Origin: a virus
Lineage: Duplodnaviria; Caudoviricetes
DNA: 43,035 nt
IMG/VR virus record: IMGVR_UViG_3300030098_004559
Location: 1 to 43,035 of that record
Strand: one strand, 5' to 3'
Shown: positions 1 through 43,035 of the stretch, one piece after another
How the letters are laid out: every line of letters begins with the position of its first letter
Position numbering within the stretch: position 1 is the first letter of the stretch
Made by a program: the position numbers and the translations under genes
The notes under the pieces: generated by a model
What the model saw: only the letters and a program-made list of their open reading frames with translations
Databases searched by the model: none
Told to the model about the DNA's origin: nothing

Positions 1-907
1 TGTTACTTGCAAGATTAAATTGTATTGAGTCTGCAGCTCCGTCTAATGCTTTTAATTTAATTTGTCCATCAATATCTAAAGTTAAATGAGCAGCGGCAGC
101 ATCATCATCTACAGTAGACATGGTAGTTGCGCCATGAGTTGTTGTTTCTATTTTAAATATATCACCAGTATCCGCTGAATCGTTTATAGTAAATGTTTTA
201 CCATACAATCTTAAACCAGAATCTTCCAATATAGTGTGTCTAGCTTCATCTATTTTAAAAGTTATTTTTCCTAAATCAGCATCAGTACCAGCTGTCAAAG
301 TATTTATTACAACATTAGATAAAGATTTTCCACCTGAAGTATATGTTGTTTCTATTTTAAAACATTCAGTATCAGAAGCTCCTAATTGAAATGTCGGATT
401 GCCATCATTAACATTTCTAACAGATTTTAAATTAGTTCCATCATATACAAGCTTATCATCTTCTGAGCGTTTAAGTTCAAACTCTTGAGATTCATTGTTA
501 AAGCCTATTTGTCCTGGTTCTGTAGCGGGTAACGAAAACTTTAATGCACCTATTTGCCCTATATATCCTGGTGTTACCGTACCTGCAAGTGGAGTATTCT
601 GTATATCCTCTGCCTTAATTCCTTTGATGCTTTGTGCGCCCTTCATATTTACAGATCCACCAGGCTCTACAACTAAATTATTAGTTCTTACTTCTGATGA
701 AAATGTAGAGTCAGCTTGATTTGCAGTATCAAGTTTTTTACTATACCATTGATTGTTGTAATAAGTAAACTCATACAACCCCTTTCCTTCTATAAATTTA
801 GTAACCGAATGACCTTGGCGTGCCTCTTCTTTTTTAGGGTAGCCTTTGTCAATTTTACCTTTTTGGGTTTTTAAGTGGTCTAGTCTACGTTGTCTTCTAT
901 TTGACAC
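1..907 (-). CDS. Tail fibre/virion structural protein, N-terminal part (runs off the window start; probably continues at 43035)
   Basis: Hand translation from GTG at 907 (VSNRRQRRLDHLKTQKGKIDKGYP...) is open to position 1. It overlaps the stop of the 1400-aa tail gene and contains the HGATT...L.LDIDG repeat also seen at 42870-43035. Confidence 0.75.
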   Translation of the reverse strand, partial: MSNRRQRRLDHLKTQKGKIDKGYPKKEEARQGHSVTKFIEGKGLYEFTYYNNQWYSKKLDTANQADSTFSSEVRTNNLVVEPGGSVNMKGAQSIKGIKAEDIQNTPLAGTVTPGYIGQIGALKFSLPATEPGQIGFNNESQEFELKRSEDDKLVYDGTNLKSVRNVNDGNPTFQLGASDTECFKIETTYTSGGKSLSNVVINTLTAGTDADLGKITFKIDEARHTILEDSGLRLYGKTFTINDSADTGDIFKIETTTHGATTMSTVDDDAAAAHLTLDIDGQIKLKALDGAADSIQFNLASN

Positions 908-3900
908 TCTTATACCTATAGACTATACTTATATCATTTATTTGAAAATCTTCAGGTACTATGCCATCGCTAAATATTCTCAAAGCAAAACTATATATAT
1001 TGTTAGTTTGACTAGAGGTGTTAGGTTTTAATTCTGCTGTTGCCCACGCTCCACTAGTACTTGCAAGTTCATTACTTGTAAAATTAGTTCCGTTAGCAAA
1101 AAGTTTATCAAATGCTGTTCCTTGATTAGTATCGAACTTAACAGACACGTTAGTAGTTGCAGATGATTTATAATTAATTCTTACTAAATGTATTTTCTTC
1201 CGAACACCAGGTCTATCAAAGTCGTGAAATTTAGTTTGCAAATCTACGCCACCCGATGCATGTCCTGCTGTAGTAGATGTGCTGTCATCAAAATTATCTA
1301 TGGTAAATACGTATTCATTAGAGTTGTCATCGCTTATCCAAACAGGCTGACCATTTACTGTATCTAGCACTACATTAGTATGACCGTATTGTGCACTTAA
1401 ATCTACACCATCTACAGTTTTTGATACTGTTTGCGAAGGTATGTCTACTATATAAGAATCTGCTTTAGTATCACTAGCATCTGTCTTAGCAACTACAACT
1501 TGATCCATCGAAGAAATGTATATACAGACTAAATTACTGCCATCACCAGCAAATGTATTCCAGTCTGTTTCGTTAACCTTACCAATTAGGTTTAAAGGCT
1601 CTCCCTCACCACCATATAAATATATACCACCTCTATTTGCAAACAACACACCAACATCAGATTTGACTACTGCTTGTCTACTTTGTACACCTAAATGCTG
1701 AAAAGAATCTTCTAAATACTCTAATTCACCTGCTATGTTTATTATATGTAATGTGTTTTGTTTAAACTGTAATAATCTATCATTAAAAGATTCTAATGCA
1801 ACAATGCTTTCACCATCATCTACAGTTACATCTATAAAATTATCAGATGGAAATATGTCATAGTTGTTAGGTAATGACTTAAGTATTCTGTCTGGAAAAG
1901 CTCTTTTTTGTTGTTTAGAGGTTACTATAGAGCTATTAGTTGCTTGGTATGGAGTTGCAACATATGCTATGCCATTGTTAAATGTTATGTTTTTAAAGTT
2001 AGCCATTATAGTATCTGTTGTATGTGAATAACCAGCAGATGACTCAAACACATCAACAACTGGTGGAGAAGTAGACAATATGTCCTCCCTTACAGTAGTA
2101 GTGCTTGTATCTGTATCAACACAAATAAGATTAGAATTAAGAGGGTCAACACTCCATGCTTCATAAGTTTCAGTACCTGCAAGTTTAAACCCTAAATCAA
2201 AATCTAATTCCCCTAATAAAAAGAACCTACCGTCTAATGTAGAGTCTTCTTCAGAACTTACTTTTGAATAATATATTCTTGCTTTATCAATTCTATAACC
2301 AGAAAGACCTAACTCCGACGCAATTCCCCATCCACCACCTTGTGCTTCTGGAGACCAAAAGTTAAAATACATTGCTTGTTTATTAGCTTTTACAGTACCA
2401 GGAAATGTAAACAATTTACTTTCTTGTTTTCCATCATACACCCAGCTATAATGAAACTTATATTCTCCATTCCATTGCCCTTCTGCTAAATCGCCATATC
2501 TAATATTGCATATAGCTCCTGCGGGGTCAACAACCTTGGAAACTTTTTTCAAGCTAGAACTACTAGTTATAGACCCATAAAAAGCAGTTTCACGACCACC
2601 ACTTTTTATAATACTGCTAGCCCATATATTTTGATGGTCATGTGGCCTAGTTACATAAAGTCTGTTGTTAGAATGGTCTGCTTCTACAACTGACACCCAT
2701 TCATCATCTACATCTTCAGAAGTTATATTGCCATCTTTACTTACAAATAACATATCACCTACGACAAAGTCTCCATCCGAAAAAGCAGTATCTAAGTTTA
2801 ACTGCCTATAATGATTTGTAACTGTTGCCCCACTACCAGAGGGAGCAGTTGTTTCGCTACCTATTTCATACTCAGTTCCATCTAATAATAAATTATAATC
2901 ATGTCCCGTAGGAGGGTCATCACTAGAGCTAGTATGTGAAGGAATATCACCTTTTGTAGTTAAATGAAAAACTACTGCAAACTTTTTTATGTCAGTCATG
3001 TCAGGGTTGTAAAGCATTTCATTAAATGTTTTAGTATTTACTGTAATAGTTTGCCAGCCAGCAGACAAGCCTGTTGGAGGGACATTATAAACAAAAGATT
3101 GAATATGTTCTTTTTGGTCCCAAAAATTTTCAGGATGCATTGTGCTTCCTAAATGAATATCAATACCTTTTACTGTGTCGATACGTGTATACATGTAATC
3201 ACTTATATACAACTCAAACATTATGGTTTGTTGCGAAGGCAGAGTTATGTTTAAAGGACTATTTGCTGTAGTAGATGCGGTTCCACCTGTGCCACCTTGA
3301 TAATCGTAATCTGAATGATATTGTATTATAATATATTTTTCATCGTTTTCATTTGTTACGTTATTTTTAACAAAAGAATAAGCACCAATACATGAATCAG
3401 GAGACGTTCCATTTTGGGTAGCAGCATCTAACAAAGCTTTTCTAAATGAAGCGCCCCTATTATACTTATAAGCATCTTGATCAGTTCCAGATTTACCTGC
3501 AAACCAGCCATCAGGGTCAGCACCATTTTCCCACATTGTTTGGTCTCTACCAGAGTCAGCTGTTCTAGCCATCATAGTTAGATAACCGTCAGTCAATGTT
3601 GGGGTTGTTGTATGTTGTGTGACTAAATTACCTTTATACGGTGGATGTATATCCATAAGTGTTAATCGCCAATCACCTAACACTTTAAAGCCTACGCCAC
3701 CATTAGACTCAGCACCACCAAATATATTTTTTTCTATATATCCCCACCAATAATTACTTAACAAATTAGATAAATGATTGTTTTTAAAATTAGTATCTAT
3801 TAAACGTATAGCAGTGTCAACATTGTATAACATCATCTCTGCGCCTGTTTTTGTTGCTAGGGTACCATCACCACTAGCGTCTATAGAAAGTTGCTGTATA

Positions 3901-5099
3901 ATGCCATATGCGGTCCCATAGCTACTACCATGTGTATTAATAAGGGTCCACTCACCAGTTTCATAGCTATATCTGTTCAAAGTATTGTTTTCATTATTAA
4001 ATACTACTAGATTAGCTTCACCTTCAGTAGTTGATGTGGCGGTTGCTTCTTCACCAGATATTGGCTCCCAAACAGATTGTTTTAATGAAACACTATCAAT
4101 TACCACATCGTTTAATGAGTCGTCTCCAAATATAATAAAGTTTGACCAAGGCACATTGTCATCAGCAGTCATGCTTCCAGACTGTATTACTGCATTAATT
4201 ACTTGGCTGCTTTGGTCGTTAACATCAAAAGAAGTAAAGTTCCCTAGTAAACCTACACGTAGATTTCCTGCAGATATATCAGTGCCTGACCCTGTAAATG
4301 TAATTTTTATTGAATAAAAAGAATCTGGCTCCCAAGTTACTGCATTTTGAGACTCTTTTTGATACATACCATTTTGCCATTCTGTTGCAGAATTTGCATC
4401 ATTATCAAATTCTAAGTTACCTCCATTAACAGTCCAGTTAGCAGTTCCTCCACTTGTATTTAATGTTGTCCATGTAGATGAAAAGTCAGAGCCATTTGTT
4501 AATGTTTCAGGCTGCTGAGTGCCTGAAGTAAGCTCTCCTAAAACTAAACCAGTCGAAGTTGAATTGTCACCTGCCGCAGTGTCAGCTTTAAACAAAGTTC
4601 TTGCATAAGCACCTTGTCCACTAATTCCGTCTGCTAATGCACCCCACTTGACTACAACACAATAAATGTGGTCTGGATCAGAACCCTTATCTTCAACTTC
4701 TACAACTCTAAGTATAGTGTATGCCCCATTCATCCACACGCCATCATCTGCATTAATTCTTGGGCTTAAGTATTTTCCGTGATATGATGAGTCTGCAATA
4801 CTATGCCTAACTTTTAATAATATTCTAGCTTGTTTATTATCTGAATTAATAAAACCTAATCCATAACCGTTTTTAAAAGATATGTTGCCACTATCTAACC
4901 AAGAAGGTGATATGTACTCTGGTATAGTTGTTGTGCCATCTGATGCTCTTTCTGAGCGTGTAGATAATCGTATTTTGCCAGGCTTATCAAACATTACGCC
5001 TTTAGCTTCTATAAACTCGTTATCTTGGATATCTTTAGAATCAAATTTAGTATTCAGTCCACCTGAAAAATCTTTTAGCTCTTTTATTTGTTTAGGCAT
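897..5099 (-). CDS. Large tail protein (tail tube/nozzle, P22 gp10/T7 gp12-like) with inserted beta-rich domains
   Basis: 1400 aa. N-terminal ELKDFSGGLNTKFDSKDI motif and a beta-propeller-like C-terminal region typical of podophage tail stabilisation proteins; located downstream of capsid and adaptor genes. Confidence 0.7.
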   Translation of the reverse strand: MPKQIKELKDFSGGLNTKFDSKDIQDNEFIEAKGVMFDKPGKIRLSTRSERASDGTTTIPEYISPSWLDSGNISFKNGYGLGFINSDNKQARILLKVRHSIADSSYHGKYLSPRINADDGVWMNGAYTILRVVEVEDKGSDPDHIYCVVVKWGALADGISGQGAYARTLFKADTAAGDNSTSTGLVLGELTSGTQQPETLTNGSDFSSTWTTLNTSGGTANWTVNGGNLEFDNDANSATEWQNGMYQKESQNAVTWEPDSFYSIKITFTGSGTDISAGNLRVGLLGNFTSFDVNDQSSQVINAVIQSGSMTADDNVPWSNFIIFGDDSLNDVVIDSVSLKQSVWEPISGEEATATSTTEGEANLVVFNNENNTLNRYSYETGEWTLINTHGSSYGTAYGIIQQLSIDASGDGTLATKTGAEMMLYNVDTAIRLIDTNFKNNHLSNLLSNYWWGYIEKNIFGGAESNGGVGFKVLGDWRLTLMDIHPPYKGNLVTQHTTTPTLTDGYLTMMARTADSGRDQTMWENGADPDGWFAGKSGTDQDAYKYNRGASFRKALLDAATQNGTSPDSCIGAYSFVKNNVTNENDEKYIIIQYHSDYDYQGGTGGTASTTANSPLNITLPSQQTIMFELYISDYMYTRIDTVKGIDIHLGSTMHPENFWDQKEHIQSFVYNVPPTGLSAGWQTITVNTKTFNEMLYNPDMTDIKKFAVVFHLTTKGDIPSHTSSSDDPPTGHDYNLLLDGTEYEIGSETTAPSGSGATVTNHYRQLNLDTAFSDGDFVVGDMLFVSKDGNITSEDVDDEWVSVVEADHSNNRLYVTRPHDHQNIWASSIIKSGGRETAFYGSITSSSSLKKVSKVVDPAGAICNIRYGDLAEGQWNGEYKFHYSWVYDGKQESKLFTFPGTVKANKQAMYFNFWSPEAQGGGWGIASELGLSGYRIDKARIYYSKVSSEEDSTLDGRFFLLGELDFDLGFKLAGTETYEAWSVDPLNSNLICVDTDTSTTTVREDILSTSPPVVDVFESSAGYSHTTDTIMANFKNITFNNGIAYVATPYQATNSSIVTSKQQKRAFPDRILKSLPNNYDIFPSDNFIDVTVDDGESIVALESFNDRLLQFKQNTLHIINIAGELEYLEDSFQHLGVQSRQAVVKSDVGVLFANRGGIYLYGGEGEPLNLIGKVNETDWNTFAGDGSNLVCIYISSMDQVVVAKTDASDTKADSYIVDIPSQTVSKTVDGVDLSAQYGHTNVVLDTVNGQPVWISDDNSNEYVFTIDNFDDSTSTTAGHASGGVDLQTKFHDFDRPGVRKKIHLVRINYKSSATTNVSVKFDTNQGTAFDKLFANGTNFTSNELASTSGAWATAELKPNTSSQTNNIYSFALRIFSDGIVPEDFQINDISIVYRYKSVK

Positions 5100-5108
5100 T
5101 TATAATCC

Positions 5109-5939
5109 TTATTGAGCTTGTTCTTGCCCATATTGTGCTAATCCAGCAGCTTGTATAGCTCCTTTATACATACCCGATAAGTTTTGTATATTTTGTTGTA
5201 ATGATTGTTTTTCTGTTAACAATGTTTGTACCCTTGCAAGTTCTGCTTGAGCAGCTGCAGATGTAGACTGTACCATTTCTGGGTCCTCATCATTTAGCCA
5301 ATATAACATTGATTCAGCCGTACCACCACCGCCACTTACATCATCTAATTGTGTGTCAAATAGTAATTTAGCATTATCCATTGCATCTTTAATTTCTGTA
5401 TCTATGTTAGATATTAAATGATTTCCACATCTTACGGCAGCACCATAAACTACTGCATACTCTAGTTCATCTGGAAATGTTGATATTGATGATTCGCCAT
5501 GAAAGTCTCCTGATGGATAATTAGCATAAGTATATTTAAAAGCATTTGGGCTAGCACCAGGGGCTGGGTAAACATATATCTTAGCATCTCTACGTATAAA
5601 CACTGGGTTTTGTTTAGTAGCAAAAAACGGACTACTCGCATTTTGAACTTTAGTTTCAAAGTTAAGACCCATTTCTTTACACTCTACAAAGTCACCATCA
5701 ACGCCGCTTTCCCTTAATACTTGAAGTATTTTCATATTAGGATTAGCTTGACCATTAGATGTTATTTCTCCAGATGTTTGTGTGAAGTTGTGCATCATAT
5801 GTGGAGGTGCCATATTAATTATTTCATATATAGCCTCTCTAAGGGCATCATTAATAGCTACTGTATCACTAGAACCACTTTTATAAACTGTTTCTACTGT
5901 ACCTACTAAGTCTTCTATTCTTGTTTGAAATGTTGCCAT
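5109..5939 (-). CDS. Head-tail adaptor / tail tubular protein A-like
   Basis: 276 aa with KIYVYPAP and FPDELEYAVVYGAA motifs typical of phage adaptor proteins; synteny. Confidence 0.6.
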   Translation of the reverse strand: MATFQTRIEDLVGTVETVYKSGSSDTVAINDALREAIYEIINMAPPHMMHNFTQTSGEITSNGQANPNMKILQVLRESGVDGDFVECKEMGLNFETKVQNASSPFFATKQNPVFIRRDAKIYVYPAPGASPNAFKYTYANYPSGDFHGESSISTFPDELEYAVVYGAAVRCGNHLISNIDTEIKDAMDNAKLLFDTQLDDVSGGGGTAESMLYWLNDEDPEMVQSTSAAAQAELARVQTLLTEKQSLQQNIQNLSGMYKGAIQAAGLAQYGQEQAQ

Positions 5940-6887
5940 CTAAATAAAATCCTGTAATGGAGCAGGCAGTATGTCTTGCATAGCCTCTTTGCTCCTGTTA
6001 ATTTTCATAAACTCTTCTTCTATTGAGTTAGCAAGGTTTCTATGAGGGCCTCCTAAGTCTAATTTAGAAGTTAAAAAATAAATATCTGCAAATGTATAAT
6101 GCATTGCAGCTGTTATAAGTTGGTCTGGTAGATCAATCTTAGTTTTATTACTACTCTTATGTTCAGGCAAAGCATAGTAATATACAGTAATTGTTTCTGT
6201 AGTAGGCTTATTAAAGTATATCTTTCTAGTATCTTCTAACCATTTACCAGATATTGTATCACTAGCAAAAGCCGCTGCAGCTGTAGCATCACTTGTTACT
6301 GTTACAGTAAATGTATTAGCATCAGCTGTTGTTAAAACTTTAAATCTTTTTTGATTTACAAACTCATCATAATAATTTTGATTAGCTGGGACTGAACCAC
6401 TACCAGCTGCTAAAATTTCAGAAAGAATTACATAATCACCTACATCTAAGCCATGTGCAGTAGATGTTACTGTTAATGTATTATTGCTACCAGATGCACT
6501 TCCAAACACACTACTGTCAGCCATGTCGCCCCTAGATATATCAGTCTTTAAATAATAACCTATTTGTGGGGTATTGTCATCTGTTCCAGTTAGCACAGAG
6601 CTTTCTGGTACAAATGGTATAGCCGCCCTATCTCCATTATCATCTACTCTTTCTACTTTAAATACTTGGCTAGTAAATTTGTTAGATTGTATATCTGGAT
6701 TAGTAAAAGCAATATTAGTACCACTAACTGCAAGAGCTTCTGAGTTTATTTTTTGACTACATCGCAATGACACATTAACTACATGGTCATCAAAAAACTG
6801 CGCAATTAAAGGTTCTGTTGTAGGAAATGGCAGGTTGTTAGACATTAAAGCCGTACTTATTAAGTCATATGCTTCTAAATATCTCAC
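5940..6887 (-). CDS. Adaptor-like virion protein with inserted small beta-barrel (E1 FCCH-like) domain
   Basis: 315 aa. Insert TVTSTAHGLDVGDYVIL...ANTFTV; adaptor-like C-terminus (YYYALP...IDLPDQL..AAMHY). Confidence 0.55.
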   Translation of the reverse strand: MRYLEAYDLISTALMSNNLPFPTTEPLIAQFFDDHVVNVSLRCSQKINSEALAVSGTNIAFTNPDIQSNKFTSQVFKVERVDDNGDRAAIPFVPESSVLTGTDDNTPQIGYYLKTDISRGDMADSSVFGSASGSNNTLTVTSTAHGLDVGDYVILSEILAAGSGSVPANQNYYDEFVNQKRFKVLTTADANTFTVTVTSDATAAAAFASDTISGKWLEDTRKIYFNKPTTETITVYYYALPEHKSSNKTKIDLPDQLITAAMHYTFADIYFLTSKLDLGGPHRNLANSIEEEFMKINRSKEAMQDILPAPLQDFI

Positions 6888-7003
6888 TAGTATTTTACCC
6901 TAGATACTTTAATTTTCTTTTTAACCTTTCTTTTCCTTTTTGTCTTTTTAGTTTTTTTAGGCCTACCTTTTTTACTTCCGTATGTTCCTTTTCCGTATGG
7001 CAT
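6887..7003 (-). CDS. Small highly basic protein (38 aa)
   Basis: Hand translation MPYGKGTYGSKKGRPKKTKKTKRKRKVKKKIKVSRVKY. AGGAG Shine-Dalgarno upstream; TAG overlaps the next GTG start. Confidence 0.7.
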   Translation of the reverse strand: MPYGKGTYGSKKGRPKKTKKTKRKRKVKKKIKVSRVKY

Positions 7004-7014
7004 ATTTATCTCCT

Positions 7015-7188
7015 TTATTTACCAACTTTTTTCATTGCAGCCTTATGCGATGCTGTAAAAGTTTTACCTTTTTTCATCATAGCTACCATACTTTTTATAT
7101 GTTTTGCAGTATGATGTTTACTATGTTTTTTCATTGCAGTTTGCTGTCTTTTGTTTAACATTGATACATTTACATTTTTTATTTTCAT
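7015..7188 (-). CDS. Small basic His/Met/Lys-rich protein (57 aa)
   Basis: Hand translation MKIKNVNVSMLNKRQQTAMKKHSKHHTAKHIKSMVAMMKKGKTFTASHKAAMKKVGK; fills the gap between neighbours exactly. Confidence 0.7.
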   Translation of the reverse strand: MKIKNVNVSMLNKRQQTAMKKHSKHHTAKHIKSMVAMMKKGKTFTASHKAAMKKVGK

Positions 7189-7192
7189 TTTA

Positions 7193-7483
7193 TTACCATT
7201 TAACTTTGTTAGCCCAATATGCGGCTGACATTTTACCTTTAGCTATATTTTTACGGTGCCTAGCTTTAAAAGACTTTCTTCTAGCTTTTTGACGAGCTGA
7301 TTCGCCCGCCTTTGGTTTACCTGCTGTCTTAACACCTTGTTGTCCAAATCTTATTGTTTTTATTTGACCGCCGCTTTTAGCAACAACTATATGGCTTTTT
7401 GTTTTATGACCTGGGGTTCTTTTAGGTTTATTATACCCTGACACACCAGCTCTTTTTAATCTTGAATCTTTTTTTGCAGCCAT
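7193..7483 (-). CDS. Conserved small basic phage protein (96 aa)
   Basis: K/R-rich with IRFGQQG, RRKSFKARH and SAAYWANKVKW motifs, a type I recall from aquatic phages; function unknown. Confidence 0.75.
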   Translation of the reverse strand: MAAKKDSRLKRAGVSGYNKPKRTPGHKTKSHIVVAKSGGQIKTIRFGQQGVKTAGKPKAGESARQKARRKSFKARHRKNIAKGKMSAAYWANKVKW

Positions 7484-7500
7484 TATTTACCCTTTATTAG

Positions 7501-7526
7501 TATGGGGGACCCGAAAGCCCCCCATA
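7501..7526 (-). terminator. UUCG-tetraloop hairpin after the capsid gene (terminator or mRNA-stabilising stem)
   Basis: Minus strand ATGGGGGGCT-TTCG-GGTCCCCCAT, 14 nt after the MCP stop; no U-tract follows. Confidence 0.55.
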
Positions 7527-7539
7527 AGTTAATCAACTT

Positions 7540-9048
7540 TTAAGTTAATTTCAAGATAGCATGTGTTTGTTCGTTACGAATTTCACAACCAACTTCCATT
7601 AACCATTCATCAACTCTAGCATCTCTACCATCGTTGACTACATCTGATCTAAGCTGCATGTCTCTTGATGCAAGAGGTCTTAAGTCTACGTTAGCCATAT
7701 CAACAGCTAGCGCAAAATCCTCGTATGCACCTTTTAACATTGGATGCGGTACAAAGTTAAGAACCCCTACAGGACCTTGATACTTTGTTACTTGCAATCC
7801 AGCAGTAGCATTTGCTATTCCTGAATCAATGTTTAAAGTAGCTCCATTAGAAGCTACAGGAGTTCCTGTTGGACCAATACCTTGTCTACCAAGAGCTGTA
7901 ATAAATCTTAGCCATTTGTTAGAACAAAGAACTGTTTTTTCCATAGAACCTTCCATCATATCAGAAAAGATATATTCTACAGCAGCATCCATTTCATCTA
8001 AGCCTGCAGCATTAAAGTCTAGCTGTAGGTTAGAATCACCACGACCATCTAAAGATTTGATAACACCAGCACCTGCTGAGCCACCAATACCAAATCCTGC
8101 AAATGTTCGTTTTGGATTTTCAGATGTTGGGTCTAAACTAATATCACCATTTGTTAATAATGCAAACTCGATATCTGATTTAATTTTAGCAAGTTTTCTA
8201 GCTTGTAGCCTTGCTAGTTCAGAGCCACCGTAATGCTGTGAAGCATCCGCTGTACCAGTAATAGAGTAAGGCTCTCTGAAGATTTGAGTACAATTCTTCA
8301 ACCGTCTAACTCTTTTTCTAGTCTCTTCACCAATTGCTGCACCTTCAGCATATGTACCTAGTCCACCTTCTAGATTAAACTCTTTATCATCAACAAACGC
8401 AGTTTCTGCTTGGAATAATCCTTGGGCACCAAAATTAGCACCACCATCATAAGTTCCAGCAGTTCCTACGTATGTAAGAGTTAATACACCAGCAGCATCA
8501 ACAGTAATCATGTCAGTGCCATCTGCAACTTGCTCGACTTGATAAACAGTAGCGTCACTTGATTTTACGTGACATCCAATAAACTGTACGTGTCTTGATG
8601 TTGCACTAGTTATGTTTACTTTTTCACCTATTGCTACGCAAATAAAGTGTGTTATATCAGTATGTATTGCAGCAGATCCGCCAGCAACTGAAGCAGCGTA
8701 TAGTCCACCTACTTCAAACATTTCTAAAGCAGCTTGCTTGTCAAATTTTACAACTGAATTATGTCCATTAATACCGCCAGTAGCTGTGTCAGTTACATTA
8801 ACAGTAGCAGAATCAGCACCTTCAGTTATAATGTCTTGTTTGATTGATTTTTTAATCATATACTCATCTTCCATCCACTCAAATATTGGCACAGGAGTCA
8901 CAACAGTTGACATACGACCCATTAGTGTCAATAAAGGAGTAACAGAAGGATTGTAGTAATGAATCTTAGAACCGAGTTCGAGTACCTGACGTTGTTCGCC
9001 GCTAGCAAACTGTAAGGCTGAACCAGTTCCGTATGTTGTATTAGCCAT
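7540..9048 (-). CDS. Major capsid protein (DUF5309/SU10-type)
   Basis: 502 aa with TPLLTLM..., FEWMEDE, NCTQIFREPYSITGT, KSDIEFALL and E..HA motifs; follows portal and scaffold. Confidence 0.85.
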   Translation of the reverse strand: MANTTYGTGSALQFASGEQRQVLELGSKIHYYNPSVTPLLTLMGRMSTVVTPVPIFEWMEDEYMIKKSIKQDIITEGADSATVNVTDTATGGINGHNSVVKFDKQAALEMFEVGGLYAASVAGGSAAIHTDITHFICVAIGEKVNITSATSRHVQFIGCHVKSSDATVYQVEQVADGTDMITVDAAGVLTLTYVGTAGTYDGGANFGAQGLFQAETAFVDDKEFNLEGGLGTYAEGAAIGEETRKRVRRLKNCTQIFREPYSITGTADASQHYGGSELARLQARKLAKIKSDIEFALLTNGDISLDPTSENPKRTFAGFGIGGSAGAGVIKSLDGRGDSNLQLDFNAAGLDEMDAAVEYIFSDMMEGSMEKTVLCSNKWLRFITALGRQGIGPTGTPVASNGATLNIDSGIANATAGLQVTKYQGPVGVLNFVPHPMLKGAYEDFALAVDMANVDLRPLASRDMQLRSDVVNDGRDARVDEWLMEVGCEIRNEQTHAILKLT

Positions 9049-9079
9049 GTTCGTTACCTATTTCCTTATTGTTATTTTA

Positions 9080-9895
9080 TTATCTACTAAACTTCATAAG
9101 GCCTTTGAAAAAATCATCCTTTTCTTTATCTGTAGTCTTACCTTGAGGAGGCGTAGATCCAGATACAGCAACTGCACTTGTTTTCTTTTGTGCAACTGGG
9201 ACAGGATTTCCAGAGTCCTTAGCCTTTAAGAAACGAAAGATTTCAACAAGATTTTCTTCAGTAACATTAGCGTCATCTGACATAAAAGAATCGTATTCTC
9301 TTATTTCATCGTCGCTCATGCCCATAGCTCTTAATTTAAGAACTCTGTCTTTAGCTGACCTTTCTTGTTGCATTTCTGTACGCAAAGCATTTACTTCTGC
9401 TCTTGCAGCCGTTCTACCTTGCTCGACTAAATACTGGTTATAGTTTTGTCGCCATTCATATGAAGATGTGCCTGGAGTATCTTCGTCAAACGAATCATAA
9501 TCTTCAGGTTTTGCAGGAGGTCCAGTTAAAGTTTCTTGCATTTTGCTTACTTCACCTTTCATTGCTTGTACAACATTAGGGTTTTCCCTTAGAAAAGCAT
9601 CAAGCTTTTTAAGCTTTTCATAATCTTCTCCAGGTTTTTCTTTATCATACTTGCTTTGAAGGTTTTTATAAGAGTCGACAAGTTTCTTCCTTCCCTCTTC
9701 TGTGTCTTCAAATTTATTGTCGATTAGCCAGTTTTTAGCATTTGACAGTTCTTCTTGAGTTTCTTTTTGGTTTTCAACAGTTTCTTGAACCTCTTCAGAG
9801 CTCGGAGTATTAAATTCATTAAGGTCTCCCAAAACGTCTACTACCTCAGAGTTATCTGTTTGTTCTTGATTTTGTTGTTGGTCATTTGTTTCCAT
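9080..9895 (-). CDS. Capsid scaffolding protein
   Basis: 271 aa, acidic and helical, with an SYKNLQSK motif; lies between portal and MCP. Confidence 0.7.
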   Translation of the reverse strand: METNDQQQNQEQTDNSEVVDVLGDLNEFNTPSSEEVQETVENQKETQEELSNAKNWLIDNKFEDTEEGRKKLVDSYKNLQSKYDKEKPGEDYEKLKKLDAFLRENPNVVQAMKGEVSKMQETLTGPPAKPEDYDSFDEDTPGTSSYEWRQNYNQYLVEQGRTAARAEVNALRTEMQQERSAKDRVLKLRAMGMSDDEIREYDSFMSDDANVTEENLVEIFRFLKAKDSGNPVPVAQKKTSAVAVSGSTPPQGKTTDKEKDDFFKGLMKFSR

Positions 9896-9920
9896 GTTAC
9901 GATGCTCCTTATTTTATAAG

Positions 9921-11942
9921 TTACCCTACGCCTGGTGGTATAGGGGCTTGTTGTTGTTGAGAGTTAACCGCTTCTTGAGCAGAAGCCAAGTCCTCAGCGA
10001 CCCTCTGAGTCTTACCTTTCTGCTTTTGCTGTTCTATTTCAGCTTTTGCTTTGACCTTTTCTGTAGCAGTGTGAACTCTTTTTGTAGCTTCAGAGATTTC
10101 AGCTCTCATGTTGCTATGGAACAGTTCACGTTCTCTAGTTTGTAGGTCACCTTGCAATCCTTTTAATTGTTCTTGTAGTTGTGCAGTTTGTGATTGTAGC
10201 TGTGCTATTTCTCCAAACCTAGCTATTAATCCTTGTTTATCCATATCAGTGTTCATATTTAATATGACTTGTGTTCTATCAATAATACCTGCACCCAACA
10301 ATTGTAAATCTTTTTGTAATTGAGCTGATGGTGACTTAGCTCTAGTAGAGCCTATAACAACTTTAATGTCTACTGTATGTGATACTAAGTCATACATTCT
10401 TTCTATGTTGCCAGTCTCTGGCTGTATAAATGCTTGATTTATTACAACTTCACTAAACTGACCATAGTCATCAACTAGTCTTAAAATTCTTTCTTGATTA
10501 TATACCCATGGTAACCATTGTATTGCAATCTTACCTGCTTTAGTTAACATATCATATATAGGTAATACTTTCCAATTTTGTTTTCTAGATACTGCTTCTT
10601 CAACAATTTGTGCTTCACCGACTGTTCCAGGAGCTGCTGATGCCAGTCCTTGCATATATTTATAAGCACCAAAAACTTGCTCTATATCCATTTCATATCT
10701 TTGTTTTTCTGAAAACAACTGTGAAGATACTGCAGGTGGAGTAAACTCTTTTATCTTACCTTCTCTTAATGCCCCAGGGTTTGCCCTTATAACTGAGTTT
10801 GGTATGTTCCATTTTTGCAGTTCCCCTGGATCAACAGCACCATCTTCTACTACTAACTTAAAATTTGTTGTTGCATTTGTATGAGCTATTATTAATGCCT
10901 CAGTTCTATTTAACATTCTTTGTGGGCTTTTAGCGTGCCTTACATCTCCAGCAGGATAAGGCGTACCAGTATGCTCATTGCATGCAGGTATTATAGGATA
11001 GTTTGTTATAGGGTGCACTTCATCATAATAAATTTTATCCCCAATAACACATGTTTCCCTAATTAAAGTATCATATATTATGTCTTCAGTAACAGCACCT
11101 TCATTTAAAAGTTTTTGATATCTTGAGTCTTCTGCTAGTGCAGCATAACCATCTTTATCATATGCTTGGTATTTACCTGACATAGTTTCTGTAATCAAAG
11201 CTTTAGGCACAGATACCTTTGCAAATCTTATAAATTTTCTACATTTAGGTTGGCTATCGTCCGAAACGTCTCCACGTGTATATATTTCATCTCTGTTAAA
11301 ATTATCACTACCTATTTCGTTTCTATAGTAATCTTCTCTGGCATCATCTATTTCATCTGCAAAATCTGGAAAAGATATTTTTAAAGATTCTTTAGTGTGT
11401 AAGTCAGATATGATAATACTAGTCGCATCTGAAAAGTCTGGCATAGCTGAGTTAGGGTCCACAAAAACAGACTCAGGTTTAATATTTTTAACACGAACAG
11501 CTCCAAGGCCATTGTCTCCTTGATAGTCTGGATAAACATACATATACGCAATTCCTTTAACAAGGTAGTCCTTACATGATTGCCTAAATTGTACATCGCC
11601 GTCTGAGTCTCTCCAAATTTTGTCTACTAATTGATTATATACTTTTGATAACCCGCCATCCATTTCACCAATTGGTTCAATGTCCCATTCTGGATTTGTT
11701 CCAGCAATGTTAGATAATACTTGTTCAACAGCAGGTCTTATTTTATTATTAGACTCAGCTGGTTGCCCAACACTATGCAGATAATCTTTTTGTGAATCTG
11801 TTAATTGATTTCCTAAATAAAATGCTTCGTCTTCTGCAATTTGAAAACGATATTCTGAAGAGTCAGACTCGTAATACGTGTACTCATCTCTTACGTCGCC
11901 TGCTTCTAATTCTGGTAGATCTAGGTCTTTTAATTTTAACAT
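9921..11942 (-). CDS. Portal protein (P22-like)
   Basis: 673 aa with FYLGNQ, NKIRPAVEQV, VFVDP and SPQRMLN motifs and a C-terminal coiled coil; directly downstream of terL. Confidence 0.88.
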   Translation of the reverse strand: MLKLKDLDLPELEAGDVRDEYTYYESDSSEYRFQIAEDEAFYLGNQLTDSQKDYLHSVGQPAESNNKIRPAVEQVLSNIAGTNPEWDIEPIGEMDGGLSKVYNQLVDKIWRDSDGDVQFRQSCKDYLVKGIAYMYVYPDYQGDNGLGAVRVKNIKPESVFVDPNSAMPDFSDATSIIISDLHTKESLKISFPDFADEIDDAREDYYRNEIGSDNFNRDEIYTRGDVSDDSQPKCRKFIRFAKVSVPKALITETMSGKYQAYDKDGYAALAEDSRYQKLLNEGAVTEDIIYDTLIRETCVIGDKIYYDEVHPITNYPIIPACNEHTGTPYPAGDVRHAKSPQRMLNRTEALIIAHTNATTNFKLVVEDGAVDPGELQKWNIPNSVIRANPGALREGKIKEFTPPAVSSQLFSEKQRYEMDIEQVFGAYKYMQGLASAAPGTVGEAQIVEEAVSRKQNWKVLPIYDMLTKAGKIAIQWLPWVYNQERILRLVDDYGQFSEVVINQAFIQPETGNIERMYDLVSHTVDIKVVIGSTRAKSPSAQLQKDLQLLGAGIIDRTQVILNMNTDMDKQGLIARFGEIAQLQSQTAQLQEQLKGLQGDLQTRERELFHSNMRAEISEATKRVHTATEKVKAKAEIEQQKQKGKTQRVAEDLASAQEAVNSQQQQAPIPPGVG

Positions 11943-11954
11943 ATCAGTCCTCGT

Positions 11955-11984
11955 ATATTAATACAGTTTTATTAATAGTTGCAA
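11955..11984 (-). promoter_or_regulatory. Candidate sigma70-type promoter for the portal-capsid operon
   Basis: Minus strand TTGCAA-N18-TAATAT in the terL-portal spacer, followed by a GAGGA SD. Confidence 0.3.
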
Positions 11985-11997
11985 CGATAATGTGTAA

Positions 11998-13614
11998 TTA
12001 GGCATAAAAAATTTCGCCCGTTTCCCAGTCTTGGCCTACAATAACTCGCTCTTGAGCCCATTCGCCAGCTTCATCTTGTTCGACATGTGGAGCGTATATA
12101 TCATCCATTGACCATCTTAAAGCATCTAAGGTATCCTTTGTTGAAGTTCCATGTTCTTTAAATCCTAACAACTCTTGTTCTAGCTCTTCATGTTCTTTTT
12201 TCAAAAATACAGATTTAGATGCAAACATCGGTTGCATTTGTTTTATTCTATAAAATTTCTTTTGAATTGCTTTTTTAGTATTTATGTGTAAAAATCTTCC
12301 AGTTTTTTTAGATACTCTAAATAAATAGTCTGCTAACATCACATGACCTGTTTCCTCTATGTTAACAAATTTAGGATGATAAATATCTGATAGCTCTAAT
12401 ATTTTCTGAGCCCCATCCATGGGGGTAACTTGTCCTCTAAAGTAGTCTATAACATATATATTGTTTTCAGCATCTACACCAATTACCATTACTACAGTAT
12501 AGTTTGCTTTTACATTTTCAGATGATGCAGGGTCAACACCCATAAAAATATTTACAGGTTTTTGTATTCTTTCGCCATCCTCTTCCATAGAGATGAAATC
12601 AATCCCGCCCTTATGAACATAGTCACCTTTATAATACTGGATATCGTCACGCTTGAAGACTCGAAAGGAATCATCCATTGGTATATTTTGGTACTCTTGG
12701 AAGAAATATGCGATATCGCCTTTTGACCTAGCTTCTTCTTTTTTAGCTTCAAGCCACGAATACGGCCTTCTTTCGGGCCATAATACCATTGGTTCTTTGT
12801 TTTTAAGTATTTCTTTTCCTGAGGAAACAAATTGATTATTCTCTGTTTCTTGTAATATAGCTTGATAAAACAGTGACTTCCAACCTTTTATTATTCTATT
12901 GCCGTTTTTATCAAAGGCTCTGGATCCTCCAATCCGATTCAAATAAGCGTCCTCGTCGATTATCGTACCGACAAATACTATCTTACCGTCATCACTTCCA
13001 GGTACGACTGCGGTATCTATCCATCTTCTAAACTTGTTTCGTTGTTCAACAGTAGCCGCATTTCCGTCACCTTCGCCATCATCTATTATTGTAAGCGTAG
13101 GTCTATATGCGCCATACTTAAGCCCCCTAACCTTTTGCCCAGTACCCCTAACCATTACTTTACAAACACCACTCGGGGTTCCGTCTTTATTGAATCCAGT
13201 TATAATTTCTTTTTCTTCTTTACCCCAAACATCCCCTATTCTATTGCCAAAAAAATATTGCAGCTTTTCATTGTATTCTATTTCATCGCCCAAGCTTTCA
13301 AGTAAATATTTTGACTGCATTTCTGATTCGGAAATAAGTAAAACGAATTTTTCCTCACCAAACAAAATTCTATGCAATGGATATATTAGCGAGCAAAGTG
13401 TTGACTTAGCGTGCCCCCTTGGGGCTATAATCGCAATTTTTTCGCCGCCTTTTATATGAAGCAAGGAATTAAATATTTCTTTATGAAAAGGTGGAGACTC
13501 ATTACGTACATGATAGTTCATAGGATAATTCTTATCGCCAAAAATAAATTTAGCAAAGAAGAAAGGGTCTACATACATTCTCTTGAGCAACTGTTGTTTT
13601 TCTTTTTCTGTCAT
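11998..13614 (-). CDS. terL: Terminase large subunit
   Basis: Walker A APRGHAKST, Walker B IIDDGE, coupling motif VGT, FFQEYQN, nuclease GVDPA and DTLDAL. Confidence 0.93.
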   Translation of the reverse strand: MTEKEKQQLLKRMYVDPFFFAKFIFGDKNYPMNYHVRNESPPFHKEIFNSLLHIKGGEKIAIIAPRGHAKSTLCSLIYPLHRILFGEEKFVLLISESEMQSKYLLESLGDEIEYNEKLQYFFGNRIGDVWGKEEKEIITGFNKDGTPSGVCKVMVRGTGQKVRGLKYGAYRPTLTIIDDGEGDGNAATVEQRNKFRRWIDTAVVPGSDDGKIVFVGTIIDEDAYLNRIGGSRAFDKNGNRIIKGWKSLFYQAILQETENNQFVSSGKEILKNKEPMVLWPERRPYSWLEAKKEEARSKGDIAYFFQEYQNIPMDDSFRVFKRDDIQYYKGDYVHKGGIDFISMEEDGERIQKPVNIFMGVDPASSENVKANYTVVMVIGVDAENNIYVIDYFRGQVTPMDGAQKILELSDIYHPKFVNIEETGHVMLADYLFRVSKKTGRFLHINTKKAIQKKFYRIKQMQPMFASKSVFLKKEHEELEQELLGFKEHGTSTKDTLDALRWSMDDIYAPHVEQDEAGEWAQERVIVGQDWETGEIFYA

Positions 13615-13817
13615 GCTATTGTATCTACGTCGATTCCTTTTACTATCTCTATATACTCTTTTAACACGTTATTTTCATACATCAGAGCCTCTACTAAACT
13701 CAGGACTCCCTTTTCTAGGGTATAGCTTTTTGTCCCCACTATTAGCAGATTTCTTTTTACGTCTAGGCTTACTGTTTCCTCTTTTATCAGAGGTATCTCC
13801 GTTTTTATCGACTCCAT
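13611..13817 (-). CDS. Hypothetical protein (68 aa) overlapping the terS 3' end
   Basis: GGAGA SD 5 nt before ATG; its TGA overlaps the terL ATG (ATGA coupling). Confidence 0.6.
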   Translation of the reverse strand: MESIKTEIPLIKEETVSLDVKRNLLIVGTKSYTLEKGVLSLVEALMYENNVLKEYIEIVKGIDVDTIA

Positions 13818-14595
13818 TTATATCTCCAAAATTAATCATATTGTTTATTTCTTTGTCTGATAAGTTCTTTCTAAACTCTGCAAGTATCTTTTTGTCGCCC
13901 TCTGATATTGCAATAGTAGTTGTACCTTCTAGTTGTTCTACTTTCTTTTCATCGTGACCAAGTAAAGTACTTACTCTATTTAATGCGGACAATCTAACAT
14001 TTGGAGTTATTTTTTCGTTTTCTACAAACTTTTTCAAATTAGTAGCAACATAGTCGTCATCTAAACCAATAGACTCTAACTTGTCTTTCATTAATTCACT
14101 CATATGTTCTTGTATCCTCTTTTTTTTTAAAATAATATTTCCACGCTTTAATGAGTTAGTTGGGTTATTGTCTCTATATACAGACTGATAAGCGTTGACT
14201 ACACTTTCATTTGTCCACATGCCATTGTCTTCCATCTTACCCTTTGTGCTTAATATATCAATAAACCTTTTTTGTAGTATCGTAGGCTTTACATCTTTTT
14301 CTACCTCATAATAAAAACCTTTGTCATTTCTTGGATCAGGATACTTCTTTGCATACAATGTCGACTTGTATGTCGGTGTTTCTCCAAAACCAGTCCTTAT
14401 ATAGTGTATAGGCTTCTTTCTATCCTTTAATTGCGTCTTGCGTCTTGATATAACTTGTATAACCATATTATCATTAGTAAGCACCCAATCGCCCTTATCA
14501 GCGTAGCGCCAATCATCACGATACTCTATGTTGTTGTCCTTAGCTTCTTGTACACTATATATGTGAAATTCTTTGTTTCTACACTTAATAAGCAT
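13675..14595 (-). CDS. terS: Probable terminase small subunit
   Basis: 306 aa, first gene of the late arm upstream of terL; helical region AYQSVY...RIQEHM...RLSALNRVSTLLG resembles TerS. Confidence 0.55.
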   Translation of the reverse strand: MLIKCRNKEFHIYSVQEAKDNNIEYRDDWRYADKGDWVLTNDNMVIQVISRRKTQLKDRKKPIHYIRTGFGETPTYKSTLYAKKYPDPRNDKGFYYEVEKDVKPTILQKRFIDILSTKGKMEDNGMWTNESVVNAYQSVYRDNNPTNSLKRGNIILKKKRIQEHMSELMKDKLESIGLDDDYVATNLKKFVENEKITPNVRLSALNRVSTLLGHDEKKVEQLEGTTTIAISEGDKKILAEFRKNLSDKEINNMINFGDINGVDKNGDTSDKRGNSKPRRKKKSANSGDKKLYPRKGSPEFSRGSDV

Positions 14596-15023
14596 AAAAT
14601 AATATACAAAAACATTTTATTTATTGAAATAGCATTGTTATATTATAATACTTCAATGCTCAATCTCTCGGGGGGTCAGCTCCTAAATACAGCAAATTCC
14701 CATCTGGCTCCCCACTCTCCTAAAAGTTGAAAAATAGCGTAAAAAATCTGTAGGAGGTAGATATATATATACGTGCCCCCATGTGTTGCCGAACGCGTTC
14801 CTAGATTCCGTTGAGTTCGCGTTGGTTTTCTCGTCGGATCCACCTACGCGTGTGTGTACCTGATATAGGCAATTTTTTTTTTGCCCTTTCACCGAAGAGA
14901 ATCGAAGGCACAGCCACCAAACACCGAAGAGAAAGCACCTTGTCAAGTGTTTTAAAAAGTTTTTTTACGAAGGGGAACGGCATTTATTTTCAAATATTGC
15001 CTTATCTATGCCTAATATTCAGC

Positions 15024-15070
15024 AGTGGCAGTAGCAACAGCAGTAATGAAGCCACTAAGCTTTTTGAAAT
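15024..15070 (+). promoter_or_regulatory. boxB-like hairpin plus boxA-like antitermination motif
   Basis: Stem AGTGGC(15024-29)/GCCACT(15051-56), followed by GCTTTTTGAAAT (15059-70), which resembles rrn boxA. Confidence 0.35.
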
Positions 15071-15110
15071 AGTCTTGGAGGGTGAGCAGTGTAAGACCAA
15101 ACCCTTTAAA

Positions 15111-15665
15111 CGTAAGAGTGTGACCGAAATGCTAATATTGGGAATTGTGCAGACAATTCTAGTGGGGAACGAAAAGATACAAGAGTGACTATCTTGTAAG
15201 GTTTAAGCCATAGGCTTTAACACGTCAAAAACGAAATCCACAGCCTAGAGTTAGCTATGTATGGATTAGGAACTAAGGACAGCATTTTAATTACTAATGG
15301 ATATAGCCCTTATCAGAATAGTTAGGGAACGAAACGAGAGCATAATATTGCTAGCCATATAGAATTAAATTTAATGAAGTGGAACACCAACCAAAAAGAC
15401 ATCGTACGTAGTAATATGACGTGCAGAAGGGTTACTAGTCGGTAATCTGAGATATAGACTGACGTTTAGTCGATTTTAGGCTGAAGTTAGATTAGGGCGA
15501 AACGTGTTTGCAATAACACCCATTAGAAGAGAAAAACTTCTTTTTCTATCTGTAGCGGATAGACTAACATATAGTATTTATTATAATATGATAGTGCGAG
15601 GACGAAAACAAAACTAACCTATGGTAATGTTTTGGAGTAGTAGCAGTTGTGCAATAAATCTTACG
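15111..15665 (+). ncRNA. Candidate large structured non-coding RNA (~555 nt; ROOL/GOLLD-like class, family unassigned)
   Basis: No credible ORF. Ends pair (CGTAAGA 15111-17/TCTTACG 15659-65, extended by a G-U-rich helix). Many local hairpins, several long-range helices and six CGAAA motifs. Confidence 0.6.
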
Positions 15666-15717
15666 GCTTGAAATTTCCTTACAATACACACAAACAATAT
15701 ATAAATGGGGGTTATTT

Positions 15718-15846
15718 ATGGTAGAATCATTATTGACATTTATAGCAATTATATTTATTCAATTTATATTAATTGTTATAGCATTAAATAAAATAGAAAG
15801 ATTACAAAGAAAGATAGAAATTTATATTAATAGACTTGATGCTTAG
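15718..15846 (+). CDS. Small membrane protein (42 aa)
   Basis: MVESLLTFIAIIFIQFILIVIALNKIERLQRKIEIYINRLDA; GGGGG SD; one transmembrane segment. Confidence 0.55.
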   Translation: MVESLLTFIAIIFIQFILIVIALNKIERLQRKIEIYINRLDA

Positions 15847-15947
15847 CTATCAATCGATGAACAGCTAAGTTCTTAACGCTTACCAAATAGCATATCTCTA
15901 AGCCTGTTGAAACATACAGGCACAGAATTAAAAAGATAGGAGTACAT

Positions 15948-16112
15948 ATGGATTGCATATTATGTTGTGGAAATGATGTCAAAGCAACCAAGCAAATAGT
16001 ATTTAAGAATAGATTTGCACCCGATGAACATATAGAGCTTTGTGATATACATTATTGTGACTCTGTAAAAGATCTATCTAAGGGTGCAGATGTAAAAGTA
16101 TTAGATATATAA
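15948..16112 (+). CDS. Small Cys/His (zinc-binding-like) protein (54 aa)
   Basis: MDCILCCG...ELCDIHYCD...; AGGAG SD. Confidence 0.6.
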   Translation: MDCILCCGNDVKATKQIVFKNRFAPDEHIELCDIHYCDSVKDLSKGADVKVLDI

Positions 16113-16129
16113 AGTAAGGATAAACAACG

Positions 16130-16852
16130 ATGAAGCTAATAAGTGAACCTAAGGTAAACTATAAGATAAAAAAGAACCTAAAAAAAGGGTACTATACATA
16201 TAGTTTAGCATTAGCACATTCTGATATAAGTGGTTATAATGTATGTCCTAGGGCAAACAGACTACGAATGGGTGAGAATGTGAACAAGAAAAGCACTTGT
16301 TCATCTGTTTGTGTAGGGTATAATGGATTCGCTCAAAGGTTTCCAAGTGTGATGGAGGCAAGGGTGCGAAAAACCAAGATGTTCTACGAAGACAGGGGGA
16401 CATTCCTAGAGTTGTTAGAGCAAGATATATCTAAAGGTATCGTAAAAGCTGAGAAATTAGGCTTTAAACCGACGTTTAGATTAAATGCATACTCTGATAT
16501 ACTTTGGGAAAACTATGGTATTATTGATAAGTTTAGCGATGTAACATTTTATGATTACACTAAGATAGCTAACAGAAAAAGAATACCAAGTAATTACCAA
16601 TTGACGTATTCACATTGGGGTAATTGGGAAGATACTATGAATGCATTAGGTAGAGGTATGAATGTGGCGATGGTATTTGATAAGACACCAAGTGAGTGGA
16701 ATGGATTTGAAGTAGTAGATGGAGATGAGACAGACCTAAGAATAGATGAGAAAGATAGTAAAGGAAACAATACAATAATAGGACTCAAGTTCAAAGGTAG
16801 TAAGAAAGAGCTAGAGCAAGGAATAAAAGATAGATTTGTAGTAAAAGCTTAA
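16130..16852 (+). CDS. GP88-family phage protein (Cys-cluster, possibly Fe-S)
   Basis: CP..C...C, RLNAYSDI.WE, FYDYTK, NYQLTYS, DGDETDLR and GLKFKG motifs match my recollection of the GP88 family. Confidence 0.7.
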   Translation: MKLISEPKVNYKIKKNLKKGYYTYSLALAHSDISGYNVCPRANRLRMGENVNKKSTCSSVCVGYNGFAQRFPSVMEARVRKTKMFYEDRGTFLELLEQDISKGIVKAEKLGFKPTFRLNAYSDILWENYGIIDKFSDVTFYDYTKIANRKRIPSNYQLTYSHWGNWEDTMNALGRGMNVAMVFDKTPSEWNGFEVVDGDETDLRIDEKDSKGNNTIIGLKFKGSKKELEQGIKDRFVVKA

Positions 16853-16870
16853 AGTAAGGAGAAAACAAAG

Positions 16871-17110
16871 ATGATAGGAGCTAAAATAGTCGATGTTCGA
16901 CTAATGAAAAAGAAAGACCTAGAGTTTGAAGGATGGGAACATGCTAATGAATTATCTGCTGTGATAGTCTTAGATAATGGCGATAAGATATATGCATCGC
17001 AAGACTATGAAGGTAACGGACCTGGGGCATTGTTTGGAGTTAGAAGTCCCGAAAAAATCAATAAAGAAGATGGTGCTAGAGGATTCGTAGTGTATCCAGA
17101 GGAGAAGTAA
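16871..17110 (+). CDS. Hypothetical protein
   Basis: 79 aa with a phage-type motif (LDNG..IYASQDYEGNGPGALF); AGGAG SD. Confidence 0.75.
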   Translation: MIGAKIVDVRLMKKKDLEFEGWEHANELSAVIVLDNGDKIYASQDYEGNGPGALFGVRSPEKINKEDGARGFVVYPEEK

Positions 17111-17322
17111 TGAGAAACGATGAAAAGATAATAGCTTGTCTTAGAGAGATAAGTGAAAACATAGGTAGTGGATTGTTTGATATAGATGGTGAAACTATGG
17201 ATGAGCTTATTGAGTGTGGTGCAAGAGAGTTTGAGATAGATGAGCTAGAAGTAGCACTAGACAATGCAATCAAGTGGATGGAATGGGATTATAAGTTAAG
17301 GAGTGAAAATAAAGATGAGTGA
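17110..17322 (+). CDS. Hypothetical acidic protein
   Basis: 70 aa; TAATG coupling; SD. Confidence 0.65.
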   Translation: MRNDEKIIACLREISENIGSGLFDIDGETMDELIECGAREFEIDELEVALDNAIKWMEWDYKLRSENKDE

Positions 17323-17470
17323 ATATCATGAAGTAGGTTTCTCTTCAGAGTGTCCAGAAGATGTATGTAATGGAAGAGTAGAAGGTAGTGGTTATGCAGA
17401 TGAGTATGGTGAAATAGTAAAGTTTATATACCAGAAATGTATTAAATGTGGATGGAATCAAGCATCATAG
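17315..17470 (+). CDS. Small zinc-ribbon-like protein (51 aa)
   Basis: MSEYHEVGFSSECPEDVCNG...QKCIKCGWNQAS; CP..C and CxxC motifs; AGGAG SD. Confidence 0.6.
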   Translation: MSEYHEVGFSSECPEDVCNGRVEGSGYADEYGEIVKFIYQKCIKCGWNQAS

Positions 17471-17478
17471 GAGTAAAA

Positions 17479-17658
17479 ATGAAAGAAAAAGATATAAAAG
17501 TAGGTAGCCTAGTAGTATTGAGAGATACGTGGGGTGCAGGGCAAGTTAAAAAAGTTGTAGTGCAAGGATTTGGAGAACATAAAGGATTTAAAGTGTTTGA
17601 TTATGATGATAATAGGTGGGCTTATATGGATCAAATCACGAGAGTAATAAAGTATTAG
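17479..17658 (+). CDS. Hypothetical protein (59 aa, SH3-like beta protein)
   Basis: ATG 17479 after an AGGAG SD; MKEKDIKVGSLVVLRDTWG...WAYMDQITRVIKY. Confidence 0.65.
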   Translation: MKEKDIKVGSLVVLRDTWGAGQVKKVVVQGFGEHKGFKVFDYDDNRWAYMDQITRVIKY

Positions 17659-17738
17659 GGGAGCTATGAGGTTGTACAGCTGGGAAGGCACAAGTTCCTA
17701 GGTAACGTGTCATTACTACCTACAACCAAGCTTCCCCT
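17657..17738 (+). ncRNA. Candidate structured RNA element: three-way junction with kissing loops
   Basis: Stems 17657-65/17729-38, 17670-76/17721-27, 17680-86/17695-701 and 17702-05/17713-16; loops GGCAC and GTGTC are complementary. Confidence 0.5.
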
Positions 17739-17766
17739 TAGATTTCATTAATACAGGAGAAGAAAG

Positions 17767-18039
17767 ATGAAGTTCAAGTTAGAAGAGTTAGGTACTCATA
17801 CAATAATAAAAAAACTATCGAGTCTAGACTTTAAAGACTTAGATAGAATAGAAGAAGAGGTAAAGTATCTTAAAGGCAGACATTTTAGAGTAGGTGCAAA
17901 TGTGTCCTTTGAAAGACGTAAAGATGGTAGTAGATTATATGGTGTCATACATAAAGTAAATCCTAAGAGCATAGGAATTGACACAGAGCATGAAGGTCGA
18001 TGGAAAGTATCAACATCATTAGTTAGATTGGAGGGTTAA
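17767..18039 (+). CDS. Hypothetical protein (C-terminal SH3-like)
   Basis: 90 aa; FRVGANVSF...GVIHKVNPKSI...WKVSTSL; AGGAG SD. Confidence 0.7.
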   Translation: MKFKLEELGTHTIIKKLSSLDFKDLDRIEEEVKYLKGRHFRVGANVSFERRKDGSRLYGVIHKVNPKSIGIDTEHEGRWKVSTSLVRLEG

Positions 18040-18185
18040 TGAAAGTAGAAGAAGTTTGTAATGATGTATATGCAGTAGATATAGTTCTTGAAAAAGAAGA
18101 CTTAAAGAAAATTAGAAAAGGAAAACTAATTCACTTTGAATGCATAAAATCAGATACAGAAATTTACATTACTATGGAGAGATAA
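18039..18185 (+). CDS. Hypothetical protein (48 aa)
   Basis: MKVEEVCNDVYAVDIVLEKEDLKKIRKGKLIHFECIKSDTEIYITMER; fills the gap; GGAGG SD. Confidence 0.6.
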   Translation: MKVEEVCNDVYAVDIVLEKEDLKKIRKGKLIHFECIKSDTEIYITMER

Positions 18186-18842
18186 ATGAAAACACTAGAG
18201 TTATTTGCTGGCTCTAGAAGTTTCAGTAAAGAAGCTGAAAAGCTTGGATATGAAACTTACACTACGGATATAAATGACTTTGAGAAGATAGACCAAGTAT
18301 GCAACATATTTGATTTTGAACCTAGTAAAGTACCATTTATACCAAACTTTATATGGGCAAGTCCACCATGTTATACGTTTAGTGTAGCCAGTATAGGACA
18401 TCATTGGACTGGAGGTAAGGGTGCATACATACCTAAAACAAAAGAAGCAGTGATGGGTATCAAGATAGCACAGAAGACCAAAGAGATTATAGATTATTAT
18501 AAATCGATTAATCCAAACCTACTATACCTAGTAGAGAATCCTAGGGGGGTGCTAAGGAAACTAGATATATTCCCCAAAGAAGAATTAAAGACGGCCTGGT
18601 ATTGTCAGTATGGAGATACAAGGGCTAAACCAACAGATTTGTGGACTAACTTTGATTGGAAACCTAAGACTTGTAAGAATGGTAATCCAGATTGTGACCA
18701 CGAACGAGCACCAAGAGGTAGTAGAACAGGTACTCAAGGATTGAAGGGTAACTATGAAAGAAGTATGGTGCCTGCAGATCTGTGTAAAAAGATTATAAGT
18801 AAAGTAGAAGTACATTTATTTACGTTAAGATATGGTAAGTAA
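18186..18842 (+). CDS. Short C5 cytosine DNA methyltransferase
   Basis: Motif I LELFAG, motif IV ASPPC, motif VI ENP, YCQYGD.RAKPTDLW; only 218 aa. Confidence 0.85.
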   Translation: MKTLELFAGSRSFSKEAEKLGYETYTTDINDFEKIDQVCNIFDFEPSKVPFIPNFIWASPPCYTFSVASIGHHWTGGKGAYIPKTKEAVMGIKIAQKTKEIIDYYKSINPNLLYLVENPRGVLRKLDIFPKEELKTAWYCQYGDTRAKPTDLWTNFDWKPKTCKNGNPDCDHERAPRGSRTGTQGLKGNYERSMVPADLCKKIISKVEVHLFTLRYGK

Positions 18843-18844
18843 AG

Positions 18845-18912
18845 CTTCCCTGGTATACGGAAGGGGGTTGACTAGAGTAAACGACATGTCGGTGGAATCC
18901 CAATGTATACCA
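18845..18912 (+). ncRNA. Candidate pseudoknotted RNA element
   Basis: CTTCC(18845-49)/GGAAG(18859-63); loop TGGTATAC(18851-58) pairs with GTATACCA(18905-12). Confidence 0.35.
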
Positions 18913-18932
18913 ACAATTAAGCAAGTGAGCGA

Positions 18933-19039
18933 GAGATAATGAGAGAGTTTTAACGGCTATAAAAACTTAACATTCGTTGAGAGGTACAGATGCATAATCA
19001 GGCTATAGCGTCCTCAAGCAAAAGTTCTCTCTCAATCTC
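18933..19039 (+). ncRNA. Candidate branched RNA element just 5' of the tRNA
   Basis: GAGAT/ATCTC plus TGAGAGAG(18940-47)/CTCTCTCA(19027-34); inner TTGAG/CTCAA stem. Confidence 0.4.
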
Positions 19040-19047
19040 ATATACAT

Positions 19048-19131
19048 GCTAGTGTATACAATTTGGAAAAGTAAGCAGTCTGTAAAACTGATGGCAATGT
19101 GCCTTTGTAGGTTCAAATCCTACCACTAGCA
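19048..19131 (+). tRNA. tRNA-Tyr (GTA)
   Basis: Acceptor GCTAGTG/CACTAGC plus A73; anticodon loop CT-GTA-AA (GTA 19082-84); long variable arm GGCA-ATG-TGCC; T arm GTAGG-TTCAAAT-CCTAC; no encoded CCA. Confidence 0.9.
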
Positions 19132-19148
19132 CTAACAATGGAGGAGTA

Positions 19149-19772
19149 ATGTTTAATGAAGATAAAATAATACTAGACCTTTGTGGTGGAACTGGCTCTT
19201 GGAGCAAACCATATAAAGACAATGGATATGATGTTAGGGTTATTGATCCACAAGAATGGCTTGAAGATGATTATGGCACAGGTGATATTAGGCTGTTTAA
19301 AAAACCTAAAGAACAAATATATGGTATACTGTCTGCTCCACCTTGCACACACTTTAGTGGTAGTGGGGCTAGGCATTGGAAGAAAAAAGGCAAAGAGCCA
19401 TTACTCGAAGGCTTGTCAGTCGTTGATGCTTGTTTAAGAATTATATTTATAACTAAGCCTAAGTTTTGGGTATTGGAAAATCCAGTAGGTAGATTAAAAC
19501 ATTATATTGGAGATGCTAAATGCACATTCCAACCTTATGAATATGGAGATGCTTATAGTAAAAGAACTTGTTTATGGGGTGAGTTTAATATGCCTAAGCC
19601 AACAGATGTAGTAGAGCCTGATATGGTAGAGTTTACAAGCAAAAAAGGTGTTAAGAAAAGAATGGCTAGAATATTTTATGATAGCTTTAGTCTGCCACCA
19701 AATGAAAGAGCAAGACTTAGGTCTATGACACCCCCAGGTTTTGCAAAAGCTTTTTATGATGCAAATAAATAG
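19149..19772 (+). CDS. Short C5 cytosine DNA methyltransferase (second, divergent)
   Basis: ILDLCGGTG, APPCTHFS, LENPVG, YGDAYSKRTCLWG, RSMTPPGFA; 207 aa. Confidence 0.85.
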   Translation: MFNEDKIILDLCGGTGSWSKPYKDNGYDVRVIDPQEWLEDDYGTGDIRLFKKPKEQIYGILSAPPCTHFSGSGARHWKKKGKEPLLEGLSVVDACLRIIFITKPKFWVLENPVGRLKHYIGDAKCTFQPYEYGDAYSKRTCLWGEFNMPKPTDVVEPDMVEFTSKKGVKKRMARIFYDSFSLPPNERARLRSMTPPGFAKAFYDANK

Positions 19773-19782
19773 AGGAGAATAA

Positions 19783-19953
19783 ATGAAAGACTTAGTAAGA
19801 GTAGATAGAGATGCAAAACTTGTTGAGTGGTTAGAGGAAAATTTCAGCTTACACGATGTTGATATGATTTTTAATACTTTAGATGAGTTCAGAGATTTTG
19901 ACACAAAACAAGGCGAGATAACATTTTTAGATTTTATAAATAAAAACCATTAA
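19783..19953 (+). CDS. Hypothetical protein (56 aa)
   Basis: MKDLVRVDRDAKLVEWLEENF...FINKNH; GAGGAG SD. Confidence 0.6.
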   Translation: MKDLVRVDRDAKLVEWLEENFSLHDVDMIFNTLDEFRDFDTKQGEITFLDFINKNH

Positions 19954-19964
19954 GGAGCAAGTGA

Positions 19965-20066
19965 TTGGAAATAATTTTTAACATAATTGACTGGTTGCTA
20001 TATGCAATATTATTTCTTATATTAGTCGACAACTTTTACAAGATTTTTATTAAAAACAGACGATAA
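19965..20066 (+). CDS. Small membrane peptide (33 aa)
   Basis: TTG start after AGGAG; MEIIFNIIDWLLYAILFLILVDNFYKIFIKNRR. Confidence 0.45.
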   Translation: MEIIFNIIDWLLYAILFLILVDNFYKIFIKNRR

Positions 20067-20074
20067 GGAACACC

Positions 20075-20281
20075 ATGTCTTTTAAAAAAAAGTTTAAGAC
20101 TAAGTCAGAAGCATTAATTGAAGCAGATAAAATACTTAGATTGATACATCATTACAATGGAGAGTATAAGCATTTAATAGAATCAAGCTATCTTGAAAGA
20201 CTATCAGATGAAATAAAGATGTCAAAAAAAGATAGTGCAAATGAAATAAGAGAGTATTTTAAAAAAAGGAGAGTGAAGTGA
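20075..20281 (+). CDS. Hypothetical protein
   Basis: 68 aa; AAGGA SD; coupled to the next gene. Confidence 0.65.
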   Translation: MSFKKKFKTKSEALIEADKILRLIHHYNGEYKHLIESSYLERLSDEIKMSKKDSANEIREYFKKRRVK

Positions 20282-20478
20282 GTAAGAAAAAAGTATCCAG
20301 GATAGCAAAGTTAGAGCAAAAAGTATTAGAGATGACATATTTTATTGGAGCCATGAAAACTAGATCTGAATTACTAGAAAAATCAATATCAGAATACATA
20401 GAATACAAGAAAGATTGGGACGATTTCAATAAATATGTGGAAAAAAAGAAAAAAACACTTGAAAAAAAGAATAAGTAG
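20278..20478 (+). CDS. Hypothetical coiled-coil protein
   Basis: 66 aa; GTGA overlap; AGGAG SD. Confidence 0.65.
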   Translation: MSKKKVSRIAKLEQKVLEMTYFIGAMKTRSELLEKSISEYIEYKKDWDDFNKYVEKKKKTLEKKNK

Positions 20479-20514
20479 TTATAATTTTAGTGGCGATTGT
20501 AAAGGAGGTTTGCA

Positions 20515-20892
20515 TTGAAGAAAAACACTACAATTAGAATAAGCGAAAATGCTATTCAATATTATACTGATAATTACAGAACAAATCACGCAGGATGCGT
20601 AATAGCTTGTGAGGGATACCCTAAGTTAAGGGAGCAAGCATTAAGAAATTTAAATTCTTGGAATATTTTTAGTAAAGAAGAGTTGAGCCACTTAAAAAAG
20701 GCATCAAAGCTAGTAGCTATTGACAAAAGTAACATTGCATCATTAAAGCTTTGGGAAGCTGAAGTATATGATTACTTTAATTCGTCTAGTTTAAGTGAGA
20801 ATAAGTTTAAAATAATCATAGAGAAATTAAGAGAACTACCTTTAATGGAGATGTTTGTACTAAGAGAATCCATTTTAGGTGAATGTTTATAA
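20515..20892 (+). CDS. Hypothetical protein, possible ribbon-helix-helix N-terminus
   Basis: 125 aa; AGGAGG SD; TTIRISE beta-strand/helix start. Confidence 0.65.
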   Translation: MKKNTTIRISENAIQYYTDNYRTNHAGCVIACEGYPKLREQALRNLNSWNIFSKEELSHLKKASKLVAIDKSNIASLKLWEAEVYDYFNSSSLSENKFKIIIEKLRELPLMEMFVLRESILGECL

Positions 20893-20897
20893 TATTT

Positions 20898-21038
20898 GCG
20901 AGGGGGTTCCACAAAGTGCTACACACTTGGACCACACTCTTCTCGCCTCCTCGCTATCATTAGGGACGTTGGTTAATTGTTAACAGATTATGTTTTACGG
21001 AAGATGTTGACACATTGATATGCTAAACACCGTCCCTA
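20898..21038 (+). other. Two long intergenic stem-loops
   Basis: GCGAGGGGG(20898-906)/CCTCCTCGC(20946-54); TAGGGACG(20961-68)/CGTCCCTA(21031-38) with inner TGTTAACA/TGTTGACA. Confidence 0.5.
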
Positions 21039-21048
21039 TAAATTTTAA

Positions 21049-21306
21049 ATGGAGGAAATCAATATGAATTCAATGTCACAAGCATTAGAAAACATAAAGA
21101 ATGAATATGGTTTAGAAGAATTTGAAAACGTATGGGTAAGATACGAAGACGATGGTGCTTTGCTATCTTTTAAATCTAAAGGTAAGTCCTGGAAACTATA
21201 CCTTTTCAAAGAAGAAGATGAAATAAAAAAGTTTGACGATGGTGATATCTTCTGCAATGTGTGCGACTATAAACATAGAAACACTATGGGATGTCAAGCG
21301 CCTTGA
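21049..21306 (+). CDS. Hypothetical protein (start may be ATG 21064)
   Basis: 85 aa with a C-terminal CxxC; a GGAGG SD precedes the second Met. Confidence 0.6.
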   Translation: MEEINMNSMSQALENIKNEYGLEEFENVWVRYEDDGALLSFKSKGKSWKLYLFKEEDEIKKFDDGDIFCNVCDYKHRNTMGCQAP

Positions 21307-21578
21307 AGATAAATAAAAGATACACCATGACGTTAGACCAATTAGAACAATTTTTAAAACACAGAGAAGGAGAAAACGGAATGATAGTAAACCCAAAAGA
21401 CAACTTTGTACTGTTCTATGCTGATCAGCCAAAGAAAAACGAGAATAGCCCTGACTTTAAAGGGATATTAAACGGAGCTAATGGTGAGAAGCTGCCAATA
21501 GTAGCCTGGACTAAAGATAAAGATGGTAAGCAATACATATCGGGCGTGGTAAATGAAGAATACAAAAAAGAAGACTAA
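21291..21578 (+). CDS. Putative single-stranded DNA-binding protein (DUF736-like)
   Basis: KKNENSPDFKG...VAWTK...KQYISG motif; adjacent to the exonuclease and annealase. Confidence 0.55.
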   Translation: MSSALKINKRYTMTLDQLEQFLKHREGENGMIVNPKDNFVLFYADQPKKNENSPDFKGILNGANGEKLPIVAWTKDKDGKQYISGVVNEEYKKED

Positions 21579-22365
21579 ACCACATCTTAGTCCTTCGTCA
21601 ATAACACAGTATCTTAAATGCTCTGCACAGTTTATGTTCCGTAAACTAATAGGCAACAAGCCACCAAGTATAGCGCTTTTGTATGGCAAGTCTGTAGATG
21701 AGGCAATAAACGTAGATATGGAGCAAAAAATATTAACTAGGAAGAACCTTCCTATGGATGATATAAAGGATGCTTTTGTAACAGAATGGGACGAGAACAA
21801 GGATGACACAGAGTTTCACTCTAATGATAAACCAGATGCTCTACGGGAGATAGGCATCAACAGTGTTGGTCATTGGAGTGATACTGTGGCACAAGATATT
21901 CAACCTAAGTTTGTTCAAAAGAAATTAGCTGTAGAATTTGATGACTTTGATTTTGATATACTTCAGTTTGCTGATGTTATAACAGAAGATGATGTTATAA
22001 TAGACAACAAAACAGCAGGTAGGTCAGTATCAAAAAACAAAAAAAGTGGTAGACTTGTTATACCCCATGACCATCGATTACAATTAACAATGTATGACCT
22101 AGGTTATGAAGTGAATGAGTCAACAAAAGCAAAAAGCTTAGGGTTGGACTACTTGATAAAGACTAAGACACCGAAAGTGCAACAGTCCAGGTGGATGCCA
22201 AACCAACAAGACAGACAGTATGTTCTTGGATTGATGGAGCATGTAGCAAACGGGGTTAAAAAAGAAGTATTTATACCCAACAGAAATAATATGATGTGCT
22301 CTAAAAGATTCTGTGCATACTGGCAAGAATGTGAGAAAAAATACGGAGGGAGAGTAAAACCATGA
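21553..22365 (+). CDS. PD-(D/E)XK exonuclease, Cas4/RecB-like
   Basis: HLSPSSI..YLKC, ADVI...IIDNKT, QLTMY and C-terminal CSKRFCAYWQEC. Confidence 0.85.
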   Translation: MKNTKKKTKPHLSPSSITQYLKCSAQFMFRKLIGNKPPSIALLYGKSVDEAINVDMEQKILTRKNLPMDDIKDAFVTEWDENKDDTEFHSNDKPDALREIGINSVGHWSDTVAQDIQPKFVQKKLAVEFDDFDFDILQFADVITEDDVIIDNKTAGRSVSKNKKSGRLVIPHDHRLQLTMYDLGYEVNESTKAKSLGLDYLIKTKTPKVQQSRWMPNQQDRQYVLGLMEHVANGVKKEVFIPNRNNMMCSKRFCAYWQECEKKYGGRVKP

Positions 22366-22970
22366 GTGAAGATAATTCATTATTTAAAACCCTTAACTCT
22401 GTTAATGTTAATGATTATACAGAGAAGAAGGGTCGCTTTACATATTTAAGTTGGACGTTTGCAGTAAAAGAGCTGCTTAAAGTTTGCCCCACAGCACAGT
22501 GGCATGTACATGAATACAAAGATATTAACGGCAATGAAGTTCCTTATATGCAATCAGAGAGTGGTTGTTATGTAAGAGTTACAGTTATAGCTGATGGTAT
22601 AGAAAGAAGTCAAGTACACCCAGTGCTTAACGGTTACAATAAAACAGTGATGAAGCCTAACTCTTTTGAGATAAACACATCGATACAAAGATGTTTGACA
22701 AAAGCTATATCGCTACACGGACTAGGACTTTACATCTATGCAGGTGAAGACTTGCCCGATGTGGAGGACGAGCCTGTTGTAGAAGAGAAAGCAACTGACT
22801 CACAGTTGATCAAGATTAAAGAACTTACTAAAGATTATGAGGGCGAGAACAAGGCTAGATTAGATGCTTGGTTGAGGACTAATCCAACTAAGAAAGAAGC
22901 ATCACAAAAAATAGATGCCTTGAAAGGCAAGACCAGCTTTCAAAATATGAGGGCTAGCAGTGCGACCTAG
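22362..22970 (+). CDS. sak: Sak-like (Rad52/DUF1071) single-strand annealing protein
   Basis: EKKGRFTYLSWT.A and INTSIQRCLTKAISLHGLGLYIYAGEDLP signature. Confidence 0.88.
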   Translation: MSEDNSLFKTLNSVNVNDYTEKKGRFTYLSWTFAVKELLKVCPTAQWHVHEYKDINGNEVPYMQSESGCYVRVTVIADGIERSQVHPVLNGYNKTVMKPNSFEINTSIQRCLTKAISLHGLGLYIYAGEDLPDVEDEPVVEEKATDSQLIKIKELTKDYEGENKARLDAWLRTNPTKKEASQKIDALKGKTSFQNMRASSAT

Positions 22971-23634
22971 TTATTACGCTGTTATACCTTCAGAAGTTAG
23001 ATACGATAACCGCTTAAAGCCAAGCGAGAAACTCTTGTATGGAGAGATTACTTGTCTTTGCAATAAAACAGGAAGATGTTGGGCAGAGAATCAATATTTT
23101 GCAAACTTATACGATGTTAATAAGAAAACAGTGTCTTCCTGGGTATCTAACCTACAAAGACTAGGGTATATCGGTGTTAATGTTGACAAGAAACAAAACA
23201 ATAAAAGATACCTATCCATAAAAACATGGGCACCTATCCATAAAAAAATGGATACCTATCCACAAAAAAATGGAGGTATATATAATAATATATATAATAC
23301 TAAAAAGAATAATAAAATTAATATACCTATTGAGTTCTTTATTGAAACCTGGAATAAAACATTTGACAATGAAAGTGTTTCTAGTATTATAAACATCAAA
23401 GGAACGAGGCTGAACCACGTAAAAAAGAGATGGCAAGAGAACCCTAATGAGAAGTTCTTTGTAGATTATTTTAATAAAATACATAGTTCTGACTTTCTTT
23501 CGGGTCGATCAGCAGACTGGAGATGCTCTTTTGATTGGGTTATGAATCCCTCTAACATGCAAAAAATACTAGAAGGTAATTATAATAACGAAGAAGAGAG
23601 TTGGCTAGATAGCCTTAGGAGTAAACATAAATGA
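22960..23634 (+). CDS. Replication initiator (HTH, lambda O-like)
   Basis: SYYAVIP.EVRYD..L...EKLLYGEI winged-HTH N-terminus; C-terminal FL.G....W..SFDW..N..N..KILEGNY; internal iterons. Confidence 0.85.
   Translation: MRPSYYAVIPSEVRYDNRLKPSEKLLYGEITCLCNKTGRCWAENQYFANLYDVNKKTVSSWVSNLQRLGYIGVNVDKKQNNKRYLSIKTWAPIHKKMDTYPQKNGGIYNNIYNTKKNNKINIPIEFFIETWNKTFDNESVSSIINIKGTRLNHVKKRWQENPNEKFFVDYFNKIHSSDFLSGRSADWRCSFDWVMNPSNMQKILEGNYNNEEESWLDSLRSKHK
23208..23325. repeat. Replication origin: 3 x 22-bp iterons plus AT-rich unwinding element
   Basis: ACCTATCCAYAAAAAMATGG at 23210, 23232 and 23254, followed by a nearly pure A/T tract at 23277-23325. Confidence 0.8.
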
Positions 23635-24137
23635 TATATTTAATAAAAGCTGAAGAAACTAACCTATACAAAATAGGGTACACTGCAGGCAAAGCTGAAG
23701 ACAGATTAAATGGAATGCAGACAGGGTGTCCACACAAGTTATCTATTGTTAAGACAGTGAAGGGCGATGTTAGGCAAGAAAAGTGGCTTCATAAAAGTTT
23801 TTCAAACAACAAAAAACGTGGAGAGTGGTTTGAATTTAGTGATGACGAAGCAGAAGATGTTGTAGATAAAATGAAAAACTACAGAGATGGTGATGATATT
23901 GACCTAGAGCAGTGGAGAGCTTGGCATGAAAAACATATACGAGATTCTAAAAGCACAGACTATAGGATGGAATATTTTATAGAACTTGCAATATTAGAGA
24001 TTATGTGCAATAATTATGACACCGCTATTCAAAGGTTAATGGAATTTAAAGAACTTTTATTTTCACGTACTAGGATGATAGGCATGCCTGAGCTTACTGA
24101 TAAAATATTAAATACAAAAAACAAAGGGGCTTTATAG
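23631..24137 (+). CDS. GIY-YIG nuclease family protein (T5orf172/MUG113-like)
   Basis: MIYLI...YKIGYT...RL..MQTG.P...E..LH..F...RGEWF. Confidence 0.85.
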   Translation: MIYLIKAEETNLYKIGYTAGKAEDRLNGMQTGCPHKLSIVKTVKGDVRQEKWLHKSFSNNKKRGEWFEFSDDEAEDVVDKMKNYRDGDDIDLEQWRAWHEKHIRDSKSTDYRMEYFIELAILEIMCNNYDTAIQRLMEFKELLFSRTRMIGMPELTDKILNTKNKGAL

Positions 24138-24272
24138 ATGCAAGATGAAATAAAAATATTTAAGGAACTACATTTTGTTTATATAGTTAAAGGGAAAAAG
24201 TTTTTGTGTAAGAAAAAAGCAGAAAGGTATGCTAAGGTAAAACAAAAGGAGATTGAAAATGGACAGAGTTGA
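24138..24272 (+). CDS. Hypothetical protein (44 aa)
   Basis: MQDEIKIFKELHFVYIVKGKKFLCKKKAERYAKVKQKEIENGQS; abuts the previous stop. Confidence 0.5.
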   Translation: MQDEIKIFKELHFVYIVKGKKFLCKKKAERYAKVKQKEIENGQS

Positions 24273-24819
24273 TATAATAAGAGACTTCTTTTTAGACTTC
24301 AATAGAGACCCATTTAAGAACAAATCTTTGGTAGAACACTATGTTAATAGATTATATGACTGCAATACTGGAATGCTTAAAATGGCCTGTGAGGAGCTAT
24401 CTTTATCAAATGATACTTTACCTAAGTGGAAGGATGTTATGGGCGTATACACCCGTTTAAAGGCCTCATACGATGATTCTAGCAACTATGAGCGTATAGA
24501 TTGTGATGATTGTGGTGGATCTGGAGCTATAACATCAGTTTTCTTTGGAAAAATGGAATTGTTTAGTTTAAATTTTAAAGGCGAAGGTGCAGTGTATTAT
24601 GATGTTATAATAGGCAAGTGTCATTGCACGGCAGGAAATAAGATGCCAGAATATTTTGAGGTTAAGAGTCCACCTAAGTTTATTAAGGACTATGCTAAAG
24701 AACTAGAGTTTGATTGTTCTTACACTACTACTAAGATAGTGACGTTAAAAAATAAGGAGTTGAGAGAATGTACTACATCGGAATCGACCCAGGAATCAAC
24801 GGAGCATGTGCCGTTTTAG
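24253..24819 (+). CDS. Hypothetical replication protein with zinc-finger (helicase-loader position; start probably ATG 24259)
   Basis: CDDCGGSG...CHC motifs; lies downstream of the O-like initiator. Confidence 0.55.
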   Translation: MKMDRVDIIRDFFLDFNRDPFKNKSLVEHYVNRLYDCNTGMLKMACEELSLSNDTLPKWKDVMGVYTRLKASYDDSSNYERIDCDDCGGSGAITSVFFGKMELFSLNFKGEGAVYYDVIIGKCHCTAGNKMPEYFEVKSPPKFIKDYAKELEFDCSYTTTKIVTLKNKELRECTTSESTQESTEHVPF

Positions 24820-25211
24820 ATGACGAAAGTAACTTAAAAGTTTTTCGTTGTCCTAAAGATATCAAAGAGATGGCTGATATCTTGTATAAGTATCAGTTTG
24901 AAGATTGTTATGCTGTCATTGAAAAGGTTCATAGTTTTCCTGGTCAAGGTGTGGTTTCTACTTTTACCTTTGGTCGCAACTTCGGTCAATGGGAAGGGAT
25001 ATTAGCAGCACTAGACATTCCTTATATATATGTACAACCTAAAAAATGGATGGAATCTTTTCAACCATTATCAAAAGAAAAGAAAATAAGAAAAAAAGAG
25101 TTAAAGAGTAAAGCTATAGAGCTTCACCCTAAGACTAAAGTGACTCTTGTAAATGCAGATGCTATACTATTAGCACATTACTGCAAAGGATGGGATGCAC
25201 CCGATGAGTAA
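24768..25211 (+). CDS. RuvC-like Holliday junction resolvase
   Basis: YIGIDPG, VIEKVH, F.FGRNFG, P.KW and ADAILLA motifs. Confidence 0.85.
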   Translation: MYYIGIDPGINGACAVLDDESNLKVFRCPKDIKEMADILYKYQFEDCYAVIEKVHSFPGQGVVSTFTFGRNFGQWEGILAALDIPYIYVQPKKWMESFQPLSKEKKIRKKELKSKAIELHPKTKVTLVNADAILLAHYCKGWDAPDE

Positions 25212-25599
25212 AAACTTTGATTTAGATTTAAACTTTGGCGTAATATTTGAAAAGAAAGTAAATGATATGCTTAATTGTGAAGGTAAGATAGAAGTTAAAA
25301 CTGAACGTGACAAGTGGGCAACTACTGGAAATATATGTATTGAAGTTAAATACAAAGATAAACCTTCAGGATTAGCTGCAACAGAAGCCGACACTTGGAT
25401 ACATCTACTTGCCATAGACAATGAAATTGTCGGTGGTTTCATATTCCCAGTTAAAGAATTAAAGTTTATTGTTAAAAGACTATTATATAAAAACATAGCC
25501 AGAACAGTTTCTGGAGGAGATAGTGATGCAAGTCAAATAGTATTACTACCTATTAGTCGTATATTTGAAAAAGGAGCAGGATATGTCGATACCGAGTAA
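25195..25599 (+). CDS. Hypothetical protein, PD-(D/E)XK-like
   Basis: IEVKTERDKW..TGNICIE...KPSGLAATEAD.W motif common in phages; start probably ATG 25204. Confidence 0.65.
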   Translation: MHPMSKNFDLDLNFGVIFEKKVNDMLNCEGKIEVKTERDKWATTGNICIEVKYKDKPSGLAATEADTWIHLLAIDNEIVGGFIFPVKELKFIVKRLLYKNIARTVSGGDSDASQIVLLPISRIFEKGAGYVDTE

Positions 25600-25741
25600 G
25601 ATACCTACAAATCCTATGATTGTTAGGTTGGAGAAAGAATTAAAAAAAGCGCATGAAGAAATAAAGTATTGGGTTCAAAATCATGCTGATGCAGTAGAAG
25701 AAATAGAGGAACTTAAGTGCAAATTAAAAGAAAAGGAATGA
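25583..25741 (+). CDS. Hypothetical coiled-coil protein (52 aa)
   Basis: MSIPSKIPTNPMIVRLEKELKKAHEEIKYW...KEKE; SD present. Confidence 0.55.
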   Translation: MSIPSKIPTNPMIVRLEKELKKAHEEIKYWVQNHADAVEEIEELKCKLKEKE

Positions 25742-25795
25742 ACGTTTTAATACCAAAAGGTTACTGGACAACAACTATAATAAGGAGTTTGAACA

Positions 25796-25972
25796 ATGGA
25801 TCAAATGGAAATAAAACTGCTAAAAAAAGAAAACATAAAGTTGTGTGAGTTGCTTGATATGTATAAAAAGAAATATCATATTGCATTACAAGCCCTTGAT
25901 GAACTAGAAGTAAGGCCTGATAGAAGAGTTGCTTCTAGGTGTAAAGAATATTTATCTAGTCAAGAATTCTAG
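25796..25972 (+). CDS. Hypothetical protein (58 aa), last gene of the plus arm
   Basis: MDQMEIKLLKKENIKLCELLDMYKKKY...SSQEF; AAGGAG SD. Confidence 0.55.
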   Translation: MDQMEIKLLKKENIKLCELLDMYKKKYHIALQALDELEVRPDRRVASRCKEYLSSQEF

Positions 25973-26276
25973 CAAGGTCTAGATTACCTAGTAAATACTC
26001 ACCTATTCCAAGCTGATTAAGATAGTTAGCCAATACCTGTATCTTCAATTCATTTAAATCTAAATCTACACTAGACTCAATAGCGTGAAGCAATTCATGT
26101 ATTAAAGTTTCACCTAATTTGCTAGAAGGTTGGTTAGCGTCAAGTTCTATGCGTTGCAATTCTGCATTAAACCTGCCCCAGGCGTGTACGCCATCGTGGT
26201 TGTATAGGCCATCTACCAAAACAATGTCTAGTAAATGGCCACAAACCTTAAGTTTAGATTGAGATACTATCTTAAT
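25956..26276 (-). CDS. HEXXH metallopeptidase-like protein
   Basis: TLIHELLHAI motif. The frame is open upstream of TTG 26219 to ATT 26276 (IKIVSQSKLKVCGHLLDIVL); the start is uncertain. Confidence 0.6.
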   Translation of the reverse strand: MKIVSQSKLKVCGHLLDIVLVDGLYNHDGVHAWGRFNAELQRIELDANQPSSKLGETLIHELLHAIESSVDLDLNELKIQVLANYLNQLGIGEYLLGNLDLARILD

Positions 26277-26277
26277 A

Positions 26278-26478
26278 TTATTTCTTAAGCACTTTTTCAG
26301 CTATAGCTAGAACAGAGTCAAGTAAAGCAGAAAGTATTTTCTCTTCAGTTTTTTCACCAATAATAGGAATGTTTACATCTTTATTCCATTTATCAACTAT
26401 CTCTTGTCTAACGTCTTCGCTTTTAAGTTCATCAAGTTTAGCCCCAACCCAATCTTCAGCTACTTTTTTTAAGTCCAT
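26278..26478 (-). CDS. Hypothetical protein
   Basis: 66 aa; AGGAGG SD; NKDVNIPIIGEKTEEKI motif. Confidence 0.7.
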   Translation of the reverse strand: MDLKKVAEDWVGAKLDELKSEDVRQEIVDKWNKDVNIPIIGEKTEEKILSALLDSVLAIAEKVLKK

Positions 26479-26495
26479 TTGGACCTCCTTTTTTG

Positions 26496-26798
26496 TTATT
26501 CTTCATCGTTACTTTTTATCATACTTAAAAATTTATGTTTCATGCCACCACCAGCTAATGCTGCAATAATTTCAACAAGAGCTCTGTAACTCTTCTCTAT
26601 TCCTTTTTGTTCTATCTGCATTTTCTTTTGTTGATCAATAAGCTTTATAACTATTCCTTCAAGCCTTTTAAAGCGTTCGTCCAACTCTTCCATGAGTTCG
26701 TCCTGGATAAATTTGTTCTGTTTCCAGATAAAAAAACCGAAAGCGGTAGCAACCACCACTGGTATGCCGTAATTTTCTAGCAGTACCATTACATCCAT
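26496..26798 (-). CDS. Membrane protein, holin-like
   Basis: N-terminal transmembrane segment (YGIPVVVATAFGFFIW) plus coiled coil; near the endolysin. Confidence 0.55.
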   Translation of the reverse strand: MDVMVLLENYGIPVVVATAFGFFIWKQNKFIQDELMEELDERFKRLEGIVIKLIDQQKKMQIEQKGIEKSYRALVEIIAALAGGGMKHKFLSMIKSNDEE

Positions 26799-27580
26799 TA
26801 GTCATTACCATTTATATATTTGCCCCATACCGAGGTTTCACCGTTAATTATTTCTACAACCTCTACTTTAAAGTTACCATTTTTAAACCAGTCTATAATA
26901 GCAAAAGCATGATTCCAGTTATGTAAGTTACCACGTAACCACTTGTTTTTATCAGAACTCATATCTTTTAAACAACCCATACTCCAAGCACTCTTAGTTC
27001 CACCCAGGCTTGTATCGGTAAAACGCTGTATATCATGAGTATGTCCATACATAATATTTTCACCGTACTGAGATAAGTGTTTCTTAGCATGATGTATAGG
27101 AGTGTAGTCGCCATGTGTAAAGTTAAGTTTGCCTATTTTTAATTTCTTAGTAGATACATATTTCCAGTACTTGTATCCTCTTTCCTTTAAGTTTAAAGCT
27201 TTTTCGGTTCTATACTGTGGTAAATAAGGATGTTTAGTTACAAAATTATCTAGCCATAGCTCGTGATTGCCTTGTATAAAGTGTCTTTTTTTACACTTAG
27301 CCTTGTCAAGACTAGCATCAATTATATCCATGCCCTCATTAACGCCATCAACCTCAGCGTCTAGCATTGGTATTAATAGTTCTAAAGGGGGTTGTTCTCT
27401 GTCACGCCAGTAGTGTTTACTAAAAAGCTCCCACTCACCAGTGTCACCTAAGTCTATGTATGTACAGGGTTTAACTAACTCAATTGCTTTACAAACTACT
27501 TTAATAGCAGGCAAATCGTGCAAAGGGAAATGCTTATCAGGCGTTACTATCGCTCTTCTTACAACTCCCTTCTTTCTCAT
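26798..27580 (-). CDS. Calcineurin-like metallophosphoesterase
   Basis: DxH (PDKH), LGD, GNHE, HG and GHTH motifs. Confidence 0.88.
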   Translation of the reverse strand: MRKKGVVRRAIVTPDKHFPLHDLPAIKVVCKAIELVKPCTYIDLGDTGEWELFSKHYWRDREQPPLELLIPMLDAEVDGVNEGMDIIDASLDKAKCKKRHFIQGNHELWLDNFVTKHPYLPQYRTEKALNLKERGYKYWKYVSTKKLKIGKLNFTHGDYTPIHHAKKHLSQYGENIMYGHTHDIQRFTDTSLGGTKSAWSMGCLKDMSSDKNKWLRGNLHNWNHAFAIIDWFKNGNFKVEVVEIINGETSVWGKYINGND

Positions 27581-27586
27581 ATGTAA

Positions 27587-27736
27587 TTACCTTTTAATTT
27601 CTTTATAAATCTTAACGCATATATATACGAATGTTGCTATCCCTACAGCAACCCTTACCATCATAGGTAAGAACTCTAGCCATGTTATTGTAACTCCACT
27701 TGCACCTGCTGTAACTGTTTTTAAACTGTCTACCAT
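27587..27736 (-). CDS. Small membrane protein, putative holin (49 aa)
   Basis: MVDSLKTVTAGASGVTITWLEFLPMMVRVAVGIATFVYICVKIYKEIKR; directly after the endolysin. Confidence 0.6.
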   Translation of the reverse strand: MVDSLKTVTAGASGVTITWLEFLPMMVRVAVGIATFVYICVKIYKEIKR

Positions 27737-27737
27737 T

Positions 27738-28130
27738 TTATTCCTTTATCTCAAAATGTGGAAAATCATCAAACCTATTGTCTTGTACTTGAAAGTCCTG
27801 GTCCCAATCTCCACCCCATCTTAATTTAATACCCATTGACTGAGCAATGCCCAGTACAAAACCAGCAAAAAGAGTTTGTCGCTCACGGTCATCCCAGTCC
27901 ACTGGATAAGGTGTAACATCAACAGCCCTACTAGGGCTACTATTATGCCTCCCATTAGGGAATTTAACTTTAGTTTTACCTTCGTCGTAAAGCTTGTTTT
28001 GCCTGTCTTCATTTCTATGTCCCTCCAAAACACTGCAATCTACGTATTTAATTACTTCATTAAATATATCTTGTAATCTTTTGTCGCAACTTTCTAAGTT
28101 TTTTTTACTTCTTTTTCCGAATCTTGGCAT
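27738..28130 (-). CDS. Endolysin, M15-family (L-Ala-D-Glu) peptidase
   Basis: MPRFGKRS..NL, EGHR...RQ, RH....AVD, RWGGDW and D.PHFE, resembling the T5 endolysin family. Confidence 0.88.
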   Translation of the reverse strand: MPRFGKRSKKNLESCDKRLQDIFNEVIKYVDCSVLEGHRNEDRQNKLYDEGKTKVKFPNGRHNSSPSRAVDVTPYPVDWDDRERQTLFAGFVLGIAQSMGIKLRWGGDWDQDFQVQDNRFDDFPHFEIKE

Positions 28131-28267
28131 TCTTCTTCCTCTTTCATTTTCTTTAGTACTTCTATAGCACCTAAACATTTTTGTGCTGTATCATGAGCTT
28201 CTTGTTTTTTACTAATACATTTATTATATTGATCTACAAGCTCTTTTATTTGTTCATCTATACTCAT
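28094..28267 (-). CDS. Small coiled-coil protein (57 aa), tail-fibre-chaperone-like
   Basis: MSIDEQIKELVDQYN...KCLGAIEVLKKM...; TAATG coupling. Confidence 0.6.
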   Translation of the reverse strand: MSIDEQIKELVDQYNKCISKKQEAHDTAQKCLGAIEVLKKMKEEEECQDSEKEVKKT

Positions 28268-29043
28268 TATGGGCTATCCTCTGCGAAAACTGGTCCATTT
28301 TCAACTGTTCCATTATTACCATTACCACTAGCATCATATATTGTTGACCCTGTGCCATTCTCTACACCATCACCCATTCTCCACCAGCCTTTTAATTTAG
28401 TAGGCTCAATACCTTCTTTGTGATTATAAGGTGTACCACCATTATATATTGTGGTGACTTGACCTGCTGTAAAAGCTATGTCATTATAGAAAGCTACATC
28501 TGATATGTATCCTTCATAGTCTCTAGAATTAGCGTCATTGCCAATGTAAAATACATCAGAATCATCAGTCAAATCAGTAACTGTTATTGTGTTTGCAGCA
28601 TTTGTCAAAGAGCCATCAATATATATATACATTAAATTATTAGTATTATCTCCAACACAAACCACATGATGCCATTGATTCATATTAACTATATCAGCGC
28701 CTGTTTGTTCTATATTTCTAGTACCACCGCCAGAACTAGTTACTAAATCAAAAAACATTTTATTAGAATGAGTAGATGAGTCTATATGAGTTACAGCCCA
28801 CCCATCTCCACTTCCTAATGAATGACCTTTCGACACAATAGGCCAGTTATCCTTGCTTCCTGAACCATCAACGCTTTTAAACCAAGCAGATATAGTAAAA
28901 TCTTTTGTGCCTACATCTAAACTAGAATCAGATCCACAATTAACTCTATTATTGTTTGTGCCATCAAAATACATAGACCATCTATCATATTTTGAAAATG
29001 GCTCTATAGAACTTAGTGAATTTGTTAGTGTGTTAATTGGCAT
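28267..29043 (-). CDS. LamG/ConA-like lectin-fold virion protein
   Basis: SMYFDG, FTISAWFK, QWHHVV, YIDG, GYISDVAFYN, GWWRMGD and DASGNGNNGT motifs. Confidence 0.85.
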   Translation of the reverse strand: MPINTLTNSLSSIEPFSKYDRWSMYFDGTNNNRVNCGSDSSLDVGTKDFTISAWFKSVDGSGSKDNWPIVSKGHSLGSGDGWAVTHIDSSTHSNKMFFDLVTSSGGGTRNIEQTGADIVNMNQWHHVVCVGDNTNNLMYIYIDGSLTNAANTITVTDLTDDSDVFYIGNDANSRDYEGYISDVAFYNDIAFTAGQVTTIYNGGTPYNHKEGIEPTKLKGWWRMGDGVENGTGSTIYDASGNGNNGTVENGPVFAEDSP

Positions 29044-29045
29044 AA

Positions 29046-29318
29046 TTATGCTTTGTAAGCTAAAACTTTTCCACTATCTAACTCAATAGATGCAAAACGT
29101 CCAAAAATAGTTGTTCCTTTTGGTATTGTAAAGTCTGCTACATCTGTAATAAAAGACATATCACATTCAGATACATCGACTGCTGCATCTTCTAAAGCTG
29201 TAATTGCTGCAAAAGGGCCAGTGTGCTCAGCTGTGTCGTCTATCAAAACAACACCTGTTTGGCCTAAAGAAATGTTTTGTGCTTCTTGCACTGAGTATTT
29301 GTGTTTACCGTTTGCCAT
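29046..29318 (-). CDS. Small conserved virion-associated protein
   Basis: 90 aa; HKYSVQEAQN..LGQ and IPKGTTIFGRF...ELDSG.V.AY motifs; GGAGG SD. Confidence 0.7.
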   Translation of the reverse strand: MANGKHKYSVQEAQNISLGQTGVVLIDDTAEHTGPFAAITALEDAAVDVSECDMSFITDVADFTIPKGTTIFGRFASIELDSGKVLAYKA

Positions 29319-29322
29319 GTTT

Positions 29323-29359
29323 CCTCCCTGCCCTAAGCACTGGCTGTGCGTGAACGAGC
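29323..29359 (-). promoter_or_regulatory. Candidate cis-regulatory hairpin abutting the Shine-Dalgarno
   Basis: Minus strand GCTC-GTTCAC-GCAC-AGCCA-GTGC-TTA-GGGC-AG-GGAGG-AAAC-ATG. Confidence 0.35.
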
Positions 29360-29392
29360 TTGTTTATTGTTTAAAATTCTATCGTAATATAG

Positions 29393-32300
29393 TTATTCAA
29401 TGAAATCTTCCCAAGATTTATCTTCGATTTCTTTTTCTTGTAAAATCTTTTTATACCCTTTGTCCAACTCATATCTGTTGCCTTTCCAAAACAAATACTC
29501 TATGTTAGTTTGTGCACCTGCTTCGTACTCAGGCATACTTTCTATTAAAACTTTTATACTATCTGCAAACTCTTCACCTTCAGGGTGGTCACCTAAAACA
29601 CCACCTTTAGGATGCTTGTAATCTATTTTATATTTATTAACTAAAACTCTTTGCAGATGTTCTCCAGTAAAATGTAGTCTAGCTAATGAGTTTGCATATT
29701 TAAATAGTTTTGGCATATTTAATTCTTGTATATCTTTATCCTTACCTTTAGGGCTTGGATGCAATTCTTCGTGGAATTTTTTTATATAATGATTTCTAAG
29801 AACCTTTATTCTATAATTGTAAAGCGCCCCTACATTTAAATCTTTATGTGATTCTTTTAAAAATTCTAATGTTTCAGGCATTAAATCCTCTAGCTTAGTT
29901 ACAAAATCTGCATATTTAATATTTGCACCAAAACCCTTTTTGTACTCATTCATAATATCTAGCTGAGCTTCTTGTTCAGCGTATAATAGTAGCAGTCTAT
30001 CTATATGTTTTATGCCTTCAGACACAGACATTTGAGAGCCCACGGGAAATGTGTTAATAAAACTTTTGCTTTCTTCGTTAAATGATATAGGTGTCCATTT
30101 TTTTACAAATGAATTTCCTGCAAAACTTGCCCAGTCTGTCCAAGTTACGTCACTTTTTAATTTACCAAAAAGAGGAACAGCCCCTTTTATCTCCCATCCA
30201 TTAGGAGACATACCTGTTAGCAACTCATACGTTTGCTGTAAAATTGGTGATAGTTTTGATCCAAAAACATTTCTTTCTTTTATCATAAAATCCATAACAG
30301 TCCTGTCTGGAGCATTGCCAAACAATAATGTACCTCCAGCAGCATTGATTAAAGGAAACAGTGGTTCTGCAACCTCACCTATTTGTTTACCTAGCGAAAA
30401 CACTTCAGGTTTAGTTTTTAATTTTTTTATCTTTTTATCTTTCCATTTTCTCGCCCTTGCTGTATTAACAACTTTATTCGTTTGTGTTAGTATTCCCTCC
30501 ATAAGGCCGCTTTCAAGAATATACGTATATAAAGGTGTATGGTTAACAGTAAACAGTCCATATTTAAACGGCTCGTATTCTTCGTCACCCAACTGACTAA
30601 TTATTAAATTGGCAAGCTCTGTTATACCAACTAACGATGCAATTTGCATAGCAACATATCTTCTATATGTTTTTCTTTGTATTGGGCTAAGTAACGGGTC
30701 ATCATTATAAAAAGCTCTGTAATCTTTATTTCTTATACCTACACCTTTCCAAAACTGATTTTGTACAGATAAGGTCCAATCTGGAGCTAAAAGAATGTGT
30801 CCCAGCGTGCTTTTATACTTAGGGTCATTCCATATTTTATTAATTTTGCTGTTAGGTAAAACAAATTGTGGTTGTCCACCGTATATATCGTTTACAAATT
30901 CTGCTACCATAGTTTTTACCATAAACTCATCAGCCTCAGGAAAATCTTTCATTAGTTTATCAACCGTATCTTTCCAGGTAAATACTTTGTTACCTTGATG
31001 ATAATTGTTCCACAGACTTTCATTAAATTTTTCTAATCCCTTTTTAAAAGGTTTTATTACACTTAGCGGTGACAACATAGCTTTTACTAGTGGGTCTTTA
31101 TCTTCTTTGTATCGTAAAATTCTATCAGCCATATTTATAAAGTAATTTCTATGATAATCTGTCGCAGATGTTTCTCTAGTAAGACCGTGCCTTATAGCAT
31201 CGTCATAATACTCTGTTTGCATATACTTCATTCCAATTCTATGTGGAAACCTCATAGACATTTTTTTCCCAGTAATTGGATCTGGATAACTAAAAACTGC
31301 AAAACCTCTTATAGGATTGTACCATCGTGCATTTGCTGCTATAGAAGACTCTGATAAAGAACCAAAGTGAAAAAATGAACCAAGGAAAAATGCACTTTTA
31401 TAAAGTTGATTTAACATTACAGCTCCCTCTCCAAGCATACCCATTTTATACCGATTATTAATAAATGGTTTTACTATTTCATAAAAATCTTTATGTACAA
31501 ATACAGGGTTTTTGCTTGCCATAAGCACACCATCTTTACTTTCACCAAATATTCTCATTACAAACTCATCTTTTAACTCCCTATAGTTACTTTTTCTTAC
31601 CGTCTCTAATTCCTTTTCTAGGCTTTCTATAAATTTATCATCATATCCGTTCTTTTTAGCATAGTCTATTTGGTTTGTAACTGTTTCATATATTTTGCCT
31701 CTAGCTTCATTGGTCATTGCTATTGGATTGTTAAATTCGTTTTTAGTATTTTTTAGCTGATGTAAAAGTAAATTGTTTCTAGCCATAATATGGTTAGCTT
31801 CAATATAAGATTTATACATTTCTCCTAATGTTATTTTCTTTGGTTTAAGACCAAGCTCTATACCTTCTGCATATGTAGGTATAATTCTTTTATTTTTACT
31901 TTTAGTTCGTGTTCTCCAGCTGTCAACAAAATCATCTAAATTTTTACCTTTTATATCCCACATATGTGGTATATAGTTTTCTATGTATTTTATATATTCA
32001 TCAGGACCCAACACTTCTAACTGTTTATTTATATCTTTTCTAACATTTTCAATACGTTTTTGATACTGTTTAATTATGTTCATTTTTGTAGGGTTATTCT
32101 CAACTCTTTTAACTAAATCAGAGTATGTATCATCCTTGACAAAGTAATTACCTTTACCCTTATCAGTTGTTTTAACTACAAAATTGTTAGCTTGTATTTC
32201 TTTAACTAATGTTTTGTTTTCAACATAAGTAATTATATCCCACGAGTCTGCAAAATTTGGAATCTTTGCGTTTACTTTTTCAGCAAATTCTATATCTCTA

Positions 32301-35300
32301 AGTAGTTTAGCTTCAGTATTGTTTATTATTTTCATAGCACGCTTGTACGCTTGATTTCTAGTATATGACTCTAGACTACCTGATAAATTTGCCTCAGGAC
32401 CAATAGTTGCATTTTTATTGTTTATAATATATGTTAATTGATCTACATCATAAACAGGGGCTTTCTTTTTCTTTTTAGCAATTAATCTTTTTATATCTAT
32501 ATACTTAGCTATACCTCTTATGTTTATACCTGATAATACTTTTGATGCTTCCTCAGTAGATATTTTCCCAGACAACACTTGATTAATGCGCTGTCTCAAT
32601 CTTTCAGATGCCTTTATAATTTTTTTTCTACTTTCAATATCTAGCTTAGTAAGACCTATCTTATCTTTGTTACGTAAATCTGCTCTATATTTACTTGTTG
32701 TCTTTTCTAATGATGCAGTAATTTCTGTTAAATTATCAATCTGTACTTTATTATACTCTTTTGTTAAATTTTTAAGTTCATTAGTTTTCATGTACCAATC
32801 AGTAGATTTTTCTTTTAAAGTAGAGATTTGTGTTTTTCTAAGCTCTATTTCTTTTTCTATACCTGTTAAGTCTTTTAACCTTTCAGTTATTTCTGGTGGC
32901 ATTTTTTGTAGAATCTTTTGATTGCCAGCACCAGGCTTGTACCACGACATCATATCAGATAAATCTTCAGATGTTTTTTTAGTTTGCCTAATCCTTTTCA
33001 TTTCGTTTTCAATAGCACGTATCATTGTACTTTCTTTGACTACTTTTTTATTTTTCAAGAAGTCTACACCTAGCTTATCTAAGTCTTTTTGACCTACTTT
33101 CTTTTGTGCAATTCTTACCAACTCATCTTTTTTCTTGTTAAAGTAAGACAGTTGACCATCAAAACTTAACTGTGAAAGTTCTTCGTTTGTCATTGGCTTT
33201 ACTTTGCCCTTTTTAATATCAACTGTTTCAGCTACTTTTGTTATTTTAGGCTGCTTTACTGTTGGTTCTACTGTAGGTTTTTTCTTTGGTGAAGGTTTTT
33301 TAACAACAGGTTTTGGAGGTGCTGTTGCTATACTGTAGAATGTATCTATTTCTGGATAACTTTTAGGCTGCATATTTCTACCTGAAGCCATCGCATAACC
33401 TTTAGATACACCGTAAGTAGGACTATAATATCTACCAGTTTTAGAATCAAAAAACTCTGGTATAACAAATGCTTCACTATCCATTCTTCTAAACATTACA
33501 TACTCTGAACCATCAGATAATAATTTTTGTGGATTCTTTTTAAGTTCTCCTTTTATAAGCTCAGTAGCTACTCTCCAAGGCTCAGCTTTATACTCTTTGT
33601 TTTGCATTAACTTTTTCCACAATTTTGGATTTAATTTTTTAGCAAGCTCTATTGGGCTATTGTCTTCTATTATAGTGCTAACTTTTGTTTGATCAAACGG
33701 AGCTTCAGTAACCTCTTTTGTTACAGGGTTACCATGATATACTTTTTCTATAGGCACAGAACCAGAAGCAAACGCTTCATCTATTTTATCTAAGTTAGCA
33801 TAAAGGTTATTAGCAGTTTCATCTATTTTGTCTAGTTTTTCTTGCAGTAAAGCCTTTGTGTTTTTATCTGACATTTTTTTAAGGTCAGACTCTAACTTAA
33901 ACCTAGTTGTTTTTAAATTGTTTATTTGTATAGCTAATTCTTCTTTAACAGAATATAGTTTTTCAAATGACGAAGGAGCCTTTAATTCTGTTGTAGACTT
34001 ATTAATCAAGTTGTTTGATTCTTTAATTAATGTGTTTTGTTCTGTAGTTGAAATAGTATGTATATTTGTGCCGTCTGCAGCTTTTGCTACTGTGCCGTCT
34101 AAGTTTAATACATTAGAGTTGTTGTTTTGTGCAAATAAATTTAACTGTTCACTCTCTGGTGCAATAACACCTACATGTACATCTGTTGCTCCATCTGGTT
34201 TTTTGGTTATTGCTATAGCAGTGTTTTCTAAATTGTTTTGAAACAATGAAAAGTTTTCAGCCTTTGCTTGATTTGTTATATCAACTAGTGCCATTGTATT
34301 TGATTCAGGTATTGTAGATGTAGACAGTGACACAAATTGAAATCCTGGTACGGGCCCTACTAAACTATTATCAAACCTAGCTACTAATGCATTGCTTTTG
34401 GGGTCAGCTATAAAATTATCTACTTCTGCAACAAATGCTCTACCCATGTTAATAGCTACATTTTCTGCCGCACCTGCTATTTCCATATGTATTTCATTAA
34501 CAACCATTAATGCATTTTCTTTAGAACCTACATCAACTTTAATTTCATTTTTACCATTTTTAATAATTACATTTGATCCAACTGGAGCTACTCTAGTATC
34601 GGCATCTATAATGTCTGCTGGCAACCCTTTACCTTGATTGTTTTTTCCAAACTTTTTGTTAAAAGCCTCTTCGCCGTTAGCGTCAAAATAATTTCTTTGA
34701 TTTCCATAGCTATCTTTATAACGTGGCTTGTATTTAGCAAATTGCGGGTCTTTTAAAAACCTACTATGCCACCTAACTATGTCTGCTTGACCTATTCCAG
34801 CCTTATTTAATGCTTTGTCCCATTTTGTCATAAACTCTAAATAGTTTAATTGTGAAAAATCTGCTAATATTTCTGGCAAATGTCTAGACGCAAATTGCTG
34901 GGTTTGAAAATCATACTCTACTTTTGTTCCAGCTTTTTTTAATCCTAAAAATTTAGGAAGGTTGCTTGATTCGTACTTCTTAAATTTAAATTTTTTATTA
35001 AATTCAAAAGCTTTACCCGATGCTAGGTATTGGCCAGGCACTTTAATATTTATATTAAAATCTGGTAAAATTTGAAAAGTAGCTCTTGGAACTTCTTTTC
35101 TAGTAACATATTCCCAAGGCTCTAATTTTTTAAGTGAATAGTTTTTCTTTAAATCGTATCCCCATTTTTTTGACATTTCTTGTATCCATGGAGAGTTAGT
35201 TACTCTAGGATTGTTTATAGTATATCTTTTTAAATTATACCTAGCCGCTTCTGCAACAAAATAAAATGGTTTATAGCTAGAAGTTTCATTTATAAAAGCC

Positions 35301-37765
35301 TTTGTAGAAGCTAAAAAAGACTCCCGTGTACCTTTAGTTTGTAAAAATGTCTTACTAGCTTTATATGCTGGTATATACGCTCTTCTAAACCCATAATGAT
35401 ATGCAAATAATTCAGCACCAAAACCCAGTGATTTACTTGTCCACCAAGCAGCATCTTCACTAGCCCCTAAAGAAACCATGCCTTTGCCTACAGCGTCAGC
35501 TGTTGCATGTATTCCATCTACTGCTAAAGTTAACGGATAAAATGCTGTTTCTATAGTCTTTGACCCTGCGTCATTAGCCATAATTGCTGGTTGCATATTT
35601 TTCTTGAATTGCTCACCCCAGCGATTCTTATACCCTTCATATGGACTAACGCCATTGCTCCAGTCTAAATAAATATCTTTTGAAGCTACTATTCCTGCAG
35701 CAAGAACAGTTGGTATTGATGCAACAAACTGTGTAGCTGCACCTGTACCTGTTGTAATATATGCTGATCCATCAACTATAGCGTCAACTATATTCTCAAA
35801 TATACCATCACCCTCTGTTGCTTTTACCAATAATTTTTCTGCAAGCTCACTATCATTTGGCTCAAAACGAAACTCCCACTGGCTTCCACTAGACTGCCTA
35901 GTAAGACCTTCATCACCACCGTACCCCATAACTCTAAATTTTGCATCCCGTCCACCAAACTCTAAAGTTTGTTCGTAACTATAAAAATGATTAAACTGAA
36001 CACCTTCACCGCTTTCCCCACCCATATACTCAGCACGTTTAAATGTGCTATTAGAATTTATTTGTTGGCCAACCAAAGCTTCTATAAACTTATTTTCCTC
36101 TGCTTTCTTTTCAGCATCAGATAGGTTTAAATTGTCAAATGGAGAAAAACCTTGTAAACCATACACATCTGTTTTCTTAAGCATGTCTTTTCTGTGTAAC
36201 ACCCAAACCCCATCATACTCAATAGAATTGTCGCTATTGTATTTAAAGCTATTTTTCCAAACTTGCATGCTAGGATTTTTAGTTTTAGTTAAATTTTCAT
36301 AGTTAGCTGTTGCAAAACCAGGAATCCATTCAGTTTCTTTCCATTTTTGATAAGTTTCTGGTATTTCTACATTAGTGCTAGGTATTTCGTCAAAGTCTAA
36401 ATTAGACATGTTGTCCCAATAAACATTGTTAGCTCCTGACTTAATTTGGTCTCTGTCAATTTTCATCATATAATAGTCGGGAGAGCTGTCTTTAATAACC
36501 TCAAATACTTGTGCTGCTTTTATTGCATTTTGGTTAATTATTTCTGCATCTATACTTTGATTTTTTTGTAATTTTTCTGGGTCCAAGTAATCAAAAGACA
36601 TTTGATTTACCATTTGTTTAACATCTGAATCTAAATTGTTTAACTCTAACTCTTTTTCTTCTTTTGATTTTGGCTCTATTTTGCCAAACATTTTAATAAA
36701 TTCTTCATTTTCAAATAAATCAGAATTATCTACAAAGTAATTATTTGATTCTTTTACTATGTTTTTAAAAGCATCAGTGTTAGCAAACATTTCTTTATCA
36801 GAAGGAAAGTTCATTGCATACATTTTTATAAACTTATCTCTGTCGTTTTCTAGTACTAAATTATTTAAAGCTGCTTGTTCCTCTGTGCTAAATGTTTTCC
36901 ACTCAGGCATAACTTCATCAATAATACTATTCCAGTTCATGTATTTGTTTTCTAGCTCAGACATTACAGAGCTAACAACATTTAAATCATTTACATTAAA
37001 AGACATTGTATTGCCATTTGTTTTCTTAAAAACAATATTATTGCCATCAATACTTACAATATTACCTTGATGTGAAATGTTTTGATTTGTAATAATATTA
37101 GCTAATTTAGGATTACCGTCATCATCTAATCCAGTTAGTTCATCTATTTTATTGTTAAACAAACTGTTCTCATGGTCTTTCATGTATTCATTAAACTCAT
37201 CTAAAGACAATGTTTCAGTAGTACCTATTTTCCTCAAGTAATCTTTGCCAATATCATCGTTTATAAAAGAATTATACAAATCTTCGTAAGAATCTTGTCT
37301 GTATGCAGCTTTATTTTCAGGAGAAGCTATTACAGTGTCAAGCTGTTCCGATGAAGGTAATTGTGATGTTATTTTTAATTGCGCATCTGTAGGAAACTTT
37401 AACCCCTCTCCAACTTCTACTTGGGGCGAATTAAAGTTTTTTTTAAAGTCTATATAGGATTCTTGGTCTGGATTTACTAACCCAAATTTAACATTTTGAT
37501 TATAAAACTCAAATGTTTCAGCCTCAGTTTTCTCTTCATTAGCAATTGTATTTAATTCTTCTTGCAATAATTCATCTGCAGTTTTAGTATATATATCTTC
37601 TTGTTGTTCTGGCTGGTTAGCCACTAAAGGCTTATAAGGCTCTACTTGTGTTTTGTACTCAGGATATTTTTGTATTAAAGCATTATAAAGTTTTTCATCT
37701 TCTACATCTTTATACTCTGGATACTTCTCTCTAATTTGTGATAAAAAATTATCTGAAGTAATCAT
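29393..37765 (-). CDS. Giant internal virion / DNA-ejection (polyvalent-type) protein
   Basis: 2790 aa; N-terminal IREKYPEY..KYPEY motif; C-terminal YIPH and LAPDWT motifs; last gene of the ejection-protein cluster. Confidence 0.65.
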   Translation of the reverse strand: MITSDNFLSQIREKYPEYKDVEDEKLYNALIQKYPEYKTQVEPYKPLVANQPEQQEDIYTKTADELLQEELNTIANEEKTEAETFEFYNQNVKFGLVNPDQESYIDFKKNFNSPQVEVGEGLKFPTDAQLKITSQLPSSEQLDTVIASPENKAAYRQDSYEDLYNSFINDDIGKDYLRKIGTTETLSLDEFNEYMKDHENSLFNNKIDELTGLDDDGNPKLANIITNQNISHQGNIVSIDGNNIVFKKTNGNTMSFNVNDLNVVSSVMSELENKYMNWNSIIDEVMPEWKTFSTEEQAALNNLVLENDRDKFIKMYAMNFPSDKEMFANTDAFKNIVKESNNYFVDNSDLFENEEFIKMFGKIEPKSKEEKELELNNLDSDVKQMVNQMSFDYLDPEKLQKNQSIDAEIINQNAIKAAQVFEVIKDSSPDYYMMKIDRDQIKSGANNVYWDNMSNLDFDEIPSTNVEIPETYQKWKETEWIPGFATANYENLTKTKNPSMQVWKNSFKYNSDNSIEYDGVWVLHRKDMLKKTDVYGLQGFSPFDNLNLSDAEKKAEENKFIEALVGQQINSNSTFKRAEYMGGESGEGVQFNHFYSYEQTLEFGGRDAKFRVMGYGGDEGLTRQSSGSQWEFRFEPNDSELAEKLLVKATEGDGIFENIVDAIVDGSAYITTGTGAATQFVASIPTVLAAGIVASKDIYLDWSNGVSPYEGYKNRWGEQFKKNMQPAIMANDAGSKTIETAFYPLTLAVDGIHATADAVGKGMVSLGASEDAAWWTSKSLGFGAELFAYHYGFRRAYIPAYKASKTFLQTKGTRESFLASTKAFINETSSYKPFYFVAEAARYNLKRYTINNPRVTNSPWIQEMSKKWGYDLKKNYSLKKLEPWEYVTRKEVPRATFQILPDFNINIKVPGQYLASGKAFEFNKKFKFKKYESSNLPKFLGLKKAGTKVEYDFQTQQFASRHLPEILADFSQLNYLEFMTKWDKALNKAGIGQADIVRWHSRFLKDPQFAKYKPRYKDSYGNQRNYFDANGEEAFNKKFGKNNQGKGLPADIIDADTRVAPVGSNVIIKNGKNEIKVDVGSKENALMVVNEIHMEIAGAAENVAINMGRAFVAEVDNFIADPKSNALVARFDNSLVGPVPGFQFVSLSTSTIPESNTMALVDITNQAKAENFSLFQNNLENTAIAITKKPDGATDVHVGVIAPESEQLNLFAQNNNSNVLNLDGTVAKAADGTNIHTISTTEQNTLIKESNNLINKSTTELKAPSSFEKLYSVKEELAIQINNLKTTRFKLESDLKKMSDKNTKALLQEKLDKIDETANNLYANLDKIDEAFASGSVPIEKVYHGNPVTKEVTEAPFDQTKVSTIIEDNSPIELAKKLNPKLWKKLMQNKEYKAEPWRVATELIKGELKKNPQKLLSDGSEYVMFRRMDSEAFVIPEFFDSKTGRYYSPTYGVSKGYAMASGRNMQPKSYPEIDTFYSIATAPPKPVVKKPSPKKKPTVEPTVKQPKITKVAETVDIKKGKVKPMTNEELSQLSFDGQLSYFNKKKDELVRIAQKKVGQKDLDKLGVDFLKNKKVVKESTMIRAIENEMKRIRQTKKTSEDLSDMMSWYKPGAGNQKILQKMPPEITERLKDLTGIEKEIELRKTQISTLKEKSTDWYMKTNELKNLTKEYNKVQIDNLTEITASLEKTTSKYRADLRNKDKIGLTKLDIESRKKIIKASERLRQRINQVLSGKISTEEASKVLSGINIRGIAKYIDIKRLIAKKKKKAPVYDVDQLTYIINNKNATIGPEANLSGSLESYTRNQAYKRAMKIINNTEAKLLRDIEFAEKVNAKIPNFADSWDIITYVENKTLVKEIQANNFVVKTTDKGKGNYFVKDDTYSDLVKRVENNPTKMNIIKQYQKRIENVRKDINKQLEVLGPDEYIKYIENYIPHMWDIKGKNLDDFVDSWRTRTKSKNKRIIPTYAEGIELGLKPKKITLGEMYKSYIEANHIMARNNLLLHQLKNTKNEFNNPIAMTNEARGKIYETVTNQIDYAKKNGYDDKFIESLEKELETVRKSNYRELKDEFVMRIFGESKDGVLMASKNPVFVHKDFYEIVKPFINNRYKMGMLGEGAVMLNQLYKSAFFLGSFFHFGSLSESSIAANARWYNPIRGFAVFSYPDPITGKKMSMRFPHRIGMKYMQTEYYDDAIRHGLTRETSATDYHRNYFINMADRILRYKEDKDPLVKAMLSPLSVIKPFKKGLEKFNESLWNNYHQGNKVFTWKDTVDKLMKDFPEADEFMVKTMVAEFVNDIYGGQPQFVLPNSKINKIWNDPKYKSTLGHILLAPDWTLSVQNQFWKGVGIRNKDYRAFYNDDPLLSPIQRKTYRRYVAMQIASLVGITELANLIISQLGDEEYEPFKYGLFTVNHTPLYTYILESGLMEGILTQTNKVVNTARARKWKDKKIKKLKTKPEVFSLGKQIGEVAEPLFPLINAAGGTLLFGNAPDRTVMDFMIKERNVFGSKLSPILQQTYELLTGMSPNGWEIKGAVPLFGKLKSDVTWTDWASFAGNSFVKKWTPISFNEESKSFINTFPVGSQMSVSEGIKHIDRLLLLYAEQEAQLDIMNEYKKGFGANIKYADFVTKLEDLMPETLEFLKESHKDLNVGALYNYRIKVLRNHYIKKFHEELHPSPKGKDKDIQELNMPKLFKYANSLARLHFTGEHLQRVLVNKYKIDYKHPKGGVLGDHPEGEEFADSIKVLIESMPEYEAGAQTNIEYLFWKGNRYELDKGYKKILQEKEIEDKSWEDFIE

Positions 37766-37767
37766 TG

Positions 37768-39483
37768 TTAGCCCGATTGCCCCATTCTAAAGGTTTTTGC
37801 TAGCTCTGGGTTGCTTCTTATTATTCTTTCAAACATTGCTTTAACTTGAGGGTCAGTGTTTAAATTTCTAAATTGTGGTGGTATTTTATACATAATTCCA
37901 TCTACATCAATTGTGTTGTCTTCACTAGTGCCAAATGTCCTAGCAGGCGGCGGTGTAGTATCAGTCATATCTAAATTAATACCTAGTCTATTATTAGGGT
38001 CAACTTGACTATCCTTTAACTTTGGATCAAATGTAAACGGAGAAACGTATTCAGCTGCTGGTATAGCTTTAGGTTTATATTTCTTTTTATATTCTGCTGG
38101 TATCTCAGCCTCTGGATTTGTATACCAACCCCATGCTTTATGCTGATTAGCAAACAACTCTATGTTTATCATTCTGTCTAATAAGCTTTGTGCATTGCCA
38201 GACTTAAAAAATTGCTCTAAATTTCTAATTTTACCTTGACCAGAGTATCCTATTTGTACCATAAAATTATCAAATGCTTCTTCTGAAACTAAATTAACTA
38301 ACACACCCATGTGAACGTCTACTTCATCACCGCTTGGGCTCGTAACAGTTACTAAACCTTTATCTCTAAACCATTTTTTAGTATTTAAATATTCATTTAG
38401 TGTTTTTTCGTCTCTTTCGTCTAGTTTTTTGTCAAAAGTATAAGCTGCAGGGTCATCTCTCATTACAGCTATTTGTGCATAAAAATCTTCTGAACTATCA
38501 GATGATATTTTTCCTAAAGGCGTATACCCTTCTACTCCTGAGCCTGGCACTGTATTTGCTAAAGGTGTACTTATTTTATACTCTTTAGTGGTTGGGTTGA
38601 AGTACATAACAGAATCAGCACCATATGTATCTTTTACATATTGCATAGGATTAAACTCTTCTTCCTCTACCCTTTTGTCAACGCCTACAAAAACTTGACC
38701 ATCTCTTGTACTTTTAGACATTTTATCGGCTTTAGCTTGTGTCCATCTTTCTTCCGTTTTATCCATTTTCTTTTTAAGATAGTTTATTCTGCTAGCAGTA
38801 ACAGCATTATTTTGTATATCTGCTAAGTATGATTCATATATTGCCCTAATTTCCCTAAGTCTTGCTTTATTATTTTCATCGCCTAATATAAAATCATCTT
38901 CAGTGTAATTTTCATAATCATCTAATATATTATTTATATCAATTGCAAATTGAGCTTCTTTAGTAGAAATAGGCTTTGTTTCAACACCTGTACCCTCATT
39001 CATAATTGACCTAAAATTGAACAATCTTTGCTTTGTTGCGTCTATATTTTCTATATCATATGAACCAACAATACCTAATCCTTCTGCTTGCAATTTAAAA
39101 TATTCGTTAATATTTACAGGGCTCGCATTAAGACCTTGCCCTTTAAGCCAGTTATCTAAAGCTTTTTCACTATACTGAAAATTATGAGTAGCTCCCGTTT
39201 CACTATCTGTGTATGTAAAATCTTTTAAAACAGTAGGTTTTTCTTCGGGGGCCGCTTTTACAGGAACTTTGCCACCAAATTGCTCATCTACAAATACATC
39301 AAATTCATTAGCAGTTCCAAAAAACCCTACCTCAGCACCTGAGGCATCAAGGTATTTATACATTTTTTTATTAGGAGTAGTAGTAGTATATTGTTTAGAG
39401 AGCAAGTTTCTATTTGCTTCTTGGTTTCTTTGGTATTCGTCTAAATCCCCTAATATTTGACGTACATCGCTTAAATCTGCCAT
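37768..39483 (-). CDS. Putative internal virion/ejection protein
   Basis: 571 aa; lies between the pilot-like protein and the giant protein; no motif recognised. Confidence 0.55.
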   Translation of the reverse strand: MADLSDVRQILGDLDEYQRNQEANRNLLSKQYTTTTPNKKMYKYLDASGAEVGFFGTANEFDVFVDEQFGGKVPVKAAPEEKPTVLKDFTYTDSETGATHNFQYSEKALDNWLKGQGLNASPVNINEYFKLQAEGLGIVGSYDIENIDATKQRLFNFRSIMNEGTGVETKPISTKEAQFAIDINNILDDYENYTEDDFILGDENNKARLREIRAIYESYLADIQNNAVTASRINYLKKKMDKTEERWTQAKADKMSKSTRDGQVFVGVDKRVEEEEFNPMQYVKDTYGADSVMYFNPTTKEYKISTPLANTVPGSGVEGYTPLGKISSDSSEDFYAQIAVMRDDPAAYTFDKKLDERDEKTLNEYLNTKKWFRDKGLVTVTSPSGDEVDVHMGVLVNLVSEEAFDNFMVQIGYSGQGKIRNLEQFFKSGNAQSLLDRMINIELFANQHKAWGWYTNPEAEIPAEYKKKYKPKAIPAAEYVSPFTFDPKLKDSQVDPNNRLGINLDMTDTTPPPARTFGTSEDNTIDVDGIMYKIPPQFRNLNTDPQVKAMFERIIRSNPELAKTFRMGQSG

Positions 39484-40019
39484 TATATACTATCCTTCTT
39501 AGACTGTAGTGTTGTTATTTGGTCCATAATGCCTTGTAATTGGTTTTGTCTTTGTTGATCCATAGCAAGCAACATATCTTCTTCTTGTGACGTTATATCG
39601 CCTAATGTGTTCTCTATACTTGTTCCAAGTTTTGCACGTGTACTGCCTAATAATTTCTCAGCAGAGCCAGAAGTTAAACCAGTTTGCGCTATTTTCCTAC
39701 GCATTGTAGGTATAGTTCCAACTGTGCTTTCAACAAATTGTTCTATAGCTTTACCTTTTTTCCTTTCTATTTGCCCACTTTTGTATGCCTCTAATTCTTT
39801 AAAGTATTCTTGTATACCAGGTATTTGACCTCGCAATCTATTCTGTTGGCTTGCAAGTCTGTCTCTCATTTTTTGTTTTCTTTTTCTAGCTGAACTAGCA
39901 CCAAGAAGAGCAACGATACCTCCGCCTACAGCACCCGCAACACCTAATGCAGGATTAATGCCACCCAGAGTTCCAGCTCCTTGTATAGCACCTGATATTA
40001 CTGCACCTAAATCTGACAT
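39483..40019 (-). CDS. Putative DNA ejection/pilot protein
   Basis: Gly/Ala-rich hydrophobic N-terminus followed by a basic, Gln-rich coiled coil, typical of small ejection proteins. Confidence 0.6.
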   Translation of the reverse strand: MSDLGAVISGAIQGAGTLGGINPALGVAGAVGGGIVALLGASSARKRKQKMRDRLASQQNRLRGQIPGIQEYFKELEAYKSGQIERKKGKAIEQFVESTVGTIPTMRRKIAQTGLTSGSAEKLLGSTRAKLGTSIENTLGDITSQEEDMLLAMDQQRQNQLQGIMDQITTLQSKKDSI

Positions 40020-41950
40020 TATCTACCTACCTTTTTAAATATATCTCTTAATCCTAAATTAGCATCCATATTTTCTTCACTAATAGCTCTATTTACAATA
40101 CTTCTGAAATCACTACCGAGCTTTATTTTGTCTATATCTTTTGATGCTCTAATTGGTTTAAATTCATTTAATTCTAAAGGAAATTTCTGAATATTAAATT
40201 TTGGACCTTCACTACCAAATCTATCTGTATCTAATAACCCCATTTTTCTAAGTTCGTTAAAACGCTTTCTATCTGCTTTTATTCTTTTTTCTTCATTTAG
40301 TTGTTTTACATATTCTTCCCACTTTTTACTACTATCTTTGGAAAGCTGTTTGATTTTCTTATCTCTATCTTCATTAAATTTTTTATTTCTGTCCTTCCCA
40401 CGTTTAGAAATATCACCTAGAAATTTACTAATATTTTCTTTAGCATTTTGCTGTTCAATAACATTTTTCATTTGTATATTTGCAGCTTGTTTTTCTTGCT
40501 CTTTTAGGTTACTGACAAATGTTTCCACATCTTCTATAGTTTCCAAATCTTTAAACTTGTATTCTTTTTCTTGGAACGCTGATCCAGGAGTTTTTAACAA
40601 TTTACCTCCTAATCCTGGTGGGCTATCAAACAACATGTCCTTTCCTTTTCTTAAATCTAAACCATATTCTGTTTGTAAAGCATTTAATTTTTGTAAATCT
40701 AACATTTTTTCTTTATGTGTTTTATCACTAGACAATATATTTTTAATTACAGGAGTTCCTTCCCATAAATTTAACGCATCTAATTGCTCCTCAATAGCAA
40801 GCTGATTTTTAAGTTCATCGCTACTTAAAAGACTAGTATCTTCAATAACATCTATATCCTCATCTTCAATAACATCATCATCAATTACCTCTGGCATAGG
40901 AGGTCTTAATTTATCATATATTAATTTATCAACATCATCTACGCTTTCTAATTTTTTTAAATAAGCACTAGGTACTTCATTTTCATTTTTTTGAAAACGT
41001 GCACCAGGTCTTTTTATTATATTCCAATATTTATTTGCAAACTTGGATTCTGGGTTTGGAGGAACTACTTCTACTTGGTCATCTACTAAATTTATATCGT
41101 ATGCTTCTGTTTTATCGACTAAATCTGTCAATAGTTCTAATGCTTCTTCATTATTTTTAGCATTAGATAAAATTTCTCTAACTACTGGATTGTATTCTGA
41201 TAATCCATAATTGTCCATAAATTCACCTATATAAGACTCTTGCCTTAATTTAGCTTCACGGTCATCAAAATCATCAAAATACTCTAAGTTTTGCTTATTA
41301 ATTAAATCAAGTTCTGGGTCAAATTCTTTTTCAATATCATCATCATCAATTACTTCTGGCATTGCAGGTCGCACTATTTTGTTGCCTTCCTCATCAAGTC
41401 CTTTTACAAAAGCCCCGTGTTTTTTATACCTATCAGTTCCAAAATCGCTTATTTTTTTATATCCAGAAGGAAGAATAGTTCCTCCTTCCAAACCAGCTTT
41501 TATATACTTATCTCTTTCCATGTCAGGCATACTTTTAAATTTAAAAAAATCTTTCAGATTACCAACAAATCCTTTATCCTTGAATTGATCAAAAATTTCT
41601 TGCTCACTTACACCCTCAGACATATCTAAAGCTCTTTGGATATTTGTTTTTTTTAAGTCTACATTAATTCCCTTGTCTCTAAACGCAGCAAGCTCTTCTT
41701 CTGTGTAGTCTGCAGTTCCTAAAGCTTCTTTTAAATTAAAACCAAATCCACCTTTTTTGGCTATGTCAAATGCTTTTTTATCTTTAGCAAAACGAGAGCC
41801 TAAAGACGCTGCACTTTTCATAATAGACGATAGTTCTGCTTGCTCTTTTGCTAAATCTTTTTCATCTTGTGCGACAGAGGATAGCACGCTTTTTGTAGCG
41901 GCTGTAGATATCGGCTGGTATAATGCTTTTAATGTTCTTATATTTGACAT
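40019..41950 (-). CDS. Putative internal virion protein with a ~155-aa tandem duplication
   Basis: 643 aa; repeats RPAMPEVIDDD/RPPMPEVIDDD and PGARFQ/PGSAFQ. Confidence 0.6.
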   Translation of the reverse strand: MSNIRTLKALYQPISTAATKSVLSSVAQDEKDLAKEQAELSSIMKSAASLGSRFAKDKKAFDIAKKGGFGFNLKEALGTADYTEEELAAFRDKGINVDLKKTNIQRALDMSEGVSEQEIFDQFKDKGFVGNLKDFFKFKSMPDMERDKYIKAGLEGGTILPSGYKKISDFGTDRYKKHGAFVKGLDEEGNKIVRPAMPEVIDDDDIEKEFDPELDLINKQNLEYFDDFDDREAKLRQESYIGEFMDNYGLSEYNPVVREILSNAKNNEEALELLTDLVDKTEAYDINLVDDQVEVVPPNPESKFANKYWNIIKRPGARFQKNENEVPSAYLKKLESVDDVDKLIYDKLRPPMPEVIDDDVIEDEDIDVIEDTSLLSSDELKNQLAIEEQLDALNLWEGTPVIKNILSSDKTHKEKMLDLQKLNALQTEYGLDLRKGKDMLFDSPPGLGGKLLKTPGSAFQEKEYKFKDLETIEDVETFVSNLKEQEKQAANIQMKNVIEQQNAKENISKFLGDISKRGKDRNKKFNEDRDKKIKQLSKDSSKKWEEYVKQLNEEKRIKADRKRFNELRKMGLLDTDRFGSEGPKFNIQKFPLELNEFKPIRASKDIDKIKLGSDFRSIVNRAISEENMDANLGLRDIFKKVGR

Positions 41951-41984
41951 ATTTTTATAGTATCTATCAACTTAATATACATAT

Positions 41985-42104
41985 TTATTGACTATTAATC
42001 CAATCAATGATTTCATTAATTTTATCTATACAATTCTTTATAAGAGCACCTTCTTCAGTTGTTTCTAATAAAGCATCAGTATTATCATATTCTATTTTAT
42101 CCAT
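41985..42104 (-). CDS. Small hypothetical protein (39 aa)
   Basis: MDKIEYDNTDALLETTEEGALIKNCIDKINEIIDWINSQ; AGGAG SD; TAATG coupling. Confidence 0.6.
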   Translation of the reverse strand: MDKIEYDNTDALLETTEEGALIKNCIDKINEIIDWINSQ

Positions 42105-43035
42105 TATACGTATACTCCTTTTAAATTCATACTAAACTCAAAATAATAATAAGTACTTGTATCTGTCGTGGTTCTTCTTAATGCTGGTATAATAATATCT
42201 CCTGCCGATAAAGAAACCGATAGTCCAGTTTCTCCAATTTTATACAAAATATTTCCAGTAGCACTAACTGATTGGGTACTTCCAATAGCGCTTAAAGAAT
42301 AGTTTCCAGCACTACCATAAGTTACGCCAGTTCCCTTCAGCATACATAGTTCATAAGTTTGCGAGCTTGTAAAATTGCCATAAAAATAATATTCAGTTAA
42401 TGTTATATCGTCAGTGATAACAAGGCAAGGATTATATGAGTCTAACCATGTTGTTCTTTTGGTTGAACTGGAACTTGTACTGCTCCAATTAACAGAGTTC
42501 ATTCCATAAACTGTCGATGGATAATACCAATTATCAAATCTAGTATAGAACCTAGCGTTTTGATGATACCTCCATCTATTATCTACAGTTGCACCATTAT
42601 TTGTTAGCTGAACATTATTACCAACATCATCTCTAAAATAAAGATTAGTAGGCGTGTCATTCTTTACCCATAATTGCCCGTATTCTTGCTCAATACCTGG
42701 ACTACTAGCAGCTTCTTTTAAATTTAAAGTAGCTTGATTAATAAAGCCAGTTTCAGTCCCGTTGTGTTTAAAAATAGTACCTTTACCACCTCCAGCAGTA
42801 TCTCTTGAATCAAGAACAATAGTTTGATGAGAATCTATTGTAGTATGTCCACGAGAATCTAGCAATATATCCCCATCGATATCAAAGCTTAAATTAGCTG
42901 CTTCAGCTGCATTATCATGAGTTACAATAGTTGTTGCTCCATGCTCTTCGCATTTTATTTGAAGATAATCGTCAGAAGACTCTCCACCATTTTCATATAG
43001 TCTTAATTGTGAATAACTTCCATCTTCTGCTTGAA
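42104..43035 (-). CDS. Tail fibre/virion structural protein, C-terminal part
   Basis: Frame is open from 43035 (QAEDGSYSQLRLYENGGESSDDYLQIKCEEHGATT...) to the stop at 42104; contains a YGQLWVKNDTPTNLYFRDD fibre-type motif. Confidence 0.75.
   Translation of the reverse strand, partial: QAEDGSYSQLRLYENGGESSDDYLQIKCEEHGATTIVTHDNAAEAANLSFDIDGDILLDSRGHTTIDSHQTIVLDSRDTAGGGKGTIFKHNGTETGFINQATLNLKEAASSPGIEQEYGQLWVKNDTPTNLYFRDDVGNNVQLTNNGATVDNRWRYHQNARFYTRFDNWYYPSTVYGMNSVNWSSTSSSSTKRTTWLDSYNPCLVITDDITLTEYYFYGNFTSSQTYELCMLKGTGVTYGSAGNYSLSAIGSTQSVSATGNILYKIGETGLSVSLSAGDIIIPALRRTTTDTSTYYYFEFSMNLKGVYV

Follow-up and report, generated by a model that had tools for sequence, protein, structure and literature searches.

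A large structured RNA element heads the early operon in a clade of marine phages: an apparently undescribed family

The window, a linear virus record of 43 kb, raises the question of what occupies the stretch in front of its early genes. Its head, portal and terminase genes are oriented leftward, and its methylase, Sak, replication and resolvase genes rightward. The element in question sits between the probable small terminase gene (13675-14595), which is named from its position only and gave no result in a single-protein scan, and the first rightward ORF (15718..15846, + strand), an early ORF of 42 aa with no PHROG match that sets the 3' limit of the element. The initial annotation had placed here, at 15111..15665, a candidate large non-coding RNA on the + strand, either a divergent member of the ROOL or GOLLD families or a new class. 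These coordinates are correct, and the absence of a credible ORF in the roughly 555 nt was borne out: on the + strand of 15020-15705 no ORF exceeds 37 aa and none is conserved, on which ground a coding reading was rejected. An ORF of 125 aa with a TTG start (14811-15188) overlaps the 5' edge of the element and has no PHROG match. The body of the RNA would be closed by helix P1 (15111-17/15659-65, + strand), whose pairing recurs in relatives, and the transcript probably begins near 15025, upstream of the annotated 5' boundary at 15111. The element of the window measures 555-614 nt and those of its relatives 361-587 nt, which gives a clade range of 361-614 nt. Close protein relatives of the phage occur in environmental collections including Tara, and for this reason this group of uncultured phages is called marine here. 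The closer relatives by small terminase (P0002-P0008) are 79-83% identical. A blastn comparison of the element with GenBank phages gave no match.

The window sequence taken singly makes a case for a structured RNA that is suggestive only. The seven long helices of the initial annotation are all fully complementary, and six of its seven local hairpins fold as given, the hairpin at 15443-94 folding only in part. The folding test that it had proposed came out in favor of the + strand (z of -3.1, with 0/100 shuffles as good), against a z of -1.4 and 7/100 shuffles for the - strand. Across the element, 200-nt windows gave z values of -1 to -3, and coding controls went down to -6.5. Folding energy alone therefore proves little, since coding windows fold as well or better; the value of -6.5 belongs to the coding stretch 16400-16599 (a 200-nt control window, 12 shuffles). 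Of ten elements that were folded, five had a sense-strand z weaker than -1.5 (L003, L156, L006, L008 and L013). Enrichment was seen only for the local hairpins (5 of at least 6 bp vs 1.3 in shuffles, reached by 6/300); the long-range Watson-Crick helices of at least 7 bp are at chance level (12 vs 8.15 +/- 2.9, with 35/300 shuffles reaching 12). Closure of the ends was rare in shuffles (1/300), but the boundaries had been chosen on closure. The case for an RNA rests on relatives.

Such relatives were found in viral and in metagenome sequence, as the initial annotation had asked. A terL scan gave 68 loci, and the nearest terL relative, L015 (86%), has a syntenic element of patchy sequence identity. 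Metagenome scans added the homologues L127 and L135. When motifs were used as queries, a true homologue among the viral matches was present only in the contig of L015 (1/7, 1/30 and 1/12), and 3/15 of the metagenome matches were homologues, namely L127, L129 (identical to the window) and L135. Between the window, L015 and L135 the stems vary and their pairing is kept in four hairpins. Two of these lie at 15504..15541 (+ strand), where a hairpin with a T-loop-like UG(C/A)AAU loop (stems GUGUU/AACAC, ACGGGU/ACCCGU and AUAGCU/AGCUAU) is followed by an invariant CCAUUAG and by a hairpin with an AGAAAAA loop (AAG/CUU, GGG/CCC and AGG/CCU). The other two belong to 15595..15655 (+ strand), which is composed of an invariant UGCGAGGACGAAAAC, a hairpin that displays CCUAUGG (15618-24), GGAGUAGUAGC and the hairpin 15640-55. 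The hairpin 15142..15159 (+ strand; GAAUUGU/ACAAUUC) has a differently sequenced counterpart in L015 and L135 (GUGUA/UACGC and GUGUA/UGCAC), and the small GUGG-loop-CCA hairpin at 15379..15389 (+ strand) has the same stem with an altered loop in L015, L127 and L135. P1 is kept as GUAAG/CUUAC in the window, L015, L127 and L135, and reads GUAAG/UUUAC in L013. Whole hairpins have also been gained or lost among the window, L015 and L135; two inserted hairpins at 15545..15595 (+ strand) are specific to the window and correspond to a gap in L015, L127 and L135.

The comparison with L015 and L135 reshaped the fold first annotated. Support from relatives was obtained for 15111-17/15659-65, 15208-14/15618-24 and the hairpins 15142-59 and 15504-19. 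Two helices were overturned because each competes with a conserved one: 15221-27/15417-23 with helix A of the core, and 15118-24/15646-52 with the hairpin 15640-55. Others have no counterpart in L015 or L135: the helices 15127-33/15281-87, 15294-300/15520-26 and 15241-52/15472-83, and the hairpins 15545-63 and 15563-95. The last of these helices, of 12 bp, encloses the core (15241..15483, + strand) in both the MFE and the centroid structure of the window. One further candidate, 15468-72/15664-68, has 3 compensatory changes and was not counted, because by a rough estimate about as many 5-bp candidates arise by chance. A profile of the 3' half of the window lineage matched no other lineage. An AAUACAC-A-rich motif (15683..15697, + strand), located in most elements, is common to several lineages, with 14-17 nt of near-identity between L135 and L013, L058 and L007.

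More distant relatives, at 71-74% terL identity, have an ORF-free stretch of 361-587 nt at the same spot; L156 was found by its small terminase and not by terL. The sequence of the element is alignable only within each of four lineages, and an automatic alignment of their cores failed. The core pattern that they share begins with CA(C/A)(G) and continues with a helix whose closing pairs are G-C and U-G, a linker of 3-5 nt, a second helix and GA(A)GA. In the window it lies at 15404..15452 (+ strand), in the order helix A (15404-09/15419-24), the 4-nt linker AGAA, helix B (15429-36/15441-48) and GAGA, and both helices are present in 13 distinct sequences. A descriptor of this pattern, written from the very sequences on which it was run, found 13/14 distinct elements with one match each at the syntenic position, and 3 distinct stray matches in 1.76 Mb of partly redundant sequence; the core of L158 was missed because a run of N interrupts helix A. 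The closing pairs are invariant (G-C 13/13, U-G 13/13) and the inner pairs are of 3-4 types. The invariant U-G pair would read C-A on the other strand. Inner pairs of helix A number 2.92 of 3 when both halves come from the same sequence and 1.22 when they are combined across lineages, and the corresponding values for helix B are 3.0 and 1.57. Within lineages, covariation was seen in 37/80 and 19/156 predicted pairs. Homologues with compensatory changes, the invariant U-G pair included, support the annotated reading of a large structured RNA on the + strand at the start of the early operon.

The core was also searched for outside the clade. Among 24 IMG/VR matches to its sequence alone, both helices form only in the 2 clade contigs. 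In GTDB genomes a terL search gave nothing, and although the core pattern matched at 3 places, both helices reached 5 bp or more in none of them. A model built from five sequences of two other lineages ranked the core of the window 2nd of 19 (11.3 bits, E 0.49) and matched the cores of L135, L007, L015 and L006 at E values of 1.7-5.2. The predicted core was recovered in this way in 5/9 held-out elements, each individually weak, and missed in L008, L009, L159 and L158, a result that lends support when the fixed position is taken into account and is otherwise weak. In a terL tree of 34 rows, 14 of them unlabelled for the element, 11 RNA-bearing and 9 lacking rows fall on opposite sides of a 100/100 branch. 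A row was labelled as lacking when its upstream DNA had been read and no descriptor match was found; L032 was labelled from the descriptor and its terL identity with L035 only. Within the clade the element was always found at the head of the early operon and never elsewhere. Relatives outside the clade are without it, and in L023, L030 and L059 the early genes begin soon after the promoter.

Two smaller elements were observed in the same phages. One of about 280 nt is conserved just upstream of the small terminase gene (L013:4685-4958 and L002:1612-1900, both - strand). It is also present in L003, L006, L008, L012, L156, L007, L009, L010, L011 and L058 and absent from the window, L015 and L135. 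Seven of its sequences align, with compensatory change in 12/48 predicted pairs, and it had no Rfam match at E<=1 in the loci scanned and no raiA match. The other, of three hairpins, lies between the first two early ORFs (window 15846-15935; L015:3840-3955, - strand; L135:2700-2815, + strand); its last hairpin has a UGA(A/G)ACAU loop and compensatory stem changes and is possibly a processing signal.

Besides the core, the feature that recurs among lineages is a pair of distant complementary loops. The window, L015, L135, L013 and L158 each have a single CCAUAGG before the core (15208..15214, + strand, in the window) and a single CCUAUGG behind it, against a background frequency of 5.4e-5 per base. 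L058 has CCUAAGG/CCUUAGG, in which both partners have changed in a compensatory way. CCAAAG/CUUUGG is present in L008 and L159, the swapped arrangement in L002 and L156, a different 7-bp pair in L003, and a pair with one mismatch (5 of 6 pairs) in L006 and L007; partners in lineages 3 and 4, including the last three of these groups, were hand-picked. In all, 6-8 contiguous Watson-Crick pairs are possible in 11/13 elements. Most of the partners are part of a hairpin loop or adjoin one. Their distance from the core is 85-196 nt on the upstream side and 110-215 nt on the downstream side, in elements of 361-614 nt total length. A blind loop-loop test was only modestly above the null (at least 7 bp in 3/13 vs 3/150, at least 6 bp in 5/13 vs 24/150). 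Pairing of the 5' and 3' ends was not significant across the clade, most elements doing no better than controls, and in the window it was matched by 149/200 shuffles by energy and 42/100 by best helix.

Several putative expression signals were found upstream. A predicted -10 box TAATAT (15013..15018, + strand) would place the early start at about 15024-15025. A generic scan did not list this box, and by eye a TAnnnT hexamer precedes the same G-rich start by no more than a few bases in 12/12 elements. A 5' hairpin in a boxB-like position follows (15024..15056, + strand; AGUGGC/GCCACU, in MFE and centroid), with the same stem in L158 and a different one in L003. Next comes the boxA-like motif GCUUUUUGAAAUAG (15059..15072, + strand), a T-run plus RAMATAG that is found in 10/14 elements, is partial in L013 and L158, and is absent from the two closest relatives of the window, L015 and L135. 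It fits 9/11 positions of GYTCTTTAANA, a gammaproteobacterial consensus, and differs at position 4 (PMC5725501, as far as the accessible part of that paper goes). According to the same part, position 4 is one of two positions that were mutated together to abolish binding (PMC5725501). The segment after the motif (15067-15076) could form a 10-bp helix with the ribosome-binding region of the first ORF (15708-15717); it includes four G-U pairs, has 5-7-bp analogues in L015 and L135, and may be due to chance.

At the other end of the element, an acceptor and T-arm resembling those of tRNA begin at the 3' end in L002, L156, L006, L007, L008, L159, L013 and L058. Such a module thus lies directly behind 8/9 of the elements whose 3' end was tested in the other three lineages. 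In L158 three of them lie further downstream, and in L003 a T-loop was seen only when the pattern was relaxed. No tRNA-like module occurs in the window lineage. ARAGORN reported 0 tRNA genes in 12 loci and called none of the modules. L155, a relative without the element, seems by eye to have one. The modules are also repeated between early ORFs, with three in L158:1190-1520 (- strand) and two in tandem in L156:935-1110 (- strand). The only tRNA of the window is 3.4 kb from the element; about 200 nt of non-coding sequence (18843-19132) precede this tRNA-Tyr, between two methyltransferase genes.

What kind of element this is was judged against four other explanations. That the stretch is a DNA element, such as a genome end, a packaging site or an origin, or else an unselected spacer with chance folds, is in our view very improbable. 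The position between packaging genes and early operon would suit it, as would the chance-level long-range helices and the local z values within the range of coding DNA, but this reading is largely refuted by the covariation, the compensatory changes and the invariant U-G pair being strand-specific. Moreover, the DNA-like motif of the junction lies about 300 nt upstream and is also present in relatives without the element. This motif (about 14745-14815, with TATATATA, a C run and CGTTGAGT) is adjoined in relatives by CGCG-rich repeats and is a candidate genome end or packaging site. The main rival, possible and not our preference, is that the early transcript carries the element as a structured leader acting in cis, of which any released piece would be a by-product. 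It would keep the polymerase processive, as HK022 put RNA and the lambda nut sites do, or shield and pace the early mRNA. This would explain why the element is always directly behind the promoter and boxA-like motif, and it agrees with the non-significant end closure of the clade and with a core made of two adjacent hairpins. However, the core of the window is about 380 nt from the predicted start, the long-range loop pair spans the core, the tRNA-like modules are predicted to sever the element from the mRNA, and relatives outside the clade do without it.

A ribozyme, possibly a stripped-down relative of RNase P that processes the tRNA-like modules or itself, appears improbable. The order of the short core motifs resembles the P15-P18 region: the lineage 4 core reads GCAAG-helix-GCUUA-helix-AGAU, as in three real RNase P RNAs, in an order which we take to be J5/15-P15-J15/18-P18-J18/2. 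A P4-like long-range helix surrounds the core, and tRNA-like substrates adjoin it. However, the pairing register differs, a GC that is unpaired in RNase P being paired here in 13/13, and the RNase P model RF00010 found nothing in 5/5 phage records with 8/14 controls above its cut-off. Of CR-I and CR-V, which in RNase P RNA form P4 with a bulged U, the CR-V pattern was absent in 12/12 elements, a CR-I pattern was present in 1/12 and in no case with the bulged U, GAAAGUCC occurs only in an insert specific to L015, and the core model had no match in three RNase P loci. Group I and II introns were rejected, with no Rfam match, an S pattern in 0/12 and an R pattern in 2/12 elements (none in the window) and no flanking exons, and crude regular expressions for hammerhead, HDV-like, pistol and twister ribozymes gave no consistent match. 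We regard a highly diverged ROOL or GOLLD RNA as equally hard to credit. Similar size, phage context and tRNA-like neighbors speak for it, together with a 47-column local match (score 38, z about 5) between the 3' end of L015 and the ROOL RNA of L. salivarius. That match came from one among 52 comparisons, the window gave none (z -1.1), and an RNase P comparison in the same set reached a z of 5.7; the RNase P-like motif order and the borderline ROOL match are leads only. The ROOL model RF03087 gave 130 bits on a control plasmid and nothing in the window, L015, L013 and L012 records, nor in any of five clade records, and the core model had no match in ROOL. The GOLLD model RF02032, which represents the conserved 3' region and was run without a positive control, had no match at the locus and a best score of 4.4 bits away from it, in 1/5 records. 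Neither model matched in 151 sampled genomes, and ROOL relatives found by blastn were all from L. salivarius. The Rfam search that the initial annotation had suggested matched no family in the window, nor in L015 or seven other loci; OLE, raiA and other families had no model match (raiA 0/5 records). As neither the ROOL nor the GOLLD model scores, the annotated idea of a divergent member was given up and a new class, the alternative it had named, is the better of the two.

From sequence comparison, the stretch is a conserved, covarying RNA-type structure in one marine phage clade, characterized by its position, a two-helix core, distant complementary loops, variable peripheral hairpins and, in sister lineages, tRNA-like modules. 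It is a real family of large, structured RNA elements in phages, apparently not described before. A literature search, whose coverage of subscription papers was thin, found no description of this RNA. The candidates of 29-151 nt in the accessible part of PMC10690425 could cover sub-modules of the element. We prefer, with a confidence that is about even, the reading as a new class of large structured RNA that would be made first, cut from the early transcript and act in trans. Host sigma-70 polymerase would start near 15025, and the boxA-like motif may load Nus factors, by which we propose that the long untranslated stretch escapes Rho. The two loops would then pair over 6-8 bp, either intramolecularly or from one copy to another, and so hold the domains together around the core. 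Host RNase P could cut at the tRNA-like module and so free the 3' end; in the window lineage, which has no module, P1 plus trimming would set the end. Early in infection the free RNA might then bind some factor of the host. The products that a phage expresses first often counter the defences of its host, and on this basis our pick, a rather doubtful one, is that the RNA would serve as a decoy or scaffold, with an RNA-binding or anti-phage protein of the host as its target. A more elaborate picture is likewise tentative: a further large phage RNA class unrelated to ROOL or GOLLD, the first product of infection, which might be released by tRNA mimicry, assemble through covarying kissing loops of 6-7 bp into an RNA-only multimer acting on the host, and have a core that echoes the RNase P catalytic-domain junction.

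Large structured RNAs of bacteria or phages are rare, and this family would add an independent case whose place in the infection programme is fixed. Its natural length variants of 361-614 nt point to a minimal core, and the loop pair is amenable to swapping. It also illustrates how such RNAs evade sequence searches, as across lineages only the core of about 50 nt and the loop pair are recognisable. Several known systems share parts of this design. In phage antiterminator leaders such as lambda nut and HK022 put, a hairpin is followed by a boxA-like arrangement as in the element, and the boxB-boxA order of rrn leaders likewise resembles a hairpin and boxA-like motif directly behind the early promoter. 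However, here the motif is followed by conserved structure over 360-610 nt, which includes a long-range loop pair; the motif also differs from the E. coli-type consensus, and neither L015 nor L135 has it. MALAT1/mascRNA has a tRNA-like 3' processing signal behind a long non-coding RNA. The acceptor and T-arm directly behind the element in sister lineages recall this arrangement, but the module is absent in the lineage of the window and cleavage is only predicted. GOLLD (RF02032), as described in the available part of PMC12286853, is a phage RNA that lies next to tRNA genes, is known from marine sources as well, and has one conserved and one variable part. It often adjoins tRNA genes, while the element adjoins ARAGORN-negative tRNA-like modules in sister lineages and, at 361-614 nt, is much below the about 800 nt or more of GOLLD. 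ROOL (RF03087) is about 580 nt long, against 555-614 nt in the window and 361-587 nt in relatives. Like the element, it is a phage-linked RNA of several hundred nt with few invariant bases, variable stems, conserved loops and loop-loop contacts (PMC5737381 and PMC12286853, in the parts accessible). ROOL forms an RNA-only octameric cage. The element has one supported long-range loop pair, and few alignable homologues to set beside a ROOL-type loop topology. It further differs from ROOL in that it has a fixed position in front of the early genes, occurs in a single marine clade and measures 361-614 nt. The function of the cage-forming large RNAs is itself described as an open question in the accessible part of PMC12286853. 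To judge from these comparisons, the element resembles ROOL and GOLLD in kind and is a member of neither.
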